Assembly: GCA_016931255.1 (NCBI GenBank)
Contig: JAFGFG010000005.1
Coordinates: forward strand, 7,053 to 71,052
Reading direction: 5' to 3'
From: Candidatus Aenigmatarchaeota archaeon
GTDB taxonomy: Archaea > Aenigmatarchaeota > Aenigmatarchaeia > QMZP01 > JAFGSV01
Length of the DNA stretch: 64,000 bases
The translations under genes were made by a program, and so were the position numbers. Every line of letters starts with the position of its first letter. Position 1 is the first letter of the stretch. The notes beneath the pieces are model-generated. The model saw only the letters and a list, made by a program, of their open reading frames with translations. It searched no databases and was not told where the DNA came from. Of this stretch, positions 1-64,000 are shown one piece after another.

Positions 1-64
1 ACGGAGCTATGCGATTTCCGTAACAGGATGGAAACTTATTATATCATTCCCTTCAAAATAAAGC

Positions 65-1462
65 ATGCGCAGGAAATACAGCCACAGGCCGGGAGCTAGC
101 ATGTTCATGAGTAAGAGGTTCGGCTCGCATGTTCTCAGGAGGATACCCCTGAAGAGGTCGCTCAGCGGCTACGAGATGGAGTTTTGCCTGATAGACGGCA
201 ATGGTGATGTCAGCAACCGCTCGGACGAGATACTGGCTGCATGCAGGAAGATGCTCAAGAATTTCCCGATAAAGAAGGAGGTTGCCCGTAACATGGTGGA
301 AGTGACTTCCCTTCCCCACAGCCGCATAAAGAAGACAGGACTCGGCCTCATGAAGAGTATAGGCACGCTTTCGGATGTCTGCGAAAAGCAAGGTCTGATG
401 ATAATGCCCCTGGGAACTTATCCCGGTACGTTCAGGGAGGACATGAGGGAGAGCGTGAGGTATGCATACTCGGCGGCGGTTCTGGGCAGGAGCAAGTACG
501 AGAAGTACTACCCCCGGTGCTTCGGGTTCCATTACCACTACACCCTTCCAAGAGGCGTCTTCGACAGGCGCGCCATGTTTCCGAAGAAGCCTTCATTCTC
601 GCGCATAAAGAACACGATGATAGACAGCTACAACCTCCTCATAGCCGCGGACCCCGCTCTGACGACGTTCACTCAGTCATCCCCCTTCAGCGGCGGTAAG
701 TACTATGCCCGTGACACGAGGATGCTGTTCTGGAGGGGAGGGAAGAAGCTGAAGTTCAACGGCGCATTCAACAACTTCCAGATGCTCGGCGGCCTGCCTC
801 CGTACAAGCAGACACTCTCGGACCTCATATCCACTCTCAGAAGGAAGGACGCCAAGTTCCGGGCGCTGCTGGAGAAGTCCGGGGCCCCTCAGTCCTTCAT
901 ACGAAACAAGAAGACGCTGGACTTCATCTGGAATCCCGTCAAGATGAACAAGATAGGTACAATAGAGCAGCGCGGCATGGACATGAACCACCCGGAGATA
1001 TGCATAGCCGTGAGCGTCATGTTGAAGTTCATGCTGAGGGCGGTACAGCAGGACTTTTATCACGTGATACCGACCGACCTTGGCGTGGACGAGCCCTTCA
1101 AGCTCGAGGGAAACGTCATACTCATCCCCCCGCAGAGCCATGTCAGGAAGAGGCTCCAGTACCTTTCGGCCTACGAAGGACTGTCAAACAGGGAAATGAG
1201 GAGTTACTGCTCAAGGTTCTATCGGACAGCCAGGCGTCTCGTCTACGAGGAGTACGTCCCGCTGCTCAGGCCTGTGAAGTCCATGCTGGATGACGGCATG
1301 ACGGTTTCCGACAAGATAGTGAAGTACGCCAGGAAGCGAGGATTCTCCGGCAGCTCCCATCTGCCTTCTGAGGTCTCCAGAGAGATAGCACTCTCCCACT
1401 CAATGCGCATGAATAAGAGGCTGGACCGCCTTAAGTCCATGCTTGAGGAGAGCCTGATATGA
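65..1462 (+). CDS. carboxylate-amine ligase, glutamate-cysteine ligase family 2 (GCS2/YbdK-like)
   Basis: 465-aa ORF (a start at 107, MFMSKRFG, is also possible). Segments EMEFCLID and GFHYHY resemble GCS2 metal/substrate motifs. Family assignment is from memory, not a search. Confidence 0.5.
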   Translation: MRRKYSHRPGASMFMSKRFGSHVLRRIPLKRSLSGYEMEFCLIDGNGDVSNRSDEILAACRKMLKNFPIKKEVARNMVEVTSLPHSRIKKTGLGLMKSIGTLSDVCEKQGLMIMPLGTYPGTFREDMRESVRYAYSAAVLGRSKYEKYYPRCFGFHYHYTLPRGVFDRRAMFPKKPSFSRIKNTMIDSYNLLIAADPALTTFTQSSPFSGGKYYARDTRMLFWRGGKKLKFNGAFNNFQMLGGLPPYKQTLSDLISTLRRKDAKFRALLEKSGAPQSFIRNKKTLDFIWNPVKMNKIGTIEQRGMDMNHPEICIAVSVMLKFMLRAVQQDFYHVIPTDLGVDEPFKLEGNVILIPPQSHVRKRLQYLSAYEGLSNREMRSYCSRFYRTARRLVYEEYVPLLRPVKSMLDDGMTVSDKIVKYARKRGFSGSSHLPSEVSREIALSHSMRMNKRLDRLKSMLEESLI

Positions 1463-1662
1463 AAATGCTCAGGGTGGGTGGGGTCACAGGGCTCGACATA
1501 CACGGGGTTGACATAATAAAGGGGGATGACGGAAATACTACGTTGTCGACGTCAACACGTTCCGGGGGCTGTATCCGGGCATACTCGGAAAGGCCGAGTG
1601 CGATTTGTACGATTCCATTCTTGAGCTCGTCAGGTCATCCGCGGCGAAAGGGCGATAAATTA

Positions 1663-1722
1663 AATGCCGCATACAACTGCCTCGACAGGCACATAGATGG
1701 AGACAAGGGAGACAGAACGTAA
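1663..1722 (+). pseudogene. orphan fragment duplicating an N-terminal segment of acetyl-CoA synthetase
   Basis: KLNAAYNCLDRHIDGDKGDRT at the 3' end of ORF 1459..1722 matches Acs residues KINAAYNCLDRHVEGGKGDKV encoded ~900 bp downstream. A 21-nt identical stretch (tacaactgcctcgacaggcac) recurs at ~2596. The rest of that ORF is not Acs-like. Confidence 0.45.
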
Positions 1723-1746
1723 GAAGTAACGATAAGTATCATTTTA

Positions 1747-2212
1747 TCAATACATTGAATCAGTTAATCTCTGCAATTCAAGCCAATCTTGCTGAGTTGT
1801 TTTACTTCCTGAATCAAAAGATGAATTATCACGTCGGTTGTTCATTTCAAATTCTCTTTCGGCACTGATTCTATATCCGTTTTGAGACGTTCTGTATTGT
1901 GAGCCCAGTGGAACATTAAACATGCGAGACATGTAAGACATTTCAGCAGATGATAAACTCGTCTGCGTGCCGTTCCAGTGGTTTATAATTCCTCTGAAGC
2001 CACGGCTTTTTCACCCGTTTGTGACCAACAATTCTTGCTTTCCATCTTCCTCCGGTCTTTCTGAGCTTAATTACCGGCTTAATGTCACCGTCGTAAAACA
2101 CATCGTCTCTGATGCCATTTTGGTTATTTCTATAACCCGTGGAATTATAACGTCTCGAATTGTCTGAATAAATTCCGAATTGATGGTTGTAGATTCTCAT
2201 CCCGCTTGACAT
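1747..2212 (-). pseudogene. AP2-like DNA-binding domain gene split by a frameshift (ORFs 1943..2212 and 1747..1941)
   Basis: Two abutting minus-strand ORFs in different frames. The upstream one contains KLRKTGGRWKARIVGHKRVKKPW, an AP2/integrase-type DNA-binding pattern typical of mobile-element or HNH-associated proteins. No partner genes. Confidence 0.3.
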
Positions 2213-2346
2213 GAAATTACAATTATATGCAAAATTTTAAATAATGGAAGGCAATACAGTGACAAATGGACGTAAGAAATAAAAGTCCGCGCTCGAATTA
2301 TATAGATTCGTTTACTAAACGATGAATAATATGGGAGTGATGATAT

Positions 2347-4302
2347 ATGACAACTAAATGGATTGTTGAAGATAAGGAAAAAGAGAATGTTTTCTGGCCG
2401 TCTGAAGAGATGAAGAAGGCTGCATGGGTCTCAGACCCGAAGATATACGATGAGGCTTTGAAAGACCAGAAGGCTTTCTGGGCTGAGAAGGCAGGAGCGC
2501 TTCACTGGGAGAAGAAGTGGGACAATGTCTATGAACAGGAACCCGGAAAGCCATGGAATTTCAAGTGGTTCGTTGGCGGAAAGATAAATGCTGCTTACAA
2601 CTGCCTCGACAGGCACGTAGAGGGAGGCAAGGGCGACAAGGTGGCCATGATATGGGTGCCTGAGCCGACAGACGAGAAGCCTGTGAAGATAACATATTCA
2701 GAGCTTAACAAGAAAGTCAACAAGTTTGCCAATGCTCTCAAGAAGCTTGGCATAAAGAAGGGTGACAGGGTCGGTGTGTACCTTCCGATGATACCCGAGC
2801 TCATGATATCGCTTCTTGCAGTTGCGAGAATTGGTGCTGTACACAATGTCGTATTCTCCGCATTCAGCGGGGAATCCGTGAAGGACAGAATGGAAGACGC
2901 AGAGGCGAAGCTTCTCATCACAGCAAACGGATATTACAGGCGCGGCAAGCTCCTTGACCTCAAGAAGAATGCTGACATAGGTGTCGAAGGAACACCTGTC
3001 AAGAACGTTGTCGTTGTCAAGAGGGCAGAGCTTGATGTCAACTGGGTTGACGGCAGAGACCATTGGTTCCATGAGCTTATCGAAAAAGAGAGCGAAAAGT
3101 GTGAAAGCGAATTCGTGGAAGCCAATGACATGCTGTTCATGCTCTACACGAGCGGAACAACAGGAAAGCCCAAGGGCATTGTTCATGACACCGCAGGATA
3201 CCTCACGCAGGCCTACTGGACAACCAAGTGGAACTTCAATGCCAAGGATGACGATGTCTTCTGGTGCACAGCTGATGTCGGCTGGATAACCGGACACACA
3301 TACGGATGCTATGGACCGTTCTCAAACGGCATCACACAGATTGTTTTCGAGGGCGCTCCCGACTATCCGGACATCGGACGATGGTGGAAGACGATTCAGG
3401 ACCACAAGGTCAGCGTGTTCTACACAGCACCGACAGCAATCAGGATGTTCATAAAGGCCGGCGATGCATGGCCTAAAAAGTACAACCTAGAGAGCCTCAA
3501 GATACTCGGTTCAGTAGGTGAGCCGATAGACGAGGAGGCATGGCTATGGTACTTCAGGACCATCGGAGGGGGAAGATGCCCGATAATAGACACATGGTGG
3601 CAGACCGAGACCGGCGCAAATGTTGTCAACACGCTTCCGGGTATCGGACCTTTCATACCGACTGTGGCAGGACGGCCGTTCCCGGGAATAGACATGAAAC
3701 TCGTTGACGAGGAAGGGAATGACGCAGAGATGTCAGGATACCTCGTTGAGAAGCCTCCTTTCGCACCAGGCATGCTCAGGGGCATCTACAAGAACGAGCA
3801 GAAGTACATAGACACATACTGGTCAAGGTTCAAGAACCTTTACGATACAAGCGACGGAGCAAAGCTCAGGGAAGACGGACTCATCAGGATAACAGGAAGG
3901 GTTGATGATGTCATGAAGGTCGCGGGACACAGGCTTTCCACAGGAGAGCTCGAGAATGCCATAAACGAGCACGAGCTCGTCAGGGAATCAGCAGTCGTCC
4001 CGAGGCCGGACAAGATAAAGGGCGAGGTGCCCATAGTCTTTGCTCTTCTCATAGACCCGTCCAAGGCTACTGAAGAGACAAAGGCCGAGATTGTCAGGCA
4101 CGTCGACAAGATGATAGGGCCGACCGCAAGGCCGGCTGCAATCTACTTCGTGGATGACGTGCCAAAGACACGTTCAGGAAAGATAATGAGAAGAATTCTC
4201 AGGGGGCTTGTCACGAACGACACGAACCTCGGAAATGTCACAACACTCATGAATCCCGAATGCGTCGAGCATCTCAAGGAAGTCGTTGGATACGGGGGCT
4301 AA
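2347..4302 (+). CDS. acs: acetyl-CoA synthetase, AMP-forming
   Basis: 651 aa with the AMP-binding signature YTSGTTGKPKG. It is full-length Acs-like across N-terminal, ANL core and C-terminal lid, including the catalytic-lysine region PKTRSGKIMRR. Confidence 0.93.
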   Translation: MTTKWIVEDKEKENVFWPSEEMKKAAWVSDPKIYDEALKDQKAFWAEKAGALHWEKKWDNVYEQEPGKPWNFKWFVGGKINAAYNCLDRHVEGGKGDKVAMIWVPEPTDEKPVKITYSELNKKVNKFANALKKLGIKKGDRVGVYLPMIPELMISLLAVARIGAVHNVVFSAFSGESVKDRMEDAEAKLLITANGYYRRGKLLDLKKNADIGVEGTPVKNVVVVKRAELDVNWVDGRDHWFHELIEKESEKCESEFVEANDMLFMLYTSGTTGKPKGIVHDTAGYLTQAYWTTKWNFNAKDDDVFWCTADVGWITGHTYGCYGPFSNGITQIVFEGAPDYPDIGRWWKTIQDHKVSVFYTAPTAIRMFIKAGDAWPKKYNLESLKILGSVGEPIDEEAWLWYFRTIGGGRCPIIDTWWQTETGANVVNTLPGIGPFIPTVAGRPFPGIDMKLVDEEGNDAEMSGYLVEKPPFAPGMLRGIYKNEQKYIDTYWSRFKNLYDTSDGAKLREDGLIRITGRVDDVMKVAGHRLSTGELENAINEHELVRESAVVPRPDKIKGEVPIVFALLIDPSKATEETKAEIVRHVDKMIGPTARPAAIYFVDDVPKTRSGKIMRRILRGLVTNDTNLGNVTTLMNPECVEHLKEVVGYGG

Positions 4303-4332
4303 AACCCCTCGGACTCTTCATTTTTGCAGCGT

Positions 4333-5019
4333 TCACTTCCCGAACTTTCTCTGCTGCTCTTTATACCATTCCAGAATGTTCTCGAAATCCTTTTTTGTGA
4401 ATTCAGGCCACATCTTCTCTGAGAAATATATTTCAGCATAACTGGACTGATAGAGCATGAAATTGCTCAGCCTGTGCTGGTTTCCGGTCCTTATGATGAG
4501 GTCAAGAGGCCTCTTGACGTAGAGCGCCCTGTCAAGCTTGCTGGCAGGCTTTCTGAGCGTTTCCTTGAGAGCCTGGTTCATCTCGAGCTTTGAGCCGTAT
4601 GCGAGCATTATGTTCAGCACAATGCGCGAATAGCTCTTGGTCGAGTCGTAAAGCTCCTTGACAATCTGCTTTATGTTGGGCTTCCATGTACCCCTCTCGC
4701 CAACGACCCTCACCTTCATCCTCTTGTTGACAACCCTCGGGTCCTTGAGAAGCTTCTTCAGCTCAGCGCCGTACACCTCCCAGAGGGCGTCCACTTCCTC
4801 CTTGGGCCTTTTCAGGTTCTCAGTTGAAAGCGCGAAAATGGAGACCATCTCTATCTCAGGATGCTCGTCGCACCATTCGATGAATTCTTCAATTCTCTTG
4901 GCGCCTTCCACATGCCCCTGTATGGGATTGAGTTTCCTGTCAAGTGCATATCTCCTGTTGCCGTCAGGAATGAGTCCTATATGGATGCCTTTTGCGACCT
5001 TCTTACTCATCGTAATCAC
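4333..5019 (-). CDS. uppS: cis-prenyltransferase (undecaprenyl/dolichyl diphosphate synthase, UppS family)
   Basis: IPDGNRRYA near the N-terminus plus RTGNQHRLSNFMLYQSSYAEIYF match the UPP synthase family. Size is 228 aa. Confidence 0.85.
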   Translation of the reverse strand: MITMSKKVAKGIHIGLIPDGNRRYALDRKLNPIQGHVEGAKRIEEFIEWCDEHPEIEMVSIFALSTENLKRPKEEVDALWEVYGAELKKLLKDPRVVNKRMKVRVVGERGTWKPNIKQIVKELYDSTKSYSRIVLNIMLAYGSKLEMNQALKETLRKPASKLDRALYVKRPLDLIIRTGNQHRLSNFMLYQSSYAEIYFSEKMWPEFTKKDFENILEWYKEQQRKFGK

Positions 5020-5833
5020 CAGGCTTTCCTGAGAGCCTCTCCAGCTTGGCTATCCTTCTCTTTATCGGAGGATGCGTTGAGAAAAGTCCTGTGAACCAGT
5101 CTTCGTGGAATGGGTTCGCTATCCACATATGTGATGTTGCAGACGGTCCCTTCATTGGCCTGTCGTGACTGTATTCACTTATCTTTCTCAGTGCCGAAGC
5201 AAGTGCGCCGGGATTCTTGGTGAGCATAACAGCTCCATGGTCTGCTGCATATTCCCTTCTTCTGGAAATAGCGAGCTTGACTATTGAAGCTGCAAGCGGT
5301 GCGAATATAACTATCAGAATGAGCCCGAAAAGGCTTGAATTGTCCCTGTTGTCCCCGAACATGCTCCAGTACCCTATCATCGCGATATAGGATATTGCGC
5401 CGGCTATTGTGGCTGCTACGGTCTGTATGAGTGTGTCACGGTTCTTTATATGAGTAAGTTCGTGCGCAAGCACACCCTCTATCTCCTTTTTTGAAAGGTG
5501 GGTGAGCCCGCGCGTCAGGGCGACAGCGCCGTGCTCAGGATTACGCCCTGTGGCGAATGCATTGGGGACATCACTTGAAAGCATGTAGACATCAGGCTTC
5601 GGTATCTGGGCCTCCTTTGCCAGCTCCTTCACCATCTCGTTAAGTCCTTCGTCGTCTGTGAGCTGGGCGCCGTATAATCTGAGGACTATCCTGTCCGAGT
5701 ACCAGTATGAAACGAAATTCAGCATGAAAGCCATAATCAGCGCGAATGTCATCCCTGCTATGCCTCCCATGAGGAGACCGACACCCAGCAGTATGGCAGA
5801 AAGCGCTGCAAGAAGAATTGCTGTCCTGAACAT
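5003..5833 (-). CDS. htpX: zinc metalloprotease HtpX (M48)
   Basis: N-terminal TM helices, the HEXXH motif HELTHIKNRD and C-terminal TM segments give an HtpX-type architecture. Confidence 0.85.
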   Translation of the reverse strand: MFRTAILLAALSAILLGVGLLMGGIAGMTFALIMAFMLNFVSYWYSDRIVLRLYGAQLTDDEGLNEMVKELAKEAQIPKPDVYMLSSDVPNAFATGRNPEHGAVALTRGLTHLSKKEIEGVLAHELTHIKNRDTLIQTVAATIAGAISYIAMIGYWSMFGDNRDNSSLFGLILIVIFAPLAASIVKLAISRRREYAADHGAVMLTKNPGALASALRKISEYSHDRPMKGPSATSHMWIANPFHEDWFTGLFSTHPPIKRRIAKLERLSGKPGDYDE

Positions 5834-5861
5834 AATTAATAATGAAAAGAATGCTTTTAAT

Positions 5862-6836
5862 TTATTGTGCGGCTATCCTGATGAGAAGCCTTCGGGCAAT
5901 CTCTTTCGTTTCCTTCCCGGATTTTATGACGCATACGCCCTTCCCGAACAATCCGTAAACTATGGAGTAACCCTCATCTGTAAGGAGCATGGCAGCGAGG
6001 ACGGCCATATCTTCCTCCCCGTCTACCTGAATTTTAACAGGCTTTTCTGAATTCAGTGCTTCCTGCGTCCGCATCCACATATCGTTTGTTAAGTATCCTG
6101 TCTCATTGACGCATTTCAGTACCTTTCCCATGACCTTTATGTCCCTTCCCGAAGGCTTCCTGTTTATCTTTCCGTCTATTATCGTGATAACGGGCTTTGA
6201 CTCCGAAATGCTGAGGTCGTAGCTGACCTGGTCGCCCACTGATATTATCATGGTATCTTTCATGAAATCCGATGTCTTCCCAATACTGCTGAACAGCTTC
6301 CCGTAAGGCTTCCTGAGATCGTCCCTCATGCTTTCCGGTATTCTTAGCTTTCCTGTGAGGAAGAGCCCGTCCTTCTCCATGAGAGTCGCTGCCTCTTTCG
6401 CGGATTCTTCCGGTGATTTTCCCGTGGTGTCTATCTCCACTGTCCTGCACCCGAGCTCAAGCGACTCTGACTTGCATACTTCCATTATCTCAGCCTCCAC
6501 GTTCTCTTCAGTCTTATCATTATCCCATCCTCTTTCAGCAGCCCTTTTCCTCATCTCAGCGGGATTGGTCCTGAGCACGATGACAAGGTCTGAAGGCACA
6601 ACATGCGCATAATGGGATTCTATAATCATGTTGCTTCCGGAACTCTTCATCACGTCTTCTGCGAGCAAATCGCTATCAACTATTTTACAGCCCCTCTTTT
6701 TGTCATATCCGGCGTATCGCTTCTTTTCCTCTGCAAGCGTGTTCAGTGGCACAAGCTTCCATCCTGTTATTTTTGCAAGCCTTTCAGCCACAGCGCTTTT
6801 CCCTGTTGTCGGGGTTCCTGTCAATGCCACTATCAT
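5862..6836 (-). CDS. fusion of adenylate kinase-like P-loop kinase (AK6/Fap7-like) and a DUF359-like domain (archaeal GTP-dependent dephospho-CoA kinase family)
   Basis: N-terminus IVALTGTPTTGKSAVAERL is a Walker A in an AK6-like ~150-aa module. The C-terminal ~160 aa (ISVGDQV ... DGEEDMAVL ... YGLFGKGV) resemble DUF359. Confidence 0.5.
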   Translation of the reverse strand: MIVALTGTPTTGKSAVAERLAKITGWKLVPLNTLAEEKKRYAGYDKKRGCKIVDSDLLAEDVMKSSGSNMIIESHYAHVVPSDLVIVLRTNPAEMRKRAAERGWDNDKTEENVEAEIMEVCKSESLELGCRTVEIDTTGKSPEESAKEAATLMEKDGLFLTGKLRIPESMRDDLRKPYGKLFSSIGKTSDFMKDTMIISVGDQVSYDLSISESKPVITIIDGKINRKPSGRDIKVMGKVLKCVNETGYLTNDMWMRTQEALNSEKPVKIQVDGEEDMAVLAAMLLTDEGYSIVYGLFGKGVCVIKSGKETKEIARRLLIRIAAQ

Positions 6837-6939
6837 ATAGAAAATATCAAGCAGTATGTATAAAGGCTTTTAGGCTTTTGTAAGACAGAAGACGTGCGAT
6901 GCTATCGAAAGCATTAAAATACATCAGGGAATAATTTTC

Positions 6940-7848
6940 ATGGCTCATGAAAGCATTGCGGCGGAGATAGCGAAGCTGAAGAAGAAGCATAATGCAGTTA
7001 TACTCGCGCACAACTACCAGCTTCCGGAGGTCCAGGACATAGCTGATTACACAGGCGATTCCCTCGGGCTTGCGATGAAAGCAGCAGAAACGGATGCTGA
7101 TGTAATAGTATTCTGCGGGGTAATGTTCATGGCGGAGACAGCGAAGATACTCTCTCCGGAAAAAAAAGTAATAATACCGGAACCGGATGCATTATGTCCC
7201 CTTGCAGCGATGATAACACCTGAGACTGTAAGGAAGCTGAAGAAGGACAATCCCGGCGTGCCTGTCATAGCTTATGTCAACACAACTGCTGCTGTAAAAG
7301 CTGAATCAGACTACTGCTGCACATCCAGCAACCTCCTGAAGGTAGCTGACCACGTGAAAACCAGGAAGATTATATTCATACCTGACAGGCACATGGCTGC
7401 ATACCTCCAGATAGAATCCGGAAAGACCGTAATCACAGGCAACGGCTACTGCTCTACGCACGCGAAGATACTTCCGGAGCACATCATGAAGCAGAAGAAG
7501 AAGCATCCGAAAGCAATGGTTCTCACTCATCCTGAATGCGTGTATGAAGTGCTTGAGCTGGCTGACATCATAACAAGCACAGGAGGCATGCAGAAGTATG
7601 CAAAAAGCCTTGATGCCAGGGAGTTCATAGTCGCAACAGAGAACGGGCTTCTCTACGGGCTGAGAAAGGACAATCCGGGAAAGAAGTTCTATCCCGCAAG
7701 CGAATCTGCATTATGCCCCAACATGAAGAAGACTGACATGGGAAAGGTTCTTGAGTCGCTGAAGACGCTGAAGCACGAGGTCACGCTGCCTGATGACATA
7801 ATCAGGAAGGCAAAGCTTCCCATAAAAAGGATGCTGGAAATATCTTAA
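6940..7848 (+). CDS. nadA: quinolinate synthase A
   Basis: ILAHNYQ, VMFMAETAKIL and three Cys-containing segments match the NadA family. Size is 302 aa. Confidence 0.9.
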   Translation: MAHESIAAEIAKLKKKHNAVILAHNYQLPEVQDIADYTGDSLGLAMKAAETDADVIVFCGVMFMAETAKILSPEKKVIIPEPDALCPLAAMITPETVRKLKKDNPGVPVIAYVNTTAAVKAESDYCCTSSNLLKVADHVKTRKIIFIPDRHMAAYLQIESGKTVITGNGYCSTHAKILPEHIMKQKKKHPKAMVLTHPECVYEVLELADIITSTGGMQKYAKSLDAREFIVATENGLLYGLRKDNPGKKFYPASESALCPNMKKTDMGKVLESLKTLKHEVTLPDDIIRKAKLPIKRMLEIS

Positions 7849-7991
7849 GAGTAGTTGCTCCAGCAGAAGAGATGGTACTGGCATCCCTCGTTTTCGAGTT
7901 CGCAGCATTTCTTGCACATCATCCCTTTCTTCTCTACGCATTTGGCTTTCACTCTGAGCCTTCTGCCGCAGGAAATGCATTTTTCAAGCAT
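7845..7991 (-). CDS. small zinc-ribbon protein (48 aa), not in ORF track
   Basis: Hand translation of the minus strand gives MLEKCISCGRRLRVKAKCVEKKGMMCKKCCELENEGCQYHLFCWSNYS. CxxC and CxxCC pairs are present. It sits in the nadA-pfkB gap and overlaps the nadA stop by 4 nt. Confidence 0.3.
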   Translation of the reverse strand: MLEKCISCGRRLRVKAKCVEKKGMMCKKCCELENEGCQYHLFCWSNYS

Positions 7992-8118
7992 TAACTCTCT
8001 TAGCTAAAATCCCTTTTAAAGGGTTTCTGATATACCTGAAAATGCTGGTGAAACCCATAATTGGGTAGAATGAAAAAAACAAGAAAAATTTTAAAGCACG
8101 GAACACGGAATAAGTCTT

Positions 8119-9111
8119 ATGGCATTCGATGTGTTTGGTTTCGGTAATACGCTCGTTGACATAGTGATGAAGGTTGATGACAGCCATGTCATGGAGCTTG
8201 ACCTGAGAAAAGGGACATTTCATCTTGTCGGCGAGGATAAGATTAGGGGCGTCCTTGAGAAATTTCAAAACCACAGAAAGACCACTGTGCCCGCAGGGTC
8301 TGCAGCCAATACGGTTTTTGCGCTGTCTTCTCTTGGAGCGGATACTGTACTCTGCGGTAAGATAGGCAACGACCCCCACGGGGACCTCTACGAGGAGATA
8401 GTAATCAGGGACCGCATAACCTCAAGGATAAAGCGGACATCCGATGGCATGACAGGTACTGTGATAAACCTTGTGACGCCTGACGGCGAAAGGACGTTCG
8501 TGGTCAATCTCGGCGCTGCTGTCACCCTGAGGAAAGAGGACCTTTCCGATGTCGAGGAAGACCTTTCCAATTCAAAGATTTTCCATACAGAGGGATATGT
8601 CCTTGCGCATGATGTTCTCAGGGAATCCGCCATGCATCTGCTTGAGACCGCCAAAAAAAGCGGTGTCAAAATCTCAATAGACCTTTCCGATTCAATGCTC
8701 ATCAAGAACAACCTTGAATTCCTCACGGATGTTGTCACGAAATACGCTGACATAGCTTTTTTCAACGAGGAAGAGGCTAAGGCGTTCACAGGGCTTGAGC
8801 CCGAAGAGGCAGTTGATAAGATATCAGGAATGTGTGAGATAGCGATTGTAAAGCTTGGTTCTGAAGGCTCGCTCATAAGGCCCAGGAACGGAAAACTCAT
8901 ACGCATTGGCACGAAGAAGGTGGAGCCGGTGGACACAACAGGAGCAGGAGACTTCTATGCAGCCGGGTTCCTTTACGGGCTTTCCAGAGGGAAGGACCTA
9001 AGGACATGCGGAAACATAGGCTCGATAATAGCAGGGAATGTTGTCCGGCAGATAGGCGCAAGACCGCCCGGTAACATGAGAGAGCTTCCGGAACTCAAAG
9101 GATTACTCTGA
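8119..9111 (+). CDS. PfkB-family carbohydrate/nucleoside kinase (ribokinase/adenosine kinase-like)
   Basis: Gly-rich N-terminal motif FGFGNTLVD and C-terminal DTTGAGDFYAAGF anion-hole motif are typical of PfkB. Confidence 0.85.
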   Translation: MAFDVFGFGNTLVDIVMKVDDSHVMELDLRKGTFHLVGEDKIRGVLEKFQNHRKTTVPAGSAANTVFALSSLGADTVLCGKIGNDPHGDLYEEIVIRDRITSRIKRTSDGMTGTVINLVTPDGERTFVVNLGAAVTLRKEDLSDVEEDLSNSKIFHTEGYVLAHDVLRESAMHLLETAKKSGVKISIDLSDSMLIKNNLEFLTDVVTKYADIAFFNEEEAKAFTGLEPEEAVDKISGMCEIAIVKLGSEGSLIRPRNGKLIRIGTKKVEPVDTTGAGDFYAAGFLYGLSRGKDLRTCGNIGSIIAGNVVRQIGARPPGNMRELPELKGLL

Positions 9112-10029
9112 CGGCGTTCCGGAACCCATGAAATGGACCTTCTGCGCATTAAGGTCCATAAGGATGAACCTCTCGTTCTTCCTGTAAACAATCTTCCTGT
9201 CTGCCTTCAGCGTTATTGTGCTTCCGCTGATATCCGTGACTTCAGCAGGGAAAGACTGCATTCCCACAATGACATGGAACTTTCCGGCGGTTATGCCGCC
9301 TTCATAGAAAATATTAGCGTCGAATGAAATCTTCACGCTTTCCGAAACCCTGTAGGATTCCGGCTCCGCGATTATCGCCCCGCGCCTCATCTCCTCGACT
9401 GTCGCGCCCTTTATCGCAAGGCCTACCCTGGAACCCGACGGCGCCTCATCGAAATTCTTGTCATGCATCTGTATTGACCTGACGAGAATCTCCTTTTTCT
9501 GAGGGTAAAGCCAAAGCTTCTGGTGCTTCTTAACAATCCCGGACTTTACGAAACCGAGGACTATCTCGCCGACACCTCTCACGCTGAAGGAATGGTCAAC
9601 TGCAACGGATGGTGGCGATTCGTTGTCCGGCTCATGCTCTATCCTAGAAAGCGTATCGAATATATGATGCTGGTCCCTGTTCCTTACAGTGAAATTCTCA
9701 AGGCTTGTGCCCCTTGTCATCTCCACTATCCGCTTCACATCCGTTCCAGGGGTGGCGACGGCAATGCCTTTTTTCACTCCAATGGCATTGATCATTAATA
9801 TGGTCTCTCCAAGCTCGGGCCCGGGATTCTCAAACGACACGATTGCCGCATCAATGACTGACATTATCTGCGCTTTCGCGGAGAGCTTTCCCTCAAGCGG
9901 CTGGATGAACGTATAAGCAGTGTCGTCCTCCTTCCTGTTGAAGAATGACATATCGCTTTCCGTGCCCTTCTTTCCCAGAACCCTTCCGAGTTCATAATCG
10001 TTGAATATGCCAATTGTGAGGCTTTTCAT
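9103..10029 (-). CDS. EF-Tu/EF1A-family protein with degenerate GTPase motifs (pseudo-GTPase)
   Basis: EF-Tu domain II-like beta-barrel segment SVRGVGEIVLGFVKSGIVKKHQKL. The N-terminal G-domain-like region lacks a canonical GHVDHGKS P-loop (it has LGKKGTESD). Likely start is MKSLTIGIF. Confidence 0.5.
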   Translation of the reverse strand: MKSLTIGIFNDYELGRVLGKKGTESDMSFFNRKEDDTAYTFIQPLEGKLSAKAQIMSVIDAAIVSFENPGPELGETILMINAIGVKKGIAVATPGTDVKRIVEMTRGTSLENFTVRNRDQHHIFDTLSRIEHEPDNESPPSVAVDHSFSVRGVGEIVLGFVKSGIVKKHQKLWLYPQKKEILVRSIQMHDKNFDEAPSGSRVGLAIKGATVEEMRRGAIIAEPESYRVSESVKISFDANIFYEGGITAGKFHVIVGMQSFPAEVTDISGSTITLKADRKIVYRKNERFILMDLNAQKVHFMGSGTPSE

Positions 10030-10079
10030 ATAGTTACCATATAATATATTTACTTTAAAATAGCTGTGTATTAGATAAT

Positions 10080-11084
10080 ATGGCAAACAGGAAACTGAAC
10101 CTTCAGGATATGGTATTCAATGTAAAGGACGACCCCATGCCCAAGGGCTCATGGTGGTGGTGGTTCTGGCTTCTCTTTTTCGACAATCCCAAGAATCCGA
10201 AGAAACCAAGGCAGCTGATGATTCTATGGTCAACCAAGAATGAGAAATCAATAGACTGCAATGGTAAACTTATGCTTCTCGGACCGCAGGATGACAGGAG
10301 CAATATGAACGGTGCGGTGGCTGCATGGTATTTCGACGGCGAAAAGATGAACCATAACTTCCTTCTCGAGCAGTGCAGGCTGAAAATCACTGGGAACAGT
10401 CTTGCATCCCAATCCCGGACGCCAACGACTTTTTTAATGGACGGAAAGAAGAGTGTTGTCACCATAGGGAATGGCCTGAAATTCACGGCACGGATGACAG
10501 AGAAGTGCGATTTCACAAAGCCTGACTACAGGACGAACCATTATCCTCTCGGCATGAATTACTCTCTGCTGAGGGTGAATCATCTTGACCTTGATGTTGT
10601 CCTGAACGGCGAAAAGCTGAAAGGAAGCGCATATTTTCAGAGGGTGTTCGTTAACTCACCGTCTCCCGGATGGTACTGGGGAGTGCTGCATTTTAAGAAA
10701 GGCGGAGTTCTCACATACTTTAACCCAAGATTCATGGGAAAGAGCGTAAAGCAGGACATAGTCCTCTTCGACGGGAAGGACACCCACAGATTCAAGCGAA
10801 TAGAAGTCCGTCGGATAGAAGCCGGTCCGTTCCCGGACTTCGTGATAAATGGCGAAAACGAGACCCATACAATAAAGTTTACAGTCGTTTCCTACGAGCA
10901 TTCGTCATGGACATTCAGGAAGCGCGCGTTCGGCATCTTTCCGAACAAGCTCGTTTACAACGAATACCCGATGACAGTCAGCGACCTCGTGCTTGAGGAC
11001 AAGAGAACCGGAAAGAAGATAACGTCGGACGACCTCGGTTTCGCAATAGGCAATGCCGAGCATTCAACAGGCCTGCTCCTCTGA
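10080..11084 (+). CDS. hypothetical protein
   Basis: 334-aa ORF with a Trp-rich hydrophobic N-terminal stretch (WWWWFWLLFF). No recognisable family. Confidence 0.45.
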   Translation: MANRKLNLQDMVFNVKDDPMPKGSWWWWFWLLFFDNPKNPKKPRQLMILWSTKNEKSIDCNGKLMLLGPQDDRSNMNGAVAAWYFDGEKMNHNFLLEQCRLKITGNSLASQSRTPTTFLMDGKKSVVTIGNGLKFTARMTEKCDFTKPDYRTNHYPLGMNYSLLRVNHLDLDVVLNGEKLKGSAYFQRVFVNSPSPGWYWGVLHFKKGGVLTYFNPRFMGKSVKQDIVLFDGKDTHRFKRIEVRRIEAGPFPDFVINGENETHTIKFTVVSYEHSSWTFRKRAFGIFPNKLVYNEYPMTVSDLVLEDKRTGKKITSDDLGFAIGNAEHSTGLLL

Positions 11085-11339
11085 CAGCATGTAACAGAAT
11101 AGCTAAAGCGTAACTTATCGGGCTTGTGAATAAAAGAGAAAGTGCCCCCGCCGAGACCTGAGCAATTTGTTCATATTAGGCGTAGCTTATTGCTTCTACT
11201 ATAGAATGATTCTTTAAAAATATAACCATGTCAGATTTCATGAAAATCATGAAAAATTAAACTCTAATACATTTAAATTTAAACTTTTTGTTTTTTTTTT
11301 GCATTACGGCTCTACAAAAATTTGAGTGTTTAAACCCCC

Positions 11340-11347
11340 TTTTATAA
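11340..11347 (+). promoter_or_regulatory. archaeal TATA box (ttttataa) ~23 nt upstream of the ATG, implying a leaderless transcript
   Basis: ccccttttataagtcccgtattatttcaatcATG sits in an AT-rich 280-bp intergenic region upstream of the large surface protein gene. Confidence 0.4.
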
Positions 11348-11366
11348 GTCCCGTATTATTTCAATC

Positions 11367-14300
11367 ATGGACTTCAGGAAAAGTTCCGCCGCGACAATTT
11401 CTCTGGTAGCGTTATTCTTCTCTATGATTGTCGTCATTTATTCCGTTAACTATGCAACGGCACTCGACGAGCCGACACTTGTCCACATCTATGACGACAT
11501 AGGTCCGTTCCATGCCTGCTCCTATTACAGCCTGAACTCCTTCGACAAACTAAGCAAGCTCGACACCACAACGCTGACGCTTGACAGCAAGAACGAGGTC
11601 ATCGGAAAGATCAGTAACGGGAAGTGGGAATGGAAGCTCACCGTCCCGTACACCGTGGCTGTCGTGGACGAGAAAATCCCGCGAACAGTGACATCTTGCC
11701 AGGAAGACAACGTAACGAAAGAAGAGATATGCAACGAAGAAACTGCATATGATTACACTTACAAGGACGAGACAAGATACAAAAACGTGTGGAAGCCGTT
11801 TGACGACTACAAGATGGTCTATAATCATGACATTGGCGTGAAAACCAATCCTGTCCAGATGGTCCGTTACTGTGCCGACACAGAACTCGTGCAGGAAGGA
11901 GGCCTTTGGAGACTGGCCGTGGACATCATCCCGACATTCGACGGCAGGGTATATCCGGAGTACAACTGGTGGAACACCTCCATGACCAGATCGAACGTTA
12001 CGACTATAAACAGTGACGCCGAACTTTTCTTGGTGAATGACACTTACGGGCTCGACATAGGAGGAGGTATACAGTACATCTGGTGTGAGAAGGGAACTAC
12101 CCAGATATACAACGACACAAATGGTAATATATACTGCTCAAATGGAACTGACAGACTTCTGACAATCATAGACGAAGGTAATGGAACTGATTATAATCTC
12201 ATAGGGTTGGACGGAGATATTCTGCGATTCTACACGCTCAATGGCACGGACACTTATGACCACAGCGTTTATGGTGTCCACGGCATAAACCAGACAAATA
12301 TAGATTCGATAGAAGGGCAGATAGGCAAGGCTCTCAACTTCACAGGAAACTCACATTTTGAAGTTCCCGACTTGTACAACACAGCACCGGCTGCCGGAAC
12401 AATGCTCATGTGGGTATATATGACTGATGCACAATCTACATGCAGGAATGAGAAGCTGATTGATTCAAACAACTTCTTCCAGATAAACTTTCATAACTAT
12501 GCTTCCTACACCCAGACCATAGAATTCCATAGCAGAAGCGGGAGTTCCACCGACAAGATACGTTATCTATCGGGAGATTATGTCCATCCTATGAATCAGT
12601 GGTTCTTTTTGACGATTGAATGGAACTCGACTGGTTTCAGTATGTATGTCAATGACAGTAAAATAACGACGTGGGATACATCAACGTTTAACGCAGGAGT
12701 AGTCGGAGGGTTCGATTCGGACTGGAGATTCGGGGAGAACATAGCCGGTACTGCCGATTGTCTCAATGCCGGATTTGACAATGTGTTGTTCCTAAATAGG
12801 TCGATATCTAACGCGGAAAGGACTGCATACTACGAGAACACCAAGCCAGATGGCTATTCAGATGTTGGAGACATGGAAACGTATCACATCACTAAAACAA
12901 ATATATACCAACCAATAAACGATACTGTTCACAACAAAGACACGATAAACCTTCTCTGGTCCTTCGAAGACTCCGAATACGAAGAACCAGTCTGGGCAGC
13001 CTACAGCTTCAACGACAACATAACGAACGAGAGCCTCTTCTTCAACGACGAAAATTACACGAAATTCTTCTTTCCACTGAGTTCTGGAAATTTGGATCTT
13101 TATACGCCTGTAGGCAACCCCAATGGGATAGCGACCAATGGTTCCTATATTTGGATAACAGACGGTCAGCAGAACTCTGTCTACGTGTTCACAACAGAAG
13201 GCGAATACGTAGACGATTTCCAGCTCAGCGAATTTCATTCCTCAATACTTGGAATTACCACAAACGGTACATATATTTGGATATCGGACCCGAATAATCA
13301 TAGTGTCTTCATGTATGACATGAACGGTGATTACACCGGAATCAATTTCAGTGTTATACAGGATGACGGCACTGATCCAGCATTCGGCATGGACAATGAC
13401 GGAACATATTTTTGGTTGACAAAATACCTTGATAAAGGAATTTTCAGGTACTGGATTAACAACAGGACTTTCTCGGATTTCAATTTCAGCGTCGCCGATG
13501 AAACAGACGACCCATGGGGCTCAACCACCAACGGCACTTATATATGGGTAACCGATAATGTCGATGGCAAGATATACAAATACGAAACAGATGGAGATTA
13601 TACGGGAAGAAGCTTTTCCACTGCAGCTAGCAACTCCAATCCGAGAGGCATAGCGGCTTCGTATCCCTTCCTTTGGGTTGTTGACAGTACGGATTATTCT
13701 GTTTTCAAGTATGCGTACGCACCCACATTCAGCAACGTTACCCTGCAGACTTCCCAAGGTTGGAACAATGTGACGGTATGTGCCAATAACACCGATGGCG
13801 ACCTCGCCTGCAACTCCACCACTTTCTTCGTTGATTCCATACCACCTGAAATTAACATCACATTCCCGCAGAACAACACCCGCTACAACTTTACATGGGT
13901 TAATATAACAGGGACAGCCAACGACACTAATATCGATACCGTATGGATAAACGACACCAACTTCGGTATCAATCTGGACGACTACTACAACTGGAACTTC
14001 ACCAACATGAGCATAGAAGAAGGAGACTACTCGCTTACTGTTTATGCCAACGACACAGCAGGGAACGAGGTGAGCACTGAGGTGCATTTTATGATTGGTG
14101 TGTGGAATGTGACGTTCCACGTATATAGTGGGGAATATGGAGAAGAATTAACAAGTATTATTGTTTTCTGCAATAATTCAATAATTTATTCTTTAGACAG
14201 CGGTGACACGGTAAGCTTTACGACAGGCGATTTTAGTTGTATATTCGATGAAGAAAATTTCTATAATAAGACTGTAGAATTTACTGTAAATAACGACACG

Positions 14301-15074
14301 GAAATAGATGTGACACTTTCTATAATGGGCGGCCTAACAGTAGAAGAACATGTATGGCTAGATTATTTATATGACTGCTGGTCAACTGGTGATTGCAGGG
14401 ACACCTTGAACAACATAGAGACGACTGTAGTATACATCAACCAGACCACGGAACAGATAAAGGAAACCGTTGACAACGTCTGGGATCAATTTGAACAGAC
14501 GGACGAGGACGTGGTCGAAGAGACACGTATAAATATGGAAGTCAACGAATCTTCCAACATAACGATCAACTACTCGATAAATGTGCCTGTAAAGCAGGAC
14601 TATCAGTTCCTTCCGATAAGGATATTCTACTGGTTCCTTGACGAGACGAACACATCATGTTACAGCCAGGGAAACTATACTGTTGAGATGGTGGAGCCGT
14701 ACTGTCAGCCGCTGGTCGCCCACACCATCGGTGAGGTAAACACCGTCCTCAACTTCACGGTCGAGATGAGGCCGAGCCTGCCTACAGGGAATTACACGCT
14801 GGTCAGGAGGATAGACATAGACCCCGACGAGATATGGATAAACTACGGGCATGAAGTTATAGGAACGATTGATGTGACAGAGGATTCGACTCAGAACAGC
14901 ATCGGTCTTAAGGTGGCAGGAAATGGTCCGACCGCTGAAGAAGTGAGATCCGATAGTGTGACCGGAGAGGTCATAGGATTCATGTTCGACAACGGAACGG
15001 TCTCACTCATAGTCTCGGTGATGTCACTAGTAGTCGTTGTGACATACATAACATCAAGAAAGAAAATTAGATAA
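11367..15074 (+). CDS. large cell-surface glycoprotein with LamG/concanavalin-like domain and NHL/SMP-30-type beta-propeller repeats, C-terminal TM anchor
   Basis: 1235 aa. N-terminal hydrophobic signal/anchor. GKALNFTGNSHFEVPD...MLMWVYMTD resembles LamG. Four to six ~45-aa blades (NGSYIWITDGQQNSVYVF, NGTYIWISDPNNHSVFMY, DGTYFWLTKYLDKGIFRY, NGTYIWVTDNVDGKIYKY). Dozens of N-x-S/T sequons. C-terminal TM helix plus RKKIR. Confidence 0.8.
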   Translation: MDFRKSSAATISLVALFFSMIVVIYSVNYATALDEPTLVHIYDDIGPFHACSYYSLNSFDKLSKLDTTTLTLDSKNEVIGKISNGKWEWKLTVPYTVAVVDEKIPRTVTSCQEDNVTKEEICNEETAYDYTYKDETRYKNVWKPFDDYKMVYNHDIGVKTNPVQMVRYCADTELVQEGGLWRLAVDIIPTFDGRVYPEYNWWNTSMTRSNVTTINSDAELFLVNDTYGLDIGGGIQYIWCEKGTTQIYNDTNGNIYCSNGTDRLLTIIDEGNGTDYNLIGLDGDILRFYTLNGTDTYDHSVYGVHGINQTNIDSIEGQIGKALNFTGNSHFEVPDLYNTAPAAGTMLMWVYMTDAQSTCRNEKLIDSNNFFQINFHNYASYTQTIEFHSRSGSSTDKIRYLSGDYVHPMNQWFFLTIEWNSTGFSMYVNDSKITTWDTSTFNAGVVGGFDSDWRFGENIAGTADCLNAGFDNVLFLNRSISNAERTAYYENTKPDGYSDVGDMETYHITKTNIYQPINDTVHNKDTINLLWSFEDSEYEEPVWAAYSFNDNITNESLFFNDENYTKFFFPLSSGNLDLYTPVGNPNGIATNGSYIWITDGQQNSVYVFTTEGEYVDDFQLSEFHSSILGITTNGTYIWISDPNNHSVFMYDMNGDYTGINFSVIQDDGTDPAFGMDNDGTYFWLTKYLDKGIFRYWINNRTFSDFNFSVADETDDPWGSTTNGTYIWVTDNVDGKIYKYETDGDYTGRSFSTAASNSNPRGIAASYPFLWVVDSTDYSVFKYAYAPTFSNVTLQTSQGWNNVTVCANNTDGDLACNSTTFFVDSIPPEINITFPQNNTRYNFTWVNITGTANDTNIDTVWINDTNFGINLDDYYNWNFTNMSIEEGDYSLTVYANDTAGNEVSTEVHFMIGVWNVTFHVYSGEYGEELTSIIVFCNNSIIYSLDSGDTVSFTTGDFSCIFDEENFYNKTVEFTVNNDTEIDVTLSIMGGLTVEEHVWLDYLYDCWSTGDCRDTLNNIETTVVYINQTTEQIKETVDNVWDQFEQTDEDVVEETRINMEVNESSNITINYSINVPVKQDYQFLPIRIFYWFLDETNTSCYSQGNYTVEMVEPYCQPLVAHTIGEVNTVLNFTVEMRPSLPTGNYTLVRRIDIDPDEIWINYGHEVIGTIDVTEDSTQNSIGLKVAGNGPTAEEVRSDSVTGEVIGFMFDNGTVSLIVSVMSLVVVVTYITSRKKIR

Positions 15075-15095
15075 ACGTTTAAACGTGGCTTTTAT

Positions 15096-17648
15096 TTGAA
15101 TGATTATACAAATACTATCATGAGAGGCATAATCGCCATAACTGGTCTCTTATTGGTTTTATTATCCTCATTTGTAAATGCGAATGCACAGCCTTATTTG
15201 TTTGAGAACCACACTTGGCAAGAAAATTTGATTGGCGCGGAGTTCGTTTCTAGTGCATGGGGCGATATAGACAATGACGGAGATTTGGATTTGGCACTTA
15301 CTGGATGCACATATTACGGTGGCAGTGGCTGTACAAGTTTTATTGCAAAAATGTACATCAACAATGGTACATCTTTAGTTGAAGATTATGTATGGGGTGG
15401 TAATATGACCCCAATAAATTATGGCTCCATCTCTTGGGGCGATATAGACAATGACGGTGACTTGGATTTAATTTCTATCGGATGTAGTGATGGAGGTGGA
15501 ACGGTTGGTGTATGCGGTGATTTTGGATACCAAACATTTGTATACATCAACAATGGTACATCTTTAGTTGAAGATTATGTATGGGGTGGAAATCTAGAGA
15601 AAATATGGAAGGGTTCTGCAGTACTTGGCGATATAAACAATGATGGTAGATTAGACGCGGTTTTAACCGGTCAAAGTGCCAGCGGTAAAATTTCGAACGT
15701 GTACATAAACAATGGTACATCATTGGTAGAAGATTCTGTATGGGGTGATGCTCTAACTTCACTTTATGAAAGTTCAGCAATTCTGGGTGATGTCAATAAT
15801 GACTGCAACATAGACTTAATATTGTGCGGTGATGAAGGTATCTCGAACGAAATAACAGAAGTCTATCTTAACAATGGCACCAACTTTATCGAAAGTTCTA
15901 CATGGCAACAAAATTTATTGGGTGTTGATTGGTGCTCTTTGTCATCCGCAGATTACGACAATGACGGTGATTTGGACTTAGCATTAATTGGTCATACTAC
16001 ACAAGACAATCAGCGTATTTACAGAAACACAGGAGAGAACTTTACAGAAATTCAGAAAGAAATAGGAGACCTAGTAGGAATTTTTGAGGGGTCCATGTCA
16101 TTTGGGGATTACGATAACGACGGTTATCTCGATTTGATAGCAACTGGAAATGAAGGGTATACTACTCTTTACTTATTCAACTCGTCTAGAAATAAATTCA
16201 CACAGTCTGTGGAAGACCCGGAAACAAGTATTTTAAATCTTGAAAAAGGAAGTTCCATTTCTTTTGTAGACATAGATAATGACCAAGATTTAGATTTGTC
16301 AATATTCGGTTATTTGGAACCCGTGGATCAGCAGGCTAGAATATATGTAAACAACATTTCATCATCAAACACATTGCCGACAGAACCAATTTCTGATTTT
16401 ATTGACGAATACAACAATAGTCTATTAAATCTATCGTGGGGAGGCGGTCTTGATGCAGAGACAGCAACACCCGGATTATATTACAATCTCCGTGTAGGAA
16501 CCTGCTCAGGTTGTCATAATATCGTATCTGGGGTATACGGCGGTTCTTCGAATCCCACTGCAGGTTACTTCGGCAACATGATGCAGAGGAAGTCGTTTAC
16601 TCTGAAAAGGAGCTTTGACCCAGGAACGACCATATACTGGGCAGTGCAGACGATTGACGCTGGACTTGCAAAATCGGAGTGGTCGGAAGAACAGGTGTAC
16701 GTGATACATGGAAACGAATCAAACTGCACTCCTTCCTGGTCATGTATAAGCTGGGGAGCATGCCAGCCGACTGATATACAGACCTGCATCTCGTGGACAG
16801 ATGCCAACAGCTGCAATGAAAGCTATAATGGCTCCAGCACGAGAAGCTGCACCTATGATGATGGAGGAAGCGGCGGGGGATCATCAGGTGGTTCATCTTT
16901 TGTATCTCCAGTTACAAGAGAATACACTTTCAATGCTATCAATAAAGGAGTTCTTGCCTCAAAGAACATCTCCGGCGGGATAACTGTAAGACTCGCTGTC
17001 AGGAACAATGTCACAAACGTGGACATAAAAGCCCACATGACCGCAGAAAAGCCCGCTTCCATAGCAAAAGACGTGTCAGGAAAAGTCGTCTACCGGTACA
17101 TGGAGATAACATCATCAGGAATCAATGATTCTGACATCGAGGAAGCGACAATAGAATTCAACATCACAAGCGAATGGTTATCCGATAACAAGATAGTCCC
17201 TGAGAGCGTGACGTTGCTCAGATACCACGAAAATGACTGGCAGGAACTGCAGACTGAAATGACATCGCATGATGACCATTTCTACTACTATTCAGCATCC
17301 ACTCCCGGCTTCTCATACTTTGCCATAACTGGCGAAGAGATAACAGAAGATGCAGATGCCACTGGCAATGCTAATCCGTCACTGCTATGCGACCCCGGTT
17401 CCAGGAGATGCTCAGGCAGCGAGCTTCAGGAATGCAACATGCTTGGAACCGTGTGGATAGCAAAGGAGCTTTGCGAGAACGGATGCGACCCACAAACCCG
17501 GACATTCATTCAATCACCGTCAGATATCCCATGGCAATACGTCATCGCATTGCTGGCAGCCGCTGTAGTGATTGCAGTTTTCCTGTTAAGAAAAGGCAGC
17601 AAGCCCAAGACACTGGAAGATGCACTGAAAGGCGTGCCGAACCGTTAA
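15096..17648 (+). CDS. cell-surface protein with seven FG-GAP/integrin-alpha-like repeats, Gly/Ser linker, Cys-rich module and C-terminal TM anchor
   Basis: Signal peptide (MRGIIAITGLLLVLLSSFVNANA, likely start at 15120). Repeats GDIDNDGDLDLALTG, GDIDNDGDLDLISIG, GDINNDGRLDAVLTG, GDVNNDCNIDLILCG, ADYDNDGDLDLALIG, GDYDNDGYLDLIATG, VDIDNDQDLDLSIFG. GGSGGGSSGGSS linker. TM WQYVIALLAAAVVIAVFLL then a basic tail. Confidence 0.8.
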   Translation: MNDYTNTIMRGIIAITGLLLVLLSSFVNANAQPYLFENHTWQENLIGAEFVSSAWGDIDNDGDLDLALTGCTYYGGSGCTSFIAKMYINNGTSLVEDYVWGGNMTPINYGSISWGDIDNDGDLDLISIGCSDGGGTVGVCGDFGYQTFVYINNGTSLVEDYVWGGNLEKIWKGSAVLGDINNDGRLDAVLTGQSASGKISNVYINNGTSLVEDSVWGDALTSLYESSAILGDVNNDCNIDLILCGDEGISNEITEVYLNNGTNFIESSTWQQNLLGVDWCSLSSADYDNDGDLDLALIGHTTQDNQRIYRNTGENFTEIQKEIGDLVGIFEGSMSFGDYDNDGYLDLIATGNEGYTTLYLFNSSRNKFTQSVEDPETSILNLEKGSSISFVDIDNDQDLDLSIFGYLEPVDQQARIYVNNISSSNTLPTEPISDFIDEYNNSLLNLSWGGGLDAETATPGLYYNLRVGTCSGCHNIVSGVYGGSSNPTAGYFGNMMQRKSFTLKRSFDPGTTIYWAVQTIDAGLAKSEWSEEQVYVIHGNESNCTPSWSCISWGACQPTDIQTCISWTDANSCNESYNGSSTRSCTYDDGGSGGGSSGGSSFVSPVTREYTFNAINKGVLASKNISGGITVRLAVRNNVTNVDIKAHMTAEKPASIAKDVSGKVVYRYMEITSSGINDSDIEEATIEFNITSEWLSDNKIVPESVTLLRYHENDWQELQTEMTSHDDHFYYYSASTPGFSYFAITGEEITEDADATGNANPSLLCDPGSRRCSGSELQECNMLGTVWIAKELCENGCDPQTRTFIQSPSDIPWQYVIALLAAAVVIAVFLLRKGSKPKTLEDALKGVPNR
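15355..15760 (+). repeat. near-identical intragenic tandem nucleotide repeats (period ~183 bp) inside the FG-GAP protein gene
   Basis: acatcaacaatggtacatctttagttgaagattatgtatggggtgg occurs at ~15355 and ~15544 almost identically, with a more diverged copy at ~15709. These encode the YINNGTSLVEDYVWGGN segments. Confidence 0.6.
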
Positions 17649-17790
17649 TGAAATCCGAAGCCTGAAAAGTGCAGTTCCCCCGCTATTTTGTGCAATGCCC
17701 TGACTGGGAATCGGGAAAAATTGTCAAAAACGGTATCATGCGAAGTTATAATAAATTAAGATGCCCCCGCCGGGCACTGAATGGGTTTGT

Positions 17791-19104
17791 TTACTCGTAA
17801 TACTCCAGTCCCAAGTGCGTGATAAGCTCCTCGCCCATCATGTGCCTCAGCGTGTTCTTGAGCTTCGTGTGCTGTATGAACAGGTCATGCTCCGGATGTA
17901 CCTGTGGTGCATGCATCGGCGCCTTGAAGTAGAATGAAAGCCATTCCTGAATTCCCTTCATTCCGGCCCTCTGCGCAAGGTCGCTGAACAGTGCAAGGTC
18001 CAGTACAATCGGTGCTGCAAGTATGCTGTCCTTGCAGAGGAAGTTAACCTTCAGCTGCATCGGGTATCCCATCCATCCGAAGATGTCGATATTGTCCCAT
18101 CCTTCCTTGTCATCGCCTTTTGGAGGATAGTAGTTAATCCTCACTTTGTGGTAAGTGTCCTTGTAGAGGTCCGGGTACATGTCAGGCTGGAATATGAACT
18201 CGAGCGCGGATTTCTTGCTTATCTCCTTGCTCTTGAAGGAGCCGGGGTCATCCAGCACGAGTCCGTCCCTGTTTCCAAGGATATTCGTGGAGAACCATCC
18301 TCTGACACCGAGCATCCTGGCCTTTAGCGCCGGAGCAATGACAGTCTTCATCAGCGTCTGGCCTGTCTTGAAGTCCTTTCCTGAGATTGGAACGCCTTTC
18401 TGCCTTGCAAGCTCGTCAAGAGCCGGTATGTCTGTTGTCAGGTGGGGAGCGCCGTTTGCGTAAGGCACGCCCTCCATTATTGATGCGTAAGCGTATATCA
18501 TCGATGGCGAAATCCACTCATCGTTGTTCTTCAGCCCGTTCTCGAATGACTCTATGGTCTCATGCACCGGGTGCTGTTCTATGTACACTTCCGTGCTTCC
18601 GCACCACACAACGACCATCCTGTCAAGCTTCTTTGCCTTCCTGAAGTTCCTTATGTCTTCGCGGACTTCCTGTGCCATTTCCCATTTGCTGCCTTTCTTC
18701 TTGTTCGGCCCGTCTATGTTGTGTATGAATTTCTGGTCAAAGACAGCCTTCAGGGGTTTCACTTTTTCCATCTCGCCCCTGACATCCGCAAGGTCGCGCA
18801 CATCAAGCACACCCGCCTTTACAGCAGCTTCGTAAGCATTGTCATCGAAAATGTCCCATGCGGCGAACTCTATGTCCCTGAGGTCAGCAAGCGGCACGAA
18901 ATCCCTTATGAGAGGGCTTCGCGACTTGTCCCTGCCACCGAGCCTTATTGTCTGCATCTGCGTGACGCTTCCGAAAGGCTTCGAAAGTCCTTTCCTTATC
19001 CTGAAGACACCCGCCATGAATGTGGTGCTCACTGCACCAAGACCTGGTGTAAGTATACCGAGCTTCCCTGTAGCCGGCTTTATTTTGACTTTAGTCATAA
19101 TCAT
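17791..19104 (-). CDS. myo-inositol-1-phosphate synthase (inositol-3-phosphate synthase)
   Basis: Blocks matching the archaeal MIPS family: LGAVSTTFMAGV, IYAYASIMEGVPYANGAP, KTGQTLMKTVIAPAL, GWFSTNILGNRDG, DSILAAPIVLDLALF, FYFKAPMH. Confidence 0.88.
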   Translation of the reverse strand: MIMTKVKIKPATGKLGILTPGLGAVSTTFMAGVFRIRKGLSKPFGSVTQMQTIRLGGRDKSRSPLIRDFVPLADLRDIEFAAWDIFDDNAYEAAVKAGVLDVRDLADVRGEMEKVKPLKAVFDQKFIHNIDGPNKKKGSKWEMAQEVREDIRNFRKAKKLDRMVVVWCGSTEVYIEQHPVHETIESFENGLKNNDEWISPSMIYAYASIMEGVPYANGAPHLTTDIPALDELARQKGVPISGKDFKTGQTLMKTVIAPALKARMLGVRGWFSTNILGNRDGLVLDDPGSFKSKEISKKSALEFIFQPDMYPDLYKDTYHKVRINYYPPKGDDKEGWDNIDIFGWMGYPMQLKVNFLCKDSILAAPIVLDLALFSDLAQRAGMKGIQEWLSFYFKAPMHAPQVHPEHDLFIQHTKLKNTLRHMMGEELITHLGLEYYE

Positions 19105-19177
19105 ACCTCCAACGATGTTTTATATGTATAAAATAGTTTAGTTAACTTATATATTTTACGAGTGTAAAATAATCTTC

Positions 19178-19492
19178 ATGAAGGGAAAGCTTCTCAAAAG
19201 GCTCGGAGACCTGAATACCAAGGACTGCCTCTGGACATACATCCTGCGGATACTTTCGGACGGTCCTGTTCATGCGTATTCGGTGAGGGCTGAGGTGCGC
19301 AGGAGGTTCGGCTTCCAGCCAGGCACAGTCACTGCTTACAGGGTGCTTTATTCGCTGACAGCCAACGGATTCGTGACCAAGAAAGCTGACGGCAGGCGAA
19401 AGGTTTACAGCATAACCCCGAAAGGAAAATCCGAGCTTGAGGCAGCTGTATCATTCTACAAAAAGCAGTTCAAAGACCTTTCGGTCTCATGA
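19178..19492 (+). CDS. PadR-family winged-helix transcriptional regulator
   Basis: 104 aa. The pattern DCLWTYILRILSDGPVHAYSVRAEV...GTVTAYRVLYSLTANGFV is typical of PadR. Confidence 0.7.
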   Translation: MKGKLLKRLGDLNTKDCLWTYILRILSDGPVHAYSVRAEVRRRFGFQPGTVTAYRVLYSLTANGFVTKKADGRRKVYSITPKGKSELEAAVSFYKKQFKDLSVS

Positions 19493-20138
19493 AGCCCAGT
19501 TTGGTCAGTGTCGATAGCGAATGTATCATGGGATTCGTCCTCTTCCCGTAAGCACGCGTCTGCCTGTTTTTCAGAGCCTTCGGAAGCTCGTTTATGTCGC
19601 TTATCTCTGCCACAGTGAATGCATTTCCCACTTCGTACCTGCAGTGCGAGTCAGAGCCTCCTGTGACACCGAGGCCGTTCTCTTCAGCGAATGCCCTTGC
19701 CCTCCTGTTGAACCGGTTGAGCAGCACGCGCGCATTGACTGCCTCCACTCCGTCCATGTGCTTCTTGTATTCCTCAATCATTTTGAAATTCGCCCTGAAC
19801 GTGTCGAAGGGATGCGCCACCACCATTATCCCGCCCTGTGACTTTATGGCATCTTTCACTGCATGGAACTCATCGGGCTTTATCTCCTCGTTTATGAAAT
19901 AAGCAAGAACCTCACCGATTTTCTTCCCGTTATGGAACACCTTCACTTCCTCTGCCTTTATGACATCGATTCCATACATTTTCCCTGCAGACAGTGCCCT
20001 CTTCCATCCCTTCGTGGTGTTGTGGTCAGTGACAGCTACGCTGTTGAGTCCTTCCTTCTTTGCTGCCTTCACATAATCATCAGGGCTTATTATTGCATCG
20101 TCGGAGTAGAAAGTGTGCCCATGCATCTCTATTTTCAT
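19470..20138 (-). CDS. PHP-domain metal-dependent phosphoesterase
   Basis: N-terminal HGHTFYSDD and VAVTDHN histidine motifs match the PHP family. Its start overlaps the pop5 stop by 4 nt. Confidence 0.7.
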   Translation of the reverse strand: MKIEMHGHTFYSDDAIISPDDYVKAAKKEGLNSVAVTDHNTTKGWKRALSAGKMYGIDVIKAEEVKVFHNGKKIGEVLAYFINEEIKPDEFHAVKDAIKSQGGIMVVAHPFDTFRANFKMIEEYKKHMDGVEAVNARVLLNRFNRRARAFAEENGLGVTGGSDSHCRYEVGNAFTVAEISDINELPKALKNRQTRAYGKRTNPMIHSLSTLTKLGFMRPKGL

Positions 20139-20479
20139 TTGCCCACCTTTTCCTTTCCGGACTTTATGGTTCCCGAGACCCTCAGTGTCCTGAAAATGAC
20201 CTTTGAGTCTCCTATCTGATGTATCAGCGCAAGGGACATCTTTATGTCATCAACTGATTTCGGGGTGCATGATATCCATCCCTCCTGCCTGCTCTCATCC
20301 CAGAGGTTCCTCAGAATCTTTACATTCGCAAGCGAGACTCCCTTCTCACCAACCCAGTTGAGCGCGGAATTGGTCACAGCTCCTTTAAGCTCACTGAAGC
20401 TTACAGGCAGTTCGGATATCAGCCTGAATGTTATGTATCTCCTGCTTTCCCTCATCGAAGGCGGCCTTCTGAGTTTCAT
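20135..20479 (-). CDS. RNase P protein component Pop5 (Rnp2)
   Basis: SRRYITFRLISE near the N-terminus and LRVSGTIKSGKEK at the C-terminus match archaeal Pop5 (RKRYIAFKVISE ... LGVSGTIKRLKRK in Pyrococcus). 4-nt overlap with the upstream rpp30 gene. Confidence 0.75.
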   Translation of the reverse strand: MKLRRPPSMRESRRYITFRLISELPVSFSELKGAVTNSALNWVGEKGVSLANVKILRNLWDESRQEGWISCTPKSVDDIKMSLALIHQIGDSKVIFRTLRVSGTIKSGKEKVGK

Positions 20480-21111
20480 TTATCCACCTCCACTCCAGGG
20501 CTTATCCATTTCCCTGAAAGCCTTTTCCTGTTCTCGTCTATCAGTGCTGAGCTTGTGGCTTTCTTCACAGACGCTTCGTCAAAGCCCAGCAGTTTTCCGA
20601 AGGAAATGAACTCTGACTGCGACCTCAGGCCAAATTCTGATTCGGCACCGGATATTATCATGAATGGAGCTCCTGCTTTCCTGACGCACTGGGCATTCTT
20701 TACCATCTGCGAGAAAATCCTCCCCCTGTCCACAAGCGTTGAATGCAGTAGCTCTGAGAAGTCGAATGCTATCCTTACATTGTTCTTCTTCGCTGTTTTC
20801 GCCATCACGAAATCAATCTTGGTTTCAGGGCATGGTATGAGGATGTCAGTTTCTTCTGTTTCAGTTGCAATCCTGTTCATCTTCTCGTCTGTTCCTGAGA
20901 CAGCTATCACAGCATATGCTTTCCTGTTCTTTTTCACAGCCCTTTTCATCATCTCCGGGTTCTTCTCTGTTATCAGGATGCCCTTAACGAATATCTTTCC
21001 GGACAGTACACTGCTGCTGAAAATGCACATTCCGTCTATTCCGAGCTTTGCAGCCATGCCTGCCAGAGCATTTCCGTCTCCTTCCTTTACCCCGTAGTCC
21101 CAGAATGCCAT
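20476..21111 (-). CDS. RNase P protein component Rpp30 (Rnp3), TIM-barrel
   Basis: 211 aa. Position immediately upstream of and overlapping pop5 (the canonical Rpp30-Pop5 pair). TIM-barrel-like pattern. Confidence 0.65.
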   Translation of the reverse strand: MAFWDYGVKEGDGNALAGMAAKLGIDGMCIFSSSVLSGKIFVKGILITEKNPEMMKRAVKKNRKAYAVIAVSGTDEKMNRIATETEETDILIPCPETKIDFVMAKTAKKNNVRIAFDFSELLHSTLVDRGRIFSQMVKNAQCVRKAGAPFMIISGAESEFGLRSQSEFISFGKLLGFDEASVKKATSSALIDENRKRLSGKWISPGVEVDK

Positions 21112-21167
21112 AAGAGTAATTGGTATGCCGAATAAATAAAAATTGTCTGGTGATTCCTGGGAAGTTT

Positions 21168-23378
21168 TCAGGAATTTCTGGCTTTTAGTATGCTCTTGAG
21201 TAAGCCTCTTATTCGCCCGCTGCTCTCCGCAAGTATCCTCGCATGGGATGACGCGATTCCGACCTTGACGGTGAATGCGTTGTCGGGAAGGATGTTGAAC
21301 ATGTCCTCGTCAGTCCTGTCGTCGCCGGCTGCTAGTATGAAGTCCCATCTCCTTTTCTCCGTCCATGTGAGACATGCACGGCCCTTGTTTACGCCTTCCT
21401 TCTTGACTTCTATGACCTTTCCGCCCTCCAGTATTCCAAGATCCTGGTTAGCGGTCAGGTGTATTAGGTCGTCCTTGAGTTCCCATGCCCTTATGGATGC
21501 CTGATCGGGTATGGCGTTCCTGTAATGCCAGACCAAAGAGAACTCCTTCTCCTCAAGGAAAGAGCCCGGCGTCCGGTCTACATACTTCTCTATGACAGTC
21601 CTTATCTCATCCTTCCAGTCACTGTCCATGGGCTCTATCAGGAACCACCTTCCGCCCCTCTTCTTTATCCATATGCCATGCTCCGCGACGATGCCAATGT
21701 CAAGCTTTCCGAACCATTTGTCCATGGTCTTCCTGTCCCTGCCGCTGACAAGCACCACCTCGTTCCTCGGGTCCTGCGAAAGCTTTTTGAGTATCCCCGT
21801 TATCTGCTTGTCGGGCTTGGCCTTTTTCGGGCTGCCGACTATGCTTGTCAGTGTCCCGTCGTAATCCAGCAGGAAGAGCCTCTTTTTGGATTTCACGTAG
21901 CGCTCGGTTATGTCGGACTCCTCTTTCTTTGACAGTATCCTCTTCTTCAGGTTTTTCTCCAGTTCCTTGGTGTTCTCGAGCTTTTCCATGAAATCATTGA
22001 CCCATCTGGTTATGTCATACCTCCTGAGTCTGTCCCTCATGATGCGGTTGTTCTCCTTCTGCTCGTCGCAGCTCATGGTGATGGCCTTCTCTATGGCGGA
22101 TTCTATCTCCTCCCTGTTGTTGGGGTTGACAGTGATGGCCTCCACGAGCTCCTTGGACGCGCCCGCCATCTCGCTGAGTATCAACACGCCCTTTCCACCG
22201 TTCTTCGCGGCTATGAACTCCTTTGCCATGAGATTCATTCCGTCTCTCAGGGGCGTTATGAGTTCTATGTCCGCCAGTTGGTAGAGTGCGAGCAGCATGC
22301 TCTCCGGGATAAATCTCCTTATGTATATGACGGGTGTCCACTGGACTGTGCCGTACCTCCCGTTGATGCTTCCTATTCTCTCGTCCAGATACTTTCTCAG
22401 TGTCTTGTAGTGCTCAACGTTCGTCCTCGACGGGACGGCAACCATGACCATGACGACCTTGGTCTTCATCGACGGATTCTTGGAAAGGAACATCTCGAAC
22501 GCATCTAGGCGCTGGAGTATTCCCTTCGTGTAATCCAGCCTGTCTATCGACAGTATGACCTTCCTCTCGCCTACCTGCTTCCTGAACAGCTTCATCTGCT
22601 TGGCGACATCCTCCCTCTTTCTGCTTTCGCTGTACTTCTCGTAGTTTATGCCCATCGGGAACGCATCCGCTTTTATTACCCTTCCGTGCGCGTTTATCTG
22701 TCCGGCCTCATGCTCGTGACCGGTGAGGAAATGGACGCTGTCCAGGAAGTGCTTCACATAGTCGTACTGGTGGAAACCGACCAGGTCCGCTCCCAGCATG
22801 CCTTCCACGAGCTCCTTCCTCCACGGCAGCAGCCTGAACACCTCGAACGACGGGAACGGTATGTGCAGGAAGAATCCTATGGTCAGGTCGGGCCTCTTCT
22901 CTCTTAGCATCTTCGGCAACAGAAAGAGATGGTAGTCGTGTATCCATATGGTGTCGCCCTTCTTGGCGATCTTGAGTATGGATTTGAGGAACTTCTCGTT
23001 GACATTCCTGTATGCGTCCCACATATTCTTTTCGTATTCGGCATACTGTACGAAATAGTGGAAGAGTGGCCACAGCGTCTTGTTGCAGAAACCCCCGTAG
23101 TGAACCTCTATATCCTTTGAATTAAGGAAAACAGGAAAACTGCTGAACTTCCTTCTCAGTGTATTCTTTATTCTGGTCTTTTCTTTCTGATTTATCTTCT
23201 CGTCTTCCAGGCCGCACCATCCGAGCCACAGCTTTTCAGACTGCGTCTCGAAAGAGGCCAGTCCGGTCGCCAGTCCACCGATGCTCTGCCTGAAATCCAG
23301 AACACCTTTGATTTTTCTTGCCGTCACCGGAAGCCTGTTCGAAACAACTATTATCCTTCCCATTGAATTTACATACAC
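21168..23378 (-). CDS. otsA: bifunctional trehalose-6-phosphate synthase / trehalose-6-phosphate phosphatase (OtsA-OtsB fusion)
   Basis: 736 aa. N-terminal GT20 TPS domain (IGGLATGL, HDYHLFLLP). C-terminal HAD phosphatase with LFLLDYDGTLT and GDDRTDEDMF motifs. Confidence 0.88.
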   Translation of the reverse strand: MYVNSMGRIIVVSNRLPVTARKIKGVLDFRQSIGGLATGLASFETQSEKLWLGWCGLEDEKINQKEKTRIKNTLRRKFSSFPVFLNSKDIEVHYGGFCNKTLWPLFHYFVQYAEYEKNMWDAYRNVNEKFLKSILKIAKKGDTIWIHDYHLFLLPKMLREKRPDLTIGFFLHIPFPSFEVFRLLPWRKELVEGMLGADLVGFHQYDYVKHFLDSVHFLTGHEHEAGQINAHGRVIKADAFPMGINYEKYSESRKREDVAKQMKLFRKQVGERKVILSIDRLDYTKGILQRLDAFEMFLSKNPSMKTKVVMVMVAVPSRTNVEHYKTLRKYLDERIGSINGRYGTVQWTPVIYIRRFIPESMLLALYQLADIELITPLRDGMNLMAKEFIAAKNGGKGVLILSEMAGASKELVEAITVNPNNREEIESAIEKAITMSCDEQKENNRIMRDRLRRYDITRWVNDFMEKLENTKELEKNLKKRILSKKEESDITERYVKSKKRLFLLDYDGTLTSIVGSPKKAKPDKQITGILKKLSQDPRNEVVLVSGRDRKTMDKWFGKLDIGIVAEHGIWIKKRGGRWFLIEPMDSDWKDEIRTVIEKYVDRTPGSFLEEKEFSLVWHYRNAIPDQASIRAWELKDDLIHLTANQDLGILEGGKVIEVKKEGVNKGRACLTWTEKRRWDFILAAGDDRTDEDMFNILPDNAFTVKVGIASSHARILAESSGRIRGLLKSILKARNS

Positions 23379-23411
23379 CTGTTTAGTTTCACGGTTTCAT
23401 GTCTAATATAA

Positions 23412-24635
23412 CTACCGGGCATTTTTCGCCGGCAGAAGATAGTTGCTTATGAGGTTCATCCAGTCTATCATGAGCCTGGTAACGAGGAAGTTGTTCGTGA
23501 CATGCAGCTTCCCGCGTCTTCCCATCTCATTCCTGAGCTTCTCGTCCCTGAGCAGCTTGAGGATGCAAGCGGAGAACCCTTCTATGTCGTTCGGATCCCT
23601 CAGGAAACCGTTCATGCCGTTCAGTACCTGGAACGGTATGCCGCCGACGTTCGATGCGACGACTGGCGTTCCTTTGAACAGCGCCTCGGACACGACGAGA
23701 CCGAAGCCCTCTCTCAGGGATTTCTGTATCACTACCGCTGATTCTTTCTGCATGCAGTTTACCATGACGTCGGTTGTGTTGAGCATGAGCTTTATGTTGT
23801 CGCCGTACCTGCTCTCCTGCTTCATCCTTTCGGTCTTCTCGAAAATCTTCTGCCCCTCGGGGTCATCTACGGAGAACGACCCTATGAGCGCGAGCTGGCA
23901 TTTCTCCTTTCTCCTGACCTTCTCGAAAATCTTTATGACGCCTGTCGGGTCTTTCCACTTGTCGAACCTGGATATCTGGGTTATTATGGGTATGCTGCGG
24001 TCTATATCATTTTCCTCTAGCATCTTCCTGACTGTCCTGTCGTTTACAGGGCGGTTCTTGGGAGAGAGAGGGTCTATTGCAGGGTACATAATCGACTGCG
24101 GCACATCAAGTCTCTTCTTGTACTCCTCCTTCGACACCACGAAATGGTCGTACTTGTTGACGAACGACCTTATGTATCTCCATATGCTCATGTCAGGATA
24201 TGAAAGATCCATGTGGAACCTGCATATCCATGGCTGCTTCTTCTCGTAGAAATCTATCAGCGGCAGTGGCTGCGGGTCGTGCACTATGACCATGTCATGG
24301 TCCACATGAGTAAAGATAGAAAACATCTTGTTGGTGTCGTAGTAGATATTTTTCTTCTTGCGGGTGAGTTTCATGGACTCGCCCTGAAGGGAGTTGTGTA
24401 TGCCTTTTGTCACGTTGAAGAAGTCGGACGAGCCGTGGAGCGTCCTCCATCCGAAATCTATGTCGAGCAGGTTGAAGAGCACGATGCTGCTGTTGAGCAT
24501 CTCGGCAACCCCTCCGCCGTGCGACGTCGAGTTTATGCACAGTATGTGCTTGTCTTTCAGGGGTTCCGCCTTGATTCTCAGTTGTTCAATCTGCTCTTTT
24601 CCCGCTATCTTTTCGTACTCCTTCAAAATTTTCAT
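23412..24635 (-). CDS. GT4 glycosyltransferase, TreT-like (trehalose glycosyltransferring synthase candidate)
   Basis: 407 aa. N-terminal INSTSHGGGVAEML resembles TreT. C-terminal GT-B fold. It is adjacent to otsAB. Confidence 0.55.
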   Translation of the reverse strand: MKILKEYEKIAGKEQIEQLRIKAEPLKDKHILCINSTSHGGGVAEMLNSSIVLFNLLDIDFGWRTLHGSSDFFNVTKGIHNSLQGESMKLTRKKKNIYYDTNKMFSIFTHVDHDMVIVHDPQPLPLIDFYEKKQPWICRFHMDLSYPDMSIWRYIRSFVNKYDHFVVSKEEYKKRLDVPQSIMYPAIDPLSPKNRPVNDRTVRKMLEENDIDRSIPIITQISRFDKWKDPTGVIKIFEKVRRKEKCQLALIGSFSVDDPEGQKIFEKTERMKQESRYGDNIKLMLNTTDVMVNCMQKESAVVIQKSLREGFGLVVSEALFKGTPVVASNVGGIPFQVLNGMNGFLRDPNDIEGFSACILKLLRDEKLRNEMGRRGKLHVTNNFLVTRLMIDWMNLISNYLLPAKNAR

Positions 24636-24663
24636 AATCGTTAATTTCCGGCCTGTCCGCCTT

Positions 24664-27054
24664 TCACCGCTTTCCGTGCCTGAAGTATATGAAAGCTGCT
24701 ATTGCCATCAGTGCCATTATCGCAGGCCACGTCAGTCCATAGAATGAAGCAGGAAATTCAATCTTGACCAATATGTCAACGAAGTCGCTTATCTTCTGCT
24801 CCATGCCGGGTGTTGTGGAATTTGCGTATACTGTAAACTTGTAGTTGTCTCCTATGTCAGATGTATACACATGAACATGAAGTGTCCTGGTCTCTTTCGG
24901 GCTGAGTGTTATGTTTATGCTCCTGTTATCCTGCGCCATCACGCCTTCAGATGCGTCAACGAACCTGGCATAACTGTATCCGTCTATCATCACTTTTATG
25001 GTGTCTTCCTCTGTCTGCCTGTTGGACACTGTGAGTGTCAGTACCTTGTAGCTTCCCAGCGTCATGTAGAGCCTGTTTATGTCTGTTGTGAGCTTCAGAG
25101 GCTTCAGTATCGTGAAGTACCCGGTTCCCGTCTCTATCCTGTTTCCTGCCCTGTCAGCAGCGAATCCTATGTAGCTTATATTGTAATCGTCAGTCCATGG
25201 ATTTATCTGGAACCAGCACCTGTTTGAAGTTCCCGGACAGCGCATTTGAACAGGACTGCCGACAGCGTAGTTAGAGCCCACTGCCATTGTGGTGTAGACT
25301 ATTCCTGTCTCATTGACTCCGGTGTAGTCGTTGTTGTTGGGGTCGGCTATTATGCTGAAGTTCACAGGAACCGATATGAATAGTATCTGGCCGTTGACAA
25401 TCACAGCCTCATCAGGATCCTTGGCTTCGATTGACACAGAAGGGGGGTCTGTCCAGTCTATCCACGTACCGTTGACGAACTGCGTATAGACATTCTTTAT
25501 GTTGGCACATCCGTATGCATTGTCTATTGCCCTTGCGCGGAAGAAGAATGTATGGTTGTCTTCGTCTCTAAGAGCCGCTGCCACGCCATTGTCCGAATCA
25601 TCCTGGTCGAAGTTCACGCTCGTGAAATCAACACACTTTTCAAGCTCGCATTCCCCGCTTGACGGGTTGTATACAAGAACCTCGTCTGTGTATATATTTG
25701 ACAGGTCTGACCACTGCGTCCATGCCTGCTCCTGTGTTATCACGCTTCCTATGTTGTCTATCCTGTACTGGACCTGATGGCACTGTATTCCGGCGTTGTT
25801 CGTGCCTCCTGCATCGCTCCCTGTCCAGATGACAGGGAATACGTTGCTGCTTATGTTCTCAATTGGAAGCATTATGGTTGTCACAGGCTCGTATGTGTCA
25901 ACTGTTGTACACATGCAATACGGAGTCGGGTCTGTTCCCCATGCCGGATTACAGCTCCAGTCGTCAATTATCTCTGTGTGCGTAATATCTCTTGCCCTTA
26001 TCCTGAAGCAGAACTCTGCTCCGTCTCCTTCACCTTCAAGGTTCACCGTGTAGTAATCATCATCAGCTTCTGAGAGAGATGCGGTCTGCCAGTTCTCAAG
26101 ACTGTCCCTGAAACTGCCTGAGTCAACGTACTGGACATCGAATTCATCTGCGTGGACATTTCCTGTCCACGTTATGTTGAATATCCTTCCTGTTACAGTG
26201 TCATTCGCAGGTGACGTGAATACGGCATCAGGTAGAATGTTGTCAATATAAGGCAGAGTTGTTGTTGTCCAGTCACCCCAACTGCTTCCGTCAAACGCCC
26301 TGGCGCTTATGCGGACAATAGTTTCATTACGATTTGCGATAACATCAGTCGAACGCCATACCACTTCCCAAGGCTCTGCTGTCAATGTTCCCAGATCAAT
26401 GTATGTGCTGCCTGAGCCATATGTTATATTGAATTCCACCTGCTGTAAAGGGTCTCCGTCATCGTCTATTACAGCAGCTTCAAATAGTATGTCGCCCCTT
26501 GTGCTGTTGTAAGTTATGCTGGTCACCCTCGGACTAACCCCGGCGAAGCAGCAGACCTTTCTTGTATATGCATCGCAGTCGCCTATGTGGGCATTCGTGT
26601 CAGCGCTGACAGATGCCATGCATACAGGGGCGACAGAACACGAGCCGGATTCATATGTGCACCATATCAGCCCGCCTCCTGTTGAAAGGCATACTTCCGT
26701 GTCATAATCCGGGTCAGGCGACGGTGCAGCAGGATTCTCGACATGGGAGTTGGTAGTACCTGTCAGTATGATCACCGGTGCTGAATCAGTTTCTCCTGTG
26801 CAGGTTCTTCCGAGGCCTGCAACACCGCTGCAGCACACCGCGTAGTTGTAATCGGTGTCACTGTACAAAGCCGCATGGGAGTTGTCGGTGTCATACATCC
26901 TGAAGACGACTATCTCACCCGCCCCGTTGCATGGGTTTACTGTGGTGTCCCTTATGTCGCATACAAGATTGGCGTCTGCATAAACCGGCAGCAGCAGCGC
27001 TGTGAAGACTGACAGTGCGGCTAATGCCATGATGTTCGGAATTTTCATTTTCAT
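24664..27054 (-). CDS. large secreted/cell-surface protein with signal peptide, Cys-rich repeats and C-terminal TM anchor
   Basis: 796 aa. Signal peptide MKMKIPNIMALAALSVFTALLLPVYA. Internal repeat pair ending in VCC. Many N-glycosylation sequons. C-terminal TM LTWPAIMALMAIAAFIYF then RHGKR. Confidence 0.75.
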   Translation of the reverse strand: MKMKIPNIMALAALSVFTALLLPVYADANLVCDIRDTTVNPCNGAGEIVVFRMYDTDNSHAALYSDTDYNYAVCCSGVAGLGRTCTGETDSAPVIILTGTTNSHVENPAAPSPDPDYDTEVCLSTGGGLIWCTYESGSCSVAPVCMASVSADTNAHIGDCDAYTRKVCCFAGVSPRVTSITYNSTRGDILFEAAVIDDDGDPLQQVEFNITYGSGSTYIDLGTLTAEPWEVVWRSTDVIANRNETIVRISARAFDGSSWGDWTTTTLPYIDNILPDAVFTSPANDTVTGRIFNITWTGNVHADEFDVQYVDSGSFRDSLENWQTASLSEADDDYYTVNLEGEGDGAEFCFRIRARDITHTEIIDDWSCNPAWGTDPTPYCMCTTVDTYEPVTTIMLPIENISSNVFPVIWTGSDAGGTNNAGIQCHQVQYRIDNIGSVITQEQAWTQWSDLSNIYTDEVLVYNPSSGECELEKCVDFTSVNFDQDDSDNGVAAALRDEDNHTFFFRARAIDNAYGCANIKNVYTQFVNGTWIDWTDPPSVSIEAKDPDEAVIVNGQILFISVPVNFSIIADPNNNDYTGVNETGIVYTTMAVGSNYAVGSPVQMRCPGTSNRCWFQINPWTDDYNISYIGFAADRAGNRIETGTGYFTILKPLKLTTDINRLYMTLGSYKVLTLTVSNRQTEEDTIKVMIDGYSYARFVDASEGVMAQDNRSINITLSPKETRTLHVHVYTSDIGDNYKFTVYANSTTPGMEQKISDFVDILVKIEFPASFYGLTWPAIMALMAIAAFIYFRHGKR

Positions 27055-27058
27055 GATA

Positions 27059-27412
27059 TCATAAACCCAGTATCTGGAAATATCTCAGGCAGTGATCCTT
27101 CGTGTTCTGGCTGACTATCTTTTCGCACAGCGCCTTGTCCTTTGTCGCTATTGCAGTGTCGTGGTAATCCATGTCATCGCAGTCCTGCTGAGTGAACCTC
27201 GGATTGTCAATCATGCACTGGCTCTTGGGCTCTTCACTGGCAGTCACACCCGAATTCTGGGGAACTGAAATGTTCATGTCAACATAGTTGAAAAGCGCAA
27301 GCACAGTAAGAATTATAACAAAGACAGTGACAGATGCAAAAATCTCCAGCCTGTTCCTTGAAGCATGATGAGCGATGGACTTGCCTGAGTCCTTTCTTCT
27401 TTTGGCCGGCAT
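27059..27412 (-). CDS. small single-TM membrane protein
   Basis: 117 aa. Basic N-terminus then TM helix FASVTVFVIILTVLALF. It lies 5 nt downstream of the surface protein gene on the same strand. Confidence 0.45.
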   Translation of the reverse strand: MPAKRRKDSGKSIAHHASRNRLEIFASVTVFVIILTVLALFNYVDMNISVPQNSGVTASEEPKSQCMIDNPRFTQQDCDDMDYHDTAIATKDKALCEKIVSQNTKDHCLRYFQILGL

Positions 27413-27470
27413 AATATTGTTTTGATAAATGTTATTAATATATCAGCACTCAGTTATATTCTATAAAGCT

Positions 27471-27478
27471 TTTTATAA
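27471..27478 (+). promoter_or_regulatory. archaeal TATA box (ttttataa) 21 nt upstream of the nop5 ATG
   Basis: agctttttataatcagtcttcaaatcatcttcATG. Leaderless-type spacing. Confidence 0.4.
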
Positions 27479-27498
27479 TCAGTCTTCAAATCATCTTC

Positions 27499-28584
27499 AT
27501 GAAAGTTTATGTGGCAACGAACATCATAGGCGTGTTCGCTTTTGATGATAAGAAGATGGTTGATTACAGCCTTTTCCAGCCTGACGCTGTAATCATAGCA
27601 GAGAAGCTGAAGGATGTCAGGAAAGGCGAGCTGATTCCCGAAGAGGAGAAGTTGATAAAGGAACTGAAAAGGGCAGGCTACAAGAAGATAATCTGGGACA
27701 AGAGGATAGATTTCCCGGGAATGGAATGCCTCTACGAGCCTGACAATGTTGCCAAGACAATCCTCCAGAAAGACTACAGGAAGCTCGCGCTCGAGCTGAA
27801 GTTCGTCCCGACGCAGACAGAACTGAACAAGCTCCTTTCAAGGATTAATATCCAGCTTACCAAGTCTGAGCTCAGGAAGGAGAAAAAGGATGTCATACTG
27901 ATGAGGGCCATCGGAGTTCTGGACGAGCTCGACAGGACCATCAACACGCTTTCGGAGCATATGAGGGAATGGTACGGGCTTTACTTCCCTGAAGCCGAGA
28001 AGCTGATAAAGGACCACGAGCATCTTGCAACAGCCATATCAACAGAAGGCAAGAGGGAGAGCATTTCCGATTCTCGTGTCAGGAAGTATGCCTCATTATC
28101 CGCAGGCATGCCTTTCAATGGCGACGACCTGATAGCTGTGCAGGGATACGCCAAGGAAGTCAAGTCGCTGTACAAGACGAGGGACAACATCTCACTTTAC
28201 ATACGCAAGGAAGCCAAGACATTCATACCGAACCTGACAGCTGTGGCAGGACCTCTTATAGCATGCAGGCTGATCTCACTTGCAGGCGGACTGGACAAGC
28301 TGGCGAAGCTTCCTGCAAGCACAATACAGCTTCTTGGTGCTGAGAAGGCGCTGTTCAGGCATCTCAAGAGCAATGAGAAGCCGCCCAAGTTCGGAGTCAT
28401 ATTCGCTCATTCTCTCATACAGGATGCTGACAGAAGCGTGCGCGGCAAAGTCGCAAGAATGCTTGCGTCGAAGCTGATGTTTGCGGCAAGAGCGGATTTC
28501 TACACAGGAAAGAACATAAGCGAGAAGCTGATGTCAGACCTTACAGCAAAAATCGGAACCTCATCAAAGGTAAAGAAGAAGTAA
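27499..28584 (+). CDS. nop5: box C/D snoRNP protein Nop5 (Nop56/58)
   Basis: 361 aa. N-terminal Nop5 NTD, a coiled-coil region, and a C-terminal Nop domain (AGPLIACRLISLAGGLDKLAKLPASTIQLLGAEKALFRH). Confidence 0.88.
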   Translation: MKVYVATNIIGVFAFDDKKMVDYSLFQPDAVIIAEKLKDVRKGELIPEEEKLIKELKRAGYKKIIWDKRIDFPGMECLYEPDNVAKTILQKDYRKLALELKFVPTQTELNKLLSRINIQLTKSELRKEKKDVILMRAIGVLDELDRTINTLSEHMREWYGLYFPEAEKLIKDHEHLATAISTEGKRESISDSRVRKYASLSAGMPFNGDDLIAVQGYAKEVKSLYKTRDNISLYIRKEAKTFIPNLTAVAGPLIACRLISLAGGLDKLAKLPASTIQLLGAEKALFRHLKSNEKPPKFGVIFAHSLIQDADRSVRGKVARMLASKLMFAARADFYTGKNISEKLMSDLTAKIGTSSKVKKK

Positions 28585-28651
28585 CCGGAAGCCAATAGCG
28601 GATACTGGAAAGAACTCTCTGGCTTCATGCTGGCGCGTCAATGATTTGTGC

Positions 28652-28945
28652 TCATTTCAAACAGTCCTCACAATACCATCCCTCGCCAGTGAGCCTGACA
28701 CATGTGGATATCTCACCACACGTATCGCAGACTGCGAGTTCGCTTCTGGAAAAGACCTTTGGCCTGTATCTTCCGCCGTCCTTTATCTTTGAGAAGCAAA
28801 AAAAGCAAACGCTTCTCTTCACACTGTTGTTCGTGTGTTCCGGCCATCTGTCTTCCCATATGCTTTCCCCGCAGATATGGCAGTTATTCATATTCAACAC
28901 CTCTGTTGGAATGGCTGGATTCATGATTAAGTCTTGATTTTTCAA
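28652..28945 (-). CDS. double zinc-ribbon protein (97 aa), antisense between nop5 and fibrillarin
   Basis: Four Cys pairs: CHIC, CFFC, CDTC, CEDC. Competing plus-strand ORFs at the same locus lack any motif. Confidence 0.4.
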   Translation of the reverse strand: MKNQDLIMNPAIPTEVLNMNNCHICGESIWEDRWPEHTNNSVKRSVCFFCFSKIKDGGRYRPKVFSRSELAVCDTCGEISTCVRLTGEGWYCEDCLK

Positions 28946-29027
28946 TTAAAAAGAATTTCCATTCCGCGATTCATATATCGTGAAACTGTGTTTCAAAAAC
29001 AAGCATTTATTTCCATATTTCAGATAA

Positions 29028-29690
29028 GTGGTTATGAAGAGTGTATTCGACGGTGTTTTCAGGAGCGGCAGGAAGCTCTTCACAATGAACATGATACGCG
29101 GCTACAGGGAGTATACAAGAAGCACTGTGTCGGAGGGCGGGAAAGTCTACAGGGAGTGGGACCCCGGAAAGAGCAAGCCTGCTGCTGCGATAATGAAAGG
29201 CATAAAGAAATTTCCCCTTTCCAGGGGATCGAAGGTGCTTTACCTTGGCGCTGCCTCAGGAGCCACGTGCAGCTTCTTCTCGGACATAATCGGAGAGGAC
29301 GGCGTCATATACGCGGTCGAGATATCAGAGCGGTCAGTGAGAGACCTCAACAACACTTCAGAGGCGCGCGGCAACATAGTCCCCATACTTGCTGATGCGA
29401 GGAAGCCCGAGGAATATGAATGGGTCGAGCCTGTGGACATAGTCTTTCAGGATGTTGCCAGCGACGACCAGGCACAGATACTTGTGAGGAACGCCGTGAA
29501 GTTCCTGAAGAAGGGCGGCTATGCCATGATAGCCATAAAGTCGAGAAGCATAGACGTCACAAAGCCTCCAAGGGAAGTGTACAAAGACCAGCTTGAGATA
29601 ATGGAAAAGAAGATGAAGGTGCTGGAAAAGGTGGAACTTGACCCCTTCGAGAAGGACCACCTTTTTGTCATCATGCAGATGAGGACCTAG
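29028..29690 (+). CDS. flpA: fibrillarin-like rRNA/tRNA 2'-O-methyltransferase
   Basis: SAM-binding motif VLYLGAASGATCS and C-terminal fibrillarin blocks (FQDVASDDQAQIL, MIAIKSRSID). Likely start MKSVFDGV at 29034. Confidence 0.9.
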   Translation: MVMKSVFDGVFRSGRKLFTMNMIRGYREYTRSTVSEGGKVYREWDPGKSKPAAAIMKGIKKFPLSRGSKVLYLGAASGATCSFFSDIIGEDGVIYAVEISERSVRDLNNTSEARGNIVPILADARKPEEYEWVEPVDIVFQDVASDDQAQILVRNAVKFLKKGGYAMIAIKSRSIDVTKPPREVYKDQLEIMEKKMKVLEKVELDPFEKDHLFVIMQMRT

Positions 29691-30735
29691 CTTCCTGAAC
29701 AATCGACATAATCCTTTTCTCGAATTCCGGCCAGTCCCTGAGCGGCACGACTGCCCCTGCAGCCTTCACATGGCCTCCGCCCGAGCCTATTCCCTTCACA
29801 GCCTTCTTGAGAATGTCGTTCAGGCTTATGTCACCCTTCTGGCAGCGCGCAGAGACCTTCATCATGTTGCCGCTCTTCTTGATTACGAATATAAGCTTTT
29901 CCGGATTCATGTCCGCCAGCCTTGTGGATATGGTCGATGCAATGCTCAGCTGGCTGTCAATCCTGTAGAATATCATGTCAAGGTTCGGGAATTCAACAGC
30001 CTTCTCCCTGAAACCGGACATCTTTGACTTTATCTCCCCTTCAACCTTATCGAAGCATCCGCTGAAGTAGCGGTTATCAGCAGCGTCTTCCCATTTCTCT
30101 ATTCCCCTCATGTATCCCACGCTCTTCTCAGCGCCGTTCACTCCGTCCTTTACCACAGTTGCCATAATCTGCTTCGCAAGCAGGCTGAGCTTCGAATCAT
30201 CGCCTTTTCCTGTTTCAGGGTACTTCTTTTCAGCTTCCCTGAGGATGTAAGCGCAGTCATCGAATGCATGGTCCCCGATAACGCTCACTGCCGCAATCCA
30301 AAGGTATGGAGACACATCCTTACCCATCTCCTTCATCAGTTCATAGACGATGACACCGGCGGGTATGTAGTCCTTGCTGTCGAATCTTGGGTTTATGTGT
30401 ACAGTATTCGGAGAGTTCATGTCCTTCTCCGCTATATGATGGTCTATGATTACCATCTTCAGCTCCGGCATGACTTTCTGAAGGTCTTCAAGTTTATTAG
30501 CTTCCTGGTCCAGCGGAAGGTCCAGCATTACCATGACATCAGGCTTCTTGTTCTTGAGATGTCTTACAAGCCTGTCATTCAGCATAGGCCCTTCAAGAGG
30601 GTATGTCTCAAACTCCGGGTAGAACTTCAGGAATATGGAGACAGCGCTTATGCCGTCCGTATCAGTATGATAGAACACTATCTTTTTCTCCCCGCTCCCA
30701 AGAAAACCGGGAAGCCTGTCTGTATGCGTTTTCAT
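29671..30735 (-). CDS. DHH-family phosphoesterase (DHH-DHHA1; NrnA/RecJ-like)
   Basis: HTDTDGISA, MLDLP and IIDHH motifs. C-terminal DHHA1 GGGH (GIGSGGGHVKAAG). Confidence 0.7.
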   Translation of the reverse strand: MKTHTDRLPGFLGSGEKKIVFYHTDTDGISAVSIFLKFYPEFETYPLEGPMLNDRLVRHLKNKKPDVMVMLDLPLDQEANKLEDLQKVMPELKMVIIDHHIAEKDMNSPNTVHINPRFDSKDYIPAGVIVYELMKEMGKDVSPYLWIAAVSVIGDHAFDDCAYILREAEKKYPETGKGDDSKLSLLAKQIMATVVKDGVNGAEKSVGYMRGIEKWEDAADNRYFSGCFDKVEGEIKSKMSGFREKAVEFPNLDMIFYRIDSQLSIASTISTRLADMNPEKLIFVIKKSGNMMKVSARCQKGDISLNDILKKAVKGIGSGGGHVKAAGAVVPLRDWPEFEKRIMSIVQEARSSSA

Positions 30736-30774
30736 CTTGTTAATTGTATTGCGGCTTAAAAATGGGCAGCGGTC

Positions 30775-31089
30775 TTACGCTTGTTTAAAAACATATTCCA
30801 CTGTATTCAAAAAACGCGTCTGGTGTGGCTGTATGGAATCTTCCGGACTTACGGCATTGCGGAGTTCGGAGGAATATCTCGAGAATATCGTTTCCCATGA
30901 AACATTATCTCCATGCTCGTATCTTTCAAGGAACTCGTTTACTGTCTCATTCCTTATGTCGAAACCGCAGTCGTACACGTTTTCTATGTATCTGAGAAGT
31001 TCGTGATTGGGATTTACTGATTCAAGTTCTGTGTATCTTCTGCTCACAAGTGCTATTGCAGTATTCTGGTCGATTGCCAGACCATCCAT
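30775..31089 (-). CDS. hypothetical protein
   Basis: 104-aa ORF with balanced composition. No recognisable family. Confidence 0.35.
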   Translation of the reverse strand: MDGLAIDQNTAIALVSRRYTELESVNPNHELLRYIENVYDCGFDIRNETVNEFLERYEHGDNVSWETIFSRYSSELRNAVSPEDSIQPHQTRFLNTVEYVFKQA

Positions 31090-31113
31090 TAATGATATTG
31101 CAGAAGATGTTTT

Positions 31114-33957
31114 TTAAGCCTTACTGAAGTCGAAAACCATCTCAGCCTTCTCAAACATGACCGAGCCCTTTCCGTCGCCTTTGACTTCGCCGAAATGAAC
31201 TGCTTTCCCACCGACTCCGAGAAGAAGCTCATTCTCCTGCTTCCTGAGAATTTCCATGGTTTTCTTGTCAGAAGAAATCCACAATTCAATCTTGTCGTGA
31301 ACCATAAGCTTCTCCGTCTTTCTGGCTATCTGCACGTTCCTGCAGAATTCCCTGAGAAGCGCCTCGTCCATGAGCACTTCCCCGAGTGCGAGCGTGCCCT
31401 TCGGGAATTCCCTGCCTTTTGCCGGCTTTCTGGTGACAACAGATACATTCTTGACATTTGCCATCTCTTTTATGACACCACTGAAGTTCCTGATGGCTGT
31501 AGCACCATCCTTGTCTGTCTTGACTATCAGTTCCCTGAGCGGCCACCTGAGCTTTATTGACTTTTCGTGCCTGAGGGCATTCGATGACTCAACGAGGTCC
31601 TTGACTATGTCCATGCCGTCCTCAAGTTCTGTATTCATCAGCTTCCTGTCAGGCTGAGGCCACAGCTGAAGGTGAACGGATTCCTTTCCATAAAGGTCCT
31701 TGTATACGTGGTCTGCCACATACGGCGTTATAGGAGCCATTATCTTCAGCAGGTTCTCCAGAACATAGTTGAGCGTGTATACAGCAGCGTCCTTGTCCTT
31801 TCCGGTGTACCACGGATTGACCCTGTTGCGGATTATCTTTATGTAATTCCTTGAGAAGTCCTCGAGTATGAATTCCCTTATTCCCTGAACGAGCCTGTGC
31901 ATCTCAAACCCTTTGACTTCATCCTGTTTCGCGGAGAGGCTGTTTATCCTGCTTATTATCCACTTGTCCTCGGCATTCAGCGCAGGCTTTTTGGCAACTT
32001 TCCTGTCAGCGTACATCTTTATGAAAGAGTATGTGTTCCAGAAGACTGTGAACATTCTTGTTGTCTCCTTTATGTCGTTCCAGCTGAAGTAGAAGTCATT
32101 CCACAGCGGGCTTGAAAGCAGGTAGAATCTGAGCGCGTCCCTTCCATGCTTGTTAAGTATCTCATCAGGGTCTATGAAATTTCCCTTGGACTTCGAGAGC
32201 TTTATACCTTTCACATCCATCACGAATCCGTGCATCATGACATTTTTGAATGGTGTCTTGCCGAATGTCAGGACGCTTGTTATCATCTGGCTGTTCCACC
32301 AGCCCCTGAACTGGTCGGGGCCTTCTGTCTGGAATGATGAAGGCCACATGCTCTCGAAAAGCTCCTTCTTTCTCGGGTATTCGAGGGATGCCCATGTGCA
32401 CACACCTGAATCGAACCATACATCAAGGACATCCGGAACCCTGCTTACGGATTTTCCGCAGTCCGGACATTTCAGCTTAACATCATCTATCGCAGGCCTG
32501 TGGAAGTCTATTTCCTTCTTCAGGCCGCCTTTATTCTTAAGCTCTTTGTACGAGCCTATGACCTGTATGTTGCCGCAGCCGCATTCCCATATCGGCAGCG
32601 GGATGCCCCAGTATCTTTGCCTTGATATTGGCCAGTCGCCGAGGTTCTCAAGCCAGTCGTTGAAGCGGTCGCCTGCCCATTTAGGCATCCATTTGACTTT
32701 CCTGTTCTCGCTGAGCAGTGTGTTCCTGGCAGCTGTCACCCTGAAGAACCACTGGTCAACACCGACCTGCAGGAGCGGAGCACTGTCCCTCCAGCATATG
32801 GGGTAATCGTGTGTATAAGGGTGCTTGTATACGAGCATGTCATCATTCTGGAGGTCTTCTATTATCTCGGCATCGACAACCCTTGCCTTTTTTCCTGCGT
32901 ATTTGCCGGTTTCAGGTCCGAGCTTTCCGCTGACATCAACAGGGCATACTGCCGGAAGCCCCTGCTTTGTGCCCTCGTCGAAGTCCTCCTTGCCGTGTCC
33001 GGGGGCTGTATGGACAAGTCCTGTGCCGTCTTCAAGATGCACATACCTGTCTGAGAGAATGACCCTGTGAGCATCCTTCATCCTGGGCATCTTCATATGT
33101 TTTTCCAGAGGCGCATCGTACCTGATGCCCTCCAGTTCCTTACCCGGGAATGTCCTGACAAGCTTATAGCCCGCCTCTATGGCTTCCATGATGGGCTGTA
33201 TCCTTTCTTCCGCGATTATCCATGTCTCGCCGTTGCTCATCTCCACTTCCGCGTATTTGAACTTCGGATGAACCATCACGCCGGTGTTTCCGGGAAGCGT
33301 CCATGGGGTTGTGGTCCATATAATCAGGAACTTCTTCCTGTCATCTTTCAGCCGGAATTTAACATAAACAGCGCTGTCTGTCTGCTTGGTGTACTCTATT
33401 TCGTTGTATGCGACAACTGTTTCGCATCTGGGGCATACGTGCACGGGATACTTGCCCTTGTAAAGGTAACCGTTTTCAAAGGATTTCTTGAATGTATGCC
33501 ATGCGCCTTCTATGTACTGGTTGTCAAGCGTCAGGTAAGGCCTTTTCCAGTCCATCCAGACACCCAGATTGGAGAACTGGTCATTCATCACGCCTATGTA
33601 CTTCGTGGCGAATTCACGGCACTTTTTGATGAATTTGTCTATTCCATAGTCCTCTATATCCTTCTTGGATGAGAACCCAAGGTTCTTTTCGACCTTTGTC
33701 TCTATCGGCGTCCCGTGCGTATCATACCCAGGCTGGTCCCACACGTTTTCCCCAAGCATCCTGTGGAACCTGAGGAAAGAGTCCTTGATTATCTTGTTCC
33801 ATGCGGTTCCCATGTGTATCGAACCCGTTGCGTACGGCGGCCCGTCTATGAAGTAGAAGCGCTTGCCTTTTGCCCTTGCCTTTCTGAGCTTCTCGTATGT
33901 TCCGTCCTTCTTCCAGAAGTCTGTTATTTCATTTTCTATATCCGCAAAGCTGTACAT
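31114..33957 (-). CDS. ileS: isoleucyl-tRNA synthetase (class I, Ile/Val/Leu family; best fit IleRS)
   Basis: GPPYATGSIHMGTAWNKIIKD parallels the E. coli IleRS HIGH region [21 protein letters not shown]. KMSKS-type KLSKSKGN. Editing-domain insert and Cys clusters CGCGN and CPDCG. 947 aa. The HIGH motif reads HMGT rather than HxGH. Confidence 0.75.
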   Translation of the reverse strand: MYSFADIENEITDFWKKDGTYEKLRKARAKGKRFYFIDGPPYATGSIHMGTAWNKIIKDSFLRFHRMLGENVWDQPGYDTHGTPIETKVEKNLGFSSKKDIEDYGIDKFIKKCREFATKYIGVMNDQFSNLGVWMDWKRPYLTLDNQYIEGAWHTFKKSFENGYLYKGKYPVHVCPRCETVVAYNEIEYTKQTDSAVYVKFRLKDDRKKFLIIWTTTPWTLPGNTGVMVHPKFKYAEVEMSNGETWIIAEERIQPIMEAIEAGYKLVRTFPGKELEGIRYDAPLEKHMKMPRMKDAHRVILSDRYVHLEDGTGLVHTAPGHGKEDFDEGTKQGLPAVCPVDVSGKLGPETGKYAGKKARVVDAEIIEDLQNDDMLVYKHPYTHDYPICWRDSAPLLQVGVDQWFFRVTAARNTLLSENRKVKWMPKWAGDRFNDWLENLGDWPISRQRYWGIPLPIWECGCGNIQVIGSYKELKNKGGLKKEIDFHRPAIDDVKLKCPDCGKSVSRVPDVLDVWFDSGVCTWASLEYPRKKELFESMWPSSFQTEGPDQFRGWWNSQMITSVLTFGKTPFKNVMMHGFVMDVKGIKLSKSKGNFIDPDEILNKHGRDALRFYLLSSPLWNDFYFSWNDIKETTRMFTVFWNTYSFIKMYADRKVAKKPALNAEDKWIISRINSLSAKQDEVKGFEMHRLVQGIREFILEDFSRNYIKIIRNRVNPWYTGKDKDAAVYTLNYVLENLLKIMAPITPYVADHVYKDLYGKESVHLQLWPQPDRKLMNTELEDGMDIVKDLVESSNALRHEKSIKLRWPLRELIVKTDKDGATAIRNFSGVIKEMANVKNVSVVTRKPAKGREFPKGTLALGEVLMDEALLREFCRNVQIARKTEKLMVHDKIELWISSDKKTMEILRKQENELLLGVGGKAVHFGEVKGDGKGSVMFEKAEMVFDFSKA

Positions 33958-33960
33958 CGC

Positions 33961-35520
33961 CTAACCACCATTCTTAAGTAAATAATAATTGTAGCCTTTT
34001 ATTAAAGCGTCCCTGCTGGCTTTTATTATATCGTCAGAAGCACCGGAAGTTGACCACGACTTGTCTCCTGCCCTGAATTCTATGAAGACCTCGACTATTG
34101 CTGCAGTGGCCTTGTCCTGGTTTATTATCCTCACCCTGTAATTTGTGAGCTTCAGGTTGTCCACGCTGAATTTCTTGGAGAGGGCTTTTCTAAGAGCCAC
34201 GTCAAGTGAATGGACCGGCCCCACGCCTTCCGCTATCTCATGGAAAGTGTCATTCCCTACTGACACCTTCACCTCGGTCTTTGCCACACCCTTAGAGGAT
34301 ACGGCAGTCTCGTAGCTGACAAGGCTGAATGCGTCTTTTTTCCGGTTTATCTTCTCTGAAAGCATGAGGAACAGCTCAGCATCGGTCGTGACTTCTCCCC
34401 TGTTCATGACTTCCATCATTTCAATAATAAGTGGGTCGTTTTTCCCAAGGCTGTAGCCGTGTCTTCCCGCAGCGTCCACGATGCCTGATCTTCCTGACTG
34501 CTCTGATAGGCTGAACAGCCTGCTGTTTCCGACATCGTCCGGATTCATGTGCTCGTAAGCCCTGGAATTCTTGAGCATCGCATCTATATGCACGCCTCCT
34601 TTATGGCTGAATGCATTGGCTCCTATGAAAGGCTTGTTCTTCGCCAGGCTGAATCCTGTCATCCGGACAATGTATCTGGATAGGCTGAAAAGCTTTTTCA
34701 TGTCAATGTCAAGTTTCATCCCGAGCTTGATGCCTGTCAATGGGAGGAACTCGCACCAGTCCATGTTACCGCACCTTTCTCCGAGCCCGTTCATGGTTCC
34801 CTGAACATGGAATGCGCTGTTACGCATCGCAGAGAGCGTATTCATAACAGCCATGCCTGTGTCATTATGCATGTGCACGCCGATTTCACTGGAAACTGCT
34901 TTGCTTACTGCGCATGATATCTTTTCGATTTCCCATGGCATCGACCCCCCGTTGGTGTCGCAGAGGACCAGGGCTTCAGCTGATTTGGCGGCATCCAGGA
35001 CTTTGAGCGCGTAATCCGGATTCGCCTTGTATCCGTCGAAGAAATGCTCCGCATCAAAGAACACCCTGAAATCATGCGATTTGAGATACTCTATCGTATC
35101 GCTGACCATCCTGAGGTTTTTGTCTGGCGACATCCTCAGTACATCCTTGACATGTAGGTCCCATGACTTCCCGAATACTGTTATTACATCGGCTTCCGTC
35201 TTCAGAAGGTCGTCTATTTTCTTGTCCTTTCCAGGACTGGGACTTGTCATTCCGAATACAGCGGATTTAGCCTTCAGTCCCATGCCCTTGACATTTTCGA
35301 AATATTTCTTGTCCCTGGGATTGGATGAAGGCCATCCGGCTTCTATATAATCAAAACCAAAATCAGAAAGCTTACCGCTTATTGACAGCTTGTCATCAAG
35401 GCTGAATTTAAGGCCATGCGTCTGGGCACCGTCCCTGAGCGTGGTATCATAAAGAATCAGTTTTTTCGCATTTTTTGGGCTGATAAAATCTGTTACTTCA
35501 TTCCAGGATCCGGCATTCAC
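33961..35520 (-). CDS. 2-isopropylmalate synthase / (R)-citramalate synthase family (LeuA/CimA)
   Basis: HMGL-like TIM barrel (DTTLRDGAQT, HxH motif VHMHNDTGMAV) plus a C-terminal LeuA-type regulatory domain. 519 aa. Confidence 0.8.
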   Translation of the reverse strand: MNAGSWNEVTDFISPKNAKKLILYDTTLRDGAQTHGLKFSLDDKLSISGKLSDFGFDYIEAGWPSSNPRDKKYFENVKGMGLKAKSAVFGMTSPSPGKDKKIDDLLKTEADVITVFGKSWDLHVKDVLRMSPDKNLRMVSDTIEYLKSHDFRVFFDAEHFFDGYKANPDYALKVLDAAKSAEALVLCDTNGGSMPWEIEKISCAVSKAVSSEIGVHMHNDTGMAVMNTLSAMRNSAFHVQGTMNGLGERCGNMDWCEFLPLTGIKLGMKLDIDMKKLFSLSRYIVRMTGFSLAKNKPFIGANAFSHKGGVHIDAMLKNSRAYEHMNPDDVGNSRLFSLSEQSGRSGIVDAAGRHGYSLGKNDPLIIEMMEVMNRGEVTTDAELFLMLSEKINRKKDAFSLVSYETAVSSKGVAKTEVKVSVGNDTFHEIAEGVGPVHSLDVALRKALSKKFSVDNLKLTNYRVRIINQDKATAAIVEVFIEFRAGDKSWSTSGASDDIIKASRDALIKGYNYYLLKNGG

Positions 35521-35573
35521 CCTTCATATCAGCACCTAAACTAGTTATGTGGACATTCATTTAAAAATAAAAA

Positions 35574-35836
35574 GCGCCGAGGGCAGGATTTCCAGAACCG
35601 CGCGGAAGCGTACTTTCCGCGAACGCTTTAGCGTGTTTACCTTCGCTAAAGGGCTCATTTGAACCTGCACGTCCGTAAGGACACCAGATATCTCGTCATT
35701 TCCGCCGCCCTTCGTAAGAAGGATTGATCGGAGTCAAGCCATACAATCATCTCCGGAGCCTTACGGTCCGGATCTTTATATCTGGTTTCAAGTCTGGCGC
35801 ATTAGCCAGGTTCTGCCACCTCGGCATGTGTCTTTA
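35574..35836 (+). ncRNA. structured ncRNA candidate (SRP RNA or RNase P RNA-like), class unresolved
   Basis: GC-rich 340-nt ORF-free gap in a moderate-GC genome. The 5' gccgagg/cagaacc pairs with the 3' ggttctg/cctcggc (long terminal helix). Internal hairpins include cgcggaa/ttccgcg and ctttagcg/cgctaaag. Two GNRA-type GUAA tetraloop hairpins (gtcc-GUAA-ggac, ccttc-GUAA-gaagg) are on the plus strand. Partial resemblance to RNase P CR-I/CR-V (AAAGGGCUCA ... ACA..GGAGCCUUACGG). Confidence 0.4.
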
Positions 35837-35861
35837 TTTGCAGCTTTTTATTTAAAAAGGG

Positions 35862-36068
35862 TTACAGCTTGTCTGTATGCACGAAACCCGCTTTCCTGGC
35901 CTTATCAAGCTTCCATGTGTCTTCTATCAGCATATCCGGGACATTCCCGTCAAGAACAGGATACGCAAGCCCGCACCTGCTGCATGTTATGAACATGTTC
36001 TCTTCTTTCACGTTGCCTTTGCATTTCGGGCATGCAAGCACGTTTTTCAGATGTTCTGAAATTGCCAT
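35862..36068 (-). CDS. Trm112/YcaR-like zinc-ribbon protein
   Basis: 68 aa. LACPKCKG ... CSRCGLAYPVLDGNVPDML matches the Trm112 family pattern. Confidence 0.6.
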   Translation of the reverse strand: MAISEHLKNVLACPKCKGNVKEENMFITCSRCGLAYPVLDGNVPDMLIEDTWKLDKARKAGFVHTDKL

Positions 36069-36097
36069 AAATACCTTTAGGCTGTTTAATATAAAAA

Positions 36098-36922
36098 TTA
36101 CAGGAACACGCGGTCAGTCCTTGCCACAGTGTCGCCGTTCTTGATGTATCTCGCAAGGCAGACGAGTTTCCCTTCCTCGCTGAAAACCGTTATGCAGCTT
36201 CCTTCCTCGACGTTGCCTGACGCTCCTGTTATGTCATCTTTTCTGACAGGCGCGCCGTTCATTATCTTGCTTACCGAATCGTTCTTTATGGTGAGCGAGG
36301 GAATTTTCAGCCTTCTCAGAGCATCCTCAATCGGTATCAGAAGGCCTCTGAGTTTGTCCTCGGGCATATCTTTTAGAGAGTCAGGAGAGACGCTGTGCTC
36401 TGTGCTGAAGGGCCCGACCTTCGTTCTCCTAAGCTCAGACAGGTGGGCTCCTGTTCCCATCTTCTCCCCCGCGTCATGCGCTATCTTCCGCATGTAGGTC
36501 CCGGCTTCGCATAATACCCTGAACCGGACATTTCGCTCATTCTTGTCGATGAGCTCTATCTCGAATACCTCTCTTACCCTTTCTTTTCTGGCCACAGCAG
36601 ACCTGACAGGCGGCATCTGGGTTATCTTTCCCTGAAATTCGTTGAGCGCTTTCTCCACGGTTTCCTTCCCGACATCTTCGTGTATGCTCATGGTTCCGAT
36701 ATATTCCTTGTGCATTCCCGTGAGAACAGACATGGCTTTTCTGGCTTCTCCGAGGGCTATCACCATAAGCCCCGTTGCATTGGGGTCCAGAGTGCCCGTA
36801 TGCCCGGCCTTTTTGACATCCAGCGCTTTTGATACAGCCTCGACTATGTCGAATGATGTCGGCCCCTTGGGCTTGTCTATCAGTATGACAGACCTGTTAA
36901 GAAGCTCATGCAAATCCTTCAT
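36098..36922 (-). CDS. tRNA/rRNA pseudouridine synthase, TruB/Cbf5 family with PUA domain
   Basis: Catalytic motif KAGHTGTLDP. C-terminal PUA-like region. 274 aa. Confidence 0.75.
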   Translation of the reverse strand: MKDLHELLNRSVILIDKPKGPTSFDIVEAVSKALDVKKAGHTGTLDPNATGLMVIALGEARKAMSVLTGMHKEYIGTMSIHEDVGKETVEKALNEFQGKITQMPPVRSAVARKERVREVFEIELIDKNERNVRFRVLCEAGTYMRKIAHDAGEKMGTGAHLSELRRTKVGPFSTEHSVSPDSLKDMPEDKLRGLLIPIEDALRRLKIPSLTIKNDSVSKIMNGAPVRKDDITGASGNVEEGSCITVFSEEGKLVCLARYIKNGDTVARTDRVFL

Positions 36923-36996
36923 AATCTTATTGCGGAAACATCGGTTAAAAGCCTTACATGGCTTTCAGTTTTTAACAAGCTTTCCAAATTAGATAT

Positions 36997-37788
36997 ATGG
37001 AAGTCCAGAGCTTCGAAAGGGAAATTGAAAGGACATGCAGGAAATGCTTCACCATATATGATTTCACGCGCGACTACTGCTGCGCAAAGAGCAAGGATGA
37101 ATGCTTCGCTGACATCGAGCTTGTCAAAAAGGGCATAGTCCAGGATGAGGCAACAGCCGAGAAGCTGTATATGAACAAGGCAATCGACTACAATGGAAGA
37201 CTGGTGAAGAAGTCGTTCTTCCGGGGCGCTCTCAGGAATGAGTGCCTTGTCTTCAAGTACAGGCCGCCTGGATGCAGGTCGCATTTCTGCTGGAGATGGA
37301 ACAAGTACATAGAGAAGAATCCAAGGGACTTCATTTACGCCAATCTCAATGTGACATCCCTTAACCGGTTCCTTAAGGAGCTTCATGATGAATACGTCTA
37401 CGGTGTCAGGCTGGCTTATCCCGGAGGCATCATAATATACACATACGACGAGAAGATAGCGACAGTAAGGAAGGCCATAGAGAAGCAGCTGGACTCCATG
37501 AAGATAAAGCACTTCAGGACGAATGCCCATCTCATGGAACCGGAAAAGAACGAGAAAGAGGGAGTTGAGATAATAGTCGACGACGAGGCAGTGATTGAGA
37601 AGACACGGGTGTTCAGCACTCTTTTGAAGAATAACATGTTCATGCTCGTGAGAATGAAGATGAACCTAGGCTCCACAGGGCACAATCATTCCAACATACT
37701 CATAACCAATGCTGACTTCAGCAAGCTGGCTGACGAGACCCCGGCGTCACTGAAGTCTTTCCACGCGCTAAAGGCATACCGGATATAG
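36997..37788 (+). CDS. hypothetical Cys-rich protein
   Basis: 263 aa. N-terminal CRKC...YCC...DEC and a later CRSHFCWRW cluster. No recognisable family. Confidence 0.45.
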   Translation: MEVQSFEREIERTCRKCFTIYDFTRDYCCAKSKDECFADIELVKKGIVQDEATAEKLYMNKAIDYNGRLVKKSFFRGALRNECLVFKYRPPGCRSHFCWRWNKYIEKNPRDFIYANLNVTSLNRFLKELHDEYVYGVRLAYPGGIIIYTYDEKIATVRKAIEKQLDSMKIKHFRTNAHLMEPEKNEKEGVEIIVDDEAVIEKTRVFSTLLKNNMFMLVRMKMNLGSTGHNHSNILITNADFSKLADETPASLKSFHALKAYRI

Positions 37789-37835
37789 AAACATATTTAA
37801 AAGGTGTGCGCAATGTAAATTAAGAAGTGATGTAA

Positions 37836-38012
37836 ATGCCAAAACACAAATTTGAAGAAGCTGAATCAAGGCTTTTTCACAGGATGTTCATATGCATGAA
37901 GTGCGGAGCCAGGAATCGTTCGGACCTTCTCAAGGTCAGGCTCGGCAAGGTCAAATGCAGGCAGTGCAAGGCAAAGCAGCTTAGGCCTAAGCACAAGGAC
38001 AGTAAGGCTTGA
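37836..38012 (+). CDS. rpl40e: 50S ribosomal protein L40e (not in ORF track)
   Basis: Hand translation gives MPKHKFEEAESRLFHRMFICMKCGARNRSDLLKVRLGKVKCRQCKAKQLRPKHKDSKA. This is the L40e pattern (ICMKCxARN ... CRxC...LRPK), 58 aa. Confidence 0.8.
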   Translation: MPKHKFEEAESRLFHRMFICMKCGARNRSDLLKVRLGKVKCRQCKAKQLRPKHKDSKA

Positions 38013-38021
38013 GGTTATTTC

Positions 38022-38897
38022 ATGTGGTCGTGGTTTGACATAATCAGACCCCTTAACTGTGCGTTATCAGCTTTCGGGGTAATCATAGGCGCATTTCTTG
38101 TCTCTCCTGTGTTAACGCCATCCCTGCTTCTCGCAGCTCTTGTGGTTTTTCTTCTGACAGGTGCCGGAAACACGGTCAACGACATAACGGACATAAGCTC
38201 TGACAGGATAAACCGTCCTGTAAGGCCGCTTCCGTCAGGAAGGGTTTCAAAGCGCAATGCGACGATATTCACAGCAGTGCTCTTCGTGTCAGGCATTCTT
38301 CTTTCATTGCTGCTGAACAACGTGCTGTGCTTTGCCATAGCTCTTCTCAACACACTGCTTCTGATAGCCTATTCAACGCATTTCCAGAACAAGGTCATCC
38401 TTGGAAATGTGGCTGTTGCGTACCTCGGGAGCTCGGTATTCCTTTTCGGGGGGGCTGCAGCCGGCAACATATCGCTTTCGCTTTTGCTGATGTCCCTGGC
38501 AGGGCTTGCGACATTCGCAAGGGAGATAGTCAAGGACCTCGAGGACCTTGAGGGTGACAGGCAGTCTTTCATAAAGAAGATGGCCTTCCGTGTCAAGGAA
38601 TCATTCGGCGACCGGTTTCGTGTCAGCAGGTCCGGCATAAAGCTCAGATACAAGACAATCTATGCGATACTCTTTGCATCTTTCAGCATATGGCTTGCAG
38701 TCGTGGCCTCGGTCATCCCGTATATCTGGGGCCTGCTCAGCGAAGCCTATGTTTTCCTTCTTGTCCCGACAGACGCCGTGCTCGTACTGTCATCGATAAT
38801 CCTGATAAGAAAAAGAAACTACCGCCTTGTCAGCAAGCTCCTCAAGGCAGGCATGTATCTGGGCATGGCTGCGTTCCTTGTCGGCGCAATTTTATGA
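38022..38897 (+). CDS. UbiA-family prenyltransferase, digeranylgeranylglyceryl phosphate (DGGGP) synthase-like
   Basis: Eight or nine predicted TM helices. First Asp-rich motif NTVNDITDISSDRINRP. A second Asp-rich region is downstream. 291 aa. Confidence 0.7.
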   Translation: MWSWFDIIRPLNCALSAFGVIIGAFLVSPVLTPSLLLAALVVFLLTGAGNTVNDITDISSDRINRPVRPLPSGRVSKRNATIFTAVLFVSGILLSLLLNNVLCFAIALLNTLLLIAYSTHFQNKVILGNVAVAYLGSSVFLFGGAAAGNISLSLLLMSLAGLATFAREIVKDLEDLEGDRQSFIKKMAFRVKESFGDRFRVSRSGIKLRYKTIYAILFASFSIWLAVVASVIPYIWGLLSEAYVFLLVPTDAVLVLSSIILIRKRNYRLVSKLLKAGMYLGMAAFLVGAIL

Positions 38898-38928
38898 AGT
38901 TATTTAAGGTGCTGGGTCAATTCAGATT

Positions 38929-39231
38929 ATGAGACAATTCAAGTACGTAACCAACAGGACACTCAGAAACAAAGCTGAAGAAGATAAGGGAAGGATAAAG
39001 GTTCTTGTCCCTCTGGATTCTGACACTGCTCAGGTAGACTACATATGCCCTGAATGCGGGCATTCGGAGCACACTGAGCAGGAATGGATAAGGCCTTTTA
39101 TCGTAAAGTGCTCCAATTGCAGCATATCCATGAAGATACCCAAGCTCAAGGAAGAAATAAAGAAAGAGAAAGACAGGGAAAAGCGAAAGGCAAAGCTTCT
39201 TGAGAAGAAGAATGCAAAGCAGAATCAGTAG
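38929..39231 (+). CDS. zinc-ribbon protein with lysine-rich C-terminal tail
   Basis: 100 aa. CPECG ... CSNCS zinc ribbon followed by a KKEKDREKRKAKLLEKK tail. Confidence 0.5.
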   Translation: MRQFKYVTNRTLRNKAEEDKGRIKVLVPLDSDTAQVDYICPECGHSEHTEQEWIRPFIVKCSNCSISMKIPKLKEEIKKEKDREKRKAKLLEKKNAKQNQ

Positions 39232-39234
39232 TCA

Positions 39235-40229
39235 TATTATATAGACATATATGTTTTCGGACCGCAGTTTCATACGCAAAAAAGTGCCCCCCTTGCCAGA
39301 GGCTCGGAGGTGTTAGATTGGGTGCGAAAAAAAAATAGTGAAAAAATAGTATGGATGTATATGAATAAACATACTATTACAGACATATAATATCACTATA
39401 GATATCGGTTTCAAGTTATTTTTCCAGCGATTTTGTTAAAATATTCAGTATCACAGAAACAGGAAAATCATTTATGATATTTATGAAAAATTATTTTTAT
39501 ACGTTATCAACTGTCATTTTCACTTGATTTTTCAGCTTATTTTTTACCTCTGAAAATAACCAGCCAAAAACAAGGATTTCTATTACCAGGAGAAATTGAA
39601 ATGCAGCCATAAGCCCGGGTGCGAATCATGCCTCATGATATAGCGGTTTCAGTGAGATTTTCCAGGCATATGAGGTTCAATAAAAATCTTCCGGGATTTC
39701 TTCCATTACCAGAGGTTATAAAATGAAAAGCAGTTATGAAAACGCGGTTTTTGAAGGACATTTTATGAAAAAATCCCGGATTTTCTGAAGTTTTAATGAA
39801 TGTTTAACATTCTTTTTCCGTACGTGCTAATACCGCTGTAATAGTATAGACCCACAGTCAGTGTTTTTCCCTCTTTGTCATTCCCGGTGTTTTCAAGTAT
39901 ATGTTTCTGCGGAGGTCTGATTGGGCAGTCTCATAACCTGATATTGAAGACATGATTTTCATTTGCTTTTTTGGTTCTTCTCCCAGAATTCAGAACAGAC
40001 CCTATGCATTTCCGGACAGCTGCCCTGGAAATCCCGGAAATGCCATGATATGACGATTGTCATATTTCTGGACTTTTAAAAACCATTGAAAGTTCCGACA
40101 GCTATTATACTGACGTAAATGCTATTATTCGGCAGTAATAATGGCTATTCCTTCAGGGAATTGAAAGATGAGCATATATTTTTAAGGCGCCTAACCAAAT
40201 AAGCTAAATCAGAATGGAGGTATGAAATA
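39235..40229. other. ~1-kb ORF-free AT-rich region with repeated GAAATCCCGG motifs and a 10-bp palindrome
   Basis: No ORF above 60 aa on either strand. Motif gaaatcccgg at ~39773 and ~40028, plus an inverted copy at ~39691. Perfect inverted repeat gcatttccgg(N18)ccggaaatgc at ~40000-40040. Paired motifs ttcYattaccagRag...aaaatg at ~39577 and ~39695. Direct repeat aaaaaatagt x2 at ~39310. TATA-like atatttttaagg and ggaggt upstream of the SatP start. Confidence 0.6.
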
Positions 40230-40796
40230 ATGGAAAACAAAATCGCGAATCCTGCACCGCTTGGGCTGATGGGCTTCGGCATGACTACAGTCCTGCTGAA
40301 TATCCACAATGCAGGCTTCTTTGCGCTCGGCACGATGATACTCGCAATGGGCATCTTCTACGGCGGAATAGCGCAGGTAATTGCAGGGATTCTTGAGTTC
40401 AGAAAGAACAACACCTTCGGAGCTACAGCCTTCACATCATACGGACTCTTCTGGCTTACGTTCGTGTATCTCGTAACTGCACCTCTTGCAGGCCTCGGCA
40501 CAGCACCGGGAACAACTGCTCTTGGGTTCTACCTGTTCATGTGGGGCGTTTTCACGTTCTTCATGTTCTTCGGCACGCTCAAGTCCAACAGGGCGCTCCA
40601 GTTCATCTTCGGGTCACTGGCAGTGCTGTTCTTCATGCTGGCAATCGGAGACTTTACAGGAATCCAGATAATCAAGACACTGGCAGGATACGAGGGCATA
40701 ATATGCGGATCGTCGACAATATATCTGGCAATGGCTGAGGTTCTGAATGAATCCTACGGAAGGGAAGTACTGCCCATAGGCACACCCAAGAAATGA
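40230..40796 (+). CDS. GPR1/FUN34/YaaH (SatP) family acetate/succinate channel
   Basis: [14 protein letters not shown] signature and six TM helices. 188 aa. Confidence 0.85.
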
Positions 40797-40818
40797 GGGC
40801 AGCTTCCAGCTTTCTTTT

Positions 40819-41184
40819 TTATCCTGAAAACGGAAGGTTTATGCCAAGCGCTCCGCTGGACTCCGGGAACATCGTGTAGAATGTGTCAACTATGTTCACG
40901 GAGACATATATCAGCGCAATGAAGAGCAGCACGAATACAAACAGCGCTATTATGAGTTTTTTCGAGACACCGCCGCTTTTCTTCTCTTTTGCGGGCTGTG
41001 CCTGCTGTGGGGGCACATTCCGCGGCTGAGCCACAGGCAACTGGGATGATCCTCCCATAAGAATTGCCTGATTTATCTCCTCTTCCGGCCACTGCTTCTC
41101 CCTGAGGGCGGCTTTCACATCCTCTACGTTCATGCCTCTTCTCAGGCTGTCCTTCACATAATTTACGATGCCTTCATCTACCAT
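40819..41184 (-). CDS. small membrane protein (one TM), Pro/Gln-rich linker
   Basis: 121 aa. Soluble N-terminal domain, then PQQAQPAKEKK linker, then TM LIIALFVFVLLFIALIYVSV. It lies 4 nt downstream of the secretion ATPase gene. Confidence 0.45.
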   Translation of the reverse strand: MVDEGIVNYVKDSLRRGMNVEDVKAALREKQWPEEEINQAILMGGSSQLPVAQPRNVPPQQAQPAKEKKSGGVSKKLIIALFVFVLLFIALIYVSVNIVDTFYTMFPESSGALGINLPFSG

Positions 41185-41188
41185 ATAA

Positions 41189-42763
41189 TCACTTTGACTC
41201 GTCCTCTACCCTGTCGAGCATGGCTTTTGGATCAGCATAATACTCAGAAACAATCCTCCCGACTTCGTTTATGTCATTGACACCCTTGTCAGTCATCCAT
41301 TCGAGAACAGCCTTTTTCTGCTCAAGGTTCTTTCCAAGCTCCTCGTCATCCATGCCTGTGAACAGCTTTATGTCATTCAGGACCCTGTGGGACTTGCCCC
41401 ACTGCATTATCTGGTCCTTGGAAGGTATCCACCTGAACACAGTGTTCAGCTCTATCCTCATCTCATCCATGCCGCCTGACGAAATGAGCTCGCTTATCTC
41501 GAGAAGCCTTCTCACGTTTCTTCTCCTGTCCCTGTGCATTACAGCTATCAGCTGGAGCGATGCAAGCATTGTCTGGGGTATGTTTATCGGCGGGTTGACA
41601 AGACGTCTGAACGTCTCTTCAGCAGTGTTCGCGTGGAGTGTCGAGTAAACAGAGTGACCTGTGTGTATGGCTTCGAAAAGCACCTCAGCCTCCCTGCTTC
41701 GTCTGATTTCACCGACCATTATCCTGTCAGGCCTCATCCTGAGTGAGTTCACCATGAGGTCAAGCATGCTTACTTCACCTTTTCCCTCCGGGTTGGGAGG
41801 CCTTGTCGTAAGAGGCACCCAGTGCATGAACTTCGGCAGCTGTATCTCCCTGGTCTCCTCAATTGACAGCACTCTATGATTGGGCGGTATGAATGACGTT
41901 AGAACATTGAGAAGGCTGGTCTTTCCGCTGGCTGTTCCGCCTGCTACGACTATGTTGAGCTCGTACTGTATGGCAAGCCAGAGGAATGCCGCAACCTCGG
42001 ATGTTATGGTCCCTTCCTTTATGAAGTCTGTTATGGCCCATGGCCTTCTTGCGAATTTCCGGATTGTAAGTGTGTTTCCGTTGGATGATATGGGAAAGAG
42101 CGTGGCATTAGCCCTGTCCCCTGATGTCATGTAAGCATCCATAAGCGGCTCCAGATTGGTTATCTGGGTACCGACCCTTCTTCCTATGAGAGCTGAATAA
42201 TTGTAAGTGGCTGTCTCCGAAGGCAGGTAGACGTTAGTCTTCAGCCATCCTCTCTTGACATGGTAAGCCCACATAGGCTCTTTCGAAGAGTTTATGACAA
42301 GCTCTTCCAGGTTCTCATCCTGAAGGAGCATCTCTATTATGCCGAGACCGAGCGCATTGTGCATCAGTATTCCAGCCAGCGTCCTTTGCTTCTTTATTGA
42401 AAGGTGGGGAAGATCATCCCTTACCATTGAGAAGGCCTTCATGAAGAACCTTTCCTTGAGGTTTTTCATTTCATCAGGATTGAGCACCTCGCCGAACGGT
42501 ATTACAGTCTCCTGTATCATTCTCTCCCTTATGTCTTCGAGAACAGCCTTGGTCGCAGGCTCTGTTTCAGGCACCTCTATCTTGTAGATAGGGACATACT
42601 CATTCGGTTCCCATGATATCGTGACAGCAGCAGGAACCCCGTCAAGCTCGAAGTCGTAGGTGTCGACGACCTTTCTGGCGTCAACTATCTTTATCTCCTT
42701 GCCTCCTGCCGGCTTCTCCGGGATTTTCTCCTCTTTCACTGGCTTTTTACTTTTTTCTGCCAT
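41189..42763 (-). CDS. type II/IV secretion system ATPase (archaeal PilB/FlaI-like)
   Basis: Walker A VAGGTASGKTSLLNVL. Asp/His boxes. 524 aa. Confidence 0.8.
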   Translation of the reverse strand: MAEKSKKPVKEEKIPEKPAGGKEIKIVDARKVVDTYDFELDGVPAAVTISWEPNEYVPIYKIEVPETEPATKAVLEDIRERMIQETVIPFGEVLNPDEMKNLKERFFMKAFSMVRDDLPHLSIKKQRTLAGILMHNALGLGIIEMLLQDENLEELVINSSKEPMWAYHVKRGWLKTNVYLPSETATYNYSALIGRRVGTQITNLEPLMDAYMTSGDRANATLFPISSNGNTLTIRKFARRPWAITDFIKEGTITSEVAAFLWLAIQYELNIVVAGGTASGKTSLLNVLTSFIPPNHRVLSIEETREIQLPKFMHWVPLTTRPPNPEGKGEVSMLDLMVNSLRMRPDRIMVGEIRRSREAEVLFEAIHTGHSVYSTLHANTAEETFRRLVNPPINIPQTMLASLQLIAVMHRDRRRNVRRLLEISELISSGGMDEMRIELNTVFRWIPSKDQIMQWGKSHRVLNDIKLFTGMDDEELGKNLEQKKAVLEWMTDKGVNDINEVGRIVSEYYADPKAMLDRVEDESK

Positions 42764-43427
42764 ATTTCTTCTCCCTGATTATCACAATCTTCGGGTCGCC
42801 GAATGGCGGATATTTGAGCTTGGCCATCTTATAGTCCTCAAGTACGCCTGCCCACTTTTCAATCCTTTCCTTTTCAACATTGAATTCCTTGGCTGCATCC
42901 GAAAGGCTGATTTCCCCTTTCATCTTGACGAGCAACAGGAGCTTGTCTATATTGGTCTCAAGCTTCGTTTCGTCCACGTTCTCAAATGCCATTTTTCTCA
43001 TTGCGGGGTGTTCTGTCAGGTAGTCGGAGACAACGCTGACAACATCCGCCCTTGTTATTATGCCTACAATCCTTTCCTTCTCAACAACAGGCACGCGGTT
43101 TATGTCCTTCTCGTCTATAATCTTTATGACTGCACTCAGGTCGTCGTTGGGCGAGACACATATGATATTCTTTGTCATCAGGTCCTTCGACTTCAGGGAT
43201 GCCTTTTCCTTGAGCATCTTGTCTTCCTTCTCTATCAAGTTCATGATATTCTTCTCATCCACGAATTTGAGTATATCGGATTCGCTTACGAGACCAAGAA
43301 CCTTTCCCTTTTCCACTACAGGGGCGCCACTTATCTTTTTTTCTGCGAACAGGTCAACAATGTCATAGAACGTGTCGTCAGGGCTTAATGTCACTACATC
43401 CTTTATCATGATGTCTTTTACTTTCAT
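42747..43427 (-). CDS. CBS-domain pair protein with C-terminal HTH-like domain
   Basis: Two CBS motifs (MIKDVVTLSPDDTFYDIVDLF and the second around ICVSPNDDLSAV). C-terminal EISLSDAAKEFNVEKERIEKW is helix-turn-helix-like. Overlaps the ATPase start by 17 nt. Confidence 0.7.
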   Translation of the reverse strand: MKVKDIMIKDVVTLSPDDTFYDIVDLFAEKKISGAPVVEKGKVLGLVSESDILKFVDEKNIMNLIEKEDKMLKEKASLKSKDLMTKNIICVSPNDDLSAVIKIIDEKDINRVPVVEKERIVGIITRADVVSVVSDYLTEHPAMRKMAFENVDETKLETNIDKLLLLVKMKGEISLSDAAKEFNVEKERIEKWAGVLEDYKMAKLKYPPFGDPKIVIIREKKYGRKK

Positions 43428-43513
43428 GCTTAACAGTTAATAATTGCATAAAGTCCCATATAAATCTCTCATTTGGGTGTCACAAATTTTAATTGAATGC
43501 GGCATTATTAGTT

Positions 43514-44074
43514 ATGATAATCGGACTCACAGGAAAGCGCGGCACAGGAAAGGACACTGTTGCCGACTATCTCGTCGGGAAGCACGGCTTCCAGAACCTG
43601 AGCTTCACGGACGAGCTCCTTACTCCTGAGCTGAAGAGGCAGGAAAAGGAAGTCACGCGCGACAATCTCATAGAGCTTGCGATGGACGAGCGGAAAAAGC
43701 ATCACAATGGAATATGGGCAGAAAGGATATGCGATGTACTGAAAGGCAGGAAAAACATGGATTTCGCCATATCCGGCGTGCGCTTCACAGAGGAGGCGGA
43801 CGCATTCAGGGAGGCGTTCGGAGGAAAGTTCATTCTGGTGGCACTCGTAGCTGATGAGCGTACACGCTATGACCGGTGCAGGCTCAGGGGAACGAAGGGA
43901 GAAGGAGAGATGACATTCGGCGAGTACATGGAAAGGGAGAAGAGGCCGACTGAGGTCGCGATACTGGAGACCGTCAAGAGGGCTGATTACGTGATTGACA
44001 ACAACGGAAGCCAGAAAGAGCTCTTCTCAAAGGTCGACGGGATTGTTAAGCTTTTAAAAGAAAATCACGGATAA
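43514..44074 (+). CDS. P-loop nucleotide kinase (dephospho-CoA kinase/dNMP kinase-like)
   Basis: MIIGLTGKRGTGKDTVADYL Walker A at the N-terminus. ~186 aa from the internal Met. The ORF track start at 43493 adds 7 residues. Confidence 0.55.
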   Translation: MIIGLTGKRGTGKDTVADYLVGKHGFQNLSFTDELLTPELKRQEKEVTRDNLIELAMDERKKHHNGIWAERICDVLKGRKNMDFAISGVRFTEEADAFREAFGGKFILVALVADERTRYDRCRLRGTKGEGEMTFGEYMEREKRPTEVAILETVKRADYVIDNNGSQKELFSKVDGIVKLLKENHG

Positions 44075-44152
44075 TATTCTGTAACATGCCAGGTGTTCAT
44101 GCTCTGGAAAAGCCCGAACGCCAAAAACTGAAATCATAAAAACATCAGAAAC

Positions 44153-44224
44153 GCCTCGGTGGCTCAACGGTAGAGCGGCGGTTTTGTAAACCGCAGGTTG
44201 GGGGTTCGATTCCCTCCCGAGGCT
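44153..44224 (+). tRNA. tRNA-Thr (anticodon TGT)
   Basis: Cloverleaf by hand. Acceptor GCCTCGG/CCGAGGC. D arm GCTC-AACGGTA-GAGC. Anticodon arm GCGGT-TTTGTAA-ACCGC (U33, anticodon TGT, A37). T arm GGGGG-TTCGATT-CCCTC. Discriminator T. No encoded CCA. Confidence 0.8.
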
Positions 44225-44307
44225 TGACTTCGCCTTTGATACTTTTTTTGATAATGTTTTACGTCCACATGATAATATTTATAAATAATGTGCCCGTATA
44301 ATAAACT

Positions 44308-44766
44308 ATGACATATACAGAAGTAAAGGAGAGGAATGGAAAGAGGTATTACTATAGGGTTAGAAGTATAAGAAACGGCGATAAGTTCCGAAAGGAGCGG
44401 ATATATATGGGAATTGGCCTGTCTGGGAGCGAGTTGTCTGAAAAGGAAGTGCTCGCAGATAAGAAATTGATGAAAGATAAAATAGAGATCGGCCTGAAGT
44501 CGATAAAACCGAAGATAGTCAGTGTACTTAAGAAAAACAACATCAAAAGGGCTGGAATATTCGGAAGCTATGCTCGGGGAGAACAGAAAAAGAACAGTGA
44601 CGTTGACATCTTAATTAGACCCCCAAAGAATACTGGCTTCGGGTTTGCGGGAATTGAGCTTGAACTCGAGAAGAAACTCAAGAAAAATGTAGATTTGGTA
44701 AGCTACAATGGTATAAGTCCTTACACGAAAGATCGGATTTTGCAGGAGGAAGTCAGAATATTATGA
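44308..44766 (+). CDS. minimal nucleotidyltransferase (MNT) antitoxin-type protein
   Basis: GIFGSYARGEQKKNSDVDILI nucleotidyltransferase motif. Overlaps downstream hepT by 4 nt. Confidence 0.8.
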   Translation: MTYTEVKERNGKRYYYRVRSIRNGDKFRKERIYMGIGLSGSELSEKEVLADKKLMKDKIEIGLKSIKPKIVSVLKKNNIKRAGIFGSYARGEQKKNSDVDILIRPPKNTGFGFAGIELELEKKLKKNVDLVSYNGISPYTKDRILQEEVRIL

Positions 44767-45113
44767 ATGGAAAAAATGACATTGTTTACATCAAGCACGT
44801 CATGGACAGCATAGGTGCCATAAACGATTTTTCAAGGGGGATTAGCAAGAGGGAACTAAAGACCAACAGAATGAAGCGTAGTGCGATAGTGAGGGAAATA
44901 GAGATAATAGGGGAAGCTGTCAAGAACGTTTCGAGTGCTACTAAGAACAGATACCGCCATATACGATGGAAAGAGATTGCCGGAACCAGAGACAAAATGA
45001 TACATCACTATTTCGGTGTCGATTTGGACATTGTCATGTCAATCGTAACAAATGATATCCCCATTCTGGAAAAGGAAATGCTTAAGATACTGAAAGATAT
45101 GGAAAAGTATTAA
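44763..45113 (+). CDS. HepT-like HEPN toxin (DUF86)
   Basis: RDKMIHHYFGVD matches the HepT Rx4HxY motif. 116 aa. Confidence 0.8.
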   Translation: MNGKNDIVYIKHVMDSIGAINDFSRGISKRELKTNRMKRSAIVREIEIIGEAVKNVSSATKNRYRHIRWKEIAGTRDKMIHHYFGVDLDIVMSIVTNDIPILEKEMLKILKDMEKY

Positions 45114-45175
45114 GGAAATATTTTAAGGACTGCAAGCTAAATACCTACTGTAAGAATTGAGATTATTGTCAACTC

Positions 45176-45188
45176 CCTCCCGAGGCTT
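45176..45188 (+). repeat. direct repeat of tRNA-Thr 3' end (att-like copy 1)
   Basis: tccctcccgaggcttg: 16 of 16 identical to tRNA positions 44210-44225. Confidence 0.7.
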
Positions 45189-45221
45189 GTCACTTCTATA
45201 CAATCCCGATTGATATCATTT

Positions 45222-46133
45222 TCAAGCAGACTTTAAATATTTTTTCTTTATGTAATTTATGAAAGGACGTTCTTTTTTCTCTATCTGGTATTTGTCCAGT
45301 ACATCGTAGTATTTTTCAATGTCTTCTATAGGTATATCTATTGGCGGGTATCCCTTCTTCCATAGTATCCAGTTCATGAGCAGTCTTGAAAGTCTTGAGT
45401 TGCCGTCGATAAATGGCTGCATCGATATGATTTTAATGTGGATTAGTGATGCAAGTTCAATTGGATGCAGTTTCCTGTTCTCGGACTTATACCACTTGAA
45501 GAATCTGTCGATTTCCTTTGATAACTCATTCCATTTGGGTGGGACGTAAGATGTTCCTGCTATCTTGACATTCCTTTTCAGTTCAGATCTCAACTTTCCT
45601 GCTATTGAATCGTCAACGCCTGAAAGCAGTAGTTTATGAAGATTTTTGATGAATCTTATGTTGAGAACACCTTTGTATTTGGTTATAGCGATAATTCCTT
45701 TTTCATGATTTTCAAGCTCCCTTGCTGTTTTGAGACTCTTGAAATCTTTAGGAATGAAACCCTCCCTAAGAATCAGCGAAGTTTGCCTCAGCGTTACATC
45801 AACACCCGAAAGCTTGCTACTGTCGTAAGTGAACCTTATTATGAACTCTTGGAACTTGTTATTCTTTTCAGTCGAGCTCATCTTCTTTAGCTCGCTCTCG
45901 TATTGCTCCCTTTTCGCTTCTATCTTCTTGACATCTTCGCCTGAAAGAAAAGCGTGCTTTCTCCCATCCAGATTTGCCAGGAACTCTTTTTTGATATATT
46001 CTAGTCTGTCTTTTGGTGGCAGTGTTTTCCCTATGTATTTCTTCTTCTGTAATACCTTCTTTCCAACTCTTACCGAATGTATCAGTATCCAATAATCATT
46101 CCCGTTGACCTTAATCTTCTTTGCAGTTACCAT
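45222..46133 (-). CDS. Fic/DOC-family protein
   Basis: Fic motif HPFIDGNSRLSRLL (HPFx[DE]GN[GS]R). 303 aa. Confidence 0.75.
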   Translation of the reverse strand: MVTAKKIKVNGNDYWILIHSVRVGKKVLQKKKYIGKTLPPKDRLEYIKKEFLANLDGRKHAFLSGEDVKKIEAKREQYESELKKMSSTEKNNKFQEFIIRFTYDSSKLSGVDVTLRQTSLILREGFIPKDFKSLKTARELENHEKGIIAITKYKGVLNIRFIKNLHKLLLSGVDDSIAGKLRSELKRNVKIAGTSYVPPKWNELSKEIDRFFKWYKSENRKLHPIELASLIHIKIISMQPFIDGNSRLSRLLMNWILWKKGYPPIDIPIEDIEKYYDVLDKYQIEKKERPFINYIKKKYLKSA

Positions 46134-46241
46134 GAATAATTTATGTACTACATATATTTATAAGTTTATCTTATGTACTACATGATTAAAATAAACCATT
46201 CGCCACTTTTTGTCCCGCTCCCCGGCGATTATCTATCCGGC

Positions 46242-46254
46242 CCTCCCGAGGCTT
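46242..46254 (+). repeat. direct repeat of tRNA-Thr 3' end (att-like copy 2)
   Basis: gccctcccgaggctt. 14-nt match to the tRNA 3' end. Confidence 0.65.
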
Positions 46255-46292
46255 CGTAAGTTCTCTTGATACATTTTTTTTTGTTAATTGAA

Positions 46293-46697
46293 TTATTTAT
46301 CTAGTTCCTTTATGATATTCCTGCATTTTTTTATTGCATCCTTTGCTATATCAAAATCCATTCTACTCCCATAATAAGTAAGGGAATTTCTTTTGAATCT
46401 CATGTCGTCAAATATCATATATAGGTCTTTTCTTTTGAGTGCGTCTCTCAAATAAAATCCCAGACATATATGATTCAGTATATTATATCCATCCTTGAAG
46501 GACATTGACTGCAGCAGTTCAATTAAAGACGTGTAATAATCTTCAAAGACGAAGTTGCAGTTCTTTTCATTTACTTCTCTGATCAGGTCTACTCTTTCTT
46601 TTGCTGTTTCTATTAGCGATTCTGCCCTTTTTACATCCGGAGACACACGTCTTGCTGTCATGTCATCCAGGCAGTCGTTCCAGCTTTTTTCCTTCAC
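46293..46697 (-). CDS. HEPN-domain protein (toxin-type)
   Basis: 134-aa all-helical pattern with an RFKRNSLTYYG Rx4-6H-like region. Abuts the MNT gene stop-to-start. Confidence 0.6.
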   Translation of the reverse strand: MKEKSWNDCLDDMTARRVSPDVKRAESLIETAKERVDLIREVNEKNCNFVFEDYYTSLIELLQSMSFKDGYNILNHICLGFYLRDALKRKDLYMIFDDMRFKRNSLTYYGSRMDFDIAKDAIKKCRNIIKELDK

Positions 46698-47225
46698 TTA
46701 GAAGACCTCCATATAATTGTTCATTGTTATGCCGTTTATTATGTTATTTGCCAGATTTGGGTTCGTAATTTCTCTGATGTTCTTATGCTGAAATATCTGA
46801 ATGTCCCGCTTAAGAACATTTTCAAACTTTTCAAGAGTTACACGCTTCTTTGTCGGTGTTTCTATATACAAATCTATATCGCCGCTTTCAATGTCTTCTC
46901 CCTTTGAATATGAACCGAAAACAACTATTGTGGGGTTGCTAAGTTCCCTTTTTAGATACTCTAAAAGTCCTGAGGTATACAATTGCTTTATGTTGTAAAG
47001 CTTCTTTTCCAAAATGAATTTTTCGCTTCTGCTTGCAGTGTAGAAAACAACACTTCCTGTTTTGACAGATGTCAGGACATCTTCCCTTTCAAGATCCCTG
47101 CAATACCTTATAACCGACGGCAGTGGAAGCTTTAGCGTTCTCTCAATCTCTCTCACTCTAAGCTTGGCAGTCGTGTTAACAAAGAAGTATTCGGTAATTA
47201 CTTGTTTGATATTTTTCTGTATCAT
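46698..47225 (-). CDS. wHTH-nucleotidyltransferase (MNT) protein
   Basis: VVFGSYSKGEDIESGDIDLYIE nucleotidyltransferase motif. N-terminal winged-helix-like region. Confidence 0.75.
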   Translation of the reverse strand: MIQKNIKQVITEYFFVNTTAKLRVREIERTLKLPLPSVIRYCRDLEREDVLTSVKTGSVVFYTASRSEKFILEKKLYNIKQLYTSGLLEYLKRELSNPTIVVFGSYSKGEDIESGDIDLYIETPTKKRVTLEKFENVLKRDIQIFQHKNIREITNPNLANNIINGITMNNYMEVF

Positions 47226-47278
47226 GTGATAATATATTATATCAACTGATATTTAAAGATATCGATACTTTTTATCGG

Positions 47279-47731
47279 TTACGAATCATGGCTTTTGATG
47301 TATTTTGCGTATTCCTGGTCTATACCTTTTATGTGCTGAACAAGCCAGTCTAACAGGTATTTCTTGATTTTTTCCATTAGTTTTTCAATTTCAAGTGAAG
47401 AGAAATTGCCTGAAGTCATATCTTCTTTAAGTTCCGTCTGGAAGTCCTTGTAGAACTGGATGAAATTTGCGTGTATTTTTTTATGGCCTTCGAGACCTGG
47501 AAAATCATTCTTCTCCATGTATTCCTCTTCGTAAGCAAAATGTTCTTTGATATATGTGTACAGGAAATGGCCGGTTTCTCTTAGAGACCCCATATCAACA
47601 TTTAATGATGACAGGATGTCAATCAGCTTGTTTATCTGGCCAATCAGTTTCTTGTGCTGCGTGTCAATCGTTTCCTCACCAACCGACATGGAAGAATTCC
47701 ATGCAACCTTTTTTTCGTATCCCATAATCAT
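47279..47731 (-). CDS. hemerythrin-like metal-binding protein
   Basis: IDTQHKKL, YIKEHFAYEEEYM and HKKIHANF are spaced like the hemerythrin HHE cation-binding motifs. 150 aa. Confidence 0.6.
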   Translation of the reverse strand: MIMGYEKKVAWNSSMSVGEETIDTQHKKLIGQINKLIDILSSLNVDMGSLRETGHFLYTYIKEHFAYEEEYMEKNDFPGLEGHKKIHANFIQFYKDFQTELKEDMTSGNFSSLEIEKLMEKIKKYLLDWLVQHIKGIDQEYAKYIKSHDS

Positions 47732-47796
47732 TATTTGTCCATTGTTTCTTAAACAATCGCTGCCTTTTACTCTTTCCCCATGATACCATGCCCGGG

Positions 47797-47809
47797 CCTC
47801 CCGAGGCTT
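47797..47809 (+). repeat. direct repeat of tRNA-Thr 3' end (att-like copy 3)
   Basis: cctcccgaggctt. 13-nt match. Confidence 0.65.
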
Positions 47810-47879
47810 TTGTGACTTATTCTCATCAATGAGTAAAATGGAAAAAACTTTTTAATCAAAAAAATAAAAATATATTAAT

Positions 47880-48425
47880 ATGAAACCTCTTAGGAAAGAT
47901 TCAGGTTCAGCTATAGAACGCAGGAAGGCGGGGAATACGCTTAAATCATCCGAAGTGCGGTACCGCAGGCTGTTCGAGGCAGCGCAGGACGGGATTATCC
48001 TCCTGGATTTTGATACAGGAATTATTCTCGATGTCAATAAGTTTCTGATTGACATGCTTGGCTATTCCAAAGAGGAATTCCTGAATAAGCACATCTGGGA
48101 AATCGGTGTTTTCGAGAATGTCAACACATCAAAGAAATACTTCCGGGAGCTGCAGAAGAAGGATTATATCCGTTACGAAGACATGCCGCTTGAGACCAAG
48201 GAAGGAAAAAAGATTTTTGTTGAGTTCATCAGCAATTCCTACTTCGAAAACGGCAAGAAGACAATCCAGTGCAACATACGCGACATAACAGACCGCAAGC
48301 GTGAAGAAATGGAGTCGCTGAAAGATAGAAATGAAGAGCTTGAAAAATTCACCAACTTTTCCGTTGGCAGGGAACTGAAGATGACTGAACTGAAAAAGAA
48401 GATAGCAGAACTGGAAAAGAAGTAA
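47880..48425 (+). CDS. PAS-domain protein with C-terminal coiled coil
   Basis: YRRLFEAAQDGIILLD...ILDVNKFLIDMLGYSKEEFLNKHIWEI is a typical PAS core. 181 aa. Confidence 0.55.
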   Translation: MKPLRKDSGSAIERRKAGNTLKSSEVRYRRLFEAAQDGIILLDFDTGIILDVNKFLIDMLGYSKEEFLNKHIWEIGVFENVNTSKKYFRELQKKDYIRYEDMPLETKEGKKIFVEFISNSYFENGKKTIQCNIRDITDRKREEMESLKDRNEELEKFTNFSVGRELKMTELKKKIAELEKK

Positions 48426-48532
48426 TGCATTTACCGCCGAACGTAAACCGGCGTTACCGGTTCTCCCCCTGCTTTCAAATTCTTAAGTGAAATCGTGCAA
48501 ATATGTTATTAGTAAAAACGTGGAGGAAATTT

Positions 48533-48748
48533 ATGGGAATTGAAGATTTTTTCAAGGGATGTGCAAAGAAACAGACATCAAGTGGCGGTGGATGCGGAGT
48601 AGGAATTTACATGCTTGGCTTCTTGGGAGCTCTGTTTTACTACCTTAATACTGCACCAAGCTTCTGGGTAGGTCTTGTTGGCATCCTAAAGGCACTGGTA
48701 TGGCCGGCCTTCCTTGTGTATGAAATATTTATGTTCTTTGGGGCATAG
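48533..48748 (+). CDS. small two-TM membrane protein
   Basis: MGIEDFFKGCAKKQTSSGGGCGVGIYMLGFLGALFYYL ... two hydrophobic helices. The ORF track start at 48503 is likely too far upstream. Confidence 0.35.
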   Translation: MGIEDFFKGCAKKQTSSGGGCGVGIYMLGFLGALFYYLNTAPSFWVGLVGILKALVWPAFLVYEIFMFFGA

Positions 48749-48769
48749 AACATTTCGTCGGGTTTTTGT

Positions 48770-48979
48770 ATGTTCGGACGAAAGAAGCGGTGCGAGTATT
48801 GCAAGATTGAGATAGCCAAAGGAAAGGAGATTTCCGAGAATGTTCGTGTTTACGGACGGAGCGACACACCTAAAAAGCACTTCTGCTCGGAAGATCATCT
48901 CGAAAAGTACGAAGAAAAGATAGACGCATTACTCGGAGACAGAAAACCCGGCGTGCGCTGCGGCATGTGCTTGAGATGA
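48770..48979 (+). CDS. small zinc-binding protein (TRASH/YHS-like Cys pattern)
   Basis: CEYCKIEIAKG ... HFCSEDHLEKY gives Cx2Cx24Cx3H spacing. 69 aa. Confidence 0.4.
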   Translation: MFGRKKRCEYCKIEIAKGKEISENVRVYGRSDTPKKHFCSEDHLEKYEEKIDALLGDRKPGVRCGMCLR

Positions 48980-49188
48980 AATCTGGATTCATCATGCGTT
49001 TCCTGCGTATTCACGCAGATTTCGTCGAAATATGATGGATTGAAGTTAGGATTACTGTAGAATTTTCCGGTGTTTCTGTCCACATATCCCTTCACGAACT
49101 TCTCATTGAGAGTATAAACATAATCGTTATATTCGTCTTCATCGTAATACCTGTCCTTTGCATCAGACCTGAAAAATAGATAATACAT
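48895..49188 (-). CDS. hypothetical Tyr/Asn-rich protein
   Basis: 97 aa. Overlaps the plus-strand zinc-binding ORF by 85 nt, so one of the two may be spurious. Confidence 0.3.
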   Translation of the reverse strand: MYYLFFRSDAKDRYYDEDEYNDYVYTLNEKFVKGYVDRNTGKFYSNPNFNPSYFDEICVNTQETHDESRFHLKHMPQRTPGFLSPSNASIFSSYFSR

Positions 49189-49391
49189 TCATAATTATCA
49201 CTAATAAGTAGTTAATATTAAGATTTAAGGTTCCTGATGCACGAATGATACCGTTTTTGACTGAAAAACTTCATTAAATGGTAGATTCTGTTGTTCCGCG
49301 TCACGCAGAAATATATTTCACTGCAGATAAAGAAGATGGAAATTCTTGAAAGTGTCGAATGGGCTCTAAGAAAAGCGGGATACTGGAATGA

Positions 49392-49601
49392 TTACTTAGA
49401 AAAGTAATCCCAGCTGTAAAAGTTGCCTCTTGCTGAGTGCTGGACAAATATGCCGTCAGGGAATTCAAAATTCCTTCTGATGTCATCATTCTCAACATCG
49501 CTGTAAAATCCGATTCTGTATCCCTTGCTCCCGACACCGAGTGTTATTTTCATGTATGCATCCGCGAGTTTTTCATGCATGGTCATCTTCGGTTCTTCCA
49601 T
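49392..49601 (-). CDS. hypothetical protein
   Basis: 69-aa ORF. No recognisable family. Confidence 0.3.
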   Translation of the reverse strand: MEEPKMTMHEKLADAYMKITLGVGSKGYRIGFYSDVENDDIRRNFEFPDGIFVQHSARGNFYSWDYFSK

Positions 49602-49693
49602 GACTTAGAAAGCAGAACAAGATTTAAAAGCAGGCAATGTACTAATACATCAATACTGCCAGTGCATGTTAACGGTTATGGGAATTTAAGGAT

Positions 49694-50137
49694 TTGTCTG
49701 GAATGGATACAACAAAAATGAGCGTCATGGATTTCATGAAGCCTGCAAAGACCATAACCAGGGATACCGAGATATCAGCCGCGCTCCGCATGCTGAGTGA
49801 ATCCGGAGCAGGCGTGCTCTCAGTGGTCGATGACGAGCACTTCCTGATAGGCGCAATAACCGAGAACAACTTCATACGCCTTGTCAGGCATACGCCTTCC
49901 TCCCCTCTCGAAGAACCCACATGGTACGACAGTATCGAATCCGAGGATGGAAAGAAGCCTGTTGAAAAGATAATGACGACCAACATAACGACTCTCAGTC
50001 CGAATGATGACATAAAGACAGCGCTGAAAATCATGAACTCCGTCGGATACAGGTTTGCACATGTTGTCAGCGATGAAAGAAAGCTGCTCGGCATGATATG
50101 GCTGAAGGACATTTTTATCAAGGTTTTCGGGGAGTGA
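49694..50137 (+). CDS. CBS-domain pair protein
   Basis: Two CBS motifs. 147 aa. Ends 2 nt before the antiporter start. Confidence 0.7.
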   Translation: MSGMDTTKMSVMDFMKPAKTITRDTEISAALRMLSESGAGVLSVVDDEHFLIGAITENNFIRLVRHTPSSPLEEPTWYDSIESEDGKKPVEKIMTTNITTLSPNDDIKTALKIMNSVGYRFAHVVSDERKLLGMIWLKDIFIKVFGE

Positions 50138-50138
50138 C

Positions 50139-51395
50139 ATGAGCCCGCTTATAGACCTGGCACTTCTGCTGTTCGGCGCCAAGCTGGGCGGAATACTCTT
50201 CAGCAAGATAAAGCAGCCCAGCATAGTCGGGGAGCTGATAGCGGGAATAATTTTAGGCCCATCGCTTCTCGCGATAGTCAACACTTCAAGCCTTGTCACA
50301 TCAGTTGCTGACCTTGGCCTCCTCTTCCTCATACTCCTCGTGAGCCTTACCATAGACTGGAAGAACCTCGAGGGCGGAACCGAGAGATATTCATGGATTG
50401 AGGTGACGAGGGCGGCGCTGGTCATAGTCCTGGTGTACGTGCTCTCGACCATATTTTCATGGGATATATACACATTCCTTACCATAGCCTTTGTTGCTGT
50501 CCTTTCGAGCACGGCCATAGTGTCACGGACGCTTGCTGACATGAAGAAGATGGACAGTCCTGAAGGGCAGAGCCTCATAGGGTTAGAGGTTGTCGACACA
50601 GTTTTCGGCATAATATGCGTTGCCATCCTGGCCAACATGCTCGGCGGGGAGATGATAACAGCAGAGCCCATACTCACCACTATATTCGTCATAGTCGGCA
50701 TCTTCGTGGTCATGGGAAGGGTCGGCTTCAGGATGGTCAATCGGCTCACAAATTCCATCCAGAAATACGGTGTTGAGGAAGCGCTGCTCGGATTCACGCT
50801 GCTTCTTGCATTCCTTCTTGGAAGCCTTACTGAGGGGCTCAAGCTCGAATCCATCCTCGGCGTCTTCATAGCGGGGATGATACTCAGCAGGAGCCCACAG
50901 CTTCCGATAATAGCCGGAAAGGTGAAGGACATAGGCGAGAGCTTCTTCATACCGATATTCTTCGCGTCAGTCGGGCTCACCATAAACATAATGTCTGCAT
51001 CCGGGAACTTCCTTCTGATGGCAGGAATGATAGTCGCCATCGTGCTTGTGAAGGTGGTCTCCTCCATGATAGCGCTCAGGCTTTTCAGCTACAGCACGCA
51101 GCAGTCGCTGAGGATAAGCTCGGGACTTGCAACACTCTCGGAGATGACCATAGTGATAGTGGCGCTGGCCTCTTCCAGGATAGACCAGAGCATATTCATC
51201 AGCCTGATAGTCTCGTACCTGATAATAAACGCTGTCTCCCCCATAGTCATGAACATGGCTTTCAGGCACGATTTTGATGTCAAGGCCCGCATGCTGAATC
51301 CCATGACTTATCGCAACGGCGGGAATGACGCAAGGAAGTACCATGCAAAGGTATACAACCGGAAGAAGAAAGTCTACAGTTATAAAACCAAATAG
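50139..51395 (+). CDS. cation:proton antiporter (CPA2, Kef/NapA-like)
   Basis: 11-12 TM helices. N-terminal GELIAGIILGPS matches the CPA2 family. 418 aa. Confidence 0.8.
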   Translation: MSPLIDLALLLFGAKLGGILFSKIKQPSIVGELIAGIILGPSLLAIVNTSSLVTSVADLGLLFLILLVSLTIDWKNLEGGTERYSWIEVTRAALVIVLVYVLSTIFSWDIYTFLTIAFVAVLSSTAIVSRTLADMKKMDSPEGQSLIGLEVVDTVFGIICVAILANMLGGEMITAEPILTTIFVIVGIFVVMGRVGFRMVNRLTNSIQKYGVEEALLGFTLLLAFLLGSLTEGLKLESILGVFIAGMILSRSPQLPIIAGKVKDIGESFFIPIFFASVGLTINIMSASGNFLLMAGMIVAIVLVKVVSSMIALRLFSYSTQQSLRISSGLATLSEMTIVIVALASSRIDQSIFISLIVSYLIINAVSPIVMNMAFRHDFDVKARMLNPMTYRNGGNDARKYHAKVYNRKKKVYSYKTK

Positions 51396-51965
51396 CTACT
51401 TTCCCCGGTATATCCTGTATGCGGACATTATCGCGACTGCGGAAAAAATCACTATTGCAACTACATGAAAATACGGAATCTGCATGGTCTGGGCTGCGGT
51501 ATTGATTGCAGCATCAGCGGCTTTCGGCGCACTCCCTGCGAGGGTTTCCGCGCTTTCGGCAACAGGCGCTCTCAGCATGTCCATTGACTGGTATGTTCCT
51601 GACGCGAAAGACGGTACATTGACCGCGTTTCTCAGCATGTCGCCTATTGACACTATGATTGCAAGAATGGAAACGGAGAGCAGTATCCATATCTTCGTGT
51701 CTGAAGGATTGAGAATGTTCTCGCCTTTCCTTGTGAGCTCGTAGTACTTCCATTTGTGGCCGTCGTCTATCATCTTCACAAGCCCTGCGCTCGTGAGGCT
51801 TTCCATGTGCTCCTTGACAGTCGATGGAGACATTCCGAGCTGCTTGGAAAGCTCTGTGAGCATCTTCCTTCTCTTTCCAAGGCTCTTGATTATGCTCACG
51901 CGCGTATCGGATGCTAGCGCCCTGAATGCCTCCCTGTCGAGCGTTATCTTGTCTTCCTCTATCAT
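51396..51965 (-). CDS. ArsR-type HTH regulator fused to a two-TM membrane anchor
   Basis: N-terminal ALASDTRVSIIKSL...LTELSKQLGMSPSTVKEHM is an ArsR-like wHTH. C-terminal hydrophobic helices. Confidence 0.55.
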   Translation of the reverse strand: MIEEDKITLDREAFRALASDTRVSIIKSLGKRRKMLTELSKQLGMSPSTVKEHMESLTSAGLVKMIDDGHKWKYYELTRKGENILNPSDTKIWILLSVSILAIIVSIGDMLRNAVNVPSFASGTYQSMDMLRAPVAESAETLAGSAPKAADAAINTAAQTMQIPYFHVVAIVIFSAVAIMSAYRIYRGK

Positions 51966-52079
51966 AATGCACCGTAGCCTGTACTTCCCACCAAGTAAAT
52001 CATTAATGTTACGATTAAAATGTATGACGATAGCATGGCAATGACTTTCCTGTCCATGAATGAGAATTGGATGGTAATA

Positions 52080-54794
52080 TTAACCCGCTTTCGTTTTGTT
52101 TCGGTTTTTGCCTAAATGTTCCAGCTCGAGCTCTGCGTAGCAGTCATCGTCATTTGCTGTTATTTTGAATCCTCTTTTTTCAAACATCTTTCTCATTATG
52201 TGATTCTCTTTCATGAAATTGGCGTAGACTTTCTTTATGCCGCGCTTTCTGGCTATTTCGAGTATGTAGTCCGTGAACCTGTCACCGAGCCCCAGATTCT
52301 GCCACGGGTCTGCGACCACTATGGCGAATTCAGCAGTCTCGTTGTAAGGGTCAGCGATGAGTCTTACCACCCCGGCCATCTTCTTCCTTCCCCTCTCTTC
52401 GATTTCGGCTATTATGGCGATTTCCCTGTCGTAGTCTATCTGGGTGTACCTGATGAGCATGTCGTGGGTTATGTCCTTTATGAGCTCGAAGAACCTGAAG
52501 CGCTGCGTCTGCTCCGAGAACTTGGTGAACATCTCGCCCTCCATGTGCTCGTCCTCCGGCCTTATGGGCCTGAGGATTGCGGTCCTTCCGTCATTCATCT
52601 TGAATTCGGTGACGTATTCCTTCGGGTACGGTGATATGACCATGTGGCCGTAAGCATTCCTGTCTTTCCTGCACTCCTCGATGACAATCTTGGCGTCGAG
52701 CACCACTCCGCCCTTCTCGTCTATTCCGAACGGGTTTATGTCTATCTCCTTTATTTCAGGGAAGTCCTGGAGCAGGTAGGCGAACTTGTAAAGCAGGAAT
52801 TCCAGGGTGCTTATGTCGACACCCTTCATGCCCCTGTAGCCCCTGAGAAGATTGTATATTTTGGTCTCCTCTATCAGCCTCTTTGCAAGCATCATGTTGA
52901 GCGGCGGCAGTCCTACATTCGTGTCCTTGAAGACCTCGACAGCCACGCCTCCCATCCCGAAAAGTATGGCCGGCCCGAAAATGGTGTCCCTCTTGCTTCC
53001 TATCAGTAGCTCGTATTTCTTTGAGATCATCTGTTCAACGAAAACTCCCCTTATGTCAGCCTTGGGTACGTGCTTTTTCGCGGATTTAATTATATCATTG
53101 AATGCATCGGATACGTCCTTTTCGTTCATTATGTTAAGCTTTACTCCTCCCACATCCGTCTTGTGGAGTATGTCCGGCGAGAGAATCTTCATGACCACAG
53201 GGAACCCTATGTCCGAAGCCATCTTACGGGCTTCCTTAGCGGTCCTGGCAACCCCGCTCTTCGTTACAGGTATCTCGTAATTGGAAAGGAATTCCTTGGC
53301 CTCCTGCTCGGTGAGCGTCTTCCTGCCATCGTCAAACACACTTTGTATTATCTTCCTGTTCTCTTCTGTTTTCGGCTTTATCGCATGCGGTATGGTTGCC
53401 GGAGTCTCGTAGAGGAGCTCTATGTTCCTTGCGTACCTGTGCATGTACATGAACGACTTCACTGCGTGTTCCGGTGTCTCGTAAACAGGGATATTCGATT
53501 TCTTGAGTATGTCCTTCGCATCCATGACATCCCTTCCTCCCATCCATGATGCGAGCATGGTCTTCTTCTTGAGCTTGTTGAGTTCTCCTATCTCCCTGGC
53601 TATTCCGTCCGCATCAGTCATCGCCTGCGGGGTGAGCATTACCAGTATGCCGTCAACGTTCCTGTCTTCCATGCATACATCTATTGCTAACCTGAATCTG
53701 TCGGGTCCTGCATCTCCAAGCACGTCTATCGGATTGGAGAAGTTGCACATAGGCGGAAGCGCGTTCCTGAGCTTCTTTTCAGAATCCCTGCTGAAACTGG
53801 CCATCTCCCCTCCCAGTGATGAGAGCGCGTCCGTGGCTATCACGCCGGGTCCCCCCGCGTTCGTGACTATCGCCAGCCTCTTGCCCTTTGGTCTTCTCTG
53901 CATCGAGAGCGTCTGGGCGCAGTCGAAGAGTTCGCCTATCTCGTTGACCCTGACTATGCCGGCCCTCCTGAAGGCTGCATCGAATACGTAGTCGTTGCCT
54001 GCCAGCGCGCCTGTGTGAGATTTTGCAGCCTTGGCACCGGCTTCGCTCTTTCCGGACTTCAGTACGACTATCGGCTTGTTCCTCGCGAACGAACGGGCGG
54101 CGCTGAGAAACTTTCTTGCATCCTTGAGCGACTCCATGTATATCACGATACTGGAGGTTTCCGGATCGCTTCCGAAGTAGTCTATCAGGTCATGGAAGCT
54201 CACGTCTATCATCGAGCCTATCGAGACGAAGTAGCTGAATCCAACGTTCTGGTTCACTGACCAGTCGAGCATGGCTGTTCCAAGCGCTCCGCTCTGGGAA
54301 ATGAATGCTATCCTTCCCTTCTTTGGTATCTTGCTTCCGAAAGTTGCATTAAGATTTATGGAAGGTTTTATGAGCCCCAGACAGTTCGGGCCTATTATCC
54401 TCATGCCGTACTTCCTGGCGGTCCTGAGCATGCCGTCAGCAGCTTTCTCGCCTTCTTCCCCCATCTCGCTGAAACCGGCTGATGTTATGACTATGCCGGA
54501 GACGCCGCATTTTCCGCATTCCTCGACTATGCCGGGGACAGTTGGCGCAGGGGTCGCTATGACAGCGAGGTCGACCTTGTCCGGTATGTCTTTTATGCTT
54601 GGATATGCCTTGACCCCCTGGACGCCTTCCCTCTTCGGGTTGACAGGGTAGACTATGCCGTCGAAGTCATTGCCTATGAGGTTCCTGAAAATAGCATAAC
54701 CGACGCTGTTCTTGTTGTTGGTCGCTCCCACGACAGCTACGACCTTGGGGTTGAACATTTTGTCGAGCTTCTCTCTTGTCATCTGAAAAACCAT
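52080..54794 (-). CDS. Pat-like fusion: NDP-forming acyl-CoA synthetase (ACD alpha+beta) with C-terminal GNAT acetyltransferase
   Basis: 904 aa. N-terminal CoA-binding domain (VVAVVGATNNKNSVGY). Succinyl-CoA-synthetase-like ligase and ATP-grasp segments. C-terminal ~190-aa GNAT (IAIIAEIEERGRKKMAGVVRL ... WQNLGLGDRF). Confidence 0.8.
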   Translation of the reverse strand: MVFQMTREKLDKMFNPKVVAVVGATNNKNSVGYAIFRNLIGNDFDGIVYPVNPKREGVQGVKAYPSIKDIPDKVDLAVIATPAPTVPGIVEECGKCGVSGIVITSAGFSEMGEEGEKAADGMLRTARKYGMRIIGPNCLGLIKPSINLNATFGSKIPKKGRIAFISQSGALGTAMLDWSVNQNVGFSYFVSIGSMIDVSFHDLIDYFGSDPETSSIVIYMESLKDARKFLSAARSFARNKPIVVLKSGKSEAGAKAAKSHTGALAGNDYVFDAAFRRAGIVRVNEIGELFDCAQTLSMQRRPKGKRLAIVTNAGGPGVIATDALSSLGGEMASFSRDSEKKLRNALPPMCNFSNPIDVLGDAGPDRFRLAIDVCMEDRNVDGILVMLTPQAMTDADGIAREIGELNKLKKKTMLASWMGGRDVMDAKDILKKSNIPVYETPEHAVKSFMYMHRYARNIELLYETPATIPHAIKPKTEENRKIIQSVFDDGRKTLTEQEAKEFLSNYEIPVTKSGVARTAKEARKMASDIGFPVVMKILSPDILHKTDVGGVKLNIMNEKDVSDAFNDIIKSAKKHVPKADIRGVFVEQMISKKYELLIGSKRDTIFGPAILFGMGGVAVEVFKDTNVGLPPLNMMLAKRLIEETKIYNLLRGYRGMKGVDISTLEFLLYKFAYLLQDFPEIKEIDINPFGIDEKGGVVLDAKIVIEECRKDRNAYGHMVISPYPKEYVTEFKMNDGRTAILRPIRPEDEHMEGEMFTKFSEQTQRFRFFELIKDITHDMLIRYTQIDYDREIAIIAEIEERGRKKMAGVVRLIADPYNETAEFAIVVADPWQNLGLGDRFTDYILEIARKRGIKKVYANFMKENHIMRKMFEKRGFKITANDDDCYAELELEHLGKNRNKTKAG

Positions 54795-54839
54795 TTAAAA
54801 TCGATAAAATAACATTGTATGAGAGCTTATTTAAGTGAT

Positions 54840-56246
54840 TTATGTGTCAGATGTTTTTCCTTCCCATTTCCTTAGCCAGAAGCCGCTCCTGAGGAAAATC
54901 ATGAACACAACGAATCCAAGAACGTTGCCGATTGGGAATCCCCACCATATGCCGCTAATGCCCATTCCGCCGACGAGCCAGTATGCCACGGACAGTGTCA
55001 CGGACCATCTGAATATGTTGATGAGCATCTGGAGCGTGGTCCTTCCGGCTGCCTGGAATGCAGCTCCGGTGATGAAGACGAGTCCCATGAATATATAGCC
55101 AAGAGATATTATCTGGAAGTATTCAGTGCCTATGGAGAGCACTTCTGCGTCAGATGTGAATGGCGAGAACAGGACCTGCGGCGCGAAATACCAAATGGAC
55201 ATTATGAGCAGCATGAAGAGAATCGCAGCATATGATGTCAGAGATACGCATTTCTTAACGCGGTTCATCTTACCTGCCCCGATGTTCTGCCCGATGAACG
55301 GCACAACGGCGTTGCCGAGGCCGACCAGCGGCATTATCGCCAGCGATTCGAGTCTTATGCCAACACCAAATGCTGCCAGTGCACCAACACCGAACGTACC
55401 CACAAGACTCGTAAGCAGTATCATGCCTATGCTGTTTATGGACTGGCTTAACGATGACGGCCAACCTATCATGAATATCCTTTTGAGTATCGATGGGGTG
55501 AAGCAGAAGCATCTGGGCTCTATCCTGACTGCGGACTTTCCTCTCAGGAGATGCGAGACGTTGAGTGATGCGCCCAATGACCTCGATATTATGGTTGCCC
55601 ACCCGGCACCGACAAGCCCCATCGCAGGTACCGGCCCGAAGCCAAAGATGAATATGGGGTCAAGTATTATGTTCGCTATAACGGATACAGCGAGGTTCCT
55701 TGTAGGCGTCTTTGAGTCACCACCGGCCTGTATTATGCCCTGTGAAAGGAACCCTATGAAAAGGAACATGAACCCCACGAATATGAGGTTGGCATAAGCG
55801 ACCGTCATCTGGAGGATTTCTCCGTGAACGCCCATGAATTCGAAGAGCGGCGGCGAGAACATTATGCCGAATACTGCCACCGCGATGCCGACCAGCACGG
55901 CTGCAAGCAGCGAGTGCTCCGCTATGTTGGATGCATCATCATGCTTCCTGGCACCGAGTGCCTGCGACACGAGCGCGGTTGTTCCGACTGCAAGTCCTAC
56001 TGCAATGGCTATGAATATGAATACCACAGGGAATGTCACGCTTATCGCAGCAAGCTGCTCGGAGCCGAGCATGCCCACGTAGAACGTGTCTATTATGTTG
56101 AATGCAGTCTGAAGGAACATGCCGAGGACTATGGGCGCAGCCAGGAAAAATATAGTCCTGCCTATCGGACCTTTGGCCAGGTCCTTTCCGCGTCTGTCTC
56201 CGTTCATAAAAACACCTCTATAGTGAGGTTGAGTCCTTATAAACAT
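54840..56246 (-). CDS. MATE-family multidrug/oligosaccharide efflux transporter
   Basis: 12 TM helices. Duplicated 6-TM MATE pattern with conserved GQ/GG motifs. 468 aa. Confidence 0.85.
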   Translation of the reverse strand: MFIRTQPHYRGVFMNGDRRGKDLAKGPIGRTIFFLAAPIVLGMFLQTAFNIIDTFYVGMLGSEQLAAISVTFPVVFIFIAIAVGLAVGTTALVSQALGARKHDDASNIAEHSLLAAVLVGIAVAVFGIMFSPPLFEFMGVHGEILQMTVAYANLIFVGFMFLFIGFLSQGIIQAGGDSKTPTRNLAVSVIANIILDPIFIFGFGPVPAMGLVGAGWATIISRSLGASLNVSHLLRGKSAVRIEPRCFCFTPSILKRIFMIGWPSSLSQSINSIGMILLTSLVGTFGVGALAAFGVGIRLESLAIMPLVGLGNAVVPFIGQNIGAGKMNRVKKCVSLTSYAAILFMLLIMSIWYFAPQVLFSPFTSDAEVLSIGTEYFQIISLGYIFMGLVFITGAAFQAAGRTTLQMLINIFRWSVTLSVAYWLVGGMGISGIWWGFPIGNVLGFVVFMIFLRSGFWLRKWEGKTSDT

Positions 56247-56294
56247 TCAAATCATCCGGTGCTATTTAAGAGGACTGAACACAAAAAGAATGAA

Positions 56295-56891
56295 ATGGAC
56301 GTCATTGCATTTCTCATAGTGAACTGGTACAGCTATATACTGATACCAATCCTCATATTCGCCGCAAGGATAGTGGATGTCAGCATCGGCACCATACGTG
56401 TCATATTCATTTCGAGAGGGCTGAAGTTCCTTGCCCCTCTACTTGGTTTCTTCGAGGTGCTTATCTGGCTCATAGCCATACAGAACATACTCGCCAACCT
56501 TACGAACGTTTTCTGCTATCTTGGATATGCAGGCGGATTTGCCACAGGAACGTACATAGGCATACTTCTGGAAGAGAAGATATCCATGGGCAAGGTCATA
56601 ATAAGGATAATAACAGGGAAGGACGCAAGCGCGCTTCTCGATGCGCTCAAGAATGCTAGGTGCACAGTGACCAGCACGGGAGCGGAAGGCCCGGACGGCA
56701 ACGTCAAGCTAATACTTTCGGTATTCGACAGGCAGGACCTACACAAGGTGATAAAGCTCATAAAGAAGCACAATCCCACGGCATTTTATTCGGTGGAAGA
56801 CGTCAGGCTGGCGAGCGATATCGTGAAGGATTCTGCCCATAACAAGAAGACATTCAGGCGCCACTTCATGAAGCATGCCGTGAGGAAGTAA
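56295..56891 (+). CDS. membrane protein with C-terminal DUF2179-like domain (UPF0316-like)
   Basis: The real start is the internal Met (MDVIAFLIVNW). The ORF track start at 55824 runs antisense through the MATE gene. Three N-terminal TM helices then a soluble domain. Confidence 0.45.
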   Translation: MDVIAFLIVNWYSYILIPILIFAARIVDVSIGTIRVIFISRGLKFLAPLLGFFEVLIWLIAIQNILANLTNVFCYLGYAGGFATGTYIGILLEEKISMGKVIIRIITGKDASALLDALKNARCTVTSTGAEGPDGNVKLILSVFDRQDLHKVIKLIKKHNPTAFYSVEDVRLASDIVKDSAHNKKTFRRHFMKHAVRK

Positions 56892-58136
56892 TCAGTCCCT
56901 GAAGCAGTACTGCGTCTCCTGAAAAGGCTTCCTGAATTCCACGACTTCCTTCGCAACCTCTTCCGGCTGCTTCCCTTCAATGACGACCTTCTTCATGAGT
57001 GCCGCTATTTCCTTCATCTCGGGCTCCTTCATACCAATCCTTGTCATTTCCTGGACTCCTATTCTCAGTCCTGACGGATCCGATGCGCTCCTGTCAGCGT
57101 CGCATGCCAGGAGGTTCTTGTTCAGGACGATGTTCGCGTTCTCAAGCTTCACGGCCACGTCCGTTCCGCCTCCGTTCTTCTCCACATTGATGAGTATCTG
57201 GTGGGACTTCGTGAATCCCTTTTCCTCTGCAAGCGTGTCGAACCCGAGTTCGTACGTCGCCTGCCCGAGGGCCTGCGCATTGATGACCACCTGCGCCGCG
57301 TACTCCTTTCCGTACTCCATCATCTCGTGGATGGTTATGGCCATCGCCGGTATCCTGTGAAGGTGATGGTTCGATATCAGCCCCGGGAAGACCTTGGACT
57401 GTAGCTTCTTCCACATCTCGTCGCTGGTATTGCCCAGAATGAGCCCTCCCTGCGGACCGGGAAATGTCTTGTGGGTGGACGATGTCATCAGCTCGGCACC
57501 CTCCTTCATCGGGTCCTGGAACTGCTTCCCTGCTATCAGCCCGAGAACGTGCGCTGCATCGTAGAGCAGCTTCGCTCCTATGTCATCGCAGACCTCCCGG
57601 ACTTCCTTCACAGGATGGGGAAAAAGTATGACCGAGCCGCCAAGTGTCACCACGTTCGGCTTTATGTCGCGTATCTTCTTCAGTGTGGCGTCAGTGTCTA
57701 TGTTGTATTCCTTCTCATCGAAGACAGCGTGCTCCACCCTGTAGCCGAGTATGCCCGCGATGCCGAATGACTCATGCGAGATGTGAGAGCCGCCCATGAG
57801 CCCCGGACTCATCAGTATGTCGCCGTGACCGCCCAGTGCAGCAAATGCCGCCATGTTGGAAGTTCCTCCTGAAAGTACCCTCAGCTCTGCCTGCCTGACG
57901 CCGAACAGCTTTCTGGTCATCTCGGTTGTCTTGTCTTCTATGGGGTCGATGTACTTCGCTCCCTGGTAATACCTCTTGTAAGGGGAGCCTTCAGCATAAC
58001 GGTGCATGAAATCGGACATGTACACTTTTTCAGCAGCCTCGGACATCCGGTTCTCGCTGGCTATCATGTTTATGCATTCCTTCATGCGCCACTGGTTCTG
58101 TTTTTCAACCAGTTCAAATACTTCTTTCATTTCCAT
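56892..58136 (-). CDS. glyA: serine hydroxymethyltransferase
   Basis: PLP-lysine region SSTHKTFPGPQGG plus N-terminal SHMT blocks. 414 aa. Confidence 0.9.
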   Translation of the reverse strand: MEMKEVFELVEKQNQWRMKECINMIASENRMSEAAEKVYMSDFMHRYAEGSPYKRYYQGAKYIDPIEDKTTEMTRKLFGVRQAELRVLSGGTSNMAAFAALGGHGDILMSPGLMGGSHISHESFGIAGILGYRVEHAVFDEKEYNIDTDATLKKIRDIKPNVVTLGGSVILFPHPVKEVREVCDDIGAKLLYDAAHVLGLIAGKQFQDPMKEGAELMTSSTHKTFPGPQGGLILGNTSDEMWKKLQSKVFPGLISNHHLHRIPAMAITIHEMMEYGKEYAAQVVINAQALGQATYELGFDTLAEEKGFTKSHQILINVEKNGGGTDVAVKLENANIVLNKNLLACDADRSASDPSGLRIGVQEMTRIGMKEPEMKEIAALMKKVVIEGKQPEEVAKEVVEFRKPFQETQYCFRD

Positions 58137-58140
58137 AAAA

Positions 58141-59079
58141 TCACTTCCTTAATTTCAGCATTACCGGAAGGTCAATGTCCACTTCCCCGCCTACGGCTTC
58201 ATTGACTTCCTTCTTGACATCATCCGGGACAATACGGCCAAGTGCTTCTGTCAGGTCAATGCTTAGCCATTCCCCGTCTTTCATGTTGTTGAATTCTTCC
58301 CTGTGCTTTTCAGCAGCTTCATTCATCTTCGCTATCAGGCTGTCGGCATCCGGCCTGCACTTGCCCTTTCCACGGCCACGGCACTTGCCTTCAGAAATGC
58401 AGTGCGGCCCGGCTCCGCTGAACAGCTTCGGCGCTGTCATCATTCCCATTGCGTAAAGCGCGTATGCGACTATCCTTATCTCCCACTGCGCGTCAAAGCA
58501 GCATCTCTGCGCCATAACGTGCATCAGCTCCTCAGCGTTCATGGCTGTTGTCAGGTGGGTCTTGACCCCTATGGGAAGCGCGAACCTTGCGTCTTCCGCG
58601 GGCACCCCCTTCTTAACGAGCGATTCGTATGTCTTTGCGGCGTTGAGCTGGCTCTTCACGTATTCGGTCACCGCTGGTGCGCCTTTTCCGGATATCTCCG
58701 GCGGAACCTGGAACCATGAATAGTTTTCCGTGGAAATCTTGGTGTATCTCAGGCTCTGCTGCATGTGCGCGGCTATCCTGTACCTGACCCACTGGTGGGT
58801 GAATGCGCGTGACACATCCTTCACTGAGAACACGAAGAACGGTATGTCAAGCACGGAGCTGAGCCTCATGTCCTTCGCGTACTTGAGCATGGCGTCGACC
58901 TGCCCGTCCGTGACATCATATTCTGCGCCTGCCTGCTCGGTGGTGGTAGCCCATGCAGCGCCTCCGAGCGTCTTCTCAGGGTTCCTGAGATAGTTCATCA
59001 GAAGGATTTCCATACAACAATACTGCCATCGTGATATAAAAAATTTCCAGCTTCCCCGATGCTTTTTTAAGTGCATCAA
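58141..59079 (-). CDS. thyX: FAD-dependent thymidylate synthase ThyX
   Basis: ThyX signature region VRYRIAAHMQQSLRY (an RYR variant of RHRx7S) and ARFALP. Likely start at the internal MEILL (~59013). Confidence 0.75.
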   Translation of the reverse strand: MMHLKKHRGSWKFFISRWQYCCMEILLMNYLRNPEKTLGGAAWATTTEQAGAEYDVTDGQVDAMLKYAKDMRLSSVLDIPFFVFSVKDVSRAFTHQWVRYRIAAHMQQSLRYTKISTENYSWFQVPPEISGKGAPAVTEYVKSQLNAAKTYESLVKKGVPAEDARFALPIGVKTHLTTAMNAEELMHVMAQRCCFDAQWEIRIVAYALYAMGMMTAPKLFSGAGPHCISEGKCRGRGKGKCRPDADSLIAKMNEAAEKHREEFNNMKDGEWLSIDLTEALGRIVPDDVKKEVNEAVGGEVDIDLPVMLKLRK

Positions 59080-59109
59080 TCTTATACATAACCAGATAAG
59101 GAGTTTAGT

Positions 59110-59268
59110 ATGTCATTCGAAGGAAGGGATAACTTCAAGAGAGAGTTCCACAAAGCAACATGTTCAGACTGTGGTAACGAATGTGAAGTGCCATTCAAGC
59201 CAAGTGAAGACAGGCCTGTTTACTGCAGAGACTGCTTCCAGAAGCACAAGAAGCCCAGGAAGTTCTAA
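59110..59268 (+). CDS. small zinc-ribbon protein (52 aa), not in ORF track
   Basis: Hand translation gives MSFEGRDNFKREFHKATCSDCGNECEVPFKPSEDRPVYCRDCFQKHKKPRKF, with Cx2Cx...Cx2C spacing. Confidence 0.35.
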   Translation: MSFEGRDNFKREFHKATCSDCGNECEVPFKPSEDRPVYCRDCFQKHKKPRKF

Positions 59269-59397
59269 GTTATTCCTAGTTTAGTGCACTTAATATTTTT
59301 CATATTCTATTTAATTTCAACACCGGGACACGTCTATAAATCCGGACTTTACAATAATTAATTAAATAAAAACAGGCTGGGACATATAATTCCAATA

Positions 59398-61443
59398 GTG
59401 GTTAAGATGATGCTTGGAAAGATACACGGAAGGGTAACGACAACTGAATTCAGCTTCGAGGCGGAAGCCCAGATAAAGAAACTGGACTTCGTGGTCGTGA
59501 AGACCCAGGAAGGCGAATGGGCTACTGCTTACATAGATAACATCACCCGTTATGGTGAGACGACCCTTGCCGAGTGCAGGGTCATAGGATACCGGAACAA
59601 CCGCGGATTCCTTGTCGTCCCCAATGTGCCGTTTGCTCCTGAAACGCCTGTTTTCTCCGCATCGGAAGACCAGATAAGGAATACGCTGGGGATACCGGAT
59701 TCCGGCCTCTACATAGGCATTCTGGACGGATACAACATCAAGGTGAACCTTCCCATAAAGCAACTTGTAACGAAGCACGTCTCGATTCTCGCCAAGACCG
59801 GCGCGGGCAAGAGCTACATGGCAGGCGTCCTGATGGAGGAATTCGCTGAGAACAGGACACCTGTTGTCATAATGGACCCCCATGGAGAATACGCCTCGCT
59901 CAGCGTCGCGAATGACGAGGAGAAGGAGCTGAAGTTCGCTGAGAAGTTCGGCGTGGAGCCCAAGTCATACCAGGACCAGATAAAGCGCTTTACCATTGAA
60001 GACGGCAGCCTGCGGCTGAATTCGAGGCTCACTGCTGACGAGCTCTTCCACTGCCTGCCTGTGAAGGTTTCCGGGACGCAGAAAGGCCTCATATATTCGG
60101 CGATGAGGAACCTCGGCGGGAAGGACTATTCACTCAACGACCTCATAAACGAGATAAGCACGCTTCCGTCCCAGTCCAAATGGAACCTCATTTCAGCGCT
60201 CGAGTTCCTTGACAAGACCAAGCTGTTTTCGCATGATTTCACTAAGCCTGAAGACCTGGTCAGGCCCGGGCAGATATCTATAATCGATGTAAAATTCGCA
60301 AGGCCTGAGATACAGCAGACGATAGTGTTCAAGCTTGCCAATGAGCTGTTCGCAGCAAGGAAGGCCAGCAAGGTTCCGGGATTCTTCCTCGTCCTTGAGG
60401 AGGCCCACAACTTCTGTCCCGAGAGGGGGTTCGGCGAGGTTGCGTCATCTTCCATAGTCAGGACAATAGCATCCGAGGGAAGGAAATTCGGGCTGAGCCT
60501 CTGCGTCATAACGCAGCGTCCAGCAAGGGTTGACAAGAATGTGCTGTCGCAATGCAACACCCAGATAATAATGAAGGTCACGAATCCCAATGACCTGAAG
60601 GCCATCACCGATTCAGCAGAAGGCATAACAGCCGGCATGAGGGATGAGATAAGGGACCTTCCTGTCGGCAGCGCCCTCGTTGTCGGCGTCACCGAGCATC
60701 CTATGCTCACTGAGATAAGGATACGGAGAAGCAAGCACGGGGGCGAGGCAGTTGCCATGCCAGTGAAGGGCGGGCCCATGAAGGTCAGGAACACCACGCT
60801 TCCGCCAAGGTTCAGCAAGCAGGACATAGAAGCCGAGCACAAGGAAGCCAATGTATACAGGGTGAACTATCCTGTGTGGGAACTGAAGGGAACAGTCAGC
60901 GGCCAGATAGGGAAGCTCTTCATAGACGGCCTCATAGGGGAAGTCATGTACGAGTCCCAGGGCGAGCTGAAGAGAACGAATGGACTCAAGAGCCTCGTGA
61001 CGCTTTCATCAGTCGAGAGGAAGATAATATCGAGCCTTCTTTCATTGAAGTACGGTAACCTTGACAAGGTCGCCACTTCGACAAGGCTCATGAACAACGA
61101 CTGCCACAGGCTGCTGAAGAACCTGATGTCCAAGGGGCTCGTGACAAGCGACGGCTACAACTTCCGTCCTGTGAGGGTCAAGATACCCGGGGACATAATG
61201 AGCCTCGGCTTCAGCGAGGACTCGAAGGAGATGGAAATCGACGGGAAGATAATGAACTTCTCCGTGCCGAGGGACACTGCCGAGAAGGTGGCAGGCTTGT
61301 TCGGCATGCAGGTGGAATCCTCAGACATGATTTACTACCCATACTGGCTTGTTGTCTACAGCAACAGGAAGGCCCTTGTGGACGGCCTGACGAAGAAAGT
61401 CGACATAGAAGCCACAAGGGAAGTCATGGGAATGATAAGGTAA
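59398..61443 (+). CDS. HerA-like (DUF87) ATPase with N-terminal HAS-barrel and C-terminal winged-helix domain
   Basis: Walker A ILAKTGAGKSY. Walker B FFLVLEEAHNF. Arginine-finger region VITQRPARVD. C-terminal ~200 aa contains a wHTH-like ISSLLSLKYGNLDKVATSTRLMNNDCHRLLKNLMSKGLV. 681 aa. Confidence 0.75.
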   Translation: MVKMMLGKIHGRVTTTEFSFEAEAQIKKLDFVVVKTQEGEWATAYIDNITRYGETTLAECRVIGYRNNRGFLVVPNVPFAPETPVFSASEDQIRNTLGIPDSGLYIGILDGYNIKVNLPIKQLVTKHVSILAKTGAGKSYMAGVLMEEFAENRTPVVIMDPHGEYASLSVANDEEKELKFAEKFGVEPKSYQDQIKRFTIEDGSLRLNSRLTADELFHCLPVKVSGTQKGLIYSAMRNLGGKDYSLNDLINEISTLPSQSKWNLISALEFLDKTKLFSHDFTKPEDLVRPGQISIIDVKFARPEIQQTIVFKLANELFAARKASKVPGFFLVLEEAHNFCPERGFGEVASSSIVRTIASEGRKFGLSLCVITQRPARVDKNVLSQCNTQIIMKVTNPNDLKAITDSAEGITAGMRDEIRDLPVGSALVVGVTEHPMLTEIRIRRSKHGGEAVAMPVKGGPMKVRNTTLPPRFSKQDIEAEHKEANVYRVNYPVWELKGTVSGQIGKLFIDGLIGEVMYESQGELKRTNGLKSLVTLSSVERKIISSLLSLKYGNLDKVATSTRLMNNDCHRLLKNLMSKGLVTSDGYNFRPVRVKIPGDIMSLGFSEDSKEMEIDGKIMNFSVPRDTAEKVAGLFGMQVESSDMIYYPYWLVVYSNRKALVDGLTKKVDIEATREVMGMIR

Positions 61444-61539
61444 ATCAGTTCACATCCCAAAACTTCCTTTCGTAAGCCATGGGAATGATACGCTGACCTC
61501 GAAAATTATTTAAAATTCCCCGTACATGTTCATACACAT

Positions 61540-61691
61540 GCCTCGGTGGCTCAGTGGTTAGAGCGCCGCACATCCCTAATAAGGATTGGGTGAAGCTCAT
61601 AAGCGTGTCTTATGAGCGATGAGAAAACGTTTGTTTTCAATGACATAGCTGAGATACGCGGAGGCCGTGGGTTCAAATCCCGCCCGAGGCA
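61540..61691 (+). tRNA. tRNA gene with ~79-nt insertion (intron candidate); anticodon unresolved
   Basis: 5' GCCTCGG-TG-GCTC-AGTGGTTA-GAGC-G-CCGCA. 3' CGCGG-AGGCC-GTGGG-TTCAAAT-CCCGC-CCGAGGC-A. Normal acceptor, D and T arms. Same acceptor stem as the tRNA-Thr at 44153. The insert contains a 9-bp hairpin GCTCATAAG/CTTATGAGC and box C/D-like GATGAG ... CTGA motifs. Confidence 0.55.
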
Positions 61692-61780
61692 TGAGCGCAA
61701 TAGGAATTAAGGTCTATGGAGTCAGATACGGGCTTTGTAGAAGATAAGAAGGCAGGAAGACGGGGAGTTACTAATGCTGC

Positions 61781-61921
61781 CTATTTTCCAAGGAAATTCC
61801 TGATTTGCTCCCTTAACCATTCAGCCTTTGAATTATAACCAGAAGCTTTGAGTTTTGCCTCGAAAGCTTCATGAATGTCCTTTTCAATTTGGGCTTTGAT
61901 TTCAAGTTCGATTTTAGGCAT
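61781..61921 (-). CDS. ribbon-helix-helix (CopG/antitoxin-like) small protein, 46 aa, not in ORF track
   Basis: Hand translation gives MPKIELEIKAQIEKDIHEAFEAKLKASGYNSKAEWLREQIRNFLGK. This is an RHH beta-strand plus two-helix pattern. Divergent from the downstream MNT. Confidence 0.4.
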   Translation of the reverse strand: MPKIELEIKAQIEKDIHEAFEAKLKASGYNSKAEWLREQIRNFLGK

Positions 61922-61974
61922 AATATCACCTCCTTAAACGATAGGTTTAAATAGTTGATTAATCAACTATATAG

Positions 61975-62589
61975 TTGAAGAAACAACAGTTGGTTAAAAT
62001 GCTTAATGAAACTGAATTAAAAATATTGTATGCCTTCTTTCCAGAGGGTACAGAAAGGACTACAAAAGAAATAGAAGACCGCTCAAGTTATTCCCATGAA
62101 CGTGCTTATTCCACACTCAAAATATTAGAAAAAAAAGGCATTTTGTTAAAAAAGAAGGTAGGAAAGGCACTTGTTTATTCAATTAAAAAATTTGATGACT
62201 CTGTTTATCTTGCGTTTACTTACTACTCATTAAATAAGAAAAATACTTTTGCAAAGAAATATTCCTCTGCTTGGAAAGCTATTGATGAATTTATCAACAA
62301 AACAAAACTGGAAATGGTTATATTGTTTGGCAGTTATTCAAAAGGAGAAGTAAAGGAAAGAAGCGATGTTGATGTTTTATGCATCAATGGAAACTCAGAA
62401 GCTGAAAAAATTGCTTTGTCTTTAAGACATAAATATAATTTGAAAATAGCTCCTGTTATTGTGGATAAAGAAGATTTCAGAAACATTAAGTCAGAGAATC
62501 CTGAACTGTGGGAAGAACTTATCAAATTCGGAATTATTCTTAAAGGGCAGGAATTATTTTATGATTTAGTTTATAGGTGGGATAAATGA
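61975..62589 (+). CDS. wHTH-nucleotidyltransferase (MNT) protein
   Basis: VILFGSYSKGEVKERSDVDVL motif. N-terminal wHTH. Overlaps the downstream HEPN gene by 4 nt. Confidence 0.75.
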   Translation: MKKQQLVKMLNETELKILYAFFPEGTERTTKEIEDRSSYSHERAYSTLKILEKKGILLKKKVGKALVYSIKKFDDSVYLAFTYYSLNKKNTFAKKYSSAWKAIDEFINKTKLEMVILFGSYSKGEVKERSDVDVLCINGNSEAEKIALSLRHKYNLKIAPVIVDKEDFRNIKSENPELWEELIKFGIILKGQELFYDLVYRWDK

Positions 62590-63122
62590 AGAAAGATTTT
62601 AATTGGTTCATTCAGGAAGGCTTGCTTTCAAAAACTCAATTCATACAGAGATTAGCACCAAGATTTATCGAAAAAGCAAAGAATAATCTCATAACACTGA
62701 GCATTCTGTTTGATCTTCACAATAACAAAGATGTAAGGGACTCTTTGAATGTCCCCGAGGATTATGATTCAAGCGAATGGGTTGTAGTTTGTGCATATTA
62801 TGCAATGTATATGGCAGCATCAGCAGCTCTTGCCAAAATTAGCTATAAGAGCAAAAATCATACTGCAACTGTTCTGGCTCTGGAAACATTCTTTGTGAAG
62901 AAACAGCTATTGGAAGAGAGTTATCTGAAGATGATTGAAAAAGCGCAACTGGAAAAACAATACATTGACAACCTGAATCTTGCAAGAGACAGAAGAGAAA
63001 TTGCTCAATACAGCGTCACAAAAGAAACGACGAGAAGGATTGCTGAGGAAATCAAGAAAGATGCTTACAAGTTTGTGGAAAGGATGGAGAAGTTAATTGA
63101 AAACTTAGACCCGAGGGATTGA
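62586..63122 (+). CDS. HEPN-like domain protein partnered with MNT
   Basis: 178 aa, all-helical, in the canonical MNT-HEPN operon position. The Rx4-6H motif is not obvious (RDRREIAQY). Confidence 0.55.
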   Translation: MKKDFNWFIQEGLLSKTQFIQRLAPRFIEKAKNNLITLSILFDLHNNKDVRDSLNVPEDYDSSEWVVVCAYYAMYMAASAALAKISYKSKNHTATVLALETFFVKKQLLEESYLKMIEKAQLEKQYIDNLNLARDRREIAQYSVTKETTRRIAEEIKKDAYKFVERMEKLIENLDPRD

Positions 63123-63124
63123 TT

Positions 63125-64000
63125 ATGGGTTTACCTAGTGCTCAAATGGTAGGAGGAAATCTTCAGGATGAAAAATTTACAAACATGTACAGCTTGTCAA
63201 AGACACTAAGATTTGAATTGAAGCCTATTGGGAAGACTCTCGAACATATCGAAAAAAAGAAATTGATACGCCAGGATGAAAAAAGAGCAGAAAGCTACAA
63301 GAAAATGAAGAGAACCATTGATGGCTTCCACAGGGATTTCATCGAACTTGCGATGTCACAGGTAAAATTAACAAAACTAAAAGCATTTGCCAAACTGTAC
63401 AATGAATCTTCAGAACGTAAAAAAGAAGATGACTTCAAGAAGAAATTCGAGAAAGTGCAGGCTGATCTGAGAAAAGAGATCGCCGAAGGGTTTAAGACTG
63501 GTAAAGCAAAGGAAACATTCTCAAAGATTGACAAAAAGGAATTGATAACTGAGCTCCTGCCAAATTGGATAAGAACACAGGAAGGACAAAATAAAAATAT
63601 TTACTTCGATGATAAGTTCAAAAGATTCACAACATACTTCGGAGGCTTCCATGAGAATCGGAAAAACATATACACTGACAAAGAACAATCCACAGCTATT
63701 GCCTATCGATTGATACATGAAAATTTACCAAGATTCCTGGATAACATCAAGACCTTTGAAAAGATTAGATTAATACCTGAATTATATAAGGAATGCGCCA
63801 TCCTGTACGAAGAAATAAAAGAATATCTTGAGATCACACGTATCAACGATGCTTTTAAGGTGGATTATTACAATAAAGTGCTCACTCAAAAACAGATGGA
63901 TGTTTACAATCTGATTATTGGTGGACGCACTCCTAAAGAAGGGCAAAAGAAGATTCAGGGACTGAATGAACAGATCAACCTGTACAACCAAAAACAGAAC
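63125..64000 (+). CDS. cas12a: Cas12a (Cpf1) type V-A CRISPR effector, N-terminal 291 aa only; gene continues beyond window
   Basis: Hand translation from 63125 is open to the window end: [74 protein letters not shown] ... [39 protein letters not shown] ... [29 protein letters not shown]. This is colinear with FnCas12a [22 protein letters not shown]...[24 protein letters not shown]...[16 protein letters not shown]...IYRIVDDNLPKFLEN...FNTIIGG...GINEYINLYSQ. Start is 2 nt after the HEPN stop. Confidence 0.9.
   Translation, partial: [292 protein letters not shown]

What the first reader, a model, noticed from the sequence alone, without database searches (positions are those of the whole stretch)
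63125..64000. Cas12a (Cpf1) effector start at the window edge, apparently co-transcribed with an MNT-HEPN pair
Hand translation from 63125 gives an unmistakable Cas12a N-terminus, with [36 protein letters not shown] and IIGG...[11 protein letters not shown] blocks colinear with Fn/AsCas12a WED/REC1. This ORF is absent from the supplied ORF track because it has no stop in the window. Type V-A effectors are uncommon in archaea. Here the gene sits in an archaeal housekeeping context and starts 2 nt after a co-oriented MNT-HEPN pair (61975-63122), itself just downstream of a tRNA. No CRISPR array or cas1/2/4 lies upstream within 64 kb, so the adaptation genes and the array must lie beyond the window.
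Basis: partly seen in the sequence, partly recalled or inferred. Interest (0 to 1): 0.8.

Follow-up and report, generated by a model that had tools for sequence, protein, structure and literature searches.

The report
Cas12a CRISPR island in DPANN archaeon
The window ends in the start of a genuine, apparently intact Cas12a (Cpf1) CRISPR nuclease gene; it belongs to a low-GC DNA island inserted next to a tRNA gene of an Aenigmarchaeota (DPANN) archaeon, the gene is already annotated in GenBank, and the toxin-antitoxin-like pair in front of it is a separate mobile cassette rather than a regular Cas12a partner.

Summary
Confirmed. Window 63125-64000 encodes the first 292 residues of Cas12a (Pfam REC1, E=1.6e-74). 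A 7.5-kb contig from an independent assembly is 100% identical to window 61543-64000 and extends the locus. It shows a 1289-aa Cas12a with REC1, PI, RuvC and Nuc domains and intact catalytic motifs, then cas4-cas1-cas2, a leader and a first 36-nt repeat ending AATTTCTACTATTGTAGAT. GenBank already calls this protein Cas12a (MBN1896511.1, Candidatus Aenigmarchaeota MAG).

The locus is a ~35% GC island in a ~50% GC host. It starts flush with the 3' end of a native, two-intron tRNA(CAU). Related genomes have the same HerA-like gene and tRNA, and the one with long downstream sequence lacks the island.

The island is a mosaic. The small-ORF/MNT/HEPN cassette occurs at 84-88% DNA identity next to other tRNAs in other archaea without cas12a. 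In one of them it is bounded by 13-nt direct repeats. The cas12a-to-repeat block occurs at 76-85% identity in other archaeal contigs without the cassette. The joint is a unique ~60 nt at the HEPN stop/cas12a start.

Co-transcription is plausible (one TATA box, no terminator) but untested. This is a new member of a known kind.

The parts
61540..61691 (+). Native host tRNA(CAU) (Met or Ile2) with two introns (about 61570-61594 and 61603-61656); insertion site of the island
   Evidence: It has a perfect 7-bp acceptor stem, a D-arm and a T-arm. Its exons are identical to the tRNA that follows the HerA-like ortholog in L025 and L026; L027's contig ends inside the tRNA and matches in the part seen. 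L025 shows the uninterrupted arm CCGCG-CTCATAA-CGCGG. ARAGORN's Leu(gag) call in intron mode is rejected because the arm is mispaired and the variable loop is short.
61692..61780 (.). Conserved non-coding left end of the cassette; GC falls from about 50% to about 35% here
   Evidence: About 80% identical to the sequence directly after different tRNAs in L018 and L020. Composition profile.
61781..61924 (-). 47-aa divergent small ORF, tentatively ribbon-helix-helix
   Evidence: Conserved at DNA level in L018 and L020, and a 46-aa gene is called at the same place in L020. The Pfam RHH_1 match is sub-threshold only (E=0.02, 15.3 bits against a 20.5-bit cut-off).
61925..61998 (.). Divergent promoter/operator region: TATA box TTTAAATA 61946-61953 and 18-bp perfect palindrome TAGTTGATTAATCAACTA 61952-61969
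   Evidence: This is the only perfect archaeal TATA consensus on the + strand of 61693-63260. The palindrome and its flanks are invariant in window, L018 and L020, while the neighbouring coding DNA is 84-88% identical. Function is inferred.
61999..62589 (+). wHTH-MNT nucleotidyltransferase, MntA-like putative antitoxin (GenBank starts it at TTG 61975)
   Evidence: Pfam Polbeta E=1.1e-10, NTP_transf_2 E=8e-8, TrmB wHTH E=3e-4 (sub-threshold). The GSYS...DVD NTase motif is present. Nearest solved structures are MNT/MntA antitoxins 8XEH and 5YEP. PADLOC candidate PDC-M05A, E=7.5e-10.
62586..63122 (+). HEPN protein of the UPF0332/HEPN-T type, putative toxin partner; lacks the canonical Rx4-6H motif
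   Evidence: Pfam HEPN PF05168 E=2.5e-6. Nearest solved structure is 2HSB, AF0298 UPF0332 (E=1.6e-4). The sequence at the motif position reads R-E-I-A-Q-Y.
63110..63173 (.). Recombination joint between the cassette and the cas operon; includes the HEPN stop and the first ~16 cas12a codons
   Evidence: Homology to the cassettes in L018 and L020 ends at 63088-63109. Homology to the cas12a loci L002 and L003 starts at 63169-63174. The stretch between is unique to this locus.
63125..64000 (+). cas12a, first 292 codons (alternative start 63146). The gene continues off-window to the equivalent of position 66994, followed by cas4 (66946-67545), cas1 (67539-68513), cas2 (68510-68782), leader, and the first repeat (69012-69047)
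   Evidence: REC1 E=1.6e-74. L001 is 100% identical over 61543-64000. The full protein carries REC1, cas_Cpf1_2nd, PI-like, RuvC_1 and NUC domains. PADLOC Cas12a score 1663 bits. PDB Cas12a matches have E-values from 0 to about 1e-300.

Best explanation
The window edge carries the 5' end of a complete and apparently functional type V-A CRISPR-Cas locus: cas12a-cas4-cas1-cas2-leader-array. It lies in a horizontally acquired, low-GC genomic island inserted at the 3' end of a native tRNA(CAU) gene of an Aenigmarchaeota (DPANN) archaeon.

By family, Cas12a should process its own pre-crRNA at the UCUAC-UAUU-GUAGA hairpin and cut crRNA-matched DNA with its single RuvC site. Cas4-Cas1-Cas2 should acquire spacers.

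The island is a mosaic of two independently circulating modules. (1) A roughly 1.4-kb cassette made of a small divergent RHH-like ORF, a wHTH-MNT nucleotidyltransferase and a HEPN protein, which is a HepT/MntA-like toxin-antitoxin-type module that lands next to tRNA genes. (2) The cas operon. They are fused at a unique ~60-nt joint that replaced the native cas12a upstream region.

cas12a is therefore most likely transcribed by read-through from the cassette's promoter, which is probably autoregulated. The cassette probably acts as a selfish stabilising module for the island rather than as a dedicated Cas12a accessory.

Shown here: gene identities, completeness, mosaic structure, insertion site and the empty site. 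Inferred: nuclease activity, co-transcription, and toxin-antitoxin or stabilising function.
For: Identity and completeness:
- REC1 at E=1.6e-74.
- L001 is 100% identical to the window and holds a 1289-aa ORF with REC1, PI, RuvC and NUC domains, followed by cas4, cas1 and cas2.
- PADLOC Cas12a score 1663 bits. PDB Cas12a matches run end to end.
- RuvC D895, E988, D1238, Nuc R1201 and RNase H822, K831, K848 motifs are all present.
- The terminal 36 nt equals the repeat of a 27-unit array in L002 and has the canonical 3' hairpin.

Island:
- GC is about 50% before 61.7 kb and 30-39% through the whole 5.9-kb extension.
- The tRNA exons are identical, and the HerA-like gene to tRNA synteny is conserved, in L025-L027. 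Ordinary genes follow the tRNA in L025, and no cassette homolog was found in L025-L104.

Mosaic:
- Window 61666-63109 is 84-88% identical to L018 and L020/L021, which lack cas12a.
- Window 63170 onwards is 85% identical to L002 and 76% to L003, which lack the cassette.
- In L018 the cassette is a 1.8-kb low-GC insert bounded by a perfect 13-nt repeat of the tRNA-Glu 3' end.

Transcription:
- There is a single TATA box upstream of MNT.
- There is no TATA-like site in HEPN and no T5 run between 61990 and 63400.
- The genes are separated by a 4-nt overlap and a 2-nt gap.
Against: - Only one repeat of the array is visible, because L001 stops there. An actual multi-spacer array in this genome is inferred from relatives.
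- The right end of the island, any attR and any integrase are outside the available data.
- The independent assembly L001 begins at tRNA base 4, so the host-to-tRNA join rests on the MAG contig plus conserved synteny.
- The HEPN protein lacks the Rx4-6H RNase motif, so toxin activity is doubtful.
- No expression data exist. An internal promoter not matching the TATA consensus cannot be excluded.
- Three different tRNAs serve as neighbours of the cassette, and no recombinase has been identified.
Confidence: 0.85

Rival explanations
1. The MNT-HEPN pair is a dedicated functional partner of this Cas12a system. It could be an addiction module that protects the CRISPR locus from loss (analogous to CreTA), an abortive-infection backup, or a regulator that couples cas12a expression to toxin-antitoxin autoregulation.
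For: The genes are tightly abutted and co-oriented, with no intervening promoter or terminator signal. The native cas12a upstream region has been displaced. The same cassette is followed after a 1-nt gap by another defence candidate, PDC-S18 (E=8e-104), in L020. Toxin-antitoxin coupling with CRISPR has precedent (PMC12737573).
Against: None of the 16 genome loci with Cas12a relatives has an MNT or HEPN homolog nearby, and the three closest loci do not either. The cassette exists alone as a repeat-bounded 1.8-kb insert in L018. A different MNT-HepT pair heads another tRNA-adjacent low-GC patch in the same window without any cas gene. The HEPN protein lacks the RNase motif.
Confidence: 0.15
2. 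The adjacency of a 35% GC CRISPR locus to a 50% GC archaeal chromosome is an assembly or binning chimera formed at a conserved tRNA gene, and Cas12a belongs to another organism.
For: There is a sharp GC step exactly at a tRNA. The independent Logan contig L001 starts at tRNA base 4, and the host-side Logan contig L024 ends 1.7 kb earlier. One related record, L002, is demonstrably mislabelled.
Against: L001 contains the whole tRNA, including both genome-specific introns, joined to the island at 100% identity to the window. Related genomes have the same tRNA exons after the same HerA-like gene, so the tRNA belongs to the host. Host and island contigs come from the same sequencing run. L018 shows the same cassette embedded with high-GC host DNA on both sides in one contig.
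Confidence: 0.04
3. The locus is a decaying remnant: inactive Cas12a or a lost array.
For: Only a single repeat is seen. The native promoter region is lost. CRISPR-Cas is under-represented in DPANN archaea (PMC12988326).
Against: All four cas ORFs are full length and 80-96% identical in protein to those of L002, and all catalytic motifs are kept. The repeat is identical to that of an active-looking 27-repeat array. A contig that ends in the first repeat is the expected assembly break at a repeat array.
Confidence: 0.05

Closest known systems
Type V-A CRISPR-Cas effectors Cas12a/Cpf1 (FnCas12a, LbCas12a, Lb2Cas12a, AsCas12a; reconstructed ancestor ReChb, PDB 8QWD)
   Same: The alignment runs end to end with E-values from 0 to about 1e-300. 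The domain order is the same (REC1, PI, WED, RuvC, Nuc), as are the catalytic motifs, the cas4-cas1-cas2 module and the 36-nt repeat with the AAUUUCUACU-N-GUAGAU handle.
   Different: The host is a DPANN archaeon. The native 5' region is replaced by a toxin-antitoxin-like cassette. The protein belongs to a small subclade (73-80% identity) of four sequences; three are archaeal by flanking genes, the fourth (L003) by its record label only.
Archaeal Cas12a of Methanomassiliicoccales (Ca. Methanoplasma termitum, Ca. Methanomethylophilus alvus)
   Same: These are class 2 type V-A systems in archaea, documented and used experimentally (PMC7145573; PMC6892893).
   Different: I did not align them directly. 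The host phylum also differs (Aenigmarchaeota).
HepT/MntA (HEPN-MNT) type VII toxin-antitoxin modules; A. fulgidus AF0298 UPF0332 (PDB 2HSB)
   Same: The gene order is MNT then HEPN with overlapping codons. The NTase GS...DxD motif is present. The nearest solved structures are MntA antitoxins and a UPF0332 HEPN protein. MNT sits in the 5' position, as is typical (PMC3710099).
   Different: The MNT carries an N-terminal wHTH. The HEPN protein lacks the Rx4-6H motif and reads R-E-I-A-Q-Y. A divergent RHH-like ORF and an invariant palindromic operator accompany the pair. Toxicity is untested.
tRNA-targeted genomic islands and integrative elements
   Same: The island is flush with a tRNA 3' end, has deviant GC, and an empty site exists in a relative. 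In L018 it is flanked by a direct repeat of the tRNA 3' end.
   Different: No integrase is seen in the available sequence. Cassette copies sit at three different tRNAs (CAU, Glu-UUC, Gly-UCC-like). The right end here is unknown.
CreTA/CreR modules (toxin-antitoxin or regulatory RNAs embedded in CRISPR-cas loci)
   Same: This is the concept of a toxin-antitoxin or regulatory element placed at the cas promoter (PMC12737573).
   Different: No crRNA-like pseudo-repeat exists upstream of cas12a here or in its close relatives. The module here is protein-based and not specific to cas loci.

Membership tests
Type V-A CRISPR-Cas (Cas12a) | Large single effector with the Cas12a-specific REC1, PI and Nuc domains and a RuvC domain; no HNH domain | tested here: met
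   The product hits Pfam REC1, cas_Cpf1_2nd, Cpf1_PI-like, RuvC_1 and NUC. It scores 1663 bits against the PADLOC Cas12a model. The alignment to solved Cas12a structures is full length.
Type V-A CRISPR-Cas (Cas12a) | Intact RuvC catalytic triad (D/E/D) and the conserved Nuc-domain arginine | tested here: met
   GLD895RGER, VVME988DLN, DAD1238ANGAY and QMR1201NS are conserved in alignments to ReChb and Lb2Cas12a. Assigning these residues to catalysis rests on published FnCas12a work, which I recalled rather than tested.
Type V-A CRISPR-Cas (Cas12a) | WED-domain RNase residues for self-processing of pre-crRNA (His/Lys/Lys) | tested here: met
   H822, K831 and K848 lie in the conserved block VVHKANKPIGNKNP...YDIIKDKRY. 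Their role is taken from published FnCas12a H843/K852/K869 work, recalled from memory.
Type V-A CRISPR-Cas (Cas12a) | Adjacent cas4-cas1-cas2 adaptation module | tested here: met
   L001 5404-7240 carries Cas_Cas4, Cas_Cas1 and CRISPR_Cas2. They are 89-96% identical to those of L002.
Type V-A CRISPR-Cas (Cas12a) | 36-nt repeat whose 3' part forms the UCUAC-N4-GUAGA hairpin handle | tested here: met
   L001 ends in GTCTAGAAGCATGCTTTAATTTCTACTATTGTAGAT. The hairpin is predicted by folding. The same repeat occurs 27 times in L002.
Type V-A CRISPR-Cas (Cas12a) | A multi-unit repeat-spacer array in this genome | not testable with these tools
   L001 stops in the first repeat. The 76-kb GenBank contig could not be fetched and the metagenome pattern scan found nothing.
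Type V-A CRISPR-Cas (Cas12a) | crRNA-guided cleavage of dsDNA next to a T-rich PAM, without tracrRNA | not testable with these tools
   This is a biochemical property.
HepT/MntA (HEPN-MNT) toxin-antitoxin | Two-gene dyad with MNT 5' of HEPN, translationally coupled | tested here: met
   MNT lies at 61999-62589 and HEPN at 62586-63122, with an ATGA overlap.
HepT/MntA (HEPN-MNT) toxin-antitoxin | MNT with the catalytic G[GS]x9-13Dx[DE] nucleotidyltransferase motif | tested here: met
   The motif GSYSKGEVKERSDVD aligns to the MNT of PDB 8XEH.
HepT/MntA (HEPN-MNT) toxin-antitoxin | HEPN with the Rx4-6H RNase motif | tested here: not met
   The equivalent position reads RREIAQY, with neither His nor Asp. 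The HEPN-T/PF05168 group is known often to lack the His (PMC3710099). I therefore describe the pair as 'HepT/MntA-like' and do not file it as a proven toxin-antitoxin system.
HepT/MntA (HEPN-MNT) toxin-antitoxin | HEPN toxicity neutralised by MNT-catalysed AMPylation | not testable with these tools
   This needs expression and toxicity assays.
tRNA-integrated genomic island | Located at a tRNA 3' end, with deviant base composition | tested here: met
   The tRNA ends at 61691. GC is 50% before it and 30-39% after it.
tRNA-integrated genomic island | Empty site in related genomes | tested here: met
   L025-L027 have the same HerA-like gene followed by a tRNA with identical exons where sequenced (complete in L025 and L026; L027 ends inside it). 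L025, the only one with long downstream sequence, continues with ordinary genes and has no cassette or cas genes.
tRNA-integrated genomic island | Flanking direct repeats (attL/attR) and an integrase | tested here: inconclusive
   A perfect 13-nt repeat bounds the cassette in L018. In the window the right end is not available, no copy of the tRNA 3' end occurs in the 7.4 kb that can be seen, and no integrase was seen.

The most novel reading that the evidence does not exclude
The small-ORF/wHTH-MNT/HEPN cassette is the tRNA-proximal 'head' of a family of small, integrase-less, tRNA-targeting mobile islands. These islands supply a promoter plus an addiction function and carry interchangeable defence cargo: a whole type V-A CRISPR-Cas locus here, PDC-S18 in L020 and nothing in L018. 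In this way they would act as a vehicle that spreads class 2 CRISPR systems among DPANN and other archaea.
Probability: 0.2. Interest if true: 0.6.

Novelty: new member of a known kind. Interest (0 to 1): 0.4.

Why it matters
Class 2 CRISPR systems were long seen as essentially bacterial. Among complete archaeal genomes, type V-A was recorded only in three Methanomassiliicoccales strains (PMC7145573), and CRISPR-Cas is under-represented in DPANN archaea (PMC12988326).

This locus shows a complete Cas12a system in an Aenigmarchaeota genome. Together with three relatives, it defines a compact Cas12a subclade; three of its four members are archaeal by flanking genes (the fourth by label only). 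The four share an identical crRNA handle. The cas block is 85% identical in DNA between hosts of 50% and 30% GC, which points to recent lateral transfer.

It also gives a clean natural example of a cas operon that has lost its own 5' region and been captured behind a mobile toxin-antitoxin-type cassette. That makes the question of toxin-antitoxin-driven cas expression or stabilisation directly testable.

Practically, it is one more Cas12a ortholog with a standard crRNA scaffold. It does not change what is known about how Cas12a works.

Tried and rejected
1. ARAGORN's tRNA-Leu(gag) call with one 77-nt intron. Rejected because the anticodon stem is mispaired and the variable loop is of class I type. 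Comparison with orthologous tRNAs gives CAU with two introns.
2. A CreR-like crRNA-mimic regulator upstream of cas12a. No handle-like sequence with up to 3 mismatches exists in the window. The best matches upstream of cas12a here and in L002, L003 and L022 have 5-8 mismatches of 19.
3. MNT-HEPN as a conserved Cas12a neighbour. tblastn found none in 16 loci, nor in L022/L023.
4. Fetching the 76-kb GenBank contig through its proteins. They are not on record. An exact leader/repeat pattern in metagenome contigs gave 0 hits. The array and the right end of the island therefore remain unseen.
5. Sigma-70 promoter and intrinsic-terminator scan. The result was not above shuffles, and the scan does not suit archaea.
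6. att-like duplication of the tRNA 3' end in L002, and in the window plus L001. None was found. The L020 repeats are not colinear and are probably chance.
7. Assembly chimera. Considered and judged unlikely.
8. C/D-box-like reading of the tRNA introns. The motif matches are too weak, and I did not pursue it.
9. Structure prediction and fold search were not used, because the sequence evidence for Cas12a is already overwhelming.
Full report
OBSERVATION. Pfam places residues 59-291 in REC1 (PF18501), the Cas12a recognition lobe, at E=1.6e-74. The two co-oriented genes upstream are a nucleotidyltransferase and a HEPN protein (PF05168). The nucleotidyltransferase hits Polbeta/NTP_transf_2 and has a weak N-terminal TrmB-type winged helix. 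These two genes overlap by ATGA. The HEPN stop (63120-63122) lies 2 nt before the first cas12a ATG. The window holds no CRISPR-like tandem array, no copy of the Cas12a repeat handle and no Cas1/2/4 homolog.

EXTENSION BEYOND THE WINDOW. An exact-protein look-up with the HEPN product returned a 7,505-bp contig (L001) from an independent assembly of run SRR13394437. L001 is 100% identical to window 61543-64000. On it, cas12a runs without interruption to 1,289 codons and carries REC1, cas_Cpf1_2nd, PI-like, RuvC_1 and NUC domains. The protein scores 1,663 bits against a PADLOC Cas12a model. It aligns end to end with solved Cas12a structures: ReChb, FnCas12a, LbCas12a and Lb2Cas12a.

The RuvC motifs (D895, E988, D1238), the Nuc arginine (R1201) and the pre-crRNA RNase residues (H822, K831, K848) are all present. 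Their catalytic roles are taken from published FnCas12a work, which I recalled from memory. cas4, cas1 and cas2 follow the effector gene. After a 229-nt leader the contig ends in GTCTAGAAGCATGCTTTAATTTCTACTATTGTAGAT. This 36-mer is identical to the repeat of a 27-unit array in the closest relative, L002, and it folds into the canonical UCUAC-UAUU-GUAGA hairpin.

ALREADY ANNOTATED. The exact proteins are in GenBank. MBN1896511.1 is 'type V CRISPR-associated protein Cas12a/Cpf1 [Candidatus Aenigmarchaeota archaeon]' (1,282 aa, starting at window 63146). MBN1896509.1 is the NTase and MBN1896510.1 is the HEPN protein. All lie on a 76,163-bp MAG contig. I could not fetch that contig's DNA.

HOST. 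The flanking genes are archaeal: a PGF-pre-PGF surface protein, a HerA-like ATPase, ADP- and AMP-forming acetyl-CoA synthetases and IleRS. Every named IleRS relative from 73% down to about 51% identity is labelled Aenigmarchaeota or Aenigmatarchaeota, with one exception labelled Nanoarchaeota. This supports a DPANN host.

AN ISLAND AT A NATIVE tRNA. GC content is about 50% up to 61.7 kb. It then drops to 30-39% and stays there through the whole extension. The drop coincides with the 3' end of a tRNA at 61540-61691. The default ARAGORN run misses this tRNA, and in intron mode ARAGORN miscalls it as Leu(gag).

Orthologs of the upstream HerA-like gene in three metagenome contigs (L025-L027, about 65% identity) are each followed by a tRNA with the same exon sequences as far as sequenced (complete in L025 and L026; L027's contig ends inside the tRNA). 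L025 shows the uninterrupted arm CCGCG-CTCATAA-CGCGG. The window gene is therefore tRNA(CAU) (Met or Ile2) with two introns, of 25 nt after position 30 and 54 nt after position 38. Because the HerA-like gene to tRNA synteny is conserved, the tRNA is native to the host lineage.

In L025 the tRNA is followed by ordinary genes. No cassette homolog was found in L025-L104, and none of the L025 downstream genes I scanned is a cas gene, so L025 is an empty site. The host-side contig L024 comes from the same sequencing run. L001 joins the intron-bearing tRNA to the island. An assembly chimera is therefore unlikely.

A MOSAIC OF TWO MODULES. blastn splits the island into two blocks. Window 61666-63109 covers the tRNA T-arm, a non-coding left end, a 47-aa divergent ORF, MNT and HEPN. 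This block is 88% identical to L020/L021 and 84% identical to L018. Window 63169/63174 onwards covers cas12a from about codon 16, cas4, cas1, cas2, the leader and the repeat. This block is 85% identical to L002 and 76% identical to L003. The ~60 nt in between, which holds the HEPN tail and the first cas12a codons, is unique to this locus.

The cassette-bearing loci have no cas12a. In L020 the cassette lies between the ribosomal-protein/SecY cluster and EF-2, and it is followed after 1 nt by a DUF5655/NucS-like gene that matches the PADLOC defence candidate PDC-S18 (E=8e-104). In L018 it is a 1.8-kb insert of 33-44% GC in a host of 55-68% GC. That insert is bounded by a perfect 13-nt direct repeat of the tRNA-Glu 3' end, which is an attL/attR signature.

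In all three genomes the cassette starts immediately after an intron-bearing tRNA, but the tRNAs differ: CAU, Glu-UUC and Gly-UCC-like. Conversely, none of 16 genome loci with Cas12a relatives has an MNT or HEPN homolog, nor do L002, L003 or L022/L023. The pairing seen here is thus a one-off recombination joint, not a conserved operon.

THE CASSETTE. The MNT has the GSYS...DVD nucleotidyltransferase motif. Its nearest solved structures are MntA-type antitoxins (8XEH, 5YEP). The HEPN protein's nearest solved structure is A. fulgidus AF0298 (UPF0332, 2HSB). At the Rx4-6H position it reads R-E-I-A-Q-Y. The HEPN-T/PF05168 group is known to deviate there (PMC3710099). RNase toxicity is therefore uncertain, and I call the pair HepT/MntA-like.

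The divergent 47-aa ORF has only a sub-threshold RHH_1 match (E=0.02). Between it and MNT lie the only perfect archaeal TATA box of the region (TTTAAATA, 61946-61953) and an 18-bp perfect palindrome (61952-61969). Both are invariant across the three cassette copies, although the coding DNA around them is 84-88% identical. This looks like an autoregulated divergent promoter, but that is an inference.

HOW IT MOST LIKELY WORKS. Cas12a, Cas4-Cas1-Cas2 and the array should operate as a standard type V-A system; this is inferred from family membership. The cas12a gene lost its native upstream region at the joint. No TATA-like site lies in HEPN, no T5 run occurs between 61990 and 63400, and the genes abut. 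I consider this likely (about 0.6), but it is untested.

The cassette itself most plausibly behaves as a selfish stabilising module at the tRNA-proximal end of the island. A second low-GC patch in the same window, directly after tRNA-Thr, also begins with an NTase/HepT-like pair and includes a Fic gene and another NTase. Such modules are common at tRNA-adjacent islands in this genome, so the adjacency to cas12a is not special in itself.

RELATIVES AND LITERATURE. More than 4,000 Cas12a relatives exist at E<=1e-50. The nearest are at 80% (L002), 76% (L022/L023) and 73% (L003). All others are at 69% or below, and where named they are bacterial. These four proteins form one clade in a neighbour-joining tree and share the identical 19-nt handle.

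L002 is titled 'Patescibacteria' but encodes aRF1 and ribosomal protein L15e, so it is archaeal. L022 lies beside archaeal PolD. L003 is labelled Methanosarcinales; its archaeal status rests on that label alone. The subclade therefore appears archaeal: three of four members by gene context.

Among complete archaeal genomes, type V-A was reported only in Methanoplasma termitum and two Methanomethylophilus alvus strains (PMC7145573). Those enzymes have been used experimentally (PMC6892893). CRISPR-Cas is under-represented in DPANN (PMC12988326). The 2025 classification notes class 2 type II-D in DPANN but says nothing on V-A there (PMC12669027). No CreR-like pseudo-repeat is present.

VERDICT. 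The effector is an ordinary Cas12a that GenBank already annotates. The added value is the context: a DPANN host, a small Cas12a subclade in archaeal-context contigs with signs of recent transfer, and capture of the cas operon behind a mobile, tRNA-associated toxin-antitoxin-like cassette. The novelty class is 'new member of a known kind', and interest is moderate (0.4).

Noticed in passing
window 44153-48000: A second low-GC patch (37-39% against about 50%) starts right after tRNA-Thr(tgt) at 44153-44224. It opens with an NTase (44308-44766) overlapping a HepT-like/DUF86 RNase (44763-45113). A Fic/DOC gene (45222-46133, -) and another NTase (46698-47225, -) follow. It looks like another tRNA-adjacent island led by an MNT-HEPN module.
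   Followed up: partly
L002 1202-2290 and 22042-22611 (JAHYJW010000001.1): The record is titled 'Patescibacteria group bacterium isolate KA32', yet the contig encodes aRF1 (eRF1 domains 1-3) and ribosomal protein L15e. Both are archaeal/eukaryotic markers, so the taxonomic label looks wrong. cas12a there begins 123 nt after tRNA-Gly(ccc).
   Followed up: partly
L022 13946-17534 (also L023 6537-10125): Two ORFs (238 aa and 918 aa) lie between cas12a and cas4. They match the N- and C-terminal parts of short PADLOC 'Cas12a' models (E=2e-40 and 2e-193). This is a second, split Cas12a-like gene in the same locus, possibly Cas12a2-like. That suggestion comes from my memory of V-A2 loci and was not tested.
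   Followed up: no
window 61540-61691; L025 12293-12453; L026 about 4490-4810; L027 after 2660: Orthologous tRNA(CAU) genes with identical exons carry different numbers and positions of introns. The window has them in the anticodon stem and after position 38. L025 has them after position 38 and in the T-loop. L026 and L027 have an extra one in the D-loop. Intron turnover is strikingly fast in this lineage, and ARAGORN and Rfam miss or miscall these genes.
   Followed up: partly
L018 4134-4146 and 5962-5974: A perfect 13-nt direct repeat, CCGCCGGGAGCAT (the tRNA-Glu 3' end), brackets a 1.8-kb low-GC insert. The insert holds only the small ORF, MNT, HEPN and a 40-aa ORF, with no integrase. It looks like a non-autonomous integrated mini-element.
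   Followed up: yes
L020 10539-11423 and 12097-14291: The gene abutting HEPN, with a 1-nt gap, is a DUF5655/NucS_C-like protein that matches the defence candidate PDC-S18 (E=8e-104). Just downstream, the EF-2 gene appears split into 112-aa and 615-aa ORFs.
   Followed up: partly
L025 12452-12466 compared with window 61706-61721: In the empty-site genome, the bases directly after the tRNA (TTAGGGTCTATTGA) resemble a motif near the left end of the cassette in the window, L018 and L020 (ATTA[AG]GGTCTATGGAG). This could be an att core or chance. It was not significant by blastn-short.
   Followed up: partly
window 61610-61656; L018 4060-4110; L020 9030-9075: The introns of the three different tRNAs that neighbour the cassette share short motifs: GAAA(A)CG, then a hairpin, then GA(A)GATA just before the 3' exon. 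This remains unexplained.
   Followed up: no
L001 7346-7385 (equivalent to window coordinates 68888-68927): The CRISPR leader contains a tandem 20-nt duplication, AAATAATTATATACTCTGGA / AAATAATTATACACACTGGA.
   Followed up: no
window 63125 compared with 63146; 61975 compared with 61999: Start codons differ between annotations. For cas12a, ATG 63125 gives 1289 aa and has a GAGGG sequence 8 nt upstream, while ATG 63146 gives 1282 aa and is GenBank's choice. For MNT, TTG 61975 gives 204 aa (GenBank) and ATG 61999 gives 196 aa.
   Followed up: partly
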